DNA from: an uncultured Gemmatimonadales bacterium
Lineage (GTDB): Bacteria > Gemmatimonadota > Gemmatimonadetes > Longimicrobiales > Gaopeijiaceae
Direction: 5' to 3'
Length of the DNA: 64,000 nt
Assembly: GCA_963809895.1 (NCBI GenBank)
Contig: CAWELD010000003.1
Span: forward strand, 3,008,001 to 3,072,000
Made by a program: the position numbers and the translations under genes. The stretch's first letter is position 1. Each line of letters starts with the position of its first letter. The notes beneath the pieces are model-generated. The model saw only the letters and a list, made by a program, of their open reading frames with translations, was not told the DNA's origin and searched no databases. This document shows, piece after piece, positions 1-64,000 of the stretch.

Positions 1-1770
1 CTCCTCTTCCAGCTTCTCACGGGCGTGCTTCCCTACTCCCGCCGCGGCCCAGACTCGGTCCTGGAACGGGTGATCCGGGGAGCCGAGCCCACGGCTCCGT
101 CCGAAGCCGTCCGGCGTCTGTCCGAGCCGGAGGCCACAGCGGAGGTCGGCGACTCCGTCTTCAAGGCACGGAGCACGACGGCGGCGGCGCTGCGGCGCAC
201 GTTGGACGGTGATCTGGACGCCATCCTGCTCCATGGACTCCGCAGCCGACCCGAAGACCGCTACGGGTCGGCGGCCGCGCTGCGCGACGACCTGGAGCGC
301 TATCTCTCCGGCGCGGCGGTTACGGTACGGGGCGACCTCATCCTCTATCGGGCCCGCAAGTTCGCGCGCCGCCATCGGGTGTCGGTGGGTGCCGCCGCTG
401 CGCTGTTCCTGGTGGTCACGGGCTCCGCCGTCGGCCTGGGCCTGCAGCGCCGGGCGGTGGTGGCCGAGCGCAACCGTGCCGAGGCGGCGGCCGCCGCCGC
501 GAGCCGTGAAGCCGAGACCTCGCGCCAGGTCACCGCGTTCCTGGTGGGGCTCTTCAAGGGCAGCGACCCCCGGGAGCAGTTGGGAGACACGGTCACGGCC
601 CGCGCCCTTCTCGAGCGGGGCGCCGCTCGTGTGGACGTCGAGCTCGCGGACCAGCCGGCGGTCCGGGTCGCGCTGCTGGAGGCGCTGGGGCAGGTGTACA
701 CCAACCTCGGATCGTACGACCGCGCAACCGAGCTCCTTCAGGAGGCCACCGTTCTGCGTCGGGATTCCATCGAGGGACGCCCGGGGTTGGCCGCGAGCAT
801 GCTGCTCCTGGCCGACGCGCAGCGCATGGCGCGGGCGTATCGGGACGCGCGTGAGACCTATGGTGCGGCGATTCGTCATGCTCTGGAGTCGGCCGACAGC
901 GCGACCCTGGGCCTGGCACGCCTGGGACTCGGGGCGACCTTCGTGATGATGGAGCAGCCCGATTCGGCCGAGACGGAGCTGCAGGCGGGCCTGGATCTAC
1001 TGACGGCGACCGACGCCCGCGACGAGACCGTATCTCTCAACGCGCAGACGACGCTGGCGGGGCTCCTTCGGCGCAAGGGAGATCTGGAAGGCTCCGAGCG
1101 GCTCTACCGCTCCGTCGCCGCGCGCCGCCGAGCCATGGAGCCCAGGGACCCGGTGGCGCTGGCCACCGTCCTCAACAACCTCGCGGTCTTGCGGCGCCGA
1201 CAGGGAGACCTCGCCGGAGCGGCCTCGCTCTACCGCGAAGCCATGGACCTCGACGCCGCCGTGCTCGGACCCGGCCACCCGACCTCGCTCATGCTCGCGG
1301 GCAACCTCGCCGGGACCTTGAGCGCCCAGGGCCGTTGGGACGAGAGCCTGGCCGTCTACCGCGCTCGCGTGGACGCCGCGCGTGAGCGCTGGCCCGACGG
1401 CCACTGGCAGACGGCGTCGGCACTCATGAATCTCGGCGCGGCGCTGGTCACGAACGACCGCCCCGCCGACGCGCTTTCTCCGCTGTCCGAGGCCGTGGAC
1501 ATGGCCATCGAGCAGATGGGCGCGCGCCACAGCTGGACCAACGTCTACCGGGGGTGGCTCGGATCAGCGGCGGCGCTCACCGGGCGCGCCGAGGCTGCGG
1601 ACCAACTGTTCCAGTGGAGTCTGGAAGGGCTGTCCAGCTACGAGGGGCTCGGGAGCGATCAGACCGTGAAATCGATGCTCGAGTCCCTGATCCGGACCCT
1701 GGACGCCAAGGGCCTCGCCACGCAGGTGACGGACTACCGAGCGATTCTGGAGGCGGCGGGGGGGCCCTGA
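1..1770 (+). CDS. Ser/Thr protein kinase with TM helix and TPR repeats (5' end outside window)
   Basis: Frame is open from base 1 (LLFQLLTGVLPY, kinase C-lobe). It has the 'LDGDLDAILL..L...PEDRYGSAAALRDDLERYL' motif of ECF-associated kinases, a TM segment, then TPR-like repeats (LNNLAVL, GPGHP, LMNLG). Confidence 0.9.
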   Translation, partial: LLFQLLTGVLPYSRRGPDSVLERVIRGAEPTAPSEAVRRLSEPEATAEVGDSVFKARSTTAAALRRTLDGDLDAILLHGLRSRPEDRYGSAAALRDDLERYLSGAAVTVRGDLILYRARKFARRHRVSVGAAAALFLVVTGSAVGLGLQRRAVVAERNRAEAAAAAASREAETSRQVTAFLVGLFKGSDPREQLGDTVTARALLERGAARVDVELADQPAVRVALLEALGQVYTNLGSYDRATELLQEATVLRRDSIEGRPGLAASMLLLADAQRMARAYRDARETYGAAIRHALESADSATLGLARLGLGATFVMMEQPDSAETELQAGLDLLTATDARDETVSLNAQTTLAGLLRRKGDLEGSERLYRSVAARRRAMEPRDPVALATVLNNLAVLRRRQGDLAGAASLYREAMDLDAAVLGPGHPTSLMLAGNLAGTLSAQGRWDESLAVYRARVDAARERWPDGHWQTASALMNLGAALVTNDRPADALSPLSEAVDMAIEQMGARHSWTNVYRGWLGSAAALTGRAEAADQLFQWSLEGLSSYEGLGSDQTVKSMLESLIRTLDAKGLATQVTDYRAILEAAGGP

Positions 1771-1822
1771 ACCGTCGCCCGAGCGCTGGCCTCACGGGCC
1801 TCGGGGTACCTTCGGGCGGCAG

Positions 1823-3130
1823 TCACCCGCTCCGCTCCGCCAGCACCGAGCCGTACGGATGGAACCCCGCCCGCCGTGCCACCGCCCACCCCACCACCAC
1901 CCCGGCGGCCTGCACCAGCAGATCGGTGGAATCCAACAAGCGCCCCGCCACCAGCACCTGGCTCAGCTCGGTTGCCGCCGCCAGGTAGACCCCGGGCCAG
2001 AACAGCCCCAGGAATCCGCGGCGCCTCAGCGGCCAGACGGCCAGCAGAGCTCCCAGCGGCAGATACAAGAAGAAGGGCGACACCACGTCCACCACGCTGA
2101 ACATATCCACCCGCGCTCCCAGGAACCGCAGCGGAATCCACCACTTGTCGGTGAGCTTGCCCACGACTGCGGCCCATGACGTCTCGGGCGTGTACGGTCG
2201 CAGCGCCCACAGCAGCAGGACGGGCGCGTAGATCGCCAGGAGCCACACCGGCCGCTGGGACCCCCGTAGTCGTCTGGTCGCCCTCGGCAGGCCCCACGCC
2301 GCCAGGGCGCCGCCCGCGGCGACGCCGCCCGCGTGTGCCACCACCGCGCCCAGCTCCAGCGGCAAGCCCAGAAAGCCGTGGAGGAATTCCACCAGGACGG
2401 CCAGTCCGGCACCACCCAGCGCGACGGCACCCGCGCTCCGACGGTAGCTCCAGCCCGTCTCGGCCAGCGCCGCCACCGCGAACGCGCCGGCCGGGGCGAA
2501 CAGCAGCACGTCGGTGAAGGGGATGCGCGTGAGCGAGCTCCACTCGAACATGGACCAGACGACACGGAAGCGCCCGAGGGGACCACCCCACACATTGGGC
2601 CGGAGCTCCTGGCGGAAGAGCGGCGTGAACGCCTCGCCGGCGCACGAGATCCCGTAGCTCGCGGCGAAAGCCAGCGCGGGAATCCCCACGAAGGACCGCC
2701 CGCCCCGGCGCCGCGCGGCGAGCACCACCAGAGCGACCAGTCCCAGCGCGCCCACCAGTGCTCCCAGTGTGTTGCTCACCACGTCCAGCACGCTGGCCGT
2801 CCGCGTCGGCGAGAACAGCTGGGCGACCTCGACGAAGGTGCTGATGAGCGCGCCCGACAGCACCGCGTTGCGAAGGGCGACCGCACTCCGGCCGGCGGGC
2901 GCGGTGACCATCCACACCAGCCCCCACCCGGCGAACAGCGCGACGTTGCGGGCGCCGTCGATCACGTCCCGCGGCGAGAACGACGGGTGCAGCATGCGCC
3001 GCAATCCCGCCACGCTGCCCAGACTGAGGTCCAGACGCATGGACGACAGCGTCGCCAACAGGAGGAGCCCCAGATAGGCGAGCCTGGTAGGCAGACGGCT
3101 CCGTTCGAGTTGTCGGGCGAGATCGGCCAT
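1823..3130 (-). CDS. VanZ family membrane protein (two VanZ-like modules)
   Basis: Multi-TM protein with VanZ motifs 'RNVALFAGWG...EVAQLFSPTRTASVLDVVSNTLG' and a second 'FFLYLPLG...ELSQVLVAGRLLDSTDLL'. Confidence 0.8.
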   Translation of the reverse strand: MADLARQLERSRLPTRLAYLGLLLLATLSSMRLDLSLGSVAGLRRMLHPSFSPRDVIDGARNVALFAGWGLVWMVTAPAGRSAVALRNAVLSGALISTFVEVAQLFSPTRTASVLDVVSNTLGALVGALGLVALVVLAARRRGGRSFVGIPALAFAASYGISCAGEAFTPLFRQELRPNVWGGPLGRFRVVWSMFEWSSLTRIPFTDVLLFAPAGAFAVAALAETGWSYRRSAGAVALGGAGLAVLVEFLHGFLGLPLELGAVVAHAGGVAAGGALAAWGLPRATRRLRGSQRPVWLLAIYAPVLLLWALRPYTPETSWAAVVGKLTDKWWIPLRFLGARVDMFSVVDVVSPFFLYLPLGALLAVWPLRRRGFLGLFWPGVYLAAATELSQVLVAGRLLDSTDLLVQAAGVVVGWAVARRAGFHPYGSVLAERSG

Positions 3131-3148
3131 GGAGATCAGGCGGTCACA

Positions 3149-3183
3149 CCGCCGGGGGCGGCCCGAACGGGCTCCCCCGGCGG
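3149..3183 (-). terminator. GC-rich hairpin just downstream of icd (possible terminator or stabiliser)
   Basis: CCGCCGGGGG...CCCCCGGCGG inverted repeat about 10 bp after the icd stop codon. There is no U-tract. Confidence 0.35.
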
Positions 3184-3193
3184 CGCGCCGGCG

Positions 3194-5419
<2,226 letters not shown>

Positions 5420-5480
5420 GGAGTTCGCTGTTGTGAGGGCTCGATTCGTGGCGTGAGAGGGAGCCGCCAGCGGGCCACGT

Positions 5481-5489
5481 AATGTAGCA
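5481..5489 (-). promoter_or_regulatory. Possible extended -10 promoter of icd (TGcTACATT)
   Basis: Minus strand reads TGCTACATT about 60 bp upstream of the icd ATG, an AT-rich patch in a GC-rich context. Confidence 0.3.
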
Positions 5490-5618
5490 GGTCGGGCGGG
5501 CCGTCGCGGGGGCGCCCGCCGCACCTGTCCGGGAACCGCACCGGGCCGTATCGTCCCAGAATCGACGACGGGATCCGCCCACGGGTCCCCGGAGACGCAC
5601 CGACGGCCGGGAGGGCGC

Positions 5619-6473
5619 ATGCGCTGGCGCCAGAGCAGGCAGAGTGGAAACGTCGAGGATCGACGCGGACGGCGCGTCGCCGGCGGCGTGAAGATCGGCG
5701 GAGCGGGCCTGGTGATCCTGGTCGCGGTGATGCTCCTCGGAGGAGACCCCAGCCAGGTGCTGCAAGTCCTGGAGGGCACCGGAGGCGGGGCCGCCGTCCC
5801 TGAAGAGCCCGCAGGACCCCCCCAGGACGAGACGGGCCGTTTCCTGAGCGCGGTCCTGGGGATGACCGAGGACGTGTGGAGCGAGATCTTCGCCGAGGCC
5901 GGCGCACGGTATCGGCCTCCCACCATGGTGCTCTTCACCGACGCCGTGCAGTCGGCGTGCGGTCTCAGCAGCGCCGCCACCGGTCCCTTCTACTGTCCCG
6001 GTGACGAGAAGCTCTACCTGGACACGGGATTCTTCGCCGAGCTGGCCGCCATGGGCGGTCCGGGCGATTTCGCCCAGGCCTACGTCATCGGCCACGAGGT
6101 GGGGCACCACGTGCAGAACCTCACGGGCACCTTCGATCGCGTGCGCCGCCTGCAGGACCGGGCGGGAAGTCAGGCCGAGGCCAACCGGCTACAGGTCCTC
6201 ACCGAGCTCCAGGCCGATTGCTATGCCGGCGTCTGGGCCTACCACGCGAATGCCCGGGCGCACGTCCTGGAGGAGGGCGACGTGGACGAGGGCCTGGCCG
6301 CTGCCGCCGCCATCGGCGACGACCGACTCCAGTCCCGCGCCGGACGCGAAGTCGCTCCCGAGTCCTTCACCCACGGCACCTCGGCCGAGCGGCAGCGGTG
6401 GCTGCGCGTGGGGATCACGAGCGGCAGCGTGGACCGCTGCGACACCTTCGCCGAGACCAGAAGGGGGCCGTAG
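5619..6473 (+). CDS. ypfJ: Neutral zinc metallopeptidase (YpfJ / Zn_peptidase family)
   Basis: [14 protein letters not shown] start, [24 protein letters not shown] zinc motif, [26 protein letters not shown] upstream. Confidence 0.92.
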
Positions 6474-6550
6474 CTCCGCGATGGTTTCTCACCACCGTGG
6501 GCTTCACGTCGGTGGCCTGCGACTCCACCCTGGATCGGGTCAGCAGGCTC

Positions 6551-7237
6551 CTACACGAGCCTCTCGCGCAGCGCGCGCCCCACGGCCTCGGCCACGTTGT
6601 TCACCTGAAGCTTCCGGTAGACGGCCCTGATATGGGACCGCACGGTGTCGATGCTGATGTCGAGAACGCGGGCCACGGCCTTGTAGCTCATCCCCTGGAC
6701 CAGGCATGACAGGACCTCTCGCTCGCGGGGCGTGAGCTCGACTTCGTCCGGCGAGCCAGCGGCCGCGGGCCCAAGCTGCCGCACGATCTCCAGCACGGTG
6801 CGAGCGACGCCCGCAGACAGGGGCGATCCCCCAGCCATCACCGAGCGGAGCTGCGCCAACAGGTCCTGGGCGGGCACCCGCTTCAGCAGGTAGCCGTCCG
6901 CGCCCGCCGAGATCGCCTCCACCAGCCGGGCCCGATCCTCGAACACGGTCAGGACCACGACGGCGACCTCGGGCAATATGGTCTTGATCCGGCGAGTGCA
7001 TTCGATTCCGGTCATGCCCGGCAGCTCCAGGTCCATGAGCACCAGATCAGGAACCGCGTGGTCTGCGCCGGTCCTCTGGGCGCGGGCGATCGTGGCCAGG
7101 GCCGCGGCGGGATCCGGAAACGACCCCGCAATGGTGAAGCTCGTGGCATGGTCAAGCAGCTTCTCGAGACTGGCGCGATAGCGCGCGTCGTCCTCGATGG
7201 TGACGACACGGACGGGTGTCTCGGTTGGCGGCGACAT
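6551..7237 (-). CDS. NarL/LuxR family DNA-binding response regulator
   Basis: Receiver domain (IEDD, LMDLELPGMTG, GADGYLLK) plus LuxR HTH (LTPREREVL..G.SYK.VA..L.ISIDTVRSHI). Start at 7237 or 7246. Confidence 0.95.
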   Translation of the reverse strand: MSPPTETPVRVVTIEDDARYRASLEKLLDHATSFTIAGSFPDPAAALATIARAQRTGADHAVPDLVLMDLELPGMTGIECTRRIKTILPEVAVVVLTVFEDRARLVEAISAGADGYLLKRVPAQDLLAQLRSVMAGGSPLSAGVARTVLEIVRQLGPAAAGSPDEVELTPREREVLSCLVQGMSYKAVARVLDISIDTVRSHIRAVYRKLQVNNVAEAVGRALRERLV

Positions 7238-7255
7238 GCGTCGCAATCTGACCCT

Positions 7256-10200
7256 TCAGCGGGCGTGGGGCGCTCGCATGATCATGCGAGTCAAGCCACG
7301 GGCGCTGGCGAGAAGGCGGCGGACCAGGCCGACGTCCGGACCACCCTCGGGATGGAAGCGGACCGTCACCGTGGTACCGTGGGCGCGGTCACCGGTCACC
7401 GTCAACGTGGCCGCGATTTCCTCCGCGCGGCGAGCCATGCCGTCGAGTCCATGGCCGCGGTTCGGGACGGCGCTGTCGTACGCCTCCGTCGTCAGACCGG
7501 CGCCGTCGTCGCGCACCGTGAGCTCCCAGGCCTGACGACCGCTCGGCAAGAACGACAGGTCCACATGTCGGGCGCCGGAGTGCCGGGCGGCGTTGTGCAA
7601 CGCCTCGAGCCCGATGAGGAGCACGTTCCGCCGGACCGCGACCTCTGAACGCACGGAAGGCCACTCGTCGGGAAAGCGCGCCTGGAAGAGCGCCCCGTCG
7701 GCGAAGAGGCGTTCCCCGTGCTCGGCCAAGCGCGTGGCGAGTTCCTCCAGGGTGGCGGTGCGGGGGTCCAGCGACCAGACGATGTCCGACAGACTATGCC
7801 CCAGCTCCTCCGCCACGTCGGCGATCTCCCGGGCTGTCCGCCGGCGCTCCTCGCCTCTCAGATCGCCTTCCGCGATGACGCCCGAAAGGATCCCCACGCT
7901 CGCCAGGCCCGAGCCGACCTGATCGTGCAGATCCATGGCGATGCGGGTGCGCTGTCGCTCGAGGCCCAGGAGGTACCCCACCCGAGCGCGGTAGATGAGC
8001 ATGGCCACACCCGTGACTGTGAGGCTCATCAGTCCAATGAACCACCATGTGCCATACCACGGCGGCTGCACGATGAACGAGAATCGCGCCGCGGTCGACG
8101 ACCAGACGACGCCATCGTGCGACGCGCGGTACTCCACCTGGTAGCTCCCGGCCGGCAGGTCGACCCAGCGATAGAACGGCGCGCTACCGGACTCGGACCA
8201 GGGCCGATCCGGCCCCAGACGAACCTCCTGTCGCAGGCCGGTCCGATCGCGGAAGGAGAGCGCGGCAAAGCGTAATTCAAGGCGGTTCCGTTCGTGGGGG
8301 AGGATCAGGGACCGGTCCAGTGGGAACGGTTGACCGTCGACGCGTCCGTCCACCAGCGCGACAGGCGGAACGGGTGGGGTGTCGAACCGAGCTGCGACTG
8401 GAACGCGCGCCACCCCCCGGTTCGTGGCGAGCCAGATGTCGCCGTCCTCGCTCTCCACCAGATCGCTCGCACCGCCTGGGGGCACTCCCTGCCATGCCGA
8501 AAGCTCCTCCAGCACCTCCACGCCGCTCTCCCCTGAGGGCCGAGCCCGGAGAACTCCGGCACCGACGATCCATATGCCACCCCGCCGCGAGGGCACGACC
8601 TTGAACACGGTGCGCGTCGGGAACCCATCGATGAGCACGGGCGTCCACCGCTGGCCATCGAAGGCGTACAAACCCGACTGATCCGCTGACGCCCACAGAC
8701 GCCCGTCCGGGAGTTCGACCATGCTCGTGAGTTTCGCGGAGCCTGGCCCGTGCGCGCACGACCACGCGGAGTCGCGCTGGGCGAGGAGCGCGGCGCCTTG
8801 CGCGTGACACAGCCAGAGGCCGGCGCGGAGCCACAGCCGGTCGTGGCTGTCCTGAAGCAGCGCCATGTGCGGATCCTGCGAACCGGGCATGGGTTGCGGG
8901 AAGACGCGCTGGCCTTCCCGTCGACCGTGAACGTAGATCACCTGAGTAGGTGTGCCCAGCCACATGCCACCGTCCCGACCCTGCGTGCATCCGTCTACCT
9001 GCCCCGCCGGCAGGTCGGCTCTCGGCGTCACGGCCGTACCGTGAATCTCCAGGATCAATCCGTCGTCGGTCGCCGTCCACGCCGTCCCATCCTGTTCCGT
9101 ACAGATCCTCGACCGGCTCTCCCAGGTGGGGCCGTCGACCCGCCATCCCTCCTCCTCCCGGCGAATGGTATTCGGTCGGCCCCAGGTCATGACCCACAGC
9201 GTGTTCTCGCTGCGGGCCAGGAAACGGGTGTGCCGCGAACTCAACCCCTCCCGCTCGGAGAGAAGCCACGTGTCCGGCTCCGGGTACTGGTGGAGCCCGA
9301 TATAGGAGCCCAGCCAGAGGCTTCCCTCGCGGTCCACGAGCAGGGGTCCGCCCGACTCCAGTCCCTGCGCTGTCCCCATGACCTCCAGCTCTCCTCCCGG
9401 CCGCAGGGCGGCGAGAAAGCGGTCCACCGCCACCCAGACCGTGCCGCGCCGCTCGACGAGTCCGATGGCACGAGATTCCCACAACGGACCGGGGTCCGGA
9501 AGGAGTTCCCGCTCACCGGTCTCCGACACCTCGACGACCCGCGGGGACCGGAGCGACGTGACGTTGACGAGGATCAGGATTCGGCCGGCCTCGGGCTCCA
9601 CGGCGTCGGTGATGACGGCACCCTCGAAGAGGCGCTCCGGCGCCGAGTCCGACCGTACCCGCCACAGTCCTTCCCACGTGGCCACGAGGGCGCCACCGAA
9701 TCGGGTGGGTGCCACGAGGCGGGGGATCTCACCGCCGAAGGCTTCCGGCGCCAGGGAATCCCAGCCGTTTGACGACCGATAGACGACCATGTCCCCATAC
9801 AGCATCCACAGCGTCCCCTCGTTGCTCCAGGCCAGGGAGCCGTCGGCCCGCACCTCCTGCTCGCTCGGGGGCCAGGGCATGGGCACCGCTCGCACGCCGC
9901 TGCCGGTCACCTCGTACAGTCGGCCCTCGCCGTCCACGGCGGCCACGCGACCCTCCACCGAAACCGCCAGGTCCCGTACCGGGATGCCGATCTCCTGAGG
10001 AGCCCAGGGTCGGATTTCGCTGCCGTCGAAGCGATACAGTCCGCCCTCGGCGCCGATCCAGATGAACCCCAGACTATCCTGAACCAGCGCCCACACGGGC
10101 GGCGCCTTCAGACCGTTTTCCTGCGCGAATGTGCGCATGAATCGGTCCTGGCCCGAGAGCGGGTCGGGGTAGGCCGCCAGGTACGCGACCTCGACCCACA

Positions 10201-10345
10201 CTGCCGCCACCAGCAGGAGCGGGCGTGTGAGACGGCTGAGGCCCGAGAGGGGGACCACCTGCGACCTCGCGAACGGGAGGATCGACAACGAACTCCGGAT
10301 ACGTTCGGGAAGGACAACGTGCGACCGCAAGATGGAGCCACTCAC
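7256..10345 (-). CDS. Sensor histidine kinase: periplasmic beta-propeller + Y_Y_Y domain + HisKA_3/HATPase
   Basis: Reg_prop-type repeats (QDSLGFIWIG, DREGSLWLG, EDGDIWLAT), PPWYGTWWF TM, IAMDLHDQVGSGL H-box, EALHNAARHSGA, DDGAG, GHGLDGM. The true start may be somewhat downstream of 10345. Confidence 0.92.
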   Translation of the reverse strand: MSGSILRSHVVLPERIRSSLSILPFARSQVVPLSGLSRLTRPLLLVAAVWVEVAYLAAYPDPLSGQDRFMRTFAQENGLKAPPVWALVQDSLGFIWIGAEGGLYRFDGSEIRPWAPQEIGIPVRDLAVSVEGRVAAVDGEGRLYEVTGSGVRAVPMPWPPSEQEVRADGSLAWSNEGTLWMLYGDMVVYRSSNGWDSLAPEAFGGEIPRLVAPTRFGGALVATWEGLWRVRSDSAPERLFEGAVITDAVEPEAGRILILVNVTSLRSPRVVEVSETGERELLPDPGPLWESRAIGLVERRGTVWVAVDRFLAALRPGGELEVMGTAQGLESGGPLLVDREGSLWLGSYIGLHQYPEPDTWLLSEREGLSSRHTRFLARSENTLWVMTWGRPNTIRREEEGWRVDGPTWESRSRICTEQDGTAWTATDDGLILEIHGTAVTPRADLPAGQVDGCTQGRDGGMWLGTPTQVIYVHGRREGQRVFPQPMPGSQDPHMALLQDSHDRLWLRAGLWLCHAQGAALLAQRDSAWSCAHGPGSAKLTSMVELPDGRLWASADQSGLYAFDGQRWTPVLIDGFPTRTVFKVVPSRRGGIWIVGAGVLRARPSGESGVEVLEELSAWQGVPPGGASDLVESEDGDIWLATNRGVARVPVAARFDTPPVPPVALVDGRVDGQPFPLDRSLILPHERNRLELRFAALSFRDRTGLRQEVRLGPDRPWSESGSAPFYRWVDLPAGSYQVEYRASHDGVVWSSTAARFSFIVQPPWYGTWWFIGLMSLTVTGVAMLIYRARVGYLLGLERQRTRIAMDLHDQVGSGLASVGILSGVIAEGDLRGEERRRTAREIADVAEELGHSLSDIVWSLDPRTATLEELATRLAEHGERLFADGALFQARFPDEWPSVRSEVAVRRNVLLIGLEALHNAARHSGARHVDLSFLPSGRQAWELTVRDDGAGLTTEAYDSAVPNRGHGLDGMARRAEEIAATLTVTGDRAHGTTVTVRFHPEGGPDVGLVRRLLASARGLTRMIMRAPHAR
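7273..7290. promoter_or_regulatory. Perfect 18-bp palindrome, putative response-regulator binding site
   Basis: CTCGCATGATCATGCGAG, about 35 bp upstream of the response regulator start. A near copy lies at 10341-10358. Confidence 0.55.
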
Positions 10346-10358
10346 ATGATCATGCGAT
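10341..10358. promoter_or_regulatory. Second copy of the palindromic site (16/18 match)
   Basis: CTCACATGATCATGCGAT at the 5' end of the kinase gene. Confidence 0.55.
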
Positions 10359-10445
10359 GGCGCCGCAGCAGTCTGCGCGGCCGCCTGAAACCTCCAGTCA
10401 CCCCCGGATACTGGAGCGCACCCAGACCGTCCTGCGAGTGGAGCA

Positions 10446-10631
10446 GTGCGCGACGGTCTCGACGAGGAGTTGGCCTACACCAGCGTCCTCTCGGTTCTCC
10501 TGCTCCTGGAGCGGAACGGCCACGTGGACCATCTGGTGGAGTCCCAGGGGCTCAGTGCACACGACGTGGAGCGGATCCGGGCAATCCTGGATGGGCAGGA
10601 AGACGACAACGGCAATGGCGAGGGGGGATGA
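10446..10631 (+). CDS. Small acidic hypothetical protein (possibly the 3' part of a frameshifted ORF)
   Basis: 61-aa ORF with protein-like helical composition and GC3-rich codons, filling the gap between the kinase and CocE genes. The start is weak. Confidence 0.4.
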   Translation: MRDGLDEELAYTSVLSVLLLLERNGHVDHLVESQGLSAHDVERIRAILDGQEDDNGNGEGG

Positions 10632-10688
10632 CGACGGTGGCGTGCCCGGTGCCGGAACCGCCACGCTGAGGGGCCGCGCCGACGATGC

Positions 10689-12635
10689 TCAGGGCAAGCC
10701 TCCTCCGGCCGGCAGCACCTGCACCTCCAGGCGACTGGCCTGGTCGGGCGTGTGATAGACCCGCTCGATGGCGACCACGAAGTCGCCGGCGTCGGCCTCG
10801 TAGATGTTCGGCACGTACGTCTGGGGATTGCGGTCGAAGGCCGGGAACCAGGTGCTCTGGACCTGGACCATGATGCGGTGGCCCGCCCCGAACGTGTGCA
10901 GCACGTCCTGGAGCGGGAACGTCACCTCGGTCACCCGGTTCGGCACGAAGGGCTCGGGTCGGTCGAAGCCGTTGCGGTAGCGCCCACGCATGATCTCGCC
11001 ACGCACCAGCTGCTGGTAGCCCCCGTAGTGCTCGGTGCTGTCCGGCCGGAACGGGCTGTCGGCTTCGTCCATGGGATAGACGTCGATGAGTTTGACCACG
11101 TAGTCCGATGCCGTGGTGGAGGTGCTCACGAAGAGGCGGGCCGTGATCTCGCCACCCAACGTGACGGCACTCTCCAACGGCGGGGTCCGGAACGTCACCA
11201 CGCCGCGGTTGTCGTCGAAGCAGCGCTGGTCGTCACTCATGTACTGGTACATGGTGAGACCCTGGATCGTGGGGATCTCACAGCGGCTGGGAACCGGACT
11301 CGCGGGATCGCTCACGTACTCCGAGAAGGCGCTCCCGGTGGAGGGGGGATCGAAGGACAACGCTTCGTCGGCGTTGAGGTAGAGCGACCGCGTGGTGGCG
11401 TCCCGCGCCGGCCACCCATCGAAGGAGCGCCACACCTTGGCACCGGTGTCGAACATGAGCGCCTCGGGAATCCCCACGGGCCCCTCCCCACCCTCCTTGA
11501 GGAAGTGGCGGAAGAACTGCGCCTCGACGTCGCGCTGGAACTTCACCTCCAGGGAATCCCCGAAGTAGATGTCGCCGTGAACGGTGTGCGTGATCCCCCG
11601 GCGCGACCATCCGCCGTGGCGAAAGGGACCCTCCACGATGGCGTTGAAGTTCTGCGGGTCGTGGGACTCGATGGTCTTGTAGACCTTGAGGGGTCCGTAG
11701 AGATCCTCGGCATCGAACCATCCCCCCACCGTCAGCATCGCGGGCATGTCACCACGCAGGTGCGGGCCCACGGCGCGCGCCTGCCAGAAGGCGTCGTAGT
11801 CCGGATGCTGGACGATCTCCTGCCAGAAGAAGTTGTCCTGGTAGTAGCGCTCGGTCGTGTTGCGCAGCGGCCCCAGCGCGAGTTGGAAGTCGTAGTCGTC
11901 GGGCAGACCGTCCTGCACCATGGAGGGTGCCCACCAGGCCTCGCTGGTGGGCTCGGGGTGCTGGATGCCGAACAGGGGATACGTGTAGAAGTAGCCCTGC
12001 GTGAGCGCGCCGTTGTGATGGAAGTCCTCGAAGTAGAAGTTCGTCACCGGCGCCTGTGGAGAGGCCGCCACCAGAGCCGGGTGGCCCGACAGGGCCCCCA
12101 TGGTGGTGAAGAAGCCGGGGTAGGAGATCCCCCACTGCCCGACCCGACCGTTGTTGTAATCCACGTTGTCGAGCAGCCACTCGATGGTGTCGTAGGTGTC
12201 GGAGGCCTCGTCCACCGCTGTGGGGTCCTGCGCTTTGATGGAGTCGGCGATGAAGGGGCGCACGTTGACCCAGGTGCCCTCGGACATGTAACGGCCCCGC
12301 ACGTCCTGGTACACGAAGATGTACTTGTCGCGCATCATGTACGGATCGGGCCCGACGATGGCCGGATAGGCGTCGGCGCCGTAAGGGGCCACCGAGTAGC
12401 AGGTCCGCTGCATCACCATGGGATACGTGCGGTCCGGCGAGGCGTCCCGGGGCGTGTAGACGATGGTGAAGAGCTTCACACCGTCACGCATGGGGATCTC
12501 ATATTCGTGCTTGACGTAGTTCGCCCGCACGAATTGCTCGCCGGTATCGGTGTCGGTCCGAGTCTGGGCGCAGGCCGTCGCGGCCAGCAGAAATGTCAGG
12601 GGGAGGGCAACCGAGACAACGCGTGGAGTCTTCAT
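10689..12635 (-). CDS. CocE/NonD family hydrolase (alpha-amino acid ester hydrolase-like), exported
   Basis: Signal peptide, IPMRDGVKLFT, QDVRGRYMSEG, catalytic GISYPG, GGWFDAED, C-terminal VQSTWFP.FDRNPQ. Confidence 0.93.
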   Translation of the reverse strand: MKTPRVVSVALPLTFLLAATACAQTRTDTDTGEQFVRANYVKHEYEIPMRDGVKLFTIVYTPRDASPDRTYPMVMQRTCYSVAPYGADAYPAIVGPDPYMMRDKYIFVYQDVRGRYMSEGTWVNVRPFIADSIKAQDPTAVDEASDTYDTIEWLLDNVDYNNGRVGQWGISYPGFFTTMGALSGHPALVAASPQAPVTNFYFEDFHHNGALTQGYFYTYPLFGIQHPEPTSEAWWAPSMVQDGLPDDYDFQLALGPLRNTTERYYQDNFFWQEIVQHPDYDAFWQARAVGPHLRGDMPAMLTVGGWFDAEDLYGPLKVYKTIESHDPQNFNAIVEGPFRHGGWSRRGITHTVHGDIYFGDSLEVKFQRDVEAQFFRHFLKEGGEGPVGIPEALMFDTGAKVWRSFDGWPARDATTRSLYLNADEALSFDPPSTGSAFSEYVSDPASPVPSRCEIPTIQGLTMYQYMSDDQRCFDDNRGVVTFRTPPLESAVTLGGEITARLFVSTSTTASDYVVKLIDVYPMDEADSPFRPDSTEHYGGYQQLVRGEIMRGRYRNGFDRPEPFVPNRVTEVTFPLQDVLHTFGAGHRIMVQVQSTWFPAFDRNPQTYVPNIYEADAGDFVVAIERVYHTPDQASRLEVQVLPAGGGLP

Positions 12636-12802
12636 GGGAGAAACGTGGGGCCGGCCCCGCGCGCGGCGCCAGAGGGGGTCACCTCGCGCACACGGGCGCC
12701 CGGCTCCTTCTCCCGGGATTTCCCTTCAGACGGCGGACCGACGCCGGCGACGGTCTTCGCCTCGATCGGCGCGAGGCCCGCATGCGGCCGCGGCGTCGGC
12801 CG

Positions 12803-13117
12803 TCAGACGGTGAAGCCCACCCCCGCCGCCACCGCCAGCAGGATGAGCACGACCCACGTGATCGGCCGCGCCCACACCGGACGCAGCTCTTTGCGCACGT
12901 CGTCCGCACGGTGCGGGTTGATGGCGATGGCCATGCGGCCCTCCTCGTCTTTCTGCCCTTCCACGAGGCGGTCCGACAGAAGCTGGTTCACGGCCTTCTG
13001 GTACTTCTCCGGATGCCTGTCGAAACCCGCGATGTCGGAAGGGCGGGTGAAGCCCGACCCGTTCCCGTTCTGGCGAGACCTGGAGAGCTCCCGGAGGATC
13101 GTCGTTCTCGGAGTCAT
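12803..13117 (-). CDS. Hypothetical protein, winged-helix-like N-terminus with C-terminal TM anchor
   Basis: 104 aa, normal codon bias, 'YQKAVNQLLSDRLVEG' helix/wing pattern, hydrophobic C-terminus. Confidence 0.65.
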   Translation of the reverse strand: MTPRTTILRELSRSRQNGNGSGFTRPSDIAGFDRHPEKYQKAVNQLLSDRLVEGQKDEEGRMAIAINPHRADDVRKELRPVWARPITWVVLILLAVAAGVGFTV

Positions 13118-13354
13118 CGGAATTGCGGCGGTTCAAGTTGGACTGGATTCGCGTGGTCCGTGCGATCCCGTACGAGATCAGACGCTCGCGGGTGTCAGAG
13201 AGTTGCGAAACGGGCGGGGGGAGGGCGGTCGCGCGTGCAGCACTGGTGACGGCCACGGTGATCGGCATGGTGGCGGCGGGCGGGGGCGTGGCGGGTGCGG
13301 CGGCCGGTGGCGGTCGCGATGCCGGTCGCGGCGGCCGATGGCGGTGGCGGCGCG

Positions 13355-13444
13355 GTCGCGGGCACGGTCATGGTCGCGGGCACGGCCATGGTCGCTGGCA
13401 CGGTGATGGTGGCGGGCACGGTGATGGTGGCGGGCACGGCCGGC
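13355..13444 (+). repeat. 18-bp tandem repeat, about 5 copies (GT[C/G]GCGGGCACGG[T/C][C/G]ATG)
   Basis: Units start at 13355, 13373, 13391, 13409 and 13427 (last one partial). Confidence 0.85.
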
Positions 13445-13446
13445 GA

Positions 13447-13631
13447 GGCTGCTGTCAATCAAGCAACCGCCCGCAATGTGACGACGCTCGCAGGGTTCGC
13501 GGCAATTATCGCGGCGTGGGCCTCACGCGAGCCCTGACCCCCTCTCCGGCGCTGGATTCACGGCAACCATCGCCGCGAATCGAGCAAGGTCCCGGGAAGA
13601 GGGCCGCCTTGCTCGCTTGACGGCAGCCGTC
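13447..13631. repeat. Phased repeat module 1 (inverted unit + three direct ~24-nt units), downstream of DUF559 gene 1
   Basis: Inverted unit 13447-13466. Direct units 13487-13510, 13548-13571 and 13608-13631, with the GGCA core at 13501, 13562 and 13622. Confidence 0.65.
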
Positions 13632-13749
13632 TCCCGCCTCTGGTGGGTCGTCGCCAGGATTCCCCGACTTCTCGCGGATGGCGGGTGCTCCGGCCATGCC
13701 GACCTCCCAGTCGCGCCAACCGCACGTCGCCCTCGACGCCAGTGCGCCT

Positions 13750-14706
13750 TCACCGCGAACGACCGTCGCCAATCCTGAGCGCGCGCATCCCGGCCAATGC
13801 CTGGCCGAGCCGGACAAGCAACTCCTCCCGCTCCACCGTCAGGTGCTTCCAGGTCACGCGCATCACTCGCAGACCGGCGGCGGTCAGCCGCATGTCCCGG
13901 TCGCGGTCCCGCTCGAAGGCCTCGGGAGACGAGTGGTAGTCGTATCCGTCGACCTCGACCACGAGTCCGGCGCCTCGCCAGAAGAAGTCGACTTCCATGC
14001 CTTCGACGCGCGCGTTGACCTGCGGCGGCGGGACGCGAGCCTTCCGCACCAGCCCGAGAAAGCGTGCCTCGGCCTCGGACCGGGTGAAGGCGGGTGAGAA
14101 TGCCGGCTGCAGGAGCTCGCGCAACAACGGCGCCCCGGGGCGATGCGCGTGGCGGCCCAGCAGCTCCTCCAGGCGAGCTTGCTCCAGAAGGCCGCCCCGC
14201 TTGGCGTTCGCCAGCGCCCGCTCCAATTGCTTCGGGCTCGCGACACCCGCCAAATCGATCAGCGTCCGGGCGGGGGTCGTCAGGGGGATCCTGGACTTCA
14301 TCGTGGTCTCGTCGTCGTTGAGCGTCGTCATCCTGTGGACGCGGACACCTGGACCGGGGGCGCGGCAGCCGCGCCGAATGCTCACGTCCAGCGGGGACCC
14401 GCGACCGGCGTCCGTGAGCATGGCCCACAGGACGGCGGCGCTGCGGTGACTCAGCGCCGCGGTCGGTCCGCACGCCAGCACGGCCGCCATCTCCCCGGCG
14501 TACCGTCCCGCCACGGGCCCGACCTGGTAGACCCCGCGGTACAGGGGGGTCAGGCGGCCACGCTGCACACGGTAGTCGATGCGGTGGCTCGCCACACCGG
14601 CCCGGAGCAGCTGGGTCCGCGTGACCACCCCGTGCTGACCTTCCGCGAGGGCGGTGATGATGCGGAATGGGTCGCGGGCGTCGCGGCCTGGAAGCTCCGC
14701 TCGCAC
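13750..14706 (-). CDS. AbiEi-antitoxin-like N-terminus + DUF559/Vsr-like endonuclease protein (copy 1)
   Basis: QHGVVTRTQL, RGVYQVG, LSHRSAA, TTPARTLIDLA, RSEAE, EVDF.W...LVVEVDG.DYH...F.RDR.RD. The GTG at 14706 gives 318 aa, matching the paralogue length; the ORF track extends to 14841. Confidence 0.88.
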   Translation of the reverse strand: MRAELPGRDARDPFRIITALAEGQHGVVTRTQLLRAGVASHRIDYRVQRGRLTPLYRGVYQVGPVAGRYAGEMAAVLACGPTAALSHRSAAVLWAMLTDAGRGSPLDVSIRRGCRAPGPGVRVHRMTTLNDDETTMKSRIPLTTPARTLIDLAGVASPKQLERALANAKRGGLLEQARLEELLGRHAHRPGAPLLRELLQPAFSPAFTRSEAEARFLGLVRKARVPPPQVNARVEGMEVDFFWRGAGLVVEVDGYDYHSSPEAFERDRDRDMRLTAAGLRVMRVTWKHLTVEREELLVRLGQALAGMRALRIGDGRSR

Positions 14707-14720
14707 CGCATCCTGGCGGC

Positions 14721-14906
14721 CAGTGCCGTCAACCCTGCGAGGACCGGGTCGGCTCGTGCGACTCGTAGGATTCACGGCAATTATCCCCGTCTGGGCTGCA
14801 GGAAGTCCGGAGGGGTGGGTCGCTATCAGGACCGACGGCACTATGTCCGGTCAGGACCGCATGGAGGCCGGCACAAGCCTCGCTTGCTCCATTGACGGCA
14901 ACGACA
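14721..14906. repeat. Phased repeat module 2, upstream of DUF559 gene 1
   Basis: Inverted unit 14724-14741. Direct units 14762-14785, 14823-14846 and 14883-14906, with the GGCA core at 14776, 14837 and 14897. Offset to module 1 is 1275 bp. Confidence 0.65.
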
Positions 14907-14957
14907 AGCCACGGGGCCTCGTCCTCACCGGCTTCCTCCCCACCCGGCCGAGAAGCT

Positions 14958-15058
14958 ACCCGCCGTCCCCGGGCGATCCCATGGGCGAATCGGTCGAATC
15001 CGCCCGCCGCGTTCGAACCCTGACCCGCCGCCCCCGGGCGACCCAATGGGCGAATCGG
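14958..15058 (+). repeat. 36-bp direct repeat pair separated by 29 bp
   Basis: ACCCGCCGTCCCCGGGCGATCCCATGGGCGAATCGG (14958-14993) and ACCCGCCGCCCCCGGGCGACCCAATGGGCGAATCGG (15023-15058), 33/36 identical. Confidence 0.8.
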
Positions 15059-15149
15059 CCGCGCACGCACGCCCGGCCACTCTCGCCCTCTCGCCGCCCG
15101 CACGCGCACCCTGGCCCACACCGGACCCACCCTTGCCCTCGCCCGCAGA

Positions 15150-16025
15150 CTAGGTGCCCGCCCCACCCCCTCCCGCCGCACCCGCGGCCACCGCGCCACG
15201 AGCGCCATCGGTCGCATTCCCCATCCCCAATCGACCCCGAAGCCGCCAGAAGATCACGGCCACCGCCACCGCCACGATGGCCAGCGCGGCGCCGAACTCC
15301 CCGATGACCCATTTCGTGGGGCCGGTGTCGACGGTGGCGGGGTCGAAGTAGCCCTGGATGTAGAGATTGTGGCTCGCGTGCAGGAGGGCTCCGGTCCACA
15401 GGCTTCCCGACTTCAGCCGCAGCCATGCCAGCGGAACGCTGATCCCCACGACCAGCACCACGAAGCAGAGCGTGGAATACCACCACGGCGTGCCGCCGTT
15501 GTAGTTGGCGAACACGATCAGGGGAACGTGCCAGGAGGCCCAGATGAGCCCGCTGATCACCGCCGTGCCGGTGAAGCTCGTCACCCGAGCCAGCTCCGGG
15601 ACCAACAGCCCACGCCAGCCGATCTCCTCGCCGGTGGCCGACCGGATGCTGAAGAGGGATCCCACCAACACGAACTGCCACACGCTCCCGGGACGCGGCC
15701 CCGACGGGCTCCCCAGGCCCGTGTACCAGACGGCGAGATAGGCCACCGACGCGTACCCGATCGGCAGCAGATAGGCCAGCACCTGCCATCGGGTCTTCCC
15801 CCACCGCCACCCCATCCCCCGGAGATTCCCCTGGAGGATCAGTCGTGTGAGGATCGCGGCCGTACCCGGCGACCACATGAGCAGCAGCACGTACCAGCCG
15901 CCGGCAGCGCCAAGGTCCCCGGCGCGGATGATGAGCGTGTAGAAGACGGCGCTGAAGGTGAAGGTGAGCGCCAGGTAGAGCCCGATCTTCCTCCATGCGT
16001 CCCTGCGTGCCTCTGAATCGGCCAT
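15150..16025 (-). CDS. CPBP (CAAX/Abi) family intramembrane metalloprotease
   Basis: GEEIGWRG, WASWH, HASHN motifs, multi-TM. Start MADSEARR at 16025. Confidence 0.9.
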   Translation of the reverse strand: MADSEARRDAWRKIGLYLALTFTFSAVFYTLIIRAGDLGAAGGWYVLLLMWSPGTAAILTRLILQGNLRGMGWRWGKTRWQVLAYLLPIGYASVAYLAVWYTGLGSPSGPRPGSVWQFVLVGSLFSIRSATGEEIGWRGLLVPELARVTSFTGTAVISGLIWASWHVPLIVFANYNGGTPWWYSTLCFVVLVVGISVPLAWLRLKSGSLWTGALLHASHNLYIQGYFDPATVDTGPTKWVIGEFGAALAIVAVAVAVIFWRLRGRLGMGNATDGARGAVAAGAAGGGGAGT

Positions 16026-16156
16026 GGGTCGTGCGCGCTCCGCGTCCAGGGGGGGGTCGGCTCGCCGACGCCGCGGGGGAGCCCCGGGCGCGGGGGGAGC
16101 CCGGGCACGAAATGCGCCGGGGCCCCCTCCAGGAAGCGGGGCGAGCCAGGTCGGAA

Positions 16157-19100
16157 CTACATCACCAGCCGGCAACCCTCCGGCTTGTCGCACTGGGGAT
16201 CGATGGCCGGCAGGTTCAGCCGCTCCAACTCGCGATTCACGTCGGCCAGATCACTGTTCCAGATCTCCTGCAGGCGATCGAGGTAGCCCTCGAGGCGATT
16301 GCTCATGATGCGGAAGATCTCGGGCATGTTGTTGTTGGGCCGGCCGTCACCACGCTCGGCCATGGCCATGAGGTTGGCCAGACGGTTGTTGACCCGGATC
16401 GGGAAGTTGAGCGGGTCCTGTCCGCTCTGGTTCTTCACCTGATAGATGTCGGCCTCCACCGCCGACGCGTTCTTGTCGAGCGCGTCTCCCGCCGAGTGCA
16501 GGCGTCCGTCGTCGGACTCCTCGAGGCGGTTGTCGAGCTGCGCCTTCACGCGCCGAATGGCGATGACGGCTTCGTTGGCGTCGTTCACCCGGTCCCGGAC
16601 CATGCGCGAGAACTCGTACTGCGCGCGCATGTCCGCGTCCGTCACCTCGGGGATCCAGGGATTCCCCTCGACCATGAGCGGCGCGGTCACCGTCTCGCCG
16701 TCCGCGGTGAGGCGCACGGTGTAGCGACCCGGAGGCGCCGTGGGGCCCATGGGCCGCGCTCCCCAGAAGATCATCCCCGGAAAGCTCTTCCAGGATTCGC
16801 CTTCCAGATTCCAGCGCAGCGTGTTGAGCCCGGCCTCGTTGGAGAGCCAGGGTCCGCCGCCGCCGAAGCGCCGCGGGCCTCCCCCGCCCTGCGCCGAGTC
16901 CGGCGTCGTGGTGTCGGGCACGAAGGTGCGCAGCACGGCGCCGGTCGAGTCGACGATCTCGAGCTTGGCGCTCTCGGCGGCGTCCTTCATCCACCAGGAG
17001 ATCGTGACGTCCGGCCCGGAGCGGACCGCAACGGGGGGATCGAAGAGCGTCACGTCGGCGGTGGCGATCTGCGCCATGGCCTGCCGCAACGGGGCGATGT
17101 CGTCCAGGACCCAGAAGCCCCGGCCGTGGCTGGCGATGACGAGCTCGTTCTTCTCCACCACCAGGTCCACCACCGGCAGGTCCGGCATGTTGTTGGTGAG
17201 ATCCTGCCACGAGTCCCCGTCGTCGTACGAGATGTACACGCCGTGCTGCGTGGCCGCGTACAGGAGCCCCTGTCGGTTCGGGTCTTCACGCACCGCGTGC
17301 ACGTAGGCGTCCGGACGGATACCCGACACGGTCTTCTCCCAGGTCTGACCGTAGTCGTGGGTCCGGTAGATGTAGGGCGCCTGATCGTCGAGCAGCGGGC
17401 GCTTGACCGCGACGTAGGCGGCGCCGTCGCTGAAGCTCGACGCATCGATCTGGCTGACGCGCCCGAAGTCGGGCATGTCGGGAGGGGTCACGTCGGTCCA
17501 GGTCTGGCCGCCGTCGCGGGTCACGTGGATCAGGCCGTCGTCGGACCCGGTCCAGATCACGTTCATGTTCCGCTTGCCCGGGGCCACCGAGAAGATCACG
17601 GCGTACACCTCGGGGCCGTTCATGTCATGCGTGATGGGACCGCCCGAGGGGCCCATGGTGCTGGGATCGTGACGCGTGAGGTCACCGCTGAGCGCGGTCC
17701 ACGTCCTACCACCGTCCTTGGACGACCACAGGCGCTGCGACGACGTGTAGAGCGTCTGGTGATCCACCGGCGAGAAGATGATGGGGAACGTCCACTGCCA
17801 GCGCTCGCGGATGTCCTCGGAAGGCTCGCCCGAATAAAACCACGGATAGGGATTCACCTCGCGGTGCGTGCCCAGGGCGTGATCGTACTTGTCGATGTAG
17901 CCGCCGTTGTTGTCGCCGGAGAAGAAGAGCTGGAAGTCGTTGGGATCCGGCGCGATGTAGCCCGGCTCACCTCCGCCCACGGCGTAGGCCTGGTTCATGG
18001 CACCGGCGGTGACCTCCCGGTACCCGTTGTCATCATCACCGCCACCACCGCCCCCGCCGAAGCCCCGTCCACCGCCGAGATTCCAGTCGTACGGCAGGCA
18101 CAGGGTGCTGTTGTCCTGCTGCGCGCCACACACGTCGTAGGGGATCTTGGTCGTGGTGATGACGTGGTAGAACTGGGCCGTGGGAAAGTCCTGGTCGGTC
18201 CAACTGGCGGCGGTGTCGGTGGAGACCGCACCACCCCCGTCGTTGGCCACCACGAGGTGGGCCGGGTCGTCGGGATCGATCCACAGGTCGTGGAAGTCGC
18301 CGTGCGTGCCCCGGATCGAGCGCATGGTCTCACCGGCGTCTTCGGAGCGGTAGAGCGACGTGTTCTCCATGTAGACCACGTCCTGGTCCATCGGATCGGC
18401 GAAGACGTTGGTGTAGTAGAAGGAGCGCTGGCGGATGTTGCGGCTGTCGTTCATCCGCTCCCAGGTGGCGCCGGCGTCGTCGCTCTTGAAGAGTCCCCCC
18501 TCGTCGTTCTCCACCAACGCGTACACGCGGTCGGAGTTGGCCCTGGACACCGAGACGCCGATGCGGCCCACCAGTCCTTCGGCCGGAAGTCCGGGATTGC
18601 GGGTGAGCTCCTGCCAGGTCTCGCCGCCGTCGGTGCTCTTGAAGAGCCCGCTCCCCACGCCCCCGCTGGACATCTTGTACTCGGTGCGGTAGGCCTGCCA
18701 CAGCGCGGCGTACACGACATCGGGGTTGTTGCGGTCGATGGAGATGTCCACGGCGCCGGTGCTGTCGTTCCGGAAGAGCACCTTGCGCCAGGTGTCGCCG
18801 CCGTCGGTGCTCTTGAAGACGCCCCGCTCGGGGCTCGACACGCCGTACTCGCCGAAGACCGCCGCGAACACGATGTCGGGATTCGTGGGATGGATGCGGA
18901 TCTTCGAGATCGCGTCCACGTCGCGGAATCCCACGTGGGTCCAGGTCTCTCCGGCGTCCGTGGATTTGTAGATGCCGTCACCGGGCATGATGTTGCCCCG
19001 GATCGCCGACTCGCCCATGCCGATGAAGACGATGTTGGGGTCGGTCTCGCTCACCGCCACCGCACCCACCGAGGCGCTGGTGACCTGATGATCCGTGACG

Positions 19101-19381
19101 GGGAACCAGTTCTCGCCGCCGTCGGTGGTCTTCCAGAGCCCACCACCGACGGCCCCGAAATAGGCGACATCGGGCTGGCCGCGCACCCCGGTGGCCGCGA
19201 TGGAGCGCCCGCCGCGATCGGGTCCGATGTTGCGCCACTGGAAGTTGCTCAGCACCGCGGAGTCGAGAACGAGGCCTCCGGAGGCCATTTGCTGAGCAGG
19301 AAGCACGCCGGGAGCCGCCAGCAGGGCGACCAGGGCAGCGGCGGATAGCGAAGGCGATGTGACGATTCGCGTTCGAGTCAT
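16157..19381 (-). CDS. VPS10/sortilin-like BNR-repeat glycosyl hydrolase, exported
   Basis: WRNIGPDRGGR, many S.D.G.TW Asp-box repeats, HGDFHDLWIDP, QQDNS, ASHGRGFWVLDD, C-terminal coiled coil. Confidence 0.9.
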   Translation of the reverse strand: MTRTRIVTSPSLSAAALVALLAAPGVLPAQQMASGGLVLDSAVLSNFQWRNIGPDRGGRSIAATGVRGQPDVAYFGAVGGGLWKTTDGGENWFPVTDHQVTSASVGAVAVSETDPNIVFIGMGESAIRGNIMPGDGIYKSTDAGETWTHVGFRDVDAISKIRIHPTNPDIVFAAVFGEYGVSSPERGVFKSTDGGDTWRKVLFRNDSTGAVDISIDRNNPDVVYAALWQAYRTEYKMSSGGVGSGLFKSTDGGETWQELTRNPGLPAEGLVGRIGVSVSRANSDRVYALVENDEGGLFKSDDAGATWERMNDSRNIRQRSFYYTNVFADPMDQDVVYMENTSLYRSEDAGETMRSIRGTHGDFHDLWIDPDDPAHLVVANDGGGAVSTDTAASWTDQDFPTAQFYHVITTTKIPYDVCGAQQDNSTLCLPYDWNLGGGRGFGGGGGGGDDDNGYREVTAGAMNQAYAVGGGEPGYIAPDPNDFQLFFSGDNNGGYIDKYDHALGTHREVNPYPWFYSGEPSEDIRERWQWTFPIIFSPVDHQTLYTSSQRLWSSKDGGRTWTALSGDLTRHDPSTMGPSGGPITHDMNGPEVYAVIFSVAPGKRNMNVIWTGSDDGLIHVTRDGGQTWTDVTPPDMPDFGRVSQIDASSFSDGAAYVAVKRPLLDDQAPYIYRTHDYGQTWEKTVSGIRPDAYVHAVREDPNRQGLLYAATQHGVYISYDDGDSWQDLTNNMPDLPVVDLVVEKNELVIASHGRGFWVLDDIAPLRQAMAQIATADVTLFDPPVAVRSGPDVTISWWMKDAAESAKLEIVDSTGAVLRTFVPDTTTPDSAQGGGGPRRFGGGGPWLSNEAGLNTLRWNLEGESWKSFPGMIFWGARPMGPTAPPGRYTVRLTADGETVTAPLMVEGNPWIPEVTDADMRAQYEFSRMVRDRVNDANEAVIAIRRVKAQLDNRLEESDDGRLHSAGDALDKNASAVEADIYQVKNQSGQDPLNFPIRVNNRLANLMAMAERGDGRPNNNMPEIFRIMSNRLEGYLDRLQEIWNSDLADVNRELERLNLPAIDPQCDKPEGCRLVM

Positions 19382-19453
19382 GATGTGGATCCGGGAAGTC
19401 GGGGGACGAGTGCGCGGAGGCGAAAGTAGGCCGTGCGCCCTCCGCGGGCGAGA

Positions 19454-21785
19454 TCAGCGCCCGGGACCGCCCTGCGCCGAGGCCGCCACCCTCTCCTCGA
19501 TCCATCGTACCGCGGCCTCCAGATCTTCGTCCCGACCCTGCCTGGCGGCCGCGACCGTGCGCCTCACCGGGACGGTGGGAAGCACGCCGATGCCCTGATG
19601 CCGGGAGCCGTCCGGCTTCAAGTAACGCATGCCGGTCCAGCTCACCGTGTACCCACCCGGGAGATCGAAGGGATTCACGTTCCCCGTCACGCCCGCGGTG
19701 GGGCGTCCCACGATGGCGCCGAGTCCGTAGGCCTCGACCAGGCCCAGGATCCCCTCCGGAAAGCTCACGGCACGGGCATCGCTGAGAAACGCGACTTCGC
19801 CGGTGAGCCGCGGCCCCCTGGGTGCGATCGCCCATGCTCCCGAGCGCCAACCGACGAGCCCCTCCCGGTCCGGACGAATGATCCGGGGCACGTCCCAGTA
19901 CTCGGAGCGCAGCGTGTCGGCGCTCAGATGCCCCAGAATCTCACGGACATCGTTGTCCGTGGGATAGCCTCTCAGGTCGAAGACGACGCCGCGGGCCGTG
20001 GCGAGCTCGTCGATGCGAGACTCGATGTCGACCATGCGGGTCCTTGTGAGGTCCACGTAGACGACCCCCGGGACCAATTCGCTGAAGTCCGCCGGCCGGA
20101 AGGCTCGCGGCGAGCCGTCGGCATCGCGGACGCGGGACGTCGTCACCGACTCGCCGCCTCGATCGACCCGCAAACGGACCTCGGTGCCCGGGTCGCCGCG
20201 CGCGAAGCCCCTGAACGGATGTGTCAGGGCGCGATGGTGCTTCCAACCGTCCGAGCCGGACACCTCCATCATGGCGTCCTGGAGCCAGTCGTTCGCCGAC
20301 TGGCCGTCGATGGAGAGGATCACGTCGCCGGGACGCGCGGTCGTGGAATCTTCGCTGGACGTCACCACGACGCGGTCCTGGATCCAATCCACCGTCACGG
20401 GAATCCCTCGCCAGGCCCGGAACAGCGGATGGAATACGTCCGCGTGAGCATCGTCCAGCGGCTCGAGCATGCGCGTGAGCGTGCCGTGGAAGTCCAACGC
20501 CCCCGTATCCCGTCGCGCCTCGAGCAGCGCCCCGGTGAGCGCCGCGTCCCAATCCACGTCCACCACGTCGAAGTACGGATAGAAGTGCTGGATCACGTTC
20601 CAGGTGATCAGGAGGTCCGCGAAGCGCACCGCGGCCTCCGATGCGTCCACCGCACCCGAGTCGACGGAGTCCAGTGCCGCGCGCAGACGTCGTAGGGCGG
20701 CTCCGGAGGCAGAGGGATAGGTGCTGTCGGCGTCGCCGTACAGGGCCAGGGGGACCCAGGCCCTGAGGCCTCGGCCGAGCGAGGCGTCCGTCGCCTCGCC
20801 CACGTCGGGATGCTCGGCGAACAGCGGCTCGGCGACCGCCTGTCGGTCCAGCGCCAGCACCAGCGTCGGTCCGCTCCCCTCGTCGCGAACGACCTCGATC
20901 CGATGCTCTCCACCACGGCTCCCCATGCTCCAGCCGCCGTCCGCCACGGTCGAGGGCTCCGGCGGCAGGGAGGCGAAGCCGGTGTCCAGCCCTGCGACGT
21001 CGCGCCACCCGTCATCGGTCTCCACCTGCAGGCGGAGGTGCACGCACCCGGGCTTCGCCCACGCCCACCAGCACGGCGGCCAGCGTGATGGTGGTGGCGT
21101 CGTCGGCCGCCGGCCCGACGATCTCGTAGCTGGACCACTCCGGTGACGTGATGGGTCGATCCTGCATGAGATCGGAGAACCCCCGGCCCGACTCCCGTCC
21201 GATCACCATGGCCAGGTGCAGCCGAGCCGGACCCTCCGCCTGCATGCGTGCCTCGGCCATCAGGCGCAGCCGCTTTCCCCGTACCGTTTCGGCGTCCACC
21301 TGCGCGTAGACCTGCCCCTCCGGCTCCACGCCGGGCTCCGGGCGATTCAGCCGGATGCTCCGGTACTGCCCCTGGGGCGCGAGCTGGACGCCCTCGTGCT
21401 GCCATGCCACGATGTCGAAGCCCATCGTGTCCGGCGGGACCAGCGAAGGCTGCTCCGGTGTGTCGCCCGTGCGGTAGATCCGAATCGCGGGCGCGATGGG
21501 ATGGAAGAGCTCCCTCAGGATCGTGGCGAGCTCACCGGGCGTGCGGGCAGCCGCGGTCCTCCGGGCACCGTACACCGCGAAACGACCCCAATCCGTGGCC
21601 GCCGCCTCGTCGCTGGGATGGAACCAGCGCACGTACCCGTAGAGCCTGGCGAATGCGCTCAGGTTCTGGACGGAGACGTCGGCCGCCACGGCCCCGGACG
21701 AAGCGCTCGTCTGTGCGCGACAGGACGGCCCTCCCAGAAGGACCACCAGGAATGCTGCGAGCTTCAGCAGCGCGCGTCGCGGCAT
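19454..21785 (-). CDS. S41 family peptidase with PDZ domain (split by one frameshift near 21040-21055)
   Basis: 5' ORF 21012-21785: signal peptide, NL.AFARLYGYVRWFHPSDEAA. 3' ORF 19454-21043: WNVIQHFYPYF, FDLRGYP, AVSFPE, GRPTAGVTGNVN, G.GV.P. Confidence 0.85.
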
Positions 21786-22016
21786 CGTCCACCTCCTCCA
21801 CAGCGGTGCCCGGCAGCGACCGCTGGCCTGTCGACCGGAACAGGCACCCGCCAAGCTTACCTACGGCTATGCCATCACAGGCAAGGTACGGCCGCGCGCG
21901 CGCATCGAGCCGTAGGACATGCTCCCCGCGTCGCGTGGGGATGCTCCGCACAAACTGGTATGCTCCGGGGGCCGGACCGCTCGCCCTCGCGGTCCGGTCT
22001 GCACTCCGTCGGCCCG

Positions 22017-23711
22017 CTACTCCACCGCGTTCCGCAGATCCAGCGACAGCGGCAGCCGGGGCGCCCGGCGGTGATGAGTCGCCTGCTCGTAGGCGTAGGC
22101 GAGGCGGAGCAGGGTGGGCTCGCTCCAGGCCCGCCCGAAGAAGAGGATCCCCACCGGCAATCCCATGACATAGCCGTTGGGCACGGTGATGCTGGGATAG
22201 CCCGCGATGGCGGCGGGTCCCGAGCTCCCTCCGCTGGATCCGCCCATGTTCACCAGGTCGGTGAGCCAGGCCGGACGCGTCGTAGGTGCCACGATGGCGT
22301 CCAGAGAATGCTCGGCCATGAGGGCGTCGATGCCCTCGTCGCGGGAGTACCTGTGCATGGCCGCCAACGCCTCCAGGTACTCCGGATCGGTGAGGGGCCC
22401 CGCCGCTTCCGAGCGCAGGAAGATCTCCTGGCCGAAGAACGGCATCTCCTCGCTGGCGTGCTCCTCGTTGAAGGCGATCAGGTCGGCCAGGGAATGCACC
22501 CGGAAATCCGGGGGCAGGTCGGCGAGATACGCGTTCAGGTCGGCTTTGAACTCGTAACGGAGCACCGTGCTCGACGGACGCCCCATCTCACGGCGCGTCG
22601 TCAGGTTGGCCGGATCCATGATGGTGGCGCCGGCCTCGGACATCACCCGGAGCGCATCTTCCATGAGAGCATCTACGCGGTCGTCGTTGCCGAAGAAGCT
22701 CCGCTCCACCCCGATGCGAGCACCCCGGAGGCCTTCCGCGTCCAGGAACTGCGTGTAGTCGCTGAAGCTGTTCCCACGGGCCGCAGCGGTCGCCTCGTCT
22801 CGGGGATCGACACCCACCAGCGCACCCAGCACCGTGGCCGCATCGCGCACCGCGCGGGCCATGGGCCCGGCGGTGTCCTGGCTGTGGGCGATGGGGATGA
22901 TCCCGGCACGGCTCACCAACCCCACCGTCGGCTTGATCCCCACCACTCCGTTGATGGACGACGGACAGACCACCGAGCCGTTGGTCTCCGTGCCGATGGC
23001 GGCGGCGCAGAAGTTGGCCGATGCCGCCGCGCCCGAGCCGGACGAGGAGCCGCACGGATTCCGGTCCACCGCGTACGGATTGCCACACTGACCCCCGCGG
23101 CCCGACCACCCCGACGAGGATCTCGTGGACCGATAGTTGGCCCACTCGGAGAGGTTCGCCTTGCCCAGGATGATCGCGCCGGCGGCCCGCAGTCGCTCGG
23201 CCACGAACGAATCCCGCGCGGCGAAGTGCCCGGCCAGAGCCAGCGATCCCGCCGCCGTCACCATGCCATCGGCGGTGTCGATGTTGTCCTTCACCAGAAT
23301 GGGAATCCCGTGAAGCGGCCCCCGCAGGTTTCCCGCCTGACGCTCCCGGTCGAGTTGCTCGGCGAGGTCCATGGCCTCGGGATTCGTCTCGATCACGGCG
23401 CGGAGGCGCGGCCCCTGTCGGTCCAGCGCCTCGATGCGCCCGAGGTAGAGCTCCGTGATGGCGCGCGACGTCCAGCGGCCCGACTCCATGCCCGCCAGGA
23501 GGTCCGCGATGGGGACCTCCTCGAGCTCGAAGGTCTCGTCCATCCAGGGCTGGTCGTCGCCGGCGCGCGAGGAGGCGCGCACGCCGTCGTCGGGTGTCGA
23601 ACACCCCGCGGCGGTCCCCGAAGCCAGGGCCGCCGCCCCCAGCCCGCTCACCTTCAGGAAGTCGCGACGGTTCAGGTCGGACGGCTTCGTGGTCGGATCG
23701 TGCGCAGCCAT
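22017..23711 (-). CDS. Amidase-signature family amidase, Tat-exported lipoprotein
   Basis: NRRDFLK twin-arginine motif and AAGC lipobox, GPLHGIPILVKDN, GKANLSEWA, CGSSSGSG, IGTETNGSVVCPS. Confidence 0.93.
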   Translation of the reverse strand: MAAHDPTTKPSDLNRRDFLKVSGLGAAALASGTAAGCSTPDDGVRASSRAGDDQPWMDETFELEEVPIADLLAGMESGRWTSRAITELYLGRIEALDRQGPRLRAVIETNPEAMDLAEQLDRERQAGNLRGPLHGIPILVKDNIDTADGMVTAAGSLALAGHFAARDSFVAERLRAAGAIILGKANLSEWANYRSTRSSSGWSGRGGQCGNPYAVDRNPCGSSSGSGAAASANFCAAAIGTETNGSVVCPSSINGVVGIKPTVGLVSRAGIIPIAHSQDTAGPMARAVRDAATVLGALVGVDPRDEATAAARGNSFSDYTQFLDAEGLRGARIGVERSFFGNDDRVDALMEDALRVMSEAGATIMDPANLTTRREMGRPSSTVLRYEFKADLNAYLADLPPDFRVHSLADLIAFNEEHASEEMPFFGQEIFLRSEAAGPLTDPEYLEALAAMHRYSRDEGIDALMAEHSLDAIVAPTTRPAWLTDLVNMGGSSGGSSGPAAIAGYPSITVPNGYVMGLPVGILFFGRAWSEPTLLRLAYAYEQATHHRRAPRLPLSLDLRNAVE

Positions 23712-23855
23712 GATCGGCACCCTCTGGAGAAAGCCCGCCACACGGGGCCGCGGGCCGGAGTCGAGGACCTCCATCCCGCGTCCGGAGCCGCAGCCTGAGG
23801 GGTCAACCTGCGCTGCAGGTCCGGTCACGAGCAAGCCGGGTCGGGACCGTCCACT

Positions 23856-24446
23856 TCATCCTTCCACCCGGCGACGATCTGTGGGGCCCTCGGGCAGCGG
23901 GCTCAGCACCACCGTCACCTCGTGCATCCTCCCTTCCAGGGGATCAGGGCGAGAGCGACTGCGCCGAAAGATGCCGTGGATGGCCCGAATCGCCTGGTTG
24001 ACCTCGACGACCTCGGCCTCGGTGAGGCGCCCGCGAACGCGCGACGCCCAGTGGTTTCTCCGCGGCCCTTCGAGCTCGAGCGGAAGCTCGTCGTCGTCGA
24101 GGGCACCCGCGAAGCGCCGCTCCGCGCTCCTCAGCAGGGTGGCCACCGCGCTCACGATGGCCTCCACCGCGGGCCGGTCGTCCCGGTGATACCGGACCTC
24201 CACCGACGAGGCGGGCAGATCGACCACCATCCGGCGATCGTTTTCACGGTCGTGCCGCACCAGGAGTCCGGCCTCCAGAAGGAGATTCAGGTGATAGTAG
24301 AGCGTATCCGTCGGGCATCCCAGCGCGGCCGCCAGCTCCGGCACCGTCGAGGGTCCCGCGAAGTCGAGGTGGTCGACGATGTCCTGGCGGACCGTGGATC
24401 CCAGGAGGCGGATCTGCTCGGGGTCCTTCACCAGCAGTTCGTCCAT
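23856..24446 (-). CDS. ArsR-like winged-helix transcriptional regulator
   Basis: 'RQDIVDHL..GPSTVPELAAALG....TLYYHLNLLLEAGLL' HTH_20 pattern and a C-terminal 'RLTEAE..E' dimerisation region. Confidence 0.85.
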   Translation of the reverse strand: MDELLVKDPEQIRLLGSTVRQDIVDHLDFAGPSTVPELAAALGCPTDTLYYHLNLLLEAGLLVRHDRENDRRMVVDLPASSVEVRYHRDDRPAVEAIVSAVATLLRSAERRFAGALDDDELPLELEGPRRNHWASRVRGRLTEAEVVEVNQAIRAIHGIFRRSRSRPDPLEGRMHEVTVVLSPLPEGPTDRRRVEG

Positions 24447-24556
24447 GATCGCTCAGGCGGTGGGAGGGGGCGTCGTTCGCCACGGCCGGCCTCGCGCCAT
24501 CCGGCGGCAGCAGGCCCGACCGTCGCCGCATCCCGGCGCTTGCGGCGTGCATGGCG

Positions 24557-24580
24557 TTGAAATTATCCTATAAATTACAA
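24557..24580. promoter_or_regulatory. AT-rich imperfect palindrome, putative operator between divergent regulator and protease genes
   Basis: TTGAAATT-N8-AATTACAA (arms 7/8 complementary). Confidence 0.5.
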
Positions 24581-24617
24581 CAACAGACAGCAATCGCGGC
24601 GTTTCGGGAGGTGGCGG

Positions 24618-25913
24618 ATGAGACGAGAGACGAGGTGGACGGCCACGGCCACGCCGATGGTCGCGGTTCTCGGGATGTTCGCTTGTGGAGGGCCTTCCGT
24701 CGATGACAGGATGGCCGTGGAGGCGGCCATCCCGGACCTGATGGCTCTGTACGGACGCGGCGATTTCTTCGATCTACGCGCGGCGCTGGACACCATCCCC
24801 ACGATGGACGTGCCCCGCTTGACGTTCCTGCGCGCCGTCGCAGCCAATGCCTTCAACGATCCCACCGCCTCCAATCGCGCACTGGAGTCTCTCGGCGACG
24901 CAACCGCTCTCGTCGACACTCTCCGGGTGCAGGCCTACCGGCTGCGCTTCCGCAACCACATGCGACTCGGTGAGTACGCGGCGGCTTCCACGGCGGCCGA
25001 GGCGCTCCTGGCCCTTCCGGCGGTGGATTCAGTGGTGCGGCGGGATGTGGAGAACGAAGCCCGCGCGGCGGCGGTCCTGGTGGATGCGCCGCCGCAACGA
25101 GTGGCGTCGAGAAGCACTTCGGAGATCCATCGCCTTCCGGACACGCGCGTGCCGGTTCAGGTGGGGGACTCGACGGGTCGCGGCTACGTCCTGGACACCG
25201 GCGCCAACCTTTCCGCCATGATGCGCTCCGAGGCCGAGGCTCTGGGCCTCCAGATTCGGAAGACCGACCTGGCCGTGGGCACCTCCACCGGATCCGAGGT
25301 CACCGCCGACCTCGCCGTGGCACCTCGCGTCCGGTTGGGAAACATCGAGCTGGAGAACGTCGTGTTCCTCGTCGTCCCGGACGAGATGCTCACTTTCGGA
25401 CCCGACTTCCGGATTCCCGGCATCATCGGCTTCCCCGTCATCGATGCCCTGGGGGAGGTGCAGTACGTGGGATCCGACGTGCTGCGCGTTCCCGGAGAGG
25501 TGCCGGCGCGGGAGCCCCACAATCTGGCGCTGGACTACCTCACACCTCTCATCGAGATCGAGGCTGCCCAACGACCGGCGATCTGCGACTTCGACACCGG
25601 TGCCAACCGGACCAGCCTGCACCTGCCCTTCTACGAACGCTATCGCCCGTGGGCCGAGGCCGAAGGGCACGCCGACACCATCCGCACCGCCGGCGCCGGT
25701 GGCGAGCGGAGGATCCCCGCCTTCGTGATCCCCGATCTCCGGGTCGCTCTGGGCGACACCGCCGTCACCTTGCACAGCGTGGCGGTCTACACCGAATCGG
25801 TGACGTCCGGCGGTGAGCAGCCGCGCGACTGCCGCCTGGGACTCGACGCCCTGGCCGGCTTCGCGGGCTACCTGCTCAACTTCCGCTCCATGACGTTCCT
25901 GCCGATCCGGTAG
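24618..25913 (+). CDS. Retropepsin-like aspartyl protease (two domains), lipoprotein
   Basis: MFAC lipobox, two catalytic motifs VLDTGAN and DFDTGAN, GIIG and LGLD closing motifs. GGAGG RBS upstream. Confidence 0.88.
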   Translation: MRRETRWTATATPMVAVLGMFACGGPSVDDRMAVEAAIPDLMALYGRGDFFDLRAALDTIPTMDVPRLTFLRAVAANAFNDPTASNRALESLGDATALVDTLRVQAYRLRFRNHMRLGEYAAASTAAEALLALPAVDSVVRRDVENEARAAAVLVDAPPQRVASRSTSEIHRLPDTRVPVQVGDSTGRGYVLDTGANLSAMMRSEAEALGLQIRKTDLAVGTSTGSEVTADLAVAPRVRLGNIELENVVFLVVPDEMLTFGPDFRIPGIIGFPVIDALGEVQYVGSDVLRVPGEVPAREPHNLALDYLTPLIEIEAAQRPAICDFDTGANRTSLHLPFYERYRPWAEAEGHADTIRTAGAGGERRIPAFVIPDLRVALGDTAVTLHSVAVYTESVTSGGEQPRDCRLGLDALAGFAGYLLNFRSMTFLPIR

Positions 25914-26288
25914 CGGGCCCGCCCGCCCGGGGTGACGGGGCCGGATGGAGTCTCGAAGATCGGTATCGACCCCGTCTTCGGGAGCTTCCGCTACACCGTG
26001 GCAATATCGCCACGGTGCGGTGCTTCTGCGATCCGATGGACGATTCTGAAGAAAACTTGTGTAACCCCCGGCCCGAGATGCATCTTGGTAGAGACGCGGG
26101 CTGAGGATCGCCCGCCAGGCATCCTCGAGATCTCCTGACGCGCCCCGAGACAGCGTCGATGTTCCGGCTGTCCGGGACCTCGAATCGCGACACCCACCTA
26201 CGCCGCGAAACGACTCCGAACCGAGCCCCTGGGGATTCCTGCACCCTTCGACGCCCGATACCGCCCCCCGACCCCGGACGTACCCGCC

Positions 26289-27050
26289 ATGAGATCCTCC
26301 CGAACTACCCGGACCTTCGCCGCAATCCTCATGAGCACGGCCGCCCTGGCCTGCTCCGACGACGACGCCACCGGTCCCGACGGCAGTGGCGTCGGCACCG
26401 TGATCCTCCAGTTCGATCACGTGGTGGCCGGAACGCCCCTCCAGATGAACACCGGCACGTACACCAACGCCGCCGGCAACGAGTACTCGGTGACGAAGCT
26501 CGAGTACACGATGTCGGACTTCACCTTGCAGGGCAGTGGCGGCAGCGCCTCGTTCGACGGCGTGCACTACCGCGACGCCAGCGACGGAACCACGGCGACC
26601 CTCACCATGACCGACGTGCCGGCAGGCACCTACACCAGTCTCCAGTTCACACACGGGATCGCGGGCAGCGACAACACCGCCGGCGCCTTTCCCGATCTGG
26701 ACAACGCCGGCATGGCGTGGCCCGCGATGATGGGCGGCGGCTACCACTACATGCGCAACGAGGGCACCTTCGCCATGGAGGGCGGCGGCACCGGAAACTT
26801 CACCACCCACACCGGCCCCTCCGGCGGCAACGACTTCTCCTTCCCCGTCTCGCTCACCCTGCCCGCGGCACTCGACCTCTCCGACGGCGCGACCGTGACG
26901 ATCCACGTGCAGATGGACGTCAACGAGTGGTACGTGAACCCGAACATGTGGGACTTCAACGACTACGGCCTGATCATGGGCAATCAGACCGCCCAGACCG
27001 CGCTGAAGGCCAACGGGGCCAGTGTCTGGTCGATCGCCTCGGTGAACTGA
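26289..27050 (+). CDS. mbnP: MbnP family copper-binding lipoprotein
   Basis: LAC lipobox, YTNAAGNEYSVTKLEY, VPAGTYTSLQF..G, MAW...GYHYM..EG, THTG. Directly upstream of an MbnH-like gene. Confidence 0.75.
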   Translation: MRSSRTTRTFAAILMSTAALACSDDDATGPDGSGVGTVILQFDHVVAGTPLQMNTGTYTNAAGNEYSVTKLEYTMSDFTLQGSGGSASFDGVHYRDASDGTTATLTMTDVPAGTYTSLQFTHGIAGSDNTAGAFPDLDNAGMAWPAMMGGGYHYMRNEGTFAMEGGGTGNFTTHTGPSGGNDFSFPVSLTLPAALDLSDGATVTIHVQMDVNEWYVNPNMWDFNDYGLIMGNQTAQTALKANGASVWSIASVN

Positions 27051-27052
27051 CG

Positions 27053-28114
27053 ATGAGGGTGCGAGACCCCATGTCCCTGGCGGCGTTCCTCGCCGTGGCG
27101 GCGTGCGCCGGCGGCGATGACGCGTCGGGACCGGAGCAGCCGCCGGCACCCGATCCCCTGGTCATCGACGTCCTGGGCCTCCCGCCCATGCCCCCCTTTC
27201 CGGACAACCCGACGACGGTCCAGGGCGTGGCGCTGGGACGCCGCCTCTTCCACGACCCGATTCTGTCCGGTGACGGCACGCAGTCGTGCGCGAGCTGCCA
27301 TCAGCAGGGGCGGGCCTTTGGCGACACCACGGCGGTGAGCCTGGGGATTCACGGCGATCCGGGGACCCGGAACGCGCAGGTGGTGGTGAACCCGGGCTGG
27401 CAGCAGTTCCAGTTCTGGGACGGGCGCCGGGGAAGCCTGGAAGACCAGGCCCGCGACCCGGTGGTGAATCCGGTGGAGATGGCCTCCGAGTGGTCGGAGG
27501 TGGAGGCGCGCATCGCCGCCGATCCCACGTATCCTCCCCTGTTCACGGCGGCCTTCGGCTCGTCGGACGTGACCCAGGATCGGGTGGTCATGGCCATCGC
27601 CCAGTTCGAGCGCACCTTCGTGTCGGCGAACTCGCGCTACGACCGCAAGCTCCGGGGAGAGGTCCAGTTCACGGAGGCGGAGGCACGAGGTGAGGCCCTC
27701 TTCTTCGACGAGAGGGCCGAGTGCTCGCACTGTCACGCGGGCCCCCTGCTCACCGACGGAGACTTCCACGACATCGGTCTGGACGTGGAGCCCGTGGATC
27801 AGGGGCGGGCCGAGGTCACGGAAGCCGACTTCGACCGGGGCAAGTTCAAGACGCCGACGCTCCGCAACGTGGCCCGCACGGCGCCCTACATGCACGACGG
27901 CCGCTTCAGCACGCTGGAAGAGGTGCTCGGTCACTACGCCGGCGATATCAAGCGCTCCACGAATCTGGACGCGACGTTGGGCGTGCATCTGAACGACGGG
28001 GGCACCGGACTGGGGCTGACCGCCGAGGAGCGGGCCGACCTGATCGCTTTCCTCAGGACCCTCACGGACGAAGAGTTCCTGACCAATCCGGCCTTCGGAC
28101 CACCGCCCGGCTGA
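27053..28114 (+). CDS. mbnH: Di-heme cytochrome c peroxidase/MauG family enzyme (MbnH-like), lipoprotein
   Basis: DNP.T...VALGRRLFHD..LS, CASCH and CSHCH, QFWDGR, FKTPTLRNVARTAPYMHDGRF. ATG at 27053, 2 bp after the mbnP stop. Confidence 0.85.
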   Translation: MRVRDPMSLAAFLAVAACAGGDDASGPEQPPAPDPLVIDVLGLPPMPPFPDNPTTVQGVALGRRLFHDPILSGDGTQSCASCHQQGRAFGDTTAVSLGIHGDPGTRNAQVVVNPGWQQFQFWDGRRGSLEDQARDPVVNPVEMASEWSEVEARIAADPTYPPLFTAAFGSSDVTQDRVVMAIAQFERTFVSANSRYDRKLRGEVQFTEAEARGEALFFDERAECSHCHAGPLLTDGDFHDIGLDVEPVDQGRAEVTEADFDRGKFKTPTLRNVARTAPYMHDGRFSTLEEVLGHYAGDIKRSTNLDATLGVHLNDGGTGLGLTAEERADLIAFLRTLTDEEFLTNPAFGPPPG

Positions 28115-28168
28115 GCTCCACCCGGGACCTCCCTTCGACCCGCCATCCTCTTCTGCGAGGGTGGCGGG

Positions 28169-30835
28169 TCAGTCGTTCACCTCGGCGACCCAGATGTCGC
28201 TCTCGCGCCGGCCCAGGGTGAGATAGAAGCGGCGACCGTCGGTGGAGAATCCGTAGCGCACCGGCTGATCCGCCGTATCCTCGAACGTCACCAGAACCCG
28301 GGGAGCACCGCCCACGGGCGGCACGGAGCGGATGGACCAGCCCGATGGCTCCCGGTCCAGGTAGTAGAGCGTGCGCCCATCGGGGGACCACTCGCACAGG
28401 TGTGGGCCCATGGTCGACCCGGAACGGGGAACCAGCAGGCGGCTCGGCCCACCCTGTGCCGATCCCACGCGCAGCCCGTCCGGAGCGATGGCGGCAATCT
28501 GGTCACCGGTGGGCGACCAGCGTGCGTATTCGGCCCGCCACAGGTCGCGGCTCGCGCCGTCGGCCAGCGACAGGACCCGGAGGACGTTTCGTTGCGGGGT
28601 GAACTGCTCGTAGACCAGCGCGGTGCCGTCTCCGGACCAGTGCGCGTCCACGTCCTCCGTGCCGCCTTCGGTGCGCAGCGTTTCTTCCGTGCCGTCGGCA
28701 TCGATCGTGAAGAGGTCGCGGGTGCCGTTCCTCAGGGAGTGGAAGACGAGCCGACGGCCGTCCGGCGCCCACGCCGGGGAAAAATCGTCGCCCGGATCCG
28801 TGGTGAGTTGGATCGCCTCGCCGCCCCTCACGGGCATGCGCCAGATGTCGTAGTTGCCCCCCCGATCCGAGTCGAAGGCAAGCCATTCGCCGTCGGGACT
28901 CACATTCGCCGTCTCCACCGTCTGGTTGCCCTGGGTGACGGGCTCGGCTCCTCGACCGGATACGGGCCCTTCGCCGTCAGGGGGGATGTCGATGGCCCAC
29001 ACGTTGGACGAGGTGGTCAGTGCGGCGTAGGCCAGCCGCGTGCCGTCGTCGCTCAACGACAACGAGAAGACGTCGAGGCCCGTGGTCACCCGCTCCGGGA
29101 TCCCCCGCGGCTCGCCGGAGCGGGTGACCTGTACCCGATACACGTCGCGCGATCCCTCGCGGTCCGACACCCACAGCAGCGACGCGCCGTCCCGGCTCCA
29201 GATGGGTGACATGTTGGTGGCGGTGCGCTCGGCAATTCGCGTGAACGTGCCGTCGTCGACGCTCACCACGGCGATCCCGGACGGGCCCTGGTTGGCGAAG
29301 TCGCGGGTGCCGAACACGAAGATCGGATTCGCCACCACCACGGCGAGGTGCGAGCCGTCGGGCGACCATGCCGGCGAGTGCGCCTGGTCGATGGTGGTGA
29401 GCAGGGTCGGCGGACCGCCCCCCACGTCCTGCAGATAGATCGCCCCGGTGGGCCACGACACGACGTACGCCAGCGTCCGGCCATCGGGAGAGAGGTCGAA
29501 GCCCAGGATGGGAAGGAACTGGTCCGGTGACACGGAGTCGGTGACGAATCGGGCGAGAACCCGTGCGGGGCCGCCCAGCGCCGGGACCTCGGAGATGGCG
29601 CCGTCGGCCGACTCGTACATCACGCGGCTGCCATCGGCGGACCAACGCGGCCAGCGGTGGGTCATGCCGGGGTCGTCCGTCAGCGGCACCGTGCGCCCAC
29701 CGCTCACCTGGCGCACGTAGATCTGCATGGCCGTGGGCGGGCCTGCCGCGTAGGCCACCATGGAGCCGTCCGGTGACATGGCCGCATCGACTTCGAGCCC
29801 CGGATCCAGGGTGATCTGGGTGGTGGCGCCGAGCACCAGCGGCGCTGGCTCGCGCCCGAGGACGAGCACCGCGACCGCGGTCGACGCCCCCAGCAGCGCC
29901 ACGGCGAGCGCCGGCACCAGCCAGCGCGCCCGGCGCTCCCGCTCGGGTGCCCTCGGACCCGCACGGTCCGCCAACGCATCGGCGAACTGAGCCACCGGGT
30001 TGAACCGATCTGCGGGGTTCTTGGCCAGCGCTCGCTGCAGCACGCCCGCGATCTCGGCGGGCACCGCCGGCCGGAGCTGGGTGATGGGCCGGGGCTCCGC
30101 CGTCAGGTGCTGGTGAACGATGCTGGCCGTGGTGGGCCCGCTGAAGGGAGGCTCGCCCGCGAGCATCTCGTAAAGCACGCACGCCAGGGCATAGAGGTCG
30201 CTACGCCCGTCCAGATCTCCCTGGCCACCCGCCTGCTCGGGGCTCATGTACGCGGGCGTGCCCACTACCACGCCGGTCGCGGTCAGGCGGTCCCCCCCGG
30301 CCGCGTCCACCGCCCGGGCGATTCCGAAATCGGCCACCACCGCGTGCCCACTCTGCAGCATGATGTTCTCGGGCTTGATGTCGCGATGGATCACCCCTCT
30401 CGAGTGGGCGTAGGAGAGGGCGTCGGCTACCTCGCGCGCCAGGCGCATGGCGTCGTCCAGCGGGAGCTGCTTCTCGCGCTGGAGTCGGTCCCGCAACGAC
30501 TCGCCCTCCACGTAGGGCATGACGTAGAAGAGGAACTCGGCCGGCGTGTTGGTGTCCCCGTCGGTCCCGACACCCGCCCTCCCGCTGTCATAGAGTGGGA
30601 GGATGTGCGGATGGCTGAGCCCCGCGGCGATCTCGATCTCGCGGAAGAAGCGGTCCTGCCCCAGCGCGGCCGCCAGCTCGGGGCGAAGTACCTTCAGGGC
30701 GACCTTGCGATTGTGCCGTACGTCGTGGGCCAGATAGACCGTGGCCATTCCACCCGCCCCGAGCTCACGCTCGACGACGTAGCGGCCGGCCAGGGCCTCG
30801 ACCAGGCGCCCAGGGGTCCCGGGGGGATTGCTCAT
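28169..30835 (-). CDS. Ser/Thr protein kinase with TM and TolB/PD40 beta-propeller repeats
   Basis: GAGGMATVY, VALKVL, HRDIKPEN, DFG, GTPAYMSPE, then many WSPDG repeats. Start MSNPPG at 30835. Confidence 0.93.
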   Translation of the reverse strand: MSNPPGTPGRLVEALAGRYVVERELGAGGMATVYLAHDVRHNRKVALKVLRPELAAALGQDRFFREIEIAAGLSHPHILPLYDSGRAGVGTDGDTNTPAEFLFYVMPYVEGESLRDRLQREKQLPLDDAMRLAREVADALSYAHSRGVIHRDIKPENIMLQSGHAVVADFGIARAVDAAGGDRLTATGVVVGTPAYMSPEQAGGQGDLDGRSDLYALACVLYEMLAGEPPFSGPTTASIVHQHLTAEPRPITQLRPAVPAEIAGVLQRALAKNPADRFNPVAQFADALADRAGPRAPERERRARWLVPALAVALLGASTAVAVLVLGREPAPLVLGATTQITLDPGLEVDAAMSPDGSMVAYAAGPPTAMQIYVRQVSGGRTVPLTDDPGMTHRWPRWSADGSRVMYESADGAISEVPALGGPARVLARFVTDSVSPDQFLPILGFDLSPDGRTLAYVVSWPTGAIYLQDVGGGPPTLLTTIDQAHSPAWSPDGSHLAVVVANPIFVFGTRDFANQGPSGIAVVSVDDGTFTRIAERTATNMSPIWSRDGASLLWVSDREGSRDVYRVQVTRSGEPRGIPERVTTGLDVFSLSLSDDGTRLAYAALTTSSNVWAIDIPPDGEGPVSGRGAEPVTQGNQTVETANVSPDGEWLAFDSDRGGNYDIWRMPVRGGEAIQLTTDPGDDFSPAWAPDGRRLVFHSLRNGTRDLFTIDADGTEETLRTEGGTEDVDAHWSGDGTALVYEQFTPQRNVLRVLSLADGASRDLWRAEYARWSPTGDQIAAIAPDGLRVGSAQGGPSRLLVPRSGSTMGPHLCEWSPDGRTLYYLDREPSGWSIRSVPPVGGAPRVLVTFEDTADQPVRYGFSTDGRRFYLTLGRRESDIWVAEVND

Positions 30836-30989
30836 GGGGCCAAGATGGCGCGGTCCATTCGGGTGCGCGAGCACGTTCTCCACCGCCAGACCGAGACGCG
30901 CATGCCTTGTGACCCACGCGACCCGGGCCACATCTTCGCGCCGCACCGCCGGACGACAGCCGGTCTTCCGCACGCCGGGCCGGCCCCTC

Positions 30990-32273
30990 ATGCCCACGAC
31001 GACGCGCATGCTCGACGACCTCCACTCGCCGGACTATCACCTCCGGCCCGGGCAGGCCCTGCTCGGTGCCCAGATGCTGTTCGTGGCGTTCGGGGCGCTG
31101 GTCCTCGTGCCCCTGCTCACGGGCCTCGATCCCAACGTGGCCCTGTGCACCGCCGGACTGGGCACCCTCCTGTTCCAGGCCGTCACGCGGGGTAAGGTGC
31201 CGGTGTTCCTGGCCTCGTCCTTCGCCTTCGTCGCGCCCATCGTGGCGGGGGTGGAGGCCTACGGCATGGAAGCGACGCTGGGCGGGCTGGTGGCGGCGGG
31301 CGGCGTCTACGTCGTCCTGGCCGGCCTGGCCCGGGTCTTCGGGGTCCAGCTGCTCCACCGCCTGCTCCCGCCCGTGGTGACGGGGCCGGTGATCATGGTG
31401 ATCGGCCTGATCCTGGCGCCCACCGCCGTGAACATGGCCATGGGGCGCACGGGGGACGGCGCGTCGCAGCTCGTGCCGACGGCCGCCGCGCTGGCGCTGG
31501 CGACCCTCGCCCTGGCCGTCACCGTGTTCGCCGCGATCCGGGGACGCGAATGGCTGCGGCTGGTGCCGATTCTCACCGGCCTCGCGGTGGGCTATCTGGT
31601 CGCGCTTCCTCTGGGGCTGGTGGACTTCTCGCCGGTGGCGAGCGCCCCTTGGCTGGCGGTGCCTTCGTTCACCTTTCCCACCTTCCGATGGGACGCGGTG
31701 CTCTTCATGGTCCCGGTGGCGCTGGCGCCCGCCATCGAGCATTTCGGCGACGTCATCACCATCGGCTCCGTCACCGGCCGGGATTACCTGAAGGACCCGG
31801 GCATCCACCGCACGCTGCTGGGCGACGGACTCGCCACCAGCCTCGCCGCGCTCCTGGGCGGACCGCCCAACACGACCTACTCGGAGGTCACCGGCGCGGT
31901 GGCCGTCACCGGCGCCTTCAACCCGGCCATCATGACCTGGGCCGCCGTCACCGCCGTGGTGCTCGCCTTCGTCGGCAAGCTGGGCGCCCTGCTCCAGACC
32001 GTGCCGACACCCGTGATGGGGGGCATTCTCATCCTGCTCTTCGGCGCCATCACCGTGGTGGGCATCCAGATCCTGGTCCGCGCCGGCGCGGAGCTCACCG
32101 CGCCGCGCAATCTGACGGTGGTGGCCGTGATCCTGGTCACGGGCGTCGGGGGGATGTCCCTGGACGCCGGGGGCGCCGCGCTGTCCGGCATCGGTCTGGC
32201 CGGTGTGGTCGGCGTCCTCGCCAACCTCGTGCTGCCGCGGGAGCGGACCCCGGCCGACGCCGGAGCGCGCTGA
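30990..32273 (+). CDS. uraA: Uracil/xanthine permease (NCS2 family)
   Basis: GAQMLFVAFGALVLVP, VPVFLASSFAF, PPVVTGPVIMVIGL, EHFGD, GGPPNTTYSE signature. Confidence 0.92.
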   Translation: MPTTTRMLDDLHSPDYHLRPGQALLGAQMLFVAFGALVLVPLLTGLDPNVALCTAGLGTLLFQAVTRGKVPVFLASSFAFVAPIVAGVEAYGMEATLGGLVAAGGVYVVLAGLARVFGVQLLHRLLPPVVTGPVIMVIGLILAPTAVNMAMGRTGDGASQLVPTAAALALATLALAVTVFAAIRGREWLRLVPILTGLAVGYLVALPLGLVDFSPVASAPWLAVPSFTFPTFRWDAVLFMVPVALAPAIEHFGDVITIGSVTGRDYLKDPGIHRTLLGDGLATSLAALLGGPPNTTYSEVTGAVAVTGAFNPAIMTWAAVTAVVLAFVGKLGALLQTVPTPVMGGILILLFGAITVVGIQILVRAGAELTAPRNLTVVAVILVTGVGGMSLDAGGAALSGIGLAGVVGVLANLVLPRERTPADAGAR

Positions 32274-32279
32274 GGGCCG

Positions 32280-33593
32280 CTACGCCACCTCCTCCAGCAC
32301 CTCCCGGAGCACGGACAGGGTCCGGCGGGCCTCGTCTTCGGTGAAGACCAGCGGCGGCCGGAAGCGGATGGACCTGGGACCGCACACGAGCACCGCCAGA
32401 CCCCGGTCCCAACAGCCCTGCTTGACCTTTCCACGCAGCTCACCGTCGGGCAGATCCATGGCGATCAGGAGTCCCTCGCCACGCACGTTGGTTACGACGG
32501 GGAAATCCTTCGCCAGCGCATGCAATCCCTCCTTGAGCAGCGCGCCCACCCGGGCCGCGTTCTCCACCAAACCGTCCTCGTCGATGATCTGCAGGTAGCG
32601 CGCGCAGCGGACCATGTCCACGAGATTGCCGCCCCAGGTGGAGTTGATGCGGCTGGAGACGTGGAAGACGTTCTTCTCCACCTCGTCGATGCGCCGCGTG
32701 CTCATGACGCCGCACACCTGCGTCTTCTTGCCGAAAGCGATGAGGTCGGGCGTGATCCCGGTGTGCTCGTAGGCCCACATGGCGCCGGTGCCTCCGAGCC
32801 CCGTCTGGACCTCGTCGAAGATGAGCAGCGCCTCGTAGCGGTCGGCGTACTCCCGCAGCCGGCGGAAGAACTCGGGCCGGAAGTGATGATCGCCACCCTC
32901 ACACTGGATGGGCTCGATGAGGATGCCGGCGATGCCGTGGGGATCCGCGGCGAAGGCCGCCTCGATCTCCTCGAAGGTGCGCGCCTCCCTGGCCGCCGCC
33001 TCGTCCTCGTCGACGGGGAAGGTCAGGTAGGGACTCGAGACCCGAGGCCAGTCGAACTTCGGAAAATCCCGGGTCTTGGTGGGATCGGTGTTCGTCACGG
33101 AGAGCGTGTATCCGCTTCGTCCGTGGAAGGCGTCGGTGAAATGGAGGATCTTGTCGGCTCCACCCTCGATGCCCGCGGCCCGATTCTTCTGCGCCTTCCA
33201 GTCGAAGGCCGCCTTCATGGCGTTCTCCACGGCCAGGGCGCCGCCGGCCACGAAGAACAGGTACCGGAACTCGGCCGGCACGGCGAGCTCGCGGAAGGTC
33301 TTCACGAAGGCCGCGTACTGGCGCGAGTAGATGTCGCTGTTGGCCGGGTTGGACAGCGCCGCCGTCATGAGCGACTTCCGGAAGCCCTCGTCGTTCATCT
33401 TGGGGTGGTTGTGGCCCACCGGTAGCGTGGCGAAGTACCCGTAACAGTCCAGGTACTCCTTTCCTTCCAGCGCGTCCACGATGGTGGACCCGTGCGAGGC
33501 TTCGAGGTCGATGACGACGTGGAAGCCGTCGACCAGAATGTTGTCCTTGAGGATCGGAAAGACCTGATCGGCGGCGACTTTGATCTCGGGCAT
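32280..33593 (-). CDS. lat: L-lysine 6-transaminase (class III PLP aminotransferase)
   Basis: ILVDGF, PANSDIYS, GALAVENAMKAAFDWK, AFHGRSGYTLS.TNT, FDEVQTG, FGKKTQVCG, RINSTWGGNL. Confidence 0.93.
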   Translation of the reverse strand: MPEIKVAADQVFPILKDNILVDGFHVVIDLEASHGSTIVDALEGKEYLDCYGYFATLPVGHNHPKMNDEGFRKSLMTAALSNPANSDIYSRQYAAFVKTFRELAVPAEFRYLFFVAGGALAVENAMKAAFDWKAQKNRAAGIEGGADKILHFTDAFHGRSGYTLSVTNTDPTKTRDFPKFDWPRVSSPYLTFPVDEDEAAAREARTFEEIEAAFAADPHGIAGILIEPIQCEGGDHHFRPEFFRRLREYADRYEALLIFDEVQTGLGGTGAMWAYEHTGITPDLIAFGKKTQVCGVMSTRRIDEVEKNVFHVSSRINSTWGGNLVDMVRCARYLQIIDEDGLVENAARVGALLKEGLHALAKDFPVVTNVRGEGLLIAMDLPDGELRGKVKQGCWDRGLAVLVCGPRSIRFRPPLVFTEDEARRTLSVLREVLEEVA

Positions 33594-34002
33594 GATGAAC
33601 TCCGGGCCACAGAAGGTGCTGCTATCGAAGCGAAGGGTGATTACCGCGCGCTGCCCGGCTGCGGAAGTCGTGTTGGCACCGGGCGTGACGCCCGTTCCCG
33701 CCGGGTCAGTCCAGGCGCGGATTGGGTGGCGCGAAGATGCCCGGGCGGGCTTCGATGGGTCGCTGGAGTCGCATCATGACCGGAATCTAGCGAGGTCCCG
33801 GCGGAGGCCCAACCGAGAAGGTTGACCGCGTGACTCGACGGCGCGCATATACCCGAGACTTCACCGTGGTGGGTCCGCGCGCCGACCGGGTTGCGGACCG
33901 GCGCGTTGGAATCCTGGACCTGCCGAGCCTCGTAAGGGTGCGTGTCGTCATGGTGCCGGGTGGCCCTGCCACCTGCCACGTGCCCCCCGGAGAGCGCCGT
34001 TC

Positions 34003-34977
34003 GTGAATCCCATGCACCCATCGAGAACGGCTCCGCTCCTCCTCGTCCTGACCACGGCGTTGGTGACCGCGTGCAACCCCGGCGCCCGCGAGGCTCGCGA
34101 GCTCGACGCGGCCTGCGAGAGCGGCGATGCCGCTGCCTGCAGCCAACTGGGACACGTGGTGGCTCAGGGTGAGCACGTTCTGCGGGATTGGCGTCGCGCG
34201 TCGCAGCTGTACCAGCGCGCCTGTGACGGCGGTCAGGGCGAGGGGTGCGTGCGCCTGGCGCGCATGCACGTACACGACGATGCCGACAACCGAGGCGTGA
34301 CGCTGGATTCGGCGGTCGCCGCGACCCTGCTCCTCAGGGGCTGCGACAGTGGCGCCCCCGCGGGCTGCACCGAGTTGGGCGACATGTACGCCGAGCCCGA
34401 CACGGTGCCGCCCGACTCCACCACCACCGGGCCCCTCCAGGATCTCGAACACGCCGCGCTGCTCTACCGTCGGGCCTGCGAGGCGGGCGGCGCGGACGGC
34501 TGCGCGCGCCTGGGCGTGTCGTACCGGGACGGGGCCGGCGTTCCGCGGGACTCCAGCAGGGCGGCGGCGCTCTTCCAGCAGGCGTGTGACGGGGGCTCGG
34601 CCCGTGGATGCACCCGCCTCGGCGAGGCCTTCGCCGCCGGAGCCGGCGTGGAGATGGATCCCGCGCATGCCGCGACACTCTTCGAGCAGGCCTGCGCGGA
34701 CGACATGCTCGGGTGCTTCGATCTGGCCGAGCAACTGGCCGCCGGCACGGGTCTCGCCCAGGACTGGGACCGCGCCGTGGAGCTTTACCGGAAGGCCTGC
34801 GACGGCGCCGTGGTGCGCGACGAAGGCCCACCTCCGGTTGCCGTGAGCTGTGATCGCCTCGGCACCCTCTACGCCAGCGGTACCGGCGTCGAGCGGAGCC
34901 CCTACCGCGCCGCCAGCCTGTTCCGGCGGGCTTGCCGCCTCGGCTACGACGAGGCCTGCTCCCGACCCGGAGCGTAG
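34003..34977 (+). CDS. Sel1-like (cysteine-paired, Hcp-type) repeat lipoprotein
   Basis: LVTAC lipobox, repeated 'A..LY.RACD.G...GC..LG..Y..G.GV..D'. Confidence 0.88.
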   Translation: MNPMHPSRTAPLLLVLTTALVTACNPGAREARELDAACESGDAAACSQLGHVVAQGEHVLRDWRRASQLYQRACDGGQGEGCVRLARMHVHDDADNRGVTLDSAVAATLLLRGCDSGAPAGCTELGDMYAEPDTVPPDSTTTGPLQDLEHAALLYRRACEAGGADGCARLGVSYRDGAGVPRDSSRAAALFQQACDGGSARGCTRLGEAFAAGAGVEMDPAHAATLFEQACADDMLGCFDLAEQLAAGTGLAQDWDRAVELYRKACDGAVVRDEGPPPVAVSCDRLGTLYASGTGVERSPYRAASLFRRACRLGYDEACSRPGA

Positions 34978-34981
34978 TCCC

Positions 34982-35905
34982 GTGGAACCACTGGTCGTCG
35001 CCGAGAATCTCACCAAGCACTACGGCAATGTCGTGGCGCTGGACGGGGTCAGCTTCGGGATCTTCGACGGCATCACCGGCATCCTGGGCGAGAACGGCGC
35101 CGGCAAGAGCACGGCCATCAAGATCTTCCTGGGCCTGCTGCCCCCGACCTCCGGCTCCGCCCACGTTCTCGGAGAGGACGCCACCCGGAGCGTGGCGGTG
35201 CGCTCGAGGCTGGGCTACATGCCGGAGCACGACTGTCTGCCCAGCAGCGTGAGCGCGGCCGAATTCCTGACCCACATGGCCGAGGTGAGCGGTCTGCCGC
35301 CGTCTCAGGCTCGCACCCGCGCCGCGGACACCCTGCGCCACGCCGGCCTCTTCGAAGAACGGTACCGACCCATGCGGGGCTATTCCACGGGCATGAAGCA
35401 ACGGGTGAAGCTCGCCCAGGCGCTGGTCCACGACCCCCGCATGATCTTCCTGGACGAGCCCACGGCGGGCCTGGATCCGGCGGGCCGGGAGGAGATGCTG
35501 GAACTGGTTCGGAAGACCCACCGCGAGTTCGGCATCAGCATCCTCCTCTCCTCGCACCTCATGGCCGACGTGGAGCGCACGTGTGACCGCATCCTCGTGC
35601 TCCAGGCCGGCCGCCTGGTGCAGTCGGGTGAGGTGAGCCATTTCACCACCGAGACCGAGAGCGTCTTCATCGAAGTGGACGCCCATCGCGAGGCGGTGGT
35701 GGCCGCGCTCGAGGAGCGTGGCGTGGCGGTGCGGGTCGACGGTAGCGGACTCCAGGTGGACGGCACCGACGCCTCGGTCTACGACCTGGTACGCGACGCG
35801 GTGGTGGCCGTCGGCGCTCCGCTCCGCAGGATGGCGCCGCGCCGCCGGGCTCTGGCCGAGCTGTTCGCGCGACCGGAAGACGACGCCCCGGAGGACGCCC
35901 CGTGA
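34982..35905 (+). CDS. ABC transporter ATP-binding protein
   Basis: GENGAGKS Walker A, YSTGMKQR signature, FLDEPT Walker B, SSH. GTG start at 34982. Confidence 0.95.
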   Translation: MEPLVVAENLTKHYGNVVALDGVSFGIFDGITGILGENGAGKSTAIKIFLGLLPPTSGSAHVLGEDATRSVAVRSRLGYMPEHDCLPSSVSAAEFLTHMAEVSGLPPSQARTRAADTLRHAGLFEERYRPMRGYSTGMKQRVKLAQALVHDPRMIFLDEPTAGLDPAGREEMLELVRKTHREFGISILLSSHLMADVERTCDRILVLQAGRLVQSGEVSHFTTETESVFIEVDAHREAVVAALEERGVAVRVDGSGLQVDGTDASVYDLVRDAVVAVGAPLRRMAPRRRALAELFARPEDDAPEDAP

Positions 35906-36852
35906 GCGCGCGGCCGCAGGAAAGTGCGTCCACCGCCGAGCCGGTGGGCGGCGCGGCCGGAACCGTCTTCGACATCGGCTACCAGAGCTACAGGGGGCCC
36001 CGCGAAGGACGTGGCCGGGCCCGCCTCGCCATCTTCAAGGACGGGGTGCGCACATCACTGGGCCTGGGACGCGGCATCCGGGCCAAGGTCCTGCCGTGGA
36101 CCTTCATTCTCCTGCTCATGGCCATCGGCTTCATCATGGCGCTGGTGGCCGGCGCCGTGTTGCGGTTGGCCGGACCCGACGCGGTGGATCAGCTCCCGTC
36201 GCACTCCGACTTCTACGGCGCGGCGTCCATCTTCTTCTTCGTGTTCGCAGCGGTGGTGGCTCCGGAGTTGCTCTGTCCCGATCGGCGGCGGGGCGTCATC
36301 AACCTGTATCTGGTGCGCCCCCTGACGGGGTCGGACTACATCGTGGCCCGGTGGCTCGCGTTTCTGGCGGTCTCGTGCGGCGTCGCCTGGGCTCCCCAGT
36401 TCGTGCTCCTGGTGGGCAGGATCATGGGAAATCCGGATCCGGTGGCCTACGTGCAGGCGAACTGGCTGGACGTGCCGCGGATCCTTCTGGCAGGCGCCGC
36501 GCTGGCGGCGTACACCACGACCCTGGCCATGCTGGTGGCGGGATTCACGACCCGGAGAGCGTACGCCTCGGTCTTCATGGTCGGGCTGTTCGTGATCACC
36601 ACCCCGTTCACGGCGGGGATGGCCGCCGAGCTCGCCGACACGGCCCCCACCGCCGCCCGCTGGCTCTCGCTCTTCAACCTCAGCAACATCCCCGTCTACG
36701 TGAACGACCTGGTCTTCGACGACGTGAGCGCCATCACCAGCGTGGCTCCGGCGCGGGAGCTGTCGGCCTGGATCCTGGTGGGCTGGTACCTGCTCTGGGT
36801 GGTGGTCCCGGGAGGCGTGCTGTGGGCGCGCTATCGGCGGTTGAACCCGTGA
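35902..36852 (+). CDS. ABC-2 type transporter permease
   Basis: VFDIGYQSY.GPR, APELLCPDRR.G...LYL.RPL...DY motif, multi-TM, overlaps the previous stop. Confidence 0.88.
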   Translation: MSARPQESASTAEPVGGAAGTVFDIGYQSYRGPREGRGRARLAIFKDGVRTSLGLGRGIRAKVLPWTFILLLMAIGFIMALVAGAVLRLAGPDAVDQLPSHSDFYGAASIFFFVFAAVVAPELLCPDRRRGVINLYLVRPLTGSDYIVARWLAFLAVSCGVAWAPQFVLLVGRIMGNPDPVAYVQANWLDVPRILLAGAALAAYTTTLAMLVAGFTTRRAYASVFMVGLFVITTPFTAGMAAELADTAPTAARWLSLFNLSNIPVYVNDLVFDDVSAITSVAPARELSAWILVGWYLLWVVVPGGVLWARYRRLNP

Positions 36853-37772
36853 GCGGATCCGCGGTGATCCGGGTGGAGGCCGTGTCCCGCTGGTTCGGGA
36901 GCGTGGTGGCGGTGAGCGACGTCTCCTTCGCCGTCGAGCCGGGGATCACGGGCCTCCTGGGCCCCAACGGCGCGGGCAAGACGACGCTGCTCCGCATGAT
37001 GACCGGCCTCGCGGAGGTATCCGACGGCTCCATCACCATGTTCGGACAGCCGGTGCGCGACAATCCGCCGCTCTACCGCCGCATCGGCGTCATGTCCGAG
37101 CACGAAACCGTCTACCCCTTCATGAAGGGCCGCGACTTCGTGCGCATGATGGCGAACCTGCGCCAGGTGGACGATCCGGGCGCGGCCGCGGAGCGAGCCA
37201 TCGGTCTGGTGGATCTGGCAGCCGCCGCGGAGCTGCCCATGGGCACCTATTCCCGGGGGATGAAGCAACGCATCCGCCTCGCGGCCACCATCGTCCACGA
37301 CCCCGAGGTGCTCATCCTCGACGAGCCGCTGAACGGCGCCGATCCCCGCCAACGGGTCCACTTCCAGAGCCTCCTGCGCCGCTTCGCCGCCGAGGGTCGC
37401 ACCATCGTACTGTCCTCGCACATCCTCGAAGAGGTGGAGCAGATCGCCGACACCGTGCTCCTGATCATCAACGGCAAGCTCGCCGCTTCGGGGGGATTCC
37501 GTGCCATCCGTGCCGCACTGGACAAGCGACCCTACCACGTGCGGGTGGTCGCGGACGCGCCCAGGGAGCTGGCGGCGGCCGTGGTCCGCCTCGAGTCCGT
37601 GGACGCGGTCAACGTCGACCCCGATGGCGCCATCATCGTGCTGAGCCGCAAGGTGCGGGAGCTACAGATGGAGCTCCCGAAGCTCGCCCGCGACGCCGGC
37701 ATCGGCCTGCGCCGGGTGGAGCCCCTGGACGACTCGCTGGAAAGCGTCTTCGGATATCTGGTGGAGCGCTGA
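36849..37772 (+). CDS. ABC transporter ATP-binding protein
   Basis: GPNGAGKT, YSRGMKQR, ILDEPLNG, SSH. GTG at 36849 overlaps the previous stop. Confidence 0.95.
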   Translation: MSGSAVIRVEAVSRWFGSVVAVSDVSFAVEPGITGLLGPNGAGKTTLLRMMTGLAEVSDGSITMFGQPVRDNPPLYRRIGVMSEHETVYPFMKGRDFVRMMANLRQVDDPGAAAERAIGLVDLAAAAELPMGTYSRGMKQRIRLAATIVHDPEVLILDEPLNGADPRQRVHFQSLLRRFAAEGRTIVLSSHILEEVEQIADTVLLIINGKLAASGGFRAIRAALDKRPYHVRVVADAPRELAAAVVRLESVDAVNVDPDGAIIVLSRKVRELQMELPKLARDAGIGLRRVEPLDDSLESVFGYLVER

Positions 37773-37773
37773 C

Positions 37774-38487
37774 ATGGGTCCCGTCTTCCGACTCACGCTG
37801 CGCCAGCTCACGGGCCGCTGGCGGCTCGCCATCATGACCGTGCTCGCCGCGCTCCCGGTGATCTTCACGGCGCTGGTGGTGCGGTCGGCGGCCACCCCCT
37901 TCGTGGGCGAGTTCGAGGTCATCGTCCTGAGCACCATGCTCGCCGGCTCCATCGCGCCGCTCATCGTCGTCGCCATCGGCACCGTGGCCTTCGGCAACGA
38001 ACTCGAGGACCGCACGCTGGCCAACCTGACGCTGGCCCCGATCCCCCGCTGGCAGATCGTCGTGCCCAAGTTCGCGGCCACCGCGGCGGTGGCCGCGCCC
38101 TTCATCGTGGGCAGCGCATTCCTCACCAGCTACCTGGCCTTCAACCACGACATGACGGCTGTGAGGGCTGTGACCATCGCGGCGCTGGCCGGACTCCTCA
38201 TGTACGCCTCGGCCTTCGTCTGGCTGGGCCTGGCGACTCGTCAGGCCATCGGCATCGGGCTCTCCTACATCGTGCTGTGGGAGGGATTCTTCTCGGGCTA
38301 CGTGTCCGGGATCCGCCTGTTGAGCATCCGCCACTACTCCATCGCCCTCATGCACGGGCTGGATCCCCGGCGCTTCGTCACCGATCCCCACGTGAGCCTC
38401 GGCGTGGCGGCCGCCGCACCCGTGGTGATCTGCGCCCTGTTCGTCTGGCTGTCCGTCCGCCGGCTCCGGCGCATGGACGTGCCCTGA
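37774..38487 (+). CDS. ABC-2 type transporter permease
   Basis: E.EDRTL..L...PI.RW.I...K motif, about 6 TM segments. Confidence 0.88.
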   Translation: MGPVFRLTLRQLTGRWRLAIMTVLAALPVIFTALVVRSAATPFVGEFEVIVLSTMLAGSIAPLIVVAIGTVAFGNELEDRTLANLTLAPIPRWQIVVPKFAATAAVAAPFIVGSAFLTSYLAFNHDMTAVRAVTIAALAGLLMYASAFVWLGLATRQAIGIGLSYIVLWEGFFSGYVSGIRLLSIRHYSIALMHGLDPRRFVTDPHVSLGVAAAAPVVICALFVWLSVRRLRRMDVP

Positions 38488-38624
38488 GGCCAGGCGGCCG
38501 CCGCCGACAGCTTCGTGCCCCCGGGTGCCGTGCGACCCGCGGACCGGCTTTCACCGCTGCGGCACCAATGAGGGAGTCGCGGATACTGTTGCGTACGACC
38601 CTTCCATTCCGTCAGGAGCCTGCC

Positions 38625-39140
38625 ATGTCCGATCCGGGTTATTCCACCATTCTCGAAGAGGCCCTGGAGGGCTGGGAAGGCGTCCGGCGCGGTGTCATCG
38701 CCGAGGTGGAGAACCTGCCGGCGGACCGCTTCGACTGGCGCTGGGCCGAAGGCTCGCGCTCCGTGGCGGAGCTCGTCGAGCACATCCTGGAGTCGGGGCT
38801 CCTCATGAAGGAGCTGCTCCGCGCGGACGGAGACTTCACGCGCGCGCCCCATCCGGAGCTCATCGCCGAACACGCCGGCGACCTGCCCCGGGGCGGCAAC
38901 AAGGAGCGGTTGGTGCGCCTCCTCGAGGACACGCACGCCGAGCTGGACGCCGCCTTCCGCGAGGCCGGCGAGCTACACATGCTCCAGCACGTCAACCGCT
39001 TCGACGGCAAGCCCGGCACCCGCCTGGCCTGGTTCGAGCACGGCGTGGCCCACGAGTACTACCACGGCGGGCAGTTGGCCATGATCGGCCGGCTCCTGGG
39101 CGAGGTCCCGGCGCTCACCAAGCGCATCCTGGGGGTGTGA
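38625..39140 (+). CDS. DinB family protein
   Basis: RSVAELVEHI, HEYYHGGQL His motif. AGGAG RBS before the ATG at 38625. Confidence 0.88.
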   Translation: MSDPGYSTILEEALEGWEGVRRGVIAEVENLPADRFDWRWAEGSRSVAELVEHILESGLLMKELLRADGDFTRAPHPELIAEHAGDLPRGGNKERLVRLLEDTHAELDAAFREAGELHMLQHVNRFDGKPGTRLAWFEHGVAHEYYHGGQLAMIGRLLGEVPALTKRILGV

Positions 39141-39142
39141 CG

Positions 39143-40114
39143 ATGCGTCGGGTCCCCCTGGGCACCACCGGCATCCAGGTATCCGAGCTCTGCTTCGGCA
39201 CCATGACCTTCGGCCGCGAGTCCGACGAAGCGACCAGCGCCGAGGTATACGCCCGCTGCCGCGAGGCCGGCATCGACTTCTTCGACTGCGCCAACGTGTA
39301 CGCCGGTGGCGACTCGGAGCGCATCCTGGGCAAGCTCCTGGCACACGAGCGCGACCAGGTGGTCCTGACGTCCAAGGTGTATTTCACCATGGGCGAGGGA
39401 CCCCGGGCCCGGGGCTACTCACGGGCCGCCATCATGCATCAGGTGGAGGGGAGCCTGAAGCGCCTGGGCACCGACTACCTGGACCTCTACTTCCTTCATC
39501 GCTTCGACGAGAACACCCCCGTCGAGGACGCGCTGCGCGCCCTGGACGACCTGGTGCGCGACGGCAAGGTCCGCTATCCGGCGGTGAGCAACTTCGCGGC
39601 GTGGCAGATCGCCCGCGCGCTGGGCACGTCGGCGCGGCTGGGGCTGGCCGCGTTCCGCTGCGTGCAGCCCATGTACAACCTGCTCAAGCGCCAGGCCGAG
39701 GTGGAGATCCTGCCGCTGGCGCAGGAAGAAGGTCTCGCGGTGACACCCTACAGCCCCATGGCCGGCGGCGTGCTCACCGGCAAGTACGGAGACAAGGACC
39801 TCTCGGTGGACGGGCGGCTGCACACCAGCGAGATGTACCAGAAGCGCTATGGTGAAGACGCCAACTTCCAGGTGGCACGCTCCTTCGCCGCGCTGGCCCG
39901 GGAGCACGGCTGGCACCCGGCGGCACTGGCCGTGGCCTGGGTGGCCAAGCACCCGGCGGTCACCGCGCCCATCATCGGGGCACGCAATCTCGACCAGCTC
40001 GAATCGACGCTCACCGCGCTGGACATCGACCTCGACGACGACACCTACGCCCAGGTGTCGGCGTTGACCCCGACGCCACCCCCCGCGACGGACCGGTCGG
40101 AAGAGCGCATGTAG
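39143..40114 (+). CDS. Aldo/keto reductase
   Basis: LG.TG..VSELCFGTMTFG, FFDCANVY, SLKRLGTDYLDLY, GKVRY..VSN, PYSPMAGG.L.GKY, IIGAR. Confidence 0.95.
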   Translation: MRRVPLGTTGIQVSELCFGTMTFGRESDEATSAEVYARCREAGIDFFDCANVYAGGDSERILGKLLAHERDQVVLTSKVYFTMGEGPRARGYSRAAIMHQVEGSLKRLGTDYLDLYFLHRFDENTPVEDALRALDDLVRDGKVRYPAVSNFAAWQIARALGTSARLGLAAFRCVQPMYNLLKRQAEVEILPLAQEEGLAVTPYSPMAGGVLTGKYGDKDLSVDGRLHTSEMYQKRYGEDANFQVARSFAALAREHGWHPAALAVAWVAKHPAVTAPIIGARNLDQLESTLTALDIDLDDDTYAQVSALTPTPPPATDRSEERM

Positions 40115-40125
40115 GGGGTGGGGCC

Positions 40126-40938
40126 TTGAAGACGCTGGGTTGGGTACGCATAGCCGTCCTGGTAGTCGTTTATCTCACGGTGGCGCTGCTGGCGTCGGCG
40201 GCCATCCGCAGGCGAGGCTCGGACCTCCGGGACATGGAGGCACGGAGCTCCTCCTTTCCCCTGATCGTCGGTGCGGCCGGCAACGTGCTCGTTCTCGCGG
40301 CAACGCTGGCGTTTCTCGCGCTGGTGGACGGGCGCCCCCTCTCGTCGCTCGGGCTGGGCTTCGGGCATCGCGACCTCCTCTTCAGCATGGCGGCCGCGGT
40401 ACTTACGCCGGCGAGCGCGGGCCTGTTCCTCATGGTGCTGCGACGCCTCCGCCTGGTGCAGGTCCAGCCTCGCGCCCTGTCGCGCCACCACGCCCGGGGA
40501 CTCCTCGCCGTCGCCGGTGTCCTGCTCGCGGTGGCGCTGCAAGAAGAGGTGCTCTACCGGGGCTACGTCACCCTCAACCTGCTGACGTACGGCGCCCCAA
40601 CCGTGATCGTGGCCAGCACGCTGATCTTCACCTTGATCCACTTCCCCACCAATCGCGTCACTCGCCCACAGGTCGTGAGTTGGCTGCTCGGCGGCCTCGT
40701 GTTGGGGTGGAGCTATCTCGCCAGCGGCTCGATCTGGGTGCCGGTCATCCTCCACTTCGGCATCGACATGACCAACGTGGTCGCTCTGGGGGTGGTGGGA
40801 GATCTGGCCCTGGTCGACCTGTCCCGACCGATCTCGGCCCGGGACCGCGCGATGTACCGGCTGGGCTACGCCGCACTGATCGGGAGTGCGCTCTTCGTGG
40901 TCTACGGCAACCACCTGGCAGGACGCTTCTCGCCATGA
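40126..40938 (+). CDS. CPBP family intramembrane metalloprotease
   Basis: QEEVLYRGY, FTLIH, GSIW..VILH...D motifs, multi-TM. TTG start. Confidence 0.85.
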   Translation: MKTLGWVRIAVLVVVYLTVALLASAAIRRRGSDLRDMEARSSSFPLIVGAAGNVLVLAATLAFLALVDGRPLSSLGLGFGHRDLLFSMAAAVLTPASAGLFLMVLRRLRLVQVQPRALSRHHARGLLAVAGVLLAVALQEEVLYRGYVTLNLLTYGAPTVIVASTLIFTLIHFPTNRVTRPQVVSWLLGGLVLGWSYLASGSIWVPVILHFGIDMTNVVALGVVGDLALVDLSRPISARDRAMYRLGYAALIGSALFVVYGNHLAGRFSP

Positions 40939-41285
40939 CGACCCTCCAGCGCATCAACCTCGGCCTCCGGGCCCTCATGGAGACCGGTATCGTGTGCGCC
41001 CTGGGGTACTGGGGATACCAGAGCGCCGGCGCACCCTGGAGTCGCATCCTGCTGGCCGTGGCCGCGCCCGTGTTGGGATTCGGCTTCTGGGGCGCCGTGG
41101 ATTTCCGACAGGCTGGACGTTGGGCGGAGCCTCTTCGCCTCGCCCAGGAGCTCGTCGTTTCCGGGCTCGCGGCGGTGGCGTTCTACGCCAGCGGCCAGCA
41201 CCTCCTGGCATGGGTGCTGGCCGCGGTCTCGGTGGTGCATCACGTCCTGATCTACGTCTCGGGGGGGCGGCTGCTGAAGCCGTGA
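40935..41285 (+). CDS. YrdB/DUF2568 family membrane protein
   Basis: NLGLR.LME......GYWG pattern, 4 TM segments, ATGA overlap with the previous gene. Confidence 0.75.
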   Translation: MTTLQRINLGLRALMETGIVCALGYWGYQSAGAPWSRILLAVAAPVLGFGFWGAVDFRQAGRWAEPLRLAQELVVSGLAAVAFYASGQHLLAWVLAAVSVVHHVLIYVSGGRLLKP

Positions 41286-41339
41286 TGGAGGGAGGAGCAA
41301 CATGGAAGGGCGCCCCCCGGCGCCCCGCCCAACCCCATG

Positions 41340-44200
41340 CTACCCCTCCGCTCCCGCCTCCACGGCGCCGACATCGGGGGATTCGTCACGGGCGAATCCG
41401 CGCTGGTCGGTATCCAAGCCCGCGTCCACACCGGCATCGATGGCCGCACTCCCTTCGAGCAGCGCGTGCGTCGGCGTGGGGCCGCCGTTGTCCTTGAGCT
41501 CGGGATCGACACCGGCCTCGGTGTCGTTCTGATCGCTCTCTTCGGTGAGCGCCTCGCAGGTGGCGTCGTCGGACAGATTGCCGCCGCCGGAAGCGATGGT
41601 GCCGCCGTCGGTCTCGTCGATGGCGCAGTTCTCGGCGGCCGCCGGGCCCGTGTTGGAGGCGAGCAGCGTATTGACGAGCGTGATGGTGCGGTCGGGCGTG
41701 ATCTGCCGCAGGTGGATGCCACCTCCGGCGTCGCTCGCCTGGTTGCCGACGATGGTCACGTGCGTGAGCTCGGCGCTTCCATACGAACCCAGTGCACCCC
41801 CCAGAGCGCCCGAGTTGCCCGACAGCGTCGAGTTGCTCATGCGGAGGGGTTCACCCGTCGTCTCCACGAAGAAGATGGCGCCACCCCGCATGCCGGCGGT
41901 GTTCGCCGCCATGGTGGACGCCGTGATGGTGGTGGTCCCGCCCGCCGAGAGCGCGCCGCCGTTGGTCCCGGTCTGGTTGCCCATGACCAGGGTGCCGTCC
42001 AGGGTGGTGGTGCCCCGGACCCAGAGTCCTCCGCCGGCGACGCCGGCCATGTTGTCGAGAATCCGGCTTTCGGATACGTCGAGCATCACGGTGCCGTTGG
42101 CGAACACGCCGCCACCGGAGCCGTTGGGCGCGCTGTTGTTCGATACCGTCGTGTTGGTGAGCGCCAGGGCGCCCGCTCCGTCGGCGAAGAGCCCGCCGCC
42201 GGAGTAGTCCGTGCCCTGATTGCCGTCCACGGTGGAGTTGGTGAGCGACACCCGGCTCGCCGCGGTGCCGTTGAAGTAGCCGGCCCCGGCCGCGGGCGCG
42301 ACGTTGTCGCGAATCTCCACGCCGGTGCCCTCGAGCACGGCGTCGTTGCCGATCCAGAAGCCTCCGCCCGCCGCGTCGGCCGTCACCAGATTGGCAGCGA
42401 TGACCGTGCCGTCCAGTTGCAGATTGGCGCTGTTCTGGAGCCAGATCCCCGCCCCGCCCAGCGTCCCCGCCGTATTCTCGCGGATGGAGCCGCCGGTGAC
42501 CGTGGCCGTCGCGGCTCCGTAGAAGAACAGGCCGCCGCCGCGCTCACCCGCGTCGTTGCCGCTCACCTCCGTGTCCTCGAAGGACAGGGCCACGTCTCCC
42601 GCCAGCACCCCCCCGCCCTGGAAGGCGCTGTTCCCGGTGAGTGCGGAGCCGGTCACCATGAGCGTGACGTCGTTGCTCAGCCTCAGGGCGCCGCCCCCGG
42701 TGGACCCCGCCGTCAGATTGTCGGCGAAGGTGGAGCCCGAGATGGTGACCTGGACATGGTCCCGGAAGAGGGCTCCACCCCCACCCAGGCTCCCGTTGGA
42801 GGTGTTGTTCGAGAGCGTGACGTCGGTGAGCGTGACGCCACCACCCGTACCGCCGGGATTTTCGACGAAGAGTGCGCCGCCTCCAGCGCCTCCGGCCAGT
42901 ACCTGATTCCCGCTGACCTCGGTGCCGTTCAGCTCGATCATTCCGATGTCGATGCCGCGGATCGCCCCACCCCAGGCTCCGGTCGTGTTGCCGCGGATCG
43001 CTCCGCCCGTCATCTGCAGCGAGCCTCCTCCTACCACGCTGATCCCCCCGCCCGGCCAGCCGTTGTCCACCGACTGGTTGTCCTCGACCCAGGTGTCCTC
43101 GAAGATCGCCGACGAACCCTCGCCCACGATGACCACCGCACCCCCCTCACCGCCGATGGACGCGTTGTCCAGGAGCGCCACGTCCTGCGTGTGGACTTCG
43201 GCGCCGTCGCGCACGAAGATCGCCGGGCCTCCCTGTGCCACCGCGTTGCGCACGGTCATTCCGCTCAGGGTCACCACCGTGCTCCCCTCCGAGCCCGAGA
43301 CGTCGAACGCCCGCCTGAGATCCCCGCCGACGCACCCATGTCGAGCTCGGTGACCTCCGACCCCTCACCGATGATGGCCACGCTCGACGTGATGGTCGGG
43401 AGCGAGCTCTCGGGCTGGATGACCGCGGCGGGTCCGGCGACGCGCGCGGCCCCACCCGGCGCGGCGGCCACGGCCCCGGCACCGAGGTAGAGCGTGTCCG
43501 CATCCGGATCGGCGTTGGCGGCGGCGATCGCCTCGCGGATCGAGCAGTGGTCCCACGTACACGCGCCGTCGTCCGAATCGTCGTTGGTGGTCACGAGCGA
43601 CGCCGACCGCACGGCGACCGCGACGGTGGCCGACGCGGTCTGGTCCAGCGTGCTGGTGGCGGTCACGTCGCAGGTGCCGGCCTCGAGCGGCGCCTGGTAG
43701 TCGGCCTCGGATCCATCGGAGGTCAGGTCGCCGCAGGAGGCGCTCCAGGAAACCTCGCTGGACACGGTCGTGCCGCTCACCGATGCGGTGAAGCGGGTCG
43801 GCTCACTACGGAGCAGCGTGGCCGAGGTCGGCGACAGCGTGACCTGCACCGGCGTGACGGTGATGGTGGCCGACCCGCTCTTGGTGGGATCCGCCGTGCT
43901 GGTGGCCGTGACCGTGTAGGATCCCCCCTCGGCCGGCGCCGTCCAGGTCACCGAGCTCCCGGAGCCGGACACGCTTCCGCCCGAAGCCTGCCAGGTGACG
44001 CCCGTGTCGGAGCTGTTGGAGACGCTGGCCGTGAGGGTCTGGCTCTCGGCGGCGCCGACCGTGGCGCTGGCGGGTGAGACGCTGACGCTCACCGGCGGTT
44101 CGGGCTCGGTCCCGCTGTCGCTGCCGCACGCGGTGAGAACCGAGACGGTCAGGAGCGCGCACAGGACCCACCCGTAGCGGGCGGCTGGCGACTGGAACAT
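41340..44200 (-). CDS. Surface lipoprotein with Ig-like domains, CSLREA motif, right-handed beta-helix and choice-of-anchor-Q-like C-terminus (frameshift at 43322-43325)
   Basis: LTAC lipobox, two Ig-like VSVSP repeats, DG.C..DHCSIREAI, Pmp-like GGA/N.A repeats, C-terminal L.DNGGPT.THAL..GS.AIDAG..DQRG..R..PDVGA.E. Adding one G to a G4 run fuses ORFs 43271-44200 and 41340-43277. Confidence 0.85.
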
Positions 44201-44271
44201 GAAAACTCCGGGTGGGAGGGGAATGGCGTCATGAGAACACGCGCAATTCCGTCCCCCGAGGGATCATCCCC

Positions 44272-44841
44272 TCAGTCGCGTCGTACGTCCAGGCGCCGGT
44301 AGAGCCAGGCTCGGGCCATGCGCCAGTCGCGCTTCACCGTAGGGGTGGAAACGTCCAGAACCTCGGCCGTCTCCTCCACGCTGAGTCCCCCGAAGAAGCG
44401 CAGCTCGACGATGCGGGCGGCACGCTCGTCCACGTCGGCGAGCTCGTCGAGGGCCTCGTCGAGGGCGACGAAGTCCAGGGGATCCCGGAAGGTCCTGGTG
44501 CTGTCTTCCAGGAGCGTCACCGCGCGTCCGGAGCCACGGCGAGCAGCCGCGCGGCGGCGGTGATGGTCCACCAGGATCCGGCGCATGGCCTGGGCCGCGA
44601 TGCCGAAGAAGTGCGCCCGCCCCTTCCATTCCACCCGGCTCTGGTCGGCGAGCTTGATCCAGGCTTCGTTCACCAGGGCCGTGGGCTGCAGCGTGTGACC
44701 ACCACGCTCCCGGCGCATGTAGCCCTCGGCGAGGCCGTGCAGCTCGCCGTAGATGAGGGGAGCCAGGCGCTCACGCGCCTCACGGTCGCCGTGGTTGATG
44801 GCTTCGAGGATGAGCGTGACTTCGCGGGAGGCGGCAGGCAT
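44272..44841 (-). CDS. ECF sigma factor, kinase-associated type (TIGR02999-like)
   Basis: EVT.IL.A...GD, HTLQPTALVNEAW, RAHFF..AA.AMRRILVD, VELRFFGGLS.EE.AEVL.VS..TVKRDW. Confidence 0.93.
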   Translation of the reverse strand: MPAASREVTLILEAINHGDREARERLAPLIYGELHGLAEGYMRRERGGHTLQPTALVNEAWIKLADQSRVEWKGRAHFFGIAAQAMRRILVDHHRRRAAARRGSGRAVTLLEDSTRTFRDPLDFVALDEALDELADVDERAARIVELRFFGGLSVEETAEVLDVSTPTVKRDWRMARAWLYRRLDVRRD

Positions 44842-44853
44842 GGCGAGCGATCC

Positions 44854-47589
44854 TCAATCCGTCGAGCAGGCGCCGACAGGCATCATGGACTCGAAATCGG
44901 ACCAGATGGTCTCCTCGCCGGGGAACACCTGTCCGTGCTCGCGGAGCCATCCCCACTGCTCCGTGCCCAGTGCCTCCGCCTCGTTCGCCGGGCCGCACAC
45001 CGACTGGTCACCGGTGGCCTCGGCCCGCAGTCGGTAGCTGAGGGCGTGACTGAAGTAGCTGAGCGCCAGAACCTTGCGGGTGAAGGCGTTGGTGGTGTCC
45101 GCGCGAAAGAGGGATTCCGCCATGTCGAGGGACTCGTCGTACTCACGCTCCGCCTCGTCGTAGCGTCCGAGCCGGGTGAGGGATTCGCCCAGCTCGCGGT
45201 GGGTCTGCACGAGGTAGAAGTACGCCACCGGCAACCCGGCGCGGAGCGGCTCGAGCAACGCCACCGCTTCCCGGTGATCGGCGATGGCGGCACTCCAGTG
45301 CTCTCCTCGGATGCGGGCCTGGCCGCGACCCTCCAGATAGCTGGCATGCGACGTGACGGCGGCGCGGTTCCTGGGATCCTCGCGACGGATCGCGGCACTG
45401 ATCGCCAGCGCGCCGGTGAACGCAGCCTCCGCCTCGTCGGGCCGGTCGGCATCGTTGAAGCGCCAGCCGAGCTGCGCCAACGTCTCGGCGTGGATGCCCC
45501 GGGTCCGTTGCGTGGCCTCCGGCAGCGCGGCCAGGGAGTCGGCCAGTCGCACCGCCCGCTGCTGGATCTCGATGGCTTCGTCGAAGTGGGCGGCCTTGTC
45601 GCGCAGATACGATTGATGCTGGAGCGAGAGCACTTCGCTCTGAAGGGCGTTCAGGCGCCCCGCTCCCTCGGGAGTGAGCGCCACCATCCCCGCCGTCGCT
45701 TCCGTGAGCTCGGCCACGTCCCTCGCCGCCTGCCCGAAATCGCCGTCGGCGTCCGCCTGCCAGGAGAGGCGCTCGTAGACCATGGCCCGTCGTTGCAGCA
45801 GCGACAGGCTCGGCTCGAGCTCCGCCGACAGCGAATCCACGGTACCGCGCGCGGTGCGGAGCAGCTCGGAGCTTCTGGAGCGGTCGGCGGCATTACGGAA
45901 GATGTCCGCCAGCAGGACACGGACACCCACGGTGGCCATGCGAGCTTCGGAGGGATCGGGAGCCTGGGCCACCACCGTGGTCCAGAGATCCAGCGACCGC
46001 TGCAGGCTCGCCTTGGCGGCCTCCACGTCGCCGATGTTGGGCGACAGCGGATGGCCCTGCAGGGTACCCACCTCCTGGTACGCTCTCGCCAGGGCGCTGA
46101 GGAGCTCCGGCGTGGGATGCCCCGGCACGCGCTCCGTGAGGTCCTGCAATGACGCTACGGCCGCCTCCACCGCGGCCACACGACGTGCCGTGGGCCCCTG
46201 GTCCTGGCCGGAGGCGTCGGTGTTCAGCGTCGTGAGCACGGAGCTCACCAGTCCGGTGAGCTCGGCGCTGCTGGCTTCGGCCGCTCGCCGCTGGATGCGG
46301 GCCTCGCGGGCCTGCCATCCCAGTGCCGAGGCCACGGCGAGTCCCACGGCCACGATCACCGAGGCTACGCGGTGGCGCGCGACGAAGCGAACGGTCCGCT
46401 GCGCCGGGCCCGGACTTCTCGCCTGGACCGGACGTCCCTCGAGGAAGCGACCCACATCCGCCTCGAACTCGTGCACGCTCTGATAGCGGTGGGCCGGGTC
46501 CTTCGCGAGAGCCTGGAGAACGATGGCATCCAGATCGCCGCGCAGGGCTCGGCTCAGCCGTCCCGGCGTGGTGCATCGCTGACTCGCCGTGAGCGTCGGG
46601 CTCGTCGGGCCGGTGTCGGCCTCGGTTTCCGTGGATGATTCCGTGGTCACCGCCGCACTGGGCCGAGTCGGCGGTTGCTCGCAGATCACGCGCTCGGCGG
46701 CCCGGGGCTCCGTGGGATCGAGGGCGTAGGGCGCCCTGCCCGTGAGAAGTCGGTAGAGGACGACGCCGAGAGAGTAGATGTCGGAGCGCGCATCCACGGC
46801 CGCACCCTTCGCCTGCTCTGGACTGGCGTACTCCGGAGTCATCATGCGCATGGACAGATGGGTCAGGCCGCCGCCGTCCCCCCCTCCGAGGAGCTTGGCG
46901 ATCCCGAAGTCCACGAGCTTGGGCACACCCTTCGAGGTGACCAGGATGTTGGAGGGCTTGAAGTCCCGGTGGATCACACCATGCGCGTGTGCGTACCGGA
47001 CGCCATCCAGGACCGACTGGAACAGCTCGAGACGCGCCCGCAGATCCAGGAATCGCTGGTCCGCGAAGACGTCGATCCTGGGACCGTCCACCAGCTCCAT
47101 GACCAGGTAGGCCAGGCCCTCCGGCGTCTCGCCGGCATCCAGCAGCCGCGCGATGTGCGGATGGTCCAACTCCGCCAGGATGCGGATCTCGGCGCGGAAG
47201 CGCTCACGAAGCTGACCCTGGACCAGGGCCGCCGGCACGACCTTGAGCGCCACCCGGCTGTCGTAGCGTCCATCCGCTCGCGCGGCCAGGAGAACGACGC
47301 CGGTGCCGCCCCGGCCCAACTCCCCGATCACCTCGTAGGCGCCGAAGCGCCTCCCGACCCATCCGCCCCCAGCCACCGGATCCGGATTCAACCCGCCGGA
47401 TGCGCCCTCTTCCAGGAAGGGGCCAGCCGCCTCGTCGGCCGCCAGCAGATCCTCGACGCGCCGGCGCAGATCCGGCGCACCTTCGGTCTCACGATCGAGG
47501 AACGCGCGCCTGGCGTCCGGATCCAGCTCGACCGCTCGTCCGAAAAGCTGCTTGACCTGCGGCCAGGGATCGGGATCGGAGGGGTGCAT
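44854..47589 (-). CDS. Ser/Thr protein kinase with TM and TPR-like C-terminus, ECF-associated
   Basis: W..VK.LF..A N-terminal motif, GRGGTG, HRDFKPSN, DFG, MTPEYASPE, LRGDLDAIV. Start MHPSD at 47589. Confidence 0.92.
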   Translation of the reverse strand: MHPSDPDPWPQVKQLFGRAVELDPDARRAFLDRETEGAPDLRRRVEDLLAADEAAGPFLEEGASGGLNPDPVAGGGWVGRRFGAYEVIGELGRGGTGVVLLAARADGRYDSRVALKVVPAALVQGQLRERFRAEIRILAELDHPHIARLLDAGETPEGLAYLVMELVDGPRIDVFADQRFLDLRARLELFQSVLDGVRYAHAHGVIHRDFKPSNILVTSKGVPKLVDFGIAKLLGGGDGGGLTHLSMRMMTPEYASPEQAKGAAVDARSDIYSLGVVLYRLLTGRAPYALDPTEPRAAERVICEQPPTRPSAAVTTESSTETEADTGPTSPTLTASQRCTTPGRLSRALRGDLDAIVLQALAKDPAHRYQSVHEFEADVGRFLEGRPVQARSPGPAQRTVRFVARHRVASVIVAVGLAVASALGWQAREARIQRRAAEASSAELTGLVSSVLTTLNTDASGQDQGPTARRVAAVEAAVASLQDLTERVPGHPTPELLSALARAYQEVGTLQGHPLSPNIGDVEAAKASLQRSLDLWTTVVAQAPDPSEARMATVGVRVLLADIFRNAADRSRSSELLRTARGTVDSLSAELEPSLSLLQRRAMVYERLSWQADADGDFGQAARDVAELTEATAGMVALTPEGAGRLNALQSEVLSLQHQSYLRDKAAHFDEAIEIQQRAVRLADSLAALPEATQRTRGIHAETLAQLGWRFNDADRPDEAEAAFTGALAISAAIRREDPRNRAAVTSHASYLEGRGQARIRGEHWSAAIADHREAVALLEPLRAGLPVAYFYLVQTHRELGESLTRLGRYDEAEREYDESLDMAESLFRADTTNAFTRKVLALSYFSHALSYRLRAEATGDQSVCGPANEAEALGTEQWGWLREHGQVFPGEETIWSDFESMMPVGACSTD

Positions 47590-47898
47590 GGAGGGGGCGG
47601 GGGGCGACGGAGGGGTTGGTTCGTCCAGTGTAGGCGCGGGATTCCCGCCGGGCCAGGGCGATGGTACCGCTACGCCGCCGCAACGGGGCAAGACGCGTGC
47701 CCCCCAGGGGAACGTCTGACGCGGGACCAGATCGCGCCGCACGTGCCGAATCGCGCGCGTACGTGGCAGACGAGCCGCGAACCGATGGACGTGCGCGACA
47801 ATGGACCGGGGGGATCAGGCGACCTTCCGGGCCCGTAGCGCCATGGTGGTGCCCGGCCGCGCGCATGAGGCTGAAAGGGATCCCACTCCGCATGCACC

Positions 47899-48846
47899 AT
47901 GAACCTCGGCACCACCGCAGTGGCTGATACCGATGCCATCATTCGAAGGTGCGCTCAGCCGCAACAGGGGCTGGTGACCAGGTGCCAACTCCTTCGTGCC
48001 GGGGTCCCGGCACACGCCATCGCGTATCGCCTCAAGCGCGGACGTCTGCGTGCCATCCACCGGGGTGTATACCAGGTCGGCCCCGTCGCGGGTCGGTACC
48101 AACGGGAGATGGCCGCGGTGCTCTCCTGTGGCGAGGGCACCGTGCTGAGCCATGCGACCGCAGCAGGCCTGTGGGACCTGCGGCGACCACCTCCCCGCGG
48201 CGCAGCCGTGCACGTGATCGCCCCCCGTACGCGCCGGGGCGATCGAGAGGGCGTCCGAATCCACCGGGTCCGCAGTCTGGATGCCGAGGAGATCACGCGC
48301 CATCGTGGTCTTCCCGTCACCACGCCAACCCGCACGCTCCTGGACGTTGCCGCGGTCTGGGAGCCGCACCACCTCGAACGAGCTCTCGCCAGGGCGGAGC
48401 AGCACCGGCTGGTGACGCTCGACGATGTCCGCGCCGTCATCGAGCGTCATCCGACGCGTCGGGGGACACCCAAGCTGAGATCCCTGCTCGAGATGACCGA
48501 TGCACCGGCGTTCACGCGGTCCGAAGCGGAGGCACGACTGTTGGACATGCTGCGTCGGGGGGGATTGCCCGCTCCGAGGGTCAACGCGGTGATCCGGGGC
48601 CTCGAGGTCGACTTCTTGTGGCGCGATTACCGCCTGGTGGTGGAAGTGGACGGTTTCGTCTATCACCGCGGTCGCCCGGCATTCGAGAACGATCGACGTC
48701 GGGACGCCAGGCTAATCGCCTCCGGTTACCGTGTCATACGCTTCACATGGAAACGGCTCGTGAAGACGCCCGAGATGGTGTTGGTCGAGCTGGCCCAGGC
48801 GCTGGCCGTGCACGCCGGGGCGACCGGTCGCGTCGAAGGCAGGTGA
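47899..48846 (+). CDS. AbiEi-antitoxin-like N-terminus + DUF559/Vsr-like endonuclease protein (copy 2)
   Basis: Shares long blocks with copy 1: RGVYQVGPVAGRY, EMAAVL.CG, LERALA, PAFTRSEAEAR, EVDF.WR, LVVEVDG..YH, R.TWK. Confidence 0.9.
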   Translation: MNLGTTAVADTDAIIRRCAQPQQGLVTRCQLLRAGVPAHAIAYRLKRGRLRAIHRGVYQVGPVAGRYQREMAAVLSCGEGTVLSHATAAGLWDLRRPPPRGAAVHVIAPRTRRGDREGVRIHRVRSLDAEEITRHRGLPVTTPTRTLLDVAAVWEPHHLERALARAEQHRLVTLDDVRAVIERHPTRRGTPKLRSLLEMTDAPAFTRSEAEARLLDMLRRGGLPAPRVNAVIRGLEVDFLWRDYRLVVEVDGFVYHRGRPAFENDRRRDARLIASGYRVIRFTWKRLVKTPEMVLVELAQALAVHAGATGRVEGR

Positions 48847-48889
48847 AACGGTACGCGCGCTTCGCGGCCAGGTCGGCGAGTTGCGCGTC

Positions 48890-49074
48890 ATGAGGCACCC
48901 ACGATGTAGCCCACCTGCGCCGGTCCTCATTCGATTTCCCCGAATGAGTGGATAATTGCCCACAATGCACCCCACCTTGCGCCTGGGTACCGCCTGGGCC
49001 GCACAGGGAGCGATAGTTGCCCAATCGGGCGTGAAGAGCCGCCTTGACACCTGGCGTGGGCTACATAGTGGGCA
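48890..49074. repeat. Phased repeat module 3, downstream of DUF559 gene 2
   Basis: Units CACCCACGATGTAGCCCAC (48896), GATAATTGCCCACAATGCACCCCAC (48951) and GATAGTTGCCC (49012) at 61-bp period. Inverted unit GTGGGCTACATAGTGGGCA at 49056-49074. Confidence 0.6.
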
Positions 49075-49208
49075 GGTGCGGGCCGGCGATCATCGTCCGC
49101 TCGCCATCCGTGGTCTCCCGGGCCGTCGTCACTACCCAGGGCGGGGGCCCGCTCATGGCCGAAGCGCCCTCCACCCAGGGCGGCACCAGCCCGGGCTCCC
49201 TCGTCGCC

Positions 49209-49751
49209 TCAGTTCATGGACGGATCGAAGGGCATGCGGGACAACGCGCGGTACTCGGGACCCTTCCGCTCCAGGATTCGGTGCCAGAGGAGCTCGGGCG
49301 CATCGCTGAAGATGTCCTCCTCCCGCGCCTGTTCCAGGATCCAGGATCCCTCTTCCATCTCGGCCTCCAGCTGGCCGGGGCCCCAGCCGGCGTGTCCCAG
49401 GAACACGCGGGCGCGCCGGATGGCCGATTCCACGTCATCCGGGACCTCGCCCGTGAGGAATCCCACGGAACCGAACACGGGCACGTCGAGCAGCTCGGTG
49501 CGGGAGGTCTCGGCGAGCAGCACGACCTGCTGCGGCATCACCGGCCCTCCTTCGAAGAGAGGCTCTCCGGGGCCGACGAGCCCGCCGAGGCTCGGAACCA
49601 CGTCGTCCACGGTGGCGTCCAGCGGCCGGTTCAACACCACACCCACGGCGCCCTCCAGGCCGTGCTCCCCCACGAGCACCACGGTGTGGCGGAAGTTGGG
49701 ATCATACAGCCCACCGCTGGAGATGAGCAGCTGGCCCTGCAGGTTGTCCAC
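49209..49751 (-). CDS. YqgE/AlgH family protein (UPF0301)
   Basis: L.G.LLIS...L.DPNFRHTVVL..EH..EGAVGVVLNRP, GGPV, FLGHAGWGPGQLE.E...GSW, P.DPS.N. GTG start at 49751. Confidence 0.92.
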   Translation of the reverse strand: MDNLQGQLLISSGGLYDPNFRHTVVLVGEHGLEGAVGVVLNRPLDATVDDVVPSLGGLVGPGEPLFEGGPVMPQQVVLLAETSRTELLDVPVFGSVGFLTGEVPDDVESAIRRARVFLGHAGWGPGQLEAEMEEGSWILEQAREEDIFSDAPELLWHRILERKGPEYRALSRMPFDPSMN

Positions 49752-49986
49752 GATCCGTCCCCTCCGGTGACCCGGACAAGAGTGGCTCCCGTCTTCGAAT
49801 CGTAGGACATCGACGCTCCACGCAGCAAGGACGTGGAGCGGCGCGCCTCGGCGGTGGGACGCTCGGCCAGCCCGTGAGGAGCGCACGTCGCCATGGCCGT
49901 GGCCGCCACGCCTTGCATGCCCTCTGGTATCCCCCGCAGAATGGGGCCCACCTCTTCCCTGCCCTCCGCCACACCCGGAGGTGTGC

Positions 49987-51136
49987 ATGAAACCGTCTCC
50001 CAGCTCGCCTGGCGCTCTCTGTTTCGTGCGCCCTCGTCGCGCTGTGGCTCGGGACCTCGGGAGGCCTGCAAGGCCAGATCCCCGACGATCTCGATACCCT
50101 CTCCGACGCGGCGCTCTTCCAGGCCGCGTGCGCCAACTGCCACGGTCCCGACGGCCGGGGGCTCGACCGCGCGCTGCTCGGATTCGAGGAGCCCCTCCCG
50201 GATTTCACCGACTGCGACTTCGCATCGCGCGAGCCCAGCGCCGATTGGATCGCCATCGTGCACAACGGTGGCCCCACGCGCGCGTTCAGCCGCATGATGC
50301 CCGCGTTCGGCGACGCCCTCAGCGACGAGCAGATCGAGCGCGTGGTCGGCTACGTGCGCACGCTGTGCACCGACTCGGCCTGGCCGCGAGGCGAGCTCAA
50401 CCTCCCGCGTGCGCTCCTCACCGAGAAGGCGTTCCCGGAAGACGAGTGGGTGGTCGAGGGCGACGCGGCCCTGGAGGGAGACGGGTCGGTGGCCGGCGCC
50501 TTCGTGTACGAGCAGCGCTTCGGCCCGAGGAGCATGTTCGAGGTCGTGATCCCCTACGGCTGGGCCGAGCTGCCCGTGGAGGGGGCGCCGGCCGACGCGA
50601 CCGATTGGGTGAGTGGCTTCGGCGACCTGGTGCTGGGCCTCAAGCACACGCTCCATCACAGCTTCGAGGCCGGACGCATTCTCTCCGTCGGCGGAGAGGT
50701 GGCCCTGCCCACGGGCGACGAGACCAAGGGGCTGGGCGCCGAGGGATCCAAGGTCGAGGGCTTCCTGTCCTTCGGGCAGATCCTGCCGGGAGACGCCTTC
50801 ATCCAGGCCCAGGCCGGCGCCGAGATGCCGCTCTATGACGGCGGGGAGGACGAAGGCTTCGGCCGCATCGCGCTGGGCCGCACCTTCACCCAGGGAGCCG
50901 GCGCCGGACGCGCATGGACCCCCATGGTGGAGCTGCAGGGGAAAGGCGAGTTCGAGGGAGGAACGGTGGCCCTCGACGTGGTTCCCCAGCTCCAGATCTC
51001 GCTCAGCCGGCGGCAGCACGTGCTGTTCAACGTGGGCGCGCTGGTGCCCGCCACCGAGACCGAAGGCCGCTCCGTGCGGCTGATGGCGTATCTGCTGCTC
51101 GACTGGTTCGACGGCGGCTTCTTCGAGGGATGGTGA
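49987..51136 (+). CDS. Monoheme cytochrome c fused to a putative outer-membrane beta-barrel ('transporter'-like) domain; frameshift in ATGAAA just after the start
   Basis: GGAGG RBS and ATG at 49987. Removing one A joins the frame of ORF 50258-51136, which is open back to 49991 and reads signal peptide...LFQAACANCHGPDG...MMPAFG. Alternating beta-strand pattern follows (GFGDLVLGLKH) and the protein ends in W. Confidence 0.75.
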
Positions 51137-51139
51137 CCC

Positions 51140-52835
51140 ATGTACCATCGCATTGCCCTGGCCTCGGTGCTCCTGGGTGCGACCCTGGTCGCCACGGGAT
51201 CCCCCCGAACGCGCGTCGACGCGCCTCCGGCCCACCTGCACCTCGCGGCGCCTCTGTCGGCGTCGACGCAGGCGCGGGCCGCGACCCTCTCCGGCCCCGG
51301 CCGACGCGTTCCTCACTTCCGACCGGTGTCTCGCCTGCCACAAGGGGGTGCGCACCTCGACCGGTGAGGACGTCTCCATCGGCTACGCGTGGCGCGCCAC
51401 CATGATGGCCAACAGCGCCCGGGACCCCTACTGGCAGGCCGCGGTGCGTCGCGAGATCACCGACCATCCCGATCAGTCGGAGGACATCCAGAACGAGTGC
51501 AGCCGCTGCCACATGCCCATGGCCAGCGTGGTCGCCCGGGCCGAGCGTGGCAGGGGCGCGGTGTTCGCCAATCTCCCCGTGGGAGCCGGCAACTCGCCCG
51601 AGGCGTTGCTGGCGGCCGACGGGGTGTCCTGCGCCGCGTGCCATCAGATCCGACCCACGGGGCTCGGCACCGAAGAGAGCTTCGTGGGCGGATTCGACAT
51701 CCCCCTGGACATGCCCGCCGAGGGGCGGCCGCTGTTCGGACCCTTCGTGCCGGACACCGGCGGGGTGGGCATCATGCACTCGGCCACCGGCTTCCGCCCG
51801 ACCCAGGGCCCCCACATCCAGTCGGCCGAGCTGTGCGCCACCTGCCACACGCTGCTCACGCACTCCATCCTGGCGGACGGAAGCTCGGGTCCGCAGTTCC
51901 CGGAACAGGTGCCGTTTCTCGAGTGGCAGGCCAGCTCGTACTACGACGACGAGACGACCTGCCAGGACTGCCACATGCCCGAGGTCGAGGAGGACGTGCC
52001 GGTGACGGCGGTGCTGGGCCGCGCGCGCCCCAACGTCTCCCGGCACACCTTCCGGGGCGGGAACTTCTTCATCCTGCGCATGCTCAACCGCTACCGACGC
52101 GAGCTCGGCGTGGTGGCCTTGCCGCAGGAGCTGGCCCTCGCCGCCGAGGAGACCGAGAGCCATCTCCGCGAGGCCGTGGCCACGGTGACCGTGGAGCAGG
52201 CCCGCGTCGACACGGACCGTCTGGTCGCCGAGGTGAACGTGCTCAACCGCACCGGCCACAAGTTCCCGACGGCCTACCCGTCACGCAGGGCGTGGCTGCA
52301 CGTGACCGTAACCGACGCCCGGGGCCGCCAGCTGTTCGAGTCCGGCGCCTTCGCCACCGACGGACGCGTGGTGGGCAACGACAACGACACCGATCCGGGC
52401 AGGTTCGAGCCCCACCACACCGAGATCACCAGCCCCGATCAGGTCCAGATCTACGAGAGCATCATGGTGGACCGCGACGGCGCGCCCACGACCGGGCTCC
52501 TGACGGCCGACCACTTCGTGAAGGACAACCGCCTGCTGCCGCGGGGGTTCGACGCCGCCCGCGCCGACGAGCGCGTCCTCGTGCACGGAGGGGCCCGAGG
52601 GGACCCGGACTTCTCGCCCGAGGGTGATCGCGTGCGCTACTCGGTGGCCGTGAATCCCGGTGACGGTCCGTTCACCGTCGACGCGGAGCTGTGGTTCCAG
52701 CCCATCGGCTATCGCTGGGCCACGAACCTGGCGGACTACGACACCTTCGAGACCCGACGCTTCGTGCGCTACTTCCGCGAGATGGCCGGCGCATCGGCGA
52801 TCCTGGTGACCTCGGGCTCCGCCGTGGTGCGGTAG
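51140..52835 (+). CDS. Pentaheme cytochrome c, exported (frameshift near 51295-51298)
   Basis: Signal peptide in ORF 51140-51367. Five CxxCH motifs (CLACH, CSRCH, CAACH, CATCH, CQDCH) and N.TGHKFPT.YP.RR.WL in ORF 51153-52835. Removing one C from a C4 run fuses them. Confidence 0.85.
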
Positions 52836-52902
52836 GGCGTCACAGCGACCCCACGATCTTCACTGTTGCCCGGGCCGTCTCCAGGCCCAAGTTGGTCGCA
52901 GG

Positions 52903-55227
52903 ATGGGGATCATCGACCGCCTCGGAAGCGCGCTGTCGGACCGCTACCGCCTCGACCGGATGCTGGGCGAGGGCGGGATGGCGCTCGTGTACCTGGCCCA
53001 CGACCTCAAGCACGGTCGTCCGGTGGCCATCAAGGTACTGCGCCCGGAGGTCTCCACCACCGTCGGAGCAGAGCGCTTTCTCCGTGAGATCGAGGTGGTG
53101 GCGGGCCTGAACCACCCCAACATCCTCCCGCTGCACGACTCCGGAGACGCGGATGGCCTCCTCTATTTCGTCATGCCCTTCGTGGAAGGAGAGTCGCTAC
53201 GCGACCGGCTGAACAGGGAGGGGTCCATCGCGGTGGACGATGCGCTCCGCATCGCGAGCGAGGTCGGCGACGCCCTCCAGTACGCGCACGACCGAGGGCT
53301 GGTCCATCGCGACATCAAGCCCGAGAACATCCTCTTCCAGGCGGAGCACGCCCTGGTGTGCGACTTCGGGATCGCCCAGGCGACCCACCAGGCGGGCCAG
53401 ACCTTGACGCGGGCCGGTACGTCCGTGGGCACGCTGGCATACATGGCGCCGGAACAGTACACCGACGCCGGCGCTGCGGTGGACGGACGCTGCGACGTCT
53501 ACGCGCTCGGGTGCACGCTGTACGAGATGCTCACCGGGACGCAAGCGTTCCTCGGAAAGACGCCCCGGGCCGTGCTGGCCAGGAAGCTCACAGAAGCCGC
53601 CCCGGAGCTACCCCCGGCCCGGAAGGACATCCCGTCGACCCTGCAACGCGTCCTGGAGCGGTCCCTGTCGGTGGATCCCGAGGATCGGTTCTCCACGGCG
53701 CAAGCCTTCATCGAAGCCCTTCGGAGCGCCACGACCCGGGTCGCGATGGAGGCAGAGACGCGGCGGCGGTGGCGCCGTCGCATCCTGCGCCGGGTGGGCG
53801 CGACCGCCGCAATCGTGCTGCTGGTGCTCGCCGGCTGGCGACTCGGCGACATGCTCCGTGCGCCGGCCATGCAGCGCATCGCCGTCATGCCGCTGGTGAA
53901 TGCGGATCCGGCAAGCACGGCGGACTACTTCGTCGAGGGCGCCTACAACGACCTGGTCCTGGAGATGTCCAAGGCGATCCGGGTCATCAGCACGGGCTCC
54001 GCCGAGCGTGTCGCCGCCGAAGGCCTCCGACCCCGTGACGTAGCCGCCGCGCTGAATGTCGACGGTGTCATCACCGGGCGCGCCAGCCAGGGTCCGGGCC
54101 AGGTGGCCATCACCCTCCAACTGGCCGACGCACGGTCTGAAGAGATCGTGTGGAGCGAGCGCTTCGAGGCAGATCCCCGGGAGATCCTGAACCTCTACCG
54201 ACGCGCCACCCGCCTGGTGGCGGAGACGATGGGCGTGGAGCTCAGCCGCGACGAAATGGAGCGGCTCGGTGATTCCCAGGAGGTGGACCCTCGGGTCTAC
54301 GAGGCTCTCCTGCAGGCCCGCTTCCACTGGCAGAAGCTCACAGCCGAAGGGATCGACAACGCCGAAGACTACTTCCAACAAGCCCTCGCGCTCTCGGACT
54401 CGACGTCCGCCGCGGCCTGGACGGGCCTCTCCCGGATGTGGGGGATCCGGGCGCAGATGGGCCTCGTCGCCGGAGACGTCGCGCGCGAACGCGGTGCGGA
54501 GGCGTTGGCGCGCGCGCAGAAGATCGACCCAGGGATCCACACCGAAGAGGCGGCCGTCCAGGCCTGGCTCGCCTGGGACTGGGAGGCATCGGCCGAAGCC
54601 TACCGCGCTGCTGCCGAGTCCGATCCCAGCAACTCCGCGACGCGCGCCTACCTCGCCCACATCCTCCTCTACCTCGGACATGGAGACGAGGCCCGGACGG
54701 AGATGGAGCGAGCCGTCGCCGAAGACCCCTACAACCCGCTGGTCCTCGGACTCTATGGCCAGTTTCTGAACTTCGTGCGACGCTACGACGAGGCGGAGGA
54801 GGCGTTCCAACGCGCCCTCGAGCGAGCCCCGGACAACCCTCTCGCCCTCTCGAACTTCCGCGCCACGTATCACAACCAGGGACGCTTCGATGAAGCCATG
54901 CCGATCTGGCGCCAGTACTACGCGACGCGGGGGGATAGCGCCGCGGTGAGCGCGTTGGACGCGGGCTACGCTCGGGGCGGGTACACCAGCGCTTTGCGCG
55001 CGGTGGCGGAGACCTTCGCCGAGCGAGACGATCCGGCGCTCCGCTGGCAGATTGCCACGCTCTACACGCGCGCCGGAGACAGAGGGCCCGCCCTCCACTA
55101 TCTGGAGGAGGCGCTCCGCGTACACGACCCCAACCTCCCCTACATCACCATCGACCCCATCTTCGACTTCCTCCGGGACGAACCCCGATTCACGGTCCTG
55201 GTGGACAGCCTGCACCTGCCGGGCTGA
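52903..55227 (+). CDS. Ser/Thr protein kinase with TolB-N-like and TPR domains
   Basis: GEGGMALVY, HRDIKPEN, DFG, GTLAYMAPE, TM, IAVMPL.N, TPRs, C-terminal DP.FD.LR.EPRF. Confidence 0.93.
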   Translation: MGIIDRLGSALSDRYRLDRMLGEGGMALVYLAHDLKHGRPVAIKVLRPEVSTTVGAERFLREIEVVAGLNHPNILPLHDSGDADGLLYFVMPFVEGESLRDRLNREGSIAVDDALRIASEVGDALQYAHDRGLVHRDIKPENILFQAEHALVCDFGIAQATHQAGQTLTRAGTSVGTLAYMAPEQYTDAGAAVDGRCDVYALGCTLYEMLTGTQAFLGKTPRAVLARKLTEAAPELPPARKDIPSTLQRVLERSLSVDPEDRFSTAQAFIEALRSATTRVAMEAETRRRWRRRILRRVGATAAIVLLVLAGWRLGDMLRAPAMQRIAVMPLVNADPASTADYFVEGAYNDLVLEMSKAIRVISTGSAERVAAEGLRPRDVAAALNVDGVITGRASQGPGQVAITLQLADARSEEIVWSERFEADPREILNLYRRATRLVAETMGVELSRDEMERLGDSQEVDPRVYEALLQARFHWQKLTAEGIDNAEDYFQQALALSDSTSAAAWTGLSRMWGIRAQMGLVAGDVARERGAEALARAQKIDPGIHTEEAAVQAWLAWDWEASAEAYRAAAESDPSNSATRAYLAHILLYLGHGDEARTEMERAVAEDPYNPLVLGLYGQFLNFVRRYDEAEEAFQRALERAPDNPLALSNFRATYHNQGRFDEAMPIWRQYYATRGDSAAVSALDAGYARGGYTSALRAVAETFAERDDPALRWQIATLYTRAGDRGPALHYLEEALRVHDPNLPYITIDPIFDFLRDEPRFTVLVDSLHLPG

Positions 55228-55276
55228 GCGTCGACCCAGCCCTGCGACGGCTTCGCACGGCATCTCTTGCCAAAAC

Positions 55277-55310
55277 TAGTGACATATGACATATATGTTC
55301 TTCGTCACTA
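55277..55310. promoter_or_regulatory. Putative PadR operator
   Basis: AT-rich TAGTGAC-N20-GTCACTA inverted repeat with an inner ACATATATGT palindrome, directly before the GGAGG RBS of padR. A TTGCCA -35-like hexamer lies at 55267. Confidence 0.55.
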
Positions 55311-55323
55311 CTGGAGGCACATC

Positions 55324-55680
55324 ATGTCACGCAGCCGCGACCCCGAGGCGGTTCTGCCCCTGAAGCCGAAGCCGTTCCTCATCCTGCTGGTGCTGGAAGA
55401 GGAAGGGCCGCTCCACGGCTACGCCATCAACAAGGGCATGGGCGAGCGCTCGGGCGGCGCCGTCACCATGGATCCCGGGGGATTGTACCGGCTGATCGCC
55501 CGCCTGGAACGGGACGACCTGCTCCGCCGGACCGACCCGCCGTCGGACGAGACCGACGAGCGTCGCCAGTACGTGGACATCACCGACTGGGGCCGGCGCG
55601 TGTTGGCCGCCGAGGCTCGTCGCATCGCGCACCTGGCGGAGCTCCCGTCGGTCCGGCAGCTGGCACGCGAGGACGCGTGA
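55324..55680 (+). CDS. PadR family transcriptional regulator
   Basis: LPL....LILL.L..GPLHGYAI, PG.LY..I.RL, ERRQY..IT..GR.VL.AE. Confidence 0.9.
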   Translation: MSRSRDPEAVLPLKPKPFLILLVLEEEGPLHGYAINKGMGERSGGAVTMDPGGLYRLIARLERDDLLRRTDPPSDETDERRQYVDITDWGRRVLAAEARRIAHLAELPSVRQLAREDA

Positions 55681-58337
55681 AGCGGCGGGGCCACTGGCCG
55701 GAGCGCCTCTATGGCGCCGGTCTCCGCATCCTCCCTCGCCGCTTTCGTGAGGCCTACGGCGAGGGGATGCAGGCCATGTTCCGGGACGAATGGCTCTCCC
55801 GGGGGCGCCTGGGCCGGGCCCGGCTCGCGGTGCGCTCCGTGGTGGATCTGACCTGGACCGCGCTCCGGGTGCGCGTCGGCACCGGGCGTGAACACGGGAT
55901 TTCCGAGGAGGGGATGATGACGACGGGGTGGATCGGCCTGCGACTGGATGTGCGGACGTCGCTGCGGGCGCTGCGGCGCTCCCCTCTCTTCACGGTCACG
56001 GCGACGTTGTCGCTGGCCCTGGGATTCGGCGGTGTCGCCACGGTGTACTCGCTGGCGGATCACATGCTGCTGGACCCCATCGAGGGCGTGCGCGCGCCCG
56101 ACGAGCTCGTGGAGCTCACGCCCTCCGGGCTCCCCTACCCCGTGATCCAGGATTTCCAGCAGGGTGTCCGCGGCCTGACCGGCGTGGCAGCGCACCGCAT
56201 GCGAACTGTCGCCCTTGAGCTGGGCTCCGGCGCGGACGCGAGGCCGGTCCAGGCAGGGGTCGTGTCCGGCAACTACTTCGACCTGCTGGGAGTGGCTCCC
56301 GCTCGTGGTCGCCTGTTGACGCCGACCGACACGGTCCAGGGTGCGTCTCCCGTCGCGGTCCTCTCCCACGCGGTCTGGACCGAACTGGGCGAGCGCGACG
56401 ACATCGTCGGGTCGGACGTCCGCATCAACGGCGCGAGCTTCCGGGTCGTGGGCGTGGCTCCGGCACGGTTCGTGGGATTGCGGCTGTGGGCGCATCCCGC
56501 GGTCTGGATTCCTGTGGAGAGCTGGCCCCTGGCATCACTGGGACGCACGCCCGACGTGCATAGCCGGGGGTGGGGCTGGATCGCCGCGGTGGGCCGCCTC
56601 GCACCGGGTGCGTCGCTGGCTTCGGCCACGCAAGAGGCCCGGGTCACCGCCCAGCGGATCGCCACCGAGCACCCCGAGAATGCCGGCGACCTTGACGATC
56701 TGGGCGTCAGCCCCGCACGTCTGCGGGTGGCCGACCAGGCCGGTGGGGTGTTGCAGCCGCTGCTCCTGGCCCTGGCCGGCATGGCTCTGCTGGCCCTTCT
56801 CGCCGCGGCGGCGAACGTGGCGAACCTCCTCCTCGCACGTGCGACGAGGCGGACCCGGGAGCTGGCGGTGCGCGCCGCCCTGGGGGCCGGGCGAGCGCGC
56901 CTGGCCCGCCTCGCCTTCGTGGAATGTGCGCTGCTGGTGGTCGGGGGCGGCCTGCTGGGCGCCGGCCTCTCGTTCCTGGCGCTCCGGGGCCTGGGCGCGG
57001 TCACGCTCCCGGGCGGGATCCGCATCGGGGCCGGCTTGAGCCCGGATCCGCGGTTCATGGCGCTGGCCGGCACGCTCCTGCTCGCCGTGGTGGTGGTGGC
57101 CGGCCTGGCGCCGGTGCTGGCGGCCTCTCGTGCGTCCGCGCGGATGGCTGGCTCCGACCGATCCGGTGGGGCGGGCCCCCGAAGCGTACGGCTCCGGGCG
57201 GGCCTGGCCGCAATCCAGGTGTCCGCCGGCGTCGTGCTGTTGGCGGGCACCCTGCTCTTCGGCCAGAGCATCCTGAAAGCACTCCGCGTGGACCTGGGCT
57301 TCGACGCGCAGCGCATGGCGGTGGTCCGGATCGATGCCTCGCTGTTCCGCGACGATCTCGGCTCCGCGGGGTCCGCGTTGTCTCGTCTGCTGGACGACAT
57401 CCGCCGGCAGCCAGGCATCGACGCCGCGTCGTGGTCCACCGTGGCCCCGCTGACCCGCGACTGGGAGCAGGAGAGCTTCGACATCGTCGGCCGCGCGTGG
57501 CCCGACCGGAAACCCACGGTGGAGGTGAACGCCGTGGGAGGCGACTTCTTCGCCGCGTCGGGGATTCCGCTGGTCGCCGGAGATCCCGCGGCCGTGCGGT
57601 CCCCGGTGCGTACCCCGTCCGTGGTGGTGACCGAAGCGATGGCTCGACGCTACTGGCCCGGCGAGAGCCCGGTGGGATCCCACGTCGTCATCATGGGGAT
57701 GGAGCTTCAGGTGGTGGCGGTGGCGGCGGACACCCGCTTCCACGGATTCGATGCCGATCCCACGCCCACGGCCTTCGGCCTCCTCCCGGTCCTGCCCTCC
57801 TCGTCCATCAGCATCGTGGCGCGGGGCCCCGGGGCCGAATCGCTTCTCGGTTCGGTGCGCGGGCTGGCGCGGGCGGTGGATACACGGCTGGTCGTGGCGG
57901 ATCAGGCCACGGGCGACACCATGGTGGGACTCCTGCTGGCTCCTCAGCGCGTGGGCGGCGCGGTGGCGCTCCTGTTCGCGCTGCTGGCCATCGCCCTGTC
58001 GCTCACCGGCGTCTACGGGGTCGTGGCCTACGGTGTGACCGCGCGTCTGCGCGAGTTCGGCGTCCGGCTCACCTTGGGTGCCGGACCGGGGCGCGTGACC
58101 GGCGAGGTGCTGCGCCGCAACCTGGGCGTGATGGTGGGGGGCGTGCTCCTGGGCGTGGCCGTGTCGCTGATCCTCACCCGCCTCGGCGCGGCGTACCTCT
58201 TCGGCGTGGCCACTTCCGACGCGCTCCCGGCGCTGGTGGCCGGACTCGGCGTCCTCGTCATGGCGACGGTCGCCATGTGGATGCCCGCACGCCGTGCCGG
58301 CCAGGTCGATCCCGCCACGGTGCTGGCGGCGGAATAG
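55677..58337 (+). CDS. ADOP-type duplicated orphan ABC permease (MacB_PCD/FtsX x2)
   Basis: P..FR..YG..M N-terminus, LSLALG.G, VSGNYF.LLG, ANVANLLLARA..R.RELAVR.ALGA.R, GVYGVVAY.V..R.RE.GVR..LGA, PARRA..VDP...L.AE. Confidence 0.93.
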   Translation: MKRRGHWPERLYGAGLRILPRRFREAYGEGMQAMFRDEWLSRGRLGRARLAVRSVVDLTWTALRVRVGTGREHGISEEGMMTTGWIGLRLDVRTSLRALRRSPLFTVTATLSLALGFGGVATVYSLADHMLLDPIEGVRAPDELVELTPSGLPYPVIQDFQQGVRGLTGVAAHRMRTVALELGSGADARPVQAGVVSGNYFDLLGVAPARGRLLTPTDTVQGASPVAVLSHAVWTELGERDDIVGSDVRINGASFRVVGVAPARFVGLRLWAHPAVWIPVESWPLASLGRTPDVHSRGWGWIAAVGRLAPGASLASATQEARVTAQRIATEHPENAGDLDDLGVSPARLRVADQAGGVLQPLLLALAGMALLALLAAAANVANLLLARATRRTRELAVRAALGAGRARLARLAFVECALLVVGGGLLGAGLSFLALRGLGAVTLPGGIRIGAGLSPDPRFMALAGTLLLAVVVVAGLAPVLAASRASARMAGSDRSGGAGPRSVRLRAGLAAIQVSAGVVLLAGTLLFGQSILKALRVDLGFDAQRMAVVRIDASLFRDDLGSAGSALSRLLDDIRRQPGIDAASWSTVAPLTRDWEQESFDIVGRAWPDRKPTVEVNAVGGDFFAASGIPLVAGDPAAVRSPVRTPSVVVTEAMARRYWPGESPVGSHVVIMGMELQVVAVAADTRFHGFDADPTPTAFGLLPVLPSSSISIVARGPGAESLLGSVRGLARAVDTRLVVADQATGDTMVGLLLAPQRVGGAVALLFALLAIALSLTGVYGVVAYGVTARLREFGVRLTLGAGPGRVTGEVLRRNLGVMVGGVLLGVAVSLILTRLGAAYLFGVATSDALPALVAGLGVLVMATVAMWMPARRAGQVDPATVLAAE

Positions 58338-58406
58338 CGGCCTCCACCGCACGGTCGCCACGGCCGGGCACTGCCCGCCGCGGATCTGCCGGCCACGCCT
58401 CGCCGA

Positions 58407-61400
58407 TCAGCCTCCGCCGTTTCCTCCCCCACCCGAGGTCGTGGTGTCGCTTCTCGGATAATCGAAGGCCCGGTTCGGATAGGGCGGCGCATCGGGCACC
58501 GTCACCGGCTCCTCGGCCAGCTTGCCGAGCAGGTACTCGACCGCGGCGTCGAGCTGAGCGTCCTCGCCGTTGAAGGTCGCGTGCGGAAGGTTGTCGACCT
58601 CGATGTCGGGCACCACGCCGATCTGCTCCACCAGCCAGATGCCGTCGGGGCCGTACACACCCGTCATGGGCGCCCGTGCCAGGCCCCCGTCGCTGAGCGT
58701 GTTCACGCTGGACAGCCAGATCTCACCACCCCAGGTGCGCATGCCGATCACCGGCCCCAGTCCCAGGCGCCGGAAGCCCTCGGCGAAGGCCTCGCCGTCG
58801 GAGGCGGTCTCCTGGTCCACCAGCACCACCAGATGGCCCGCGGAAGGCGTACTGCATGTTCCAGGTGTTCTGGCCCACGCGGCCCTTCCAGTACATCCAC
58901 GCTTCACGGATCAGATCGCTCAGGACGAAGCTGTCGATGCTACCGCCGTTGTTGGAGCGTACGTCGACGATGAGCCCCCCGCGGTCGAAGACCGGATAGA
59001 ACTGGCGGTACCACTCGGTGATGTTGCCGCCGCTCATGGCGCGCAGGTGCACGTAGCCCAGCTTGCCGTCTCCGGCCTCCTCGACCCGCTCGCGGCGCGT
59101 GACCTCCCAGTCCGCGTAGCGCAGGCCGAAGTCGCTGCCCATGGCGGTGGCCACCGCCTCGAACGGCTCGCCACCTTCGGAGGGACGGACCGACAGCAAC
59201 ACCTGCTTGCCGGCCTGGCCGCGCAGCAGGGCGCCTACGTCGGGCACCTCCGCGGTAGGCTGTCCGTTGACGGCCACGATCACGTCGCCCTCGTCGATGC
59301 CCAGCGCCGGGTCGGCCAGCGGGCTGCGCTCGTCGGGGTAGTCGGGATCGTTCTTGTAGATGTGCTCGATGACGTGGCCGCCGGCCGCCGGGTCCAGCCG
59401 CGTGCGGGCGCCCAGCGACGCCACGTTGACGTCATCCGGCCCCTCGCGCAGGTCGCCGCCCCGCACGGCGGTGTGCAGCGCGCTCAGCTCTCCCACCACC
59501 TGGCCGATGACGTCGCTCAGCTCGTCGCGGGTCGTCACCCGGTCCACCAGGGGCAGGTAGCGGTCCCGCACCGCCCCCCAGTCGTTGCCGTGCATGCCCG
59601 GGTCGTAGAAGTAGTCCCGCTCCAGGCGCCAGGCATCGATGTAGATCTGCCGCCAATCCTCGCGGGGATCGATGGCGAAGGACCATCCGCCCAGGTCGAT
59701 GCCGGCGTCCGACAGGTCCGCGCGGGCGGGCCGGGCGTCGATCACGAAGAGGCCGCTCCCCCGTCGGACCAGCATCTTCTTGCCATCGGCCGACAGCTCG
59801 AAGGAGCCGATGCCCGCCGCCACCTCCACCGGCTCGGGGTCGTCGTTGCCGATGGTCATCGCCATGAGCTTGCGGCCGGGCCCGTCGGGGTTGGCGTCGG
59901 TCCAGAAGAGCGCCTTGTCGTTGGCCTGGAGTGCCGCATGGGTACCGGCCTCGACGGGCACCCGCCACACGCGTGCCATGAGCCCGTCGGCATCGACCGT
60001 GACCGCGGGCGGAGCGCCGTTTCCGGCACGCGAAGCGGCGCCCCCCGCTCCCGGGGCTCCGGTGCTCGACGAGTCCTCCTCGGCCATGAGCTCGTTGTCG
60101 GGCCGGAACGGGTTGTCGCCGTCGGCCCTGAGCGCCACGACGTAGAGCTCCATGGGATTTTCGAAGTACGGCTGCGGCGCGCGGGGCCCCCAGGGGGATC
60201 CCACGGCGGAGCGCAGGTTGCGGTCGCTCAGGAAGAAGAGGTGCTCGCCGTCACGGGACCAGGCGGGGTTGGCGCTGTTCACCCTGTCGCTGGTGACGTC
60301 CACCGACGTTCCCGTCTGCGAATCCCACAGGCGGATGCGCTGGAAGGAGTTCATGCTGGCCATCCGGAAGGCCAGCCAGCGGCCGTCGGGCGACCAGGTC
60401 AGGTCGCCCACCCCCTCACGGTTCTCCGAGATCACCCGAGGCTCGGAGCCGTCGGCGTGGCGCACCCACAGGTCGTTGTTGTTGTCCGTGTAGGCGATCC
60501 AGGCGCCGTCGGGCGAGGGCGTGGCGCCGAAGCGCAGGATGGTCCCGTCGTCGGTCAACGCCTCACCCTCCCCCACGCCGTCGGTGGGCAGGGCCATGAA
60601 CTCGAGCTCCCCGGACTCATCCGAGAGCACCAGCACGTGCTCGCCGTCGGGGGTGAAGGCGGCGTCGCGGTAGCGGACGCCGTCGTCGTGGCTCACGCGC
60701 ACCAGCCGGCCCGACTTCACCGGCGCCACGAAGACCCGTCCCCGGGACACCATGGCCACGTGCTCGCCCTTGGGATCCAGACTCACCGACTGGAGCGACT
60801 GCACCGGGTTCGTCACCCACTTCTCCCGCACCTGATCGAAGTCGCTGGCCAGGGTGATGGGGATCCGGCGCGGCGTGTCGGTGCCCACGTCCCAGCGCCA
60901 CAGATCGGCGCCGACGTTGTAGACGATGGTACCGTCGGACATGGTGGGCGCCCGGATGTCCATGCCGCTGTGGCGCGTGTGCTGAACCAGGTCACCGCCG
61001 TCGGGCGTCATGGACCACAGGTTCATGGTGCCGTCACGGTCGCTCACGAAGTAGACGCGCCCGTCCCACCACATGGGGCTGTGGCTCTCGCCGTCGTAGC
61101 TGCCCGTGAGCTCCACCGCTTCGGCGGTGCCGGACATGTCGTAGCGCCAGATGTCCCGGGCGGTCCCACCCGTGTAGCGCTTGGTGACGTTGTTGTGAAA
61201 GGCCGGCCGTGCGAAGAACAGCGCCGAGCCGTCGTCGTTGAAGACGCCCTCGGTGGCCTCGGACAGGGGGATCACGTCGCGGGTCTCGGTGGCCAGGTCC
61301 ATGGCCACGAGCTGCGGCCGGGGAAGCGTGGAGTACTGGACCGTGGTGAACACGAGACGCCCGTCGGGCATCCAGGTCGTGGCCAGCGCGCCGTTGGAGG

Positions 61401-61803
61401 TGTAGGTCCGGCGCGTCGTGGGCCCCCCGGAGAGGGGCATCGTGTACACGTCGGTGCTTCCCTCGTAATTGCCCGAGAACGCCAGCGTCGAGCCGTCCGG
61501 TGAGATCTTGGGCGCGCTCTCGCGCCCCGGGTGGGTGGTCAGGCGCTGCGCCATCCCCCCTTCGAGGGGCACCCTCCACAGATCCCCCTCGGCCTCGAAC
61601 ACCAGCGTCGAGCCGTGGAGCGAGGGGAAGCGGTAGAAGCCGAGCCCGTCGTCGACCGAGCCCACGTCGGCCGGAGCGACGTGATCGATGAGCGCGGGGG
61701 TCGGCGCTGCAGCGCGGGTCTGCGCGACCACGCCGCCGGCGGGCGCCAGGAGGAGGGCCAGGGCCGTGAAGACCGGACGGACGGAGCATCGGAGCGCGGA
61801 CAT
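58407..61803 (-). CDS. Tricorn protease-like S41 peptidase (frameshift at about 58836-58840)
   Basis: Signal peptide, FYRFPSLHG, PD40 repeats, KRYTGGTA, PDZ, GYVHL..M, DVRSNNGG, then ASDGE and GMRTWGG in the shifted frame. FRG|HLVVL is restored by removing one G. Confidence 0.9.
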
Positions 61804-61922
61804 GGTCGCCTCGGGGCCGGGGTGCGATCGGATCCTGCCGGGGACATCATACGTGCTCGGAGATCCCACGGCACTCGGGGCCGTCCCTCCCTCCCAAGCG
61901 GCACACCCGTTCCTCCTCGATA

Positions 61923-64000
61923 TCAGCCGAGAACCGCCCGGCCCACCTCCACGACGATGAGGAATCCCCCCGCGGTCAGCAGAGCCCGATTCAAGCCCAT
62001 GCCGAAGGACTTCTGGCGATGGTAAGCCGCCAACCACGTCATGAGGGCCAGCATGGCCCAGGGGACGGGGAAGAGGATGAAGACCACGGCGTTGAGCCCC
62101 CAGAGCGCCCAGCGCCCACCGGGGATCACGTCGAGAATGCCGGGCCGTCCCGCCGTCGTACGGCAATCGAGATGAAGCTGCGCGATCGGGCTCTCGGGCT
62201 CCGTCGAGCTCCGTGCCCCGCAGTCCGGGCAGCGATGAGTCACCCGCGCCCCATCCGATGCCCCGGCCTCCTCCACCAGGGACTCCAGGCGCACGCTGCC
62301 ACATCGAGGGCAGGCCCTGCGGAACAGGAGCTTCCGTACGATCCACGCCCCCGCGAGGAACAAGGGCACCAGCAGGACCAGGGCGGCGCGTTGCTCCCCC
62401 ACCGGGAATCCGAAGAACGCTCCGGGCTGCCAGACGCCCAGACTGGAGAGGAGCTCGGTGTTGTCCTGACGGATCGCCAGTGCCAGTAGCGCCGCGAGAG
62501 GGAGGATCGGAAAGAGCAGAGCAGGGGTGGCGTTCGACGAGCTGGCCCCCACCCTGGAGCCGCCCGTCGAGTAGACCGCTGGGTAGTTGCTCCGGAGCCA
62601 CTCGGCCTCTCCCAGCAGCGCCTCTCCACACCGCCGGATGTGCTGCTTGTCCCGAGCCTCCAGGCGGTCGCCCATGGTCGCCGCGAAGTACATGCAGTCG
62701 ATCAGCTTCCGGACAACGCCCTCGTCGAATCTCTGGAAGAAGTCCAGTGACAGCGACTTGCCCAACTCCGGATAACGCGAAGGAATGTCCTGGAAGTCCG
62801 GGTCATCGAGAAGACGCTCGTGGATGTCCAGGCTGAAGAGCTCTCCTTCCAACGCCTCCATGAGGTGGTGGTAGTGCTCCTGAGCCCGCTCCTGGTCGTC
62901 GTATTCCCGCTTGTGCGAGAGGATGGGGTGCAACAGCAGGATGACGGACGCGGTGTATTGCTCATGAGGCGTGAGCCCTTCCAAACGACCCAGGATCTCG
63001 TCCCAGGCTTCTTCCGGCACCTCGGGAAAGTTCTCCCGGTGCACCGAATAGCGGTGATTGACGGCGAACTCGAAGCGCTCTTCCGCCCGGTCCGGATCGG
63101 TGAGGACGACCGTCTGACCCGCGACCTTCGTGAACGGTACCGGTGCGAGGGCGAAGTAGCCGATCCCGAAATCGTCCGGCACGCGAACGCGGAATCGGGT
63201 CTCGAACTCCACCTGGGAGCGGCCCTCGACATCCTGGGCGTCGTTGTGGAGGACGTCACCCTCGAAGGTCACCGAGTCGGGCTCTACCACGACCGCCATC
63301 TCGAACGGCGCCGGCATGGGGATAGCGTGCTCGTTTTCGAGCAGCACGCGCGTGATGGTGAACTCGCTGCCCTCGGTGAAGAGGCCGTTCCGCCGACTCC
63401 CGTCGTCCTCGACGGTGATGGTCTGGGGATTCAGGCCACAGCCGCGATCCATGTACGGGACGCCGTCGATTTCCGCCAGAACGGTGGTGGAGCCCGCCTG
63501 GCCAGAAGCTCCACTGGAACCGTAGGGGCTCCCCGATCCTCCGTGACCGCCTCTGCCACCGGCCGCGGACAGACGCACCATCGGTAACAGGTGGGGGTTC
63601 TGCGATCGCACCAGAACGGTCCCGCCGTCGCCTCCACGACCACCTCGTCCACCGGCCCCGTCCTTCCCGCTCCGGCCAGGAGGGTCGCCCTGACCGCCGG
63701 CACCGCCTCGGCCTCCATCTCCGCCGTGGCCCCCGTTTCCGCCCGAGACGTCGATGTGGACCGAGCCCGTCACCTGGTAGCGGTGCTCGCCGCTGGTCAG
63801 GAAGAGGCCGTCGTCCTCCTCGAGCAGGTCGAAGCCCACGTCGACCCCATCGGCGGCATCGGTCCCGTTCCCGGCGTCCCCACCGGGAGTGCCGTCACCG
63901 CCCCTCTCCTGCTCGTCCCGGCCCGTGTGCGGGTTGTGACGTCTGCGCCCGGCCGATCCTGTTTGCCCGCCCCTTCCGTCACCGCCTCGGCGACCGTCTC
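61923..64000 (-). CDS. Large hypothetical membrane protein: Gly-rich repeats, beta-rich and helical domains, TM segments around a CxxC...CxxC zinc ribbon (5' end outside window)
   Basis: Frame is open to the window end (DGRRGGDGRGG...). GG.GG.GG repeats, CPRC...CPDC, about 4 TM segments. Confidence 0.75.
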   Translation of the reverse strand, partial: DGRRGGDGRGGQTGSAGRRRHNPHTGRDEQERGGDGTPGGDAGNGTDAADGVDVGFDLLEEDDGLFLTSGEHRYQVTGSVHIDVSGGNGGHGGDGGRGGAGGQGDPPGRSGKDGAGGRGGRGGDGGTVLVRSQNPHLLPMVRLSAAGGRGGHGGSGSPYGSSGASGQAGSTTVLAEIDGVPYMDRGCGLNPQTITVEDDGSRRNGLFTEGSEFTITRVLLENEHAIPMPAPFEMAVVVEPDSVTFEGDVLHNDAQDVEGRSQVEFETRFRVRVPDDFGIGYFALAPVPFTKVAGQTVVLTDPDRAEERFEFAVNHRYSVHRENFPEVPEEAWDEILGRLEGLTPHEQYTASVILLLHPILSHKREYDDQERAQEHYHHLMEALEGELFSLDIHERLLDDPDFQDIPSRYPELGKSLSLDFFQRFDEGVVRKLIDCMYFAATMGDRLEARDKQHIRRCGEALLGEAEWLRSNYPAVYSTGGSRVGASSSNATPALLFPILPLAALLALAIRQDNTELLSSLGVWQPGAFFGFPVGEQRAALVLLVPLFLAGAWIVRKLLFRRACPRCGSVRLESLVEEAGASDGARVTHRCPDCGARSSTEPESPIAQLHLDCRTTAGRPGILDVIPGGRWALWGLNAVVFILFPVPWAMLALMTWLAAYHRQKSFGMGLNRALLTAGGFLIVVEVGRAVLG

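Follow-up and report, generated by a model that had tools for sequence, protein, structure and literature searches.

The window, that is the whole 64,000-nucleotide stretch of DNA analysed here, carries a gene in which an AbiEi-type part is fused to a Vsr/DUF559-type nuclease part and which is bracketed by two elements of one repeat family, designated A. A second paralogue of this gene lies further along and is adjoined by an element of family B. The features, with a few neighbours, are as follows.

7256-10345, minus strand: sensor-kinase-like gene (by eye)
10689-12635, minus strand: S15 peptidase gene
12803-13117, minus strand: 104-aa gene directly downstream of the left element
13354..13443, plus strand: 18-nt GC-rich tandem repeat in five copies, abutting the left element
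13450..13625, no strand: left element, family A, 176 bp, downstream of the nuclease gene
13450 (minus), 13487 (plus), 13510 (minus, decayed), 13548 (plus), 13571 (minus), 13608 (plus): 18-nt arm cores of the left element
13505-13509 and 13566-13570: 5-nt linkers of the left element
13750..14706, minus strand: fusion gene of AbiEi and Vsr/DUF559 parts; its uncertain start was put at GTG 14706 by a crude caller
14724..14900, no strand: right element, family A, 177 bp, upstream of the nuclease gene
14724 (minus), 14762 (plus), 14785 (minus, decayed), 14823 (plus, weak), 14846 (minus, decayed), 14883 (plus): arm cores of the right element
14958..15073, plus strand: two 51-nt direct copies, 65 nt apart, directly past the right element
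16157-19381, minus strand: gene for a BNR/sortilin-repeat protein
47938..48807, plus strand: second paralogue of the fusion gene, 52% identity
48933..49092, no strand: family B element adjoining the second paralogue, with the same type of AT linker and different arms

The open frame of the fusion gene (13750-14841, minus strand) runs to 14841, through the right element, and 17 bp separate the end of this element from the likely start codon. The gene has a host-like GC3 (0.87) and stands free between intact-looking ORFs, without intron, intein or split host gene; next to it lie a CPBP protease-like gene and the 104-aa gene. The latter gave no match in Pfam, NCBIfam or PADLOC and is covered by one RNA-run contig, a coverage that is no sign of transcription. 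An adjacent AbiEii/DUF1814 toxin gene is absent, matches to AbiEii being located elsewhere in the genome. The true abiE operon of the genome has one dyad upstream (by eye). At G000:C3:1879299-1881600 an abiE operon lies between two near-identical LytTR-like gene pieces, which suggests insertion with duplication, and the match to its toxin gene is split in two.

Pfam registered AbiEi_4, MTES_1575 and DUF559 in the open frame, so the domains assigned in the sequence-only reading of this DNA were confirmed, while a PDB sequence search with the single protein gave no match. A query of 306 aa (13750-14670) was modelled with a pLDDT of 93.6. Model residues 1-194 superimpose on S. agalactiae AbiEi (Z 13.7, rmsd 4.0, 183 residues aligned), the similarity to M. 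tuberculosis Rv2827c being Z 9.5; residues 198-297 superimpose on the catalytic domain of I-Bth0305I (Z 13.0, rmsd 2.4, 96 aligned), with Z 11.2 for Vsr. The protein is predicted to combine the full AbiEi two-domain fold with a nuclease domain of the I-Bth0305I/Vsr (EDxHD) type. Residues E201, D228, E239, D241, H246 and D255 are invariant across 120 homologues, and D228/H246/D255 align to D196/H213/D222 of I-Bth0305I, whose chain has alanines at the first two; judged by these alignments, the catalytic residues of the predicted nuclease are intact. The middle domain (model residues 55-193) resembles nucleotidyltransferase folds (MenT1, Z 8.6), with T131, R135 and D139 invariant.

The sequence-only reading had described each flank of the gene as one inverted unit followed by three direct units separated by intervals of ~37 nt. 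The coordinates of the units, their offset of 1275 bp, the spacings 51/61/60 (left) and 52/61/60 (right) and the identity counts 21/24, 16/18, 17/20 and 15/18 were all found in the sequence, but the layout turned out to be different. Each module consists of six alternating half-sites of ~20 bp, that is of three inverted pairs with a 60-61-bp period and 5-bp AT linkers (half-site offsets 0, 37-38, 60-61, 98-99, 121-122 and 158-160), and two inverted arms per side, some of them decayed, had been overlooked. Scores of the arm matrix, in order of the arms, were 19, 21, -14, 20, 21 and 22 on the left and 23, 21, -7, 2, -2 and 21 on the right. Since each ~37-nt interval contains an inverted arm and leaves merely 15-16 nt of GC-rich free sequence per 60-61-bp period, the intervals are not spacers. 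Only 1.5e-6 to 8e-6 of genome positions reach the leave-one-out scores of seven of the eight units. The remaining one, at 14837, is weak, with 6e-4 of positions reaching its score.

A matrix built from these units was iterated on the 5.3-Mb genome with two block-shuffled genomes as a null. It detected 24 clusters in the genome and none in either shuffle; stand-alone copies thus exist, and both modules in the window are ordinary members of a dispersed family. The genomic clusters share the offsets -0, +37, -60, +98, -121 and +158, and the fit to 24 copies gave a length of 175-178 bp with 20-nt arms, 15-16-nt loops and 5-nt linkers, two of the fitted copies being decayed on one side. Besides, the genome holds one solitary 56-bp monomer and, at two loci, three-copy tandem arrays. 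The mean identity of copies is 55% (18 dereplicated copies); their length is nevertheless fixed. Terminal arms are conserved best (mean score 20 versus 6 for the innermost and inner ones), and the linkers read ATTAT/ATAAT in 17 of 36 cases and ACTAT/ATAGT in 7 of 36. Before the counts, 5 near-identical or partial copies were left out of the arm fit and 6 out of the identity and later analyses; 7 duplicate loci and partial matches were also left out.

A GTAG or CGTC tag precedes the palindrome in REPs. No conserved GTAG is seen at the ends of family A elements; CGTC is present 3 nt inside the terminal arms, where it belongs to the paired arm rather than to an unpaired tag. The terminal arms also carry an outward TTGAC hexamer start. 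The first base of the linker, A, is retained at the element ends in 15/36 cases and AT in 7/36. No consistent flanking direct repeat that could be a target-site duplication was found in 18 copies, which are old, so that its decay is possible. Genome-wide, 19 of 52 elements have tandem repeats less than or equal to 150 bp away, as compared with 28 of 421 control gaps. A crude caller predicted 4335 genes, which make the genome 85% coding; of 25 copies, 24 do not overlap a called gene, the exception being a weak call on the 18-nt tandem repeat. Among 21 loci, 6 are divergent, 10 tandem and 5 convergent, the corresponding shares of 1113 long gaps being 39%, 51% and 10%. At G000:C10:560396, C3:836092, 3309760, 3606612 and others, many elements adjoin PadR-like regulator or ABC-permease-like genes (names from sequence reading), which are multicopy here.

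The genome contains five full-length paralogues of the nuclease gene, one frameshifted. Searches with their flanks revealed three further dispersed families, all intergenic: B at 3 loci, C at 15 and D at 19-20. Every one of them has a copy next to a paralogue, which is flanked in this way on a single side. Their arms differ from those of family A, whereas the design of a dyad with a short centre and the period of ~60-62 bp recur, and 12 of 37 copies lie between convergent genes, compared with 10% of background gaps. The sequence-only reading had named absence of the module from other paralogues as a ground for its refutation; this ground applies in part, as the family A module is absent beside them but different modules occupy the place. 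Families C and B stand side by side at G000:C3:539751-540088, downstream of a guaA-like gene. Elements of family D (for example C10:37302-37484) have two central dyads 62 bp apart and terminal inverted repeats unlike the dyad arms, with tandem repeats adjoining 12/19 copies. Orphan dyad pairs with a 62-63-bp period, outside families A-D, were seen at G000:C3:1853909, 1998823 and 2629386 and at C4:23306; they are possibly relics of lost paralogues.

Orthologous sites without elements were found in congeners. The gap between the mdh-like and moaA-like genes (these and similar names were assigned by reading the sequences) is 417 bp with the element versus 136-310 bp in all 17 congeners, none of which has an arm match. 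Both genes of the NUDIX/ETF-QO-like pair are in view in 6 of 19 congeners and the element in none of the six: the gap is 335 bp here and 22-110 bp in the four congeners where the genes are adjacent, while in the remaining two other genes are inserted. For the family C element 5' of an mraZ-like gene, the gap is 596 bp versus 317-437 bp in 15/15 congeners with both genes (16 fetched). Such comparison at the sequence level shows the presence of elements to be lineage-specific, congeners being other species, and by parsimony the elements would have been gained at the occupied sites. Genes neighbouring the nuclease locus are rare in relatives. Contigs from public runs, short and shallow, were uninformative: no piece covers the whole locus, no joint shows deletion of the gene or an element, and among the pieces listed for the one RNA run none falls on the gene or the elements. 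In the mdh-moaA gap (L234) the element lies directly past a conserved TTGACA-type promoter hexamer resembling the arm core; together with the outward TTGAC of the terminal arms, this layout may reflect a target-site preference or hybrid promoters.

Homologues of the protein form a family of at least 4099 clusters, this being the number within E 1e-20 among 8000 candidates scored. The names of the homologues suggest Gemmatimonadota/Longimicrobiales as the host group. Homologues are distributed patchily, being present in 20 of 60 relatives with several broken copies. A model of family A based on sequence, with 41 candidates scored per genome, matched 7 of the 60 relatives, namely 5 of 20 with the protein and 2 of 40 without it. 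In three of them (G052, G044, G054) family A-like elements stand directly beside the gene; in G005 (87% complete) and G042 (96%) elements are present and the gene was not found, profile search included. Among 179 homologue loci, motif scores above 14 were registered near the gene for A in 17 cases (1 distal), for C in 4 (1 distal) and for D in 3. The four motif C loci constitute one clade (FastTree support 99) in which all four members and no other of the 179 loci carry the motif. Three of the five strongest motif A loci group together (support 83), while other A labels are scattered, and the 18 A/B labels require 12 changes on the tree. At L167 a tandem repeat has expanded in frame within the AbiEi domain of the homologue, which is flanked on either side by near-identical family A elements; L186, L081, L215 and L220 have near-identical tandem 60-61-nt units, that is a recent duplication of monomers.

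A motif-free test for phased dyads used 124 of the 179 loci, those with short flanks being left out. Dyads scored at 49/124 loci versus 0/124 shuffles, 4/90 distal stretches and 0/150 random gene flanks, and the period was 60-63 in 40/52, although some high scores are simple tandem repeats. At 75 of the 124 loci no array exceeds the threshold. Both sides score in 13 only, which again goes part of the way towards the refutation named in the sequence-only reading. Across 61 loci with dyad pairs, the closest proteins have half-site identities of 0.68 (3 pairs) and 0.51 (12 pairs), and more distant ones 0.31-0.36. Of 244 half-sites, 161 have T at -11 from the dyad centre and 160 have it at -10. 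Overall, motif and protein covary weakly (Mantel rho -0.12, p 0.047), and motifs track protein clades in part.

Based on these data one can assume, with a probability of about 0.58, that the protein is of predicted AbiEi-type plus Vsr/EDxHD-type and that the 176-bp elements are likely its own duplex binding arrays, which it likely cuts and thereby helps to spread. Related genes have different repeats of their own, so that binding and spreading of the repeats by the enzyme is likely; the system would be a counterpart of REP/RAYT that is apparently undescribed. The idea of a nuclease with a cognate repeat system, and of a REP/REPIN-like element in particular, gained support from the dispersed stand-alone copies, the empty orthologous sites and the paralogues' own families, the links between nuclease and repeats being correlative throughout. 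Each ~20-bp arm would be occupied by one AbiEi module, in the way that AbiEi and Rv2827c sit on their operators, and a period of 60-63 bp, close to six turns of the helix, would set successive dyads on one face of DNA. Over the AT linker two nuclease domains could then come together and make a nick or a break, in keeping with the frequent retention of the first linker bases at element ends. When the host repairs such breaks, by copying or slippage, it may copy, amplify or insert units, and by this route no target duplication and frequent tandem repeats at element edges are to be expected. The upstream element probably also represses the nuclease gene, holding the nuclease low. Protein and motif would drift together, so that several non-overlapping protein-repeat pairs can share one genome. 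The weak step of this scheme is insertion at new sites, for which the protein shows no obvious chemistry; the nuclease domain alone gives no strand-transfer step, and insertion must therefore rest on host repair.

A rather unlikely alternative is that the protein binds the arrays for some host purpose, such as chromosome organisation, self marking or sequestering of a nuclease that attacks unmarked incoming DNA, and that the arrays arose by rare duplication and were kept by selection. Copies that are 55% alike yet preserve exact spacing and terminal arms suggest selection on binding, the host-like GC3 agrees with it, and AbiEi and Vsr-type domains do occur in conflict systems according to the accessible text of PMC3710099. 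Homologue matches were absent from phage records and limited among plasmids to one record with 27% identity. Turnover, however, fits better with the patchy presence and broken copies of the gene, the lack of any neighbouring gene family in more than 6 of 176 homologue loci, the lineage-specific occupied sites and the four parallel families in one genome.

Recognition of a single-stranded hairpin, in folded DNA or at an mRNA end, with nicks at hairpin mismatches as by Vsr at T/G, is improbable. The elements do fold better than shuffles (mean z -3.0; z < -2 in 13/18), but this is expected of any inverted repeat, and the excess of convergent sites in families B, C, D and A, which would also suit hairpins, is given above. 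Pairing of arms with their own partners did not exceed pairing with the arms of other copies in family A, either for hairpins (p 0.74, 0.94 and 0.38) or for linker dyads (p 0.88 and 0.96). Nominal significance was reached in 2 of 13 pair tests (arms 1-6, p 0.024; arms 2-6, p 0.003), whereas under a symmetric null p was 0.10 for arms 1-6, and 0.67 and 1.0 for families C and D, so hairpin, linker and nested pairs gave no within-copy complementarity (p 0.10-0.96 for A). A strand-consistent bias of G.T mismatches appeared in one of three tests (p 0.015), but it tracks flank composition (rho 0.53) and yields p 0.15 on independent sites. AbiEi-type domains are, moreover, known to bind duplex operators (PMC7319586). 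Spacing and consensus are conserved and pairing is not, and the arms can therefore be read as protein sites on duplex DNA; the absent copy-specific pairing favours double-stranded binding sites over RNA or hairpins.

It is still less probable that the arrays are operators of a transcriptional regulon whose regulator has an incidental nuclease domain. The geometry resembles that of the Rv2827c operator, in which, according to the accessible text of PMC7319586, four repeats of 23 bp are set apart by gaps of 13 and 4 bp, giving a 63-bp period. The right element ends just 5' of the likely start codon, one such dyad precedes the true abiE operon, and the terminal arms carry the TTGAC start. A phased operator array, as proposed earlier, is accordingly a fair description of the anatomy, but not of a regulon: copies occur downstream of genes and between convergent genes, the flanking genes have no common function, orthologous promoters do without the element, and the catalytic residues are invariant among homologues. 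Consensus sigma-70 promoters or terminators were not found in 13300-15200.

A repeat-spacer array of small guide RNAs for an RNA-guided nuclease, to which the fixed 60-61-nt period, variable intervals and adjacent nuclease had pointed, is very improbable, because CRISPR/TIGR-like arrays have direct repeats, spacers matching foreign DNA and processed RNA, whereas the repeats here alternate in orientation and are dispersed, the free loops of 15-16 nt are GC-rich, unique in the genome (6/6 without a second match) and unmatched in phage sequences, compensatory pairing is lacking, Rfam gave no credible match in 13100-15200 and the model contains no RNA-binding domain.

Among known systems the closest is REPIN-RAYT. 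As far as the accessible text of PMC5581495, PMC8266576 and PMC3733652 goes, REPIN-RAYT systems or REPtrons also combine an enzyme gene of low copy number with short palindromic repeats, which flank it and are dispersed between genes as well; several co-evolving enzyme-repeat pairs and tandem arrays of elements are likewise shared. The present enzyme, however, is a fusion of AbiEi with a PD-(D/E)XK nuclease and not an HUH tyrosine transposase: PF01797 (Y1 transposase, RAYT/TnpA-REP) had no match in this 95%-complete genome, as compared with 6 of 14 control genomes. There is no compensated hairpin either, and 176 bp with six spaced half-sites stand in place of 20-40-bp REPs. The system would work like REPIN-RAYT but departs from it in the enzyme. 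AbiE antitoxins such as S. agalactiae AbiEi and Rv2827c share the whole two-domain fold of the model, and their operators have alternating inverted repeats of ~20-23 bp with a short and a longer gap, AbiEi monomers binding 23-bp inverted repeats 3 bp apart (PMC7319586, accessible part); the period is 63 bp there and 60-61 bp here. They differ from the present system by the fused nuclease, the missing adjacent AbiEii toxin and the arrays found also downstream of the gene and at ~20 other loci. The catalytic fold and the E-D-x-H-D residues are those of I-Bth0305I and Vsr (PMC3239194, PMC3424549, as far as seen in these texts), and I-Bth0305I, a dimer, footprints ~60 bp of pseudopalindromic DNA and cuts at its centre (PMC3239194, the same portion). 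In contrast to these enzymes, there is no intron or intein, the presumed own sites lie at the flanks, the DNA-binding module is different and there is no conserved neighbouring methyltransferase. MITEs are short non-coding dispersed elements with terminal inverted repeats, target-site duplication and a DDE transposase partner; family A, likewise short, non-coding and dispersed, shares with them the best-conserved inverted ends and the empty orthologous sites, but has internal phased dyads and neither a consistent target-site duplication nor such a partner.

No description of the system was found in the literature, subscription journals being outside the coverage of the search. Repeats without a dedicated transposase are noted in PMC3733652, whose accessible text mentions neither DUF families nor Actinobacteria; DUF559 and MTES_1575 are placed with Vsr in PMC3424549 and PMC3710099, and repeats are not mentioned in the accessible portions of either. 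The part of an AbiEi-AbiEii preprint that was available had nothing on a fusion of AbiEi with a nuclease. The system is real, general and apparently undescribed in print, while its mechanism is inferred. New are the coexistence of four families, the orthologous sites without elements, the negative outcome of the pairing tests and the link to operator geometry. With a chance somewhat short of even, it may represent a new class of selfish DNA, in which an operator-binding protein derived from an antitoxin and joined to a domain of the homing-endonuclease type spreads its own operators without a transposase; thousands of DUF559/AbiEi genes would then own private repeat families, and the protein-motif pairs would be a catalogue of long-site nucleases.

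The finding offers a role for a very large family of unannotated genes. It also offers a candidate for what drives the dispersal of palindromic repeats where a genome has no RAYT, a question posed for CGTC repeats in the available part of PMC3733652. The match with the geometry of AbiE operators suggests a route from a regulator-operator pair to a mobile repeat system. Four protein-motif families within one genome make specificity directly testable by cross-binding, and if the enzymes cut sites of 40-60 bp, nature would have supplied in this family a collection of rare-cutting nucleases whose targets can be read.
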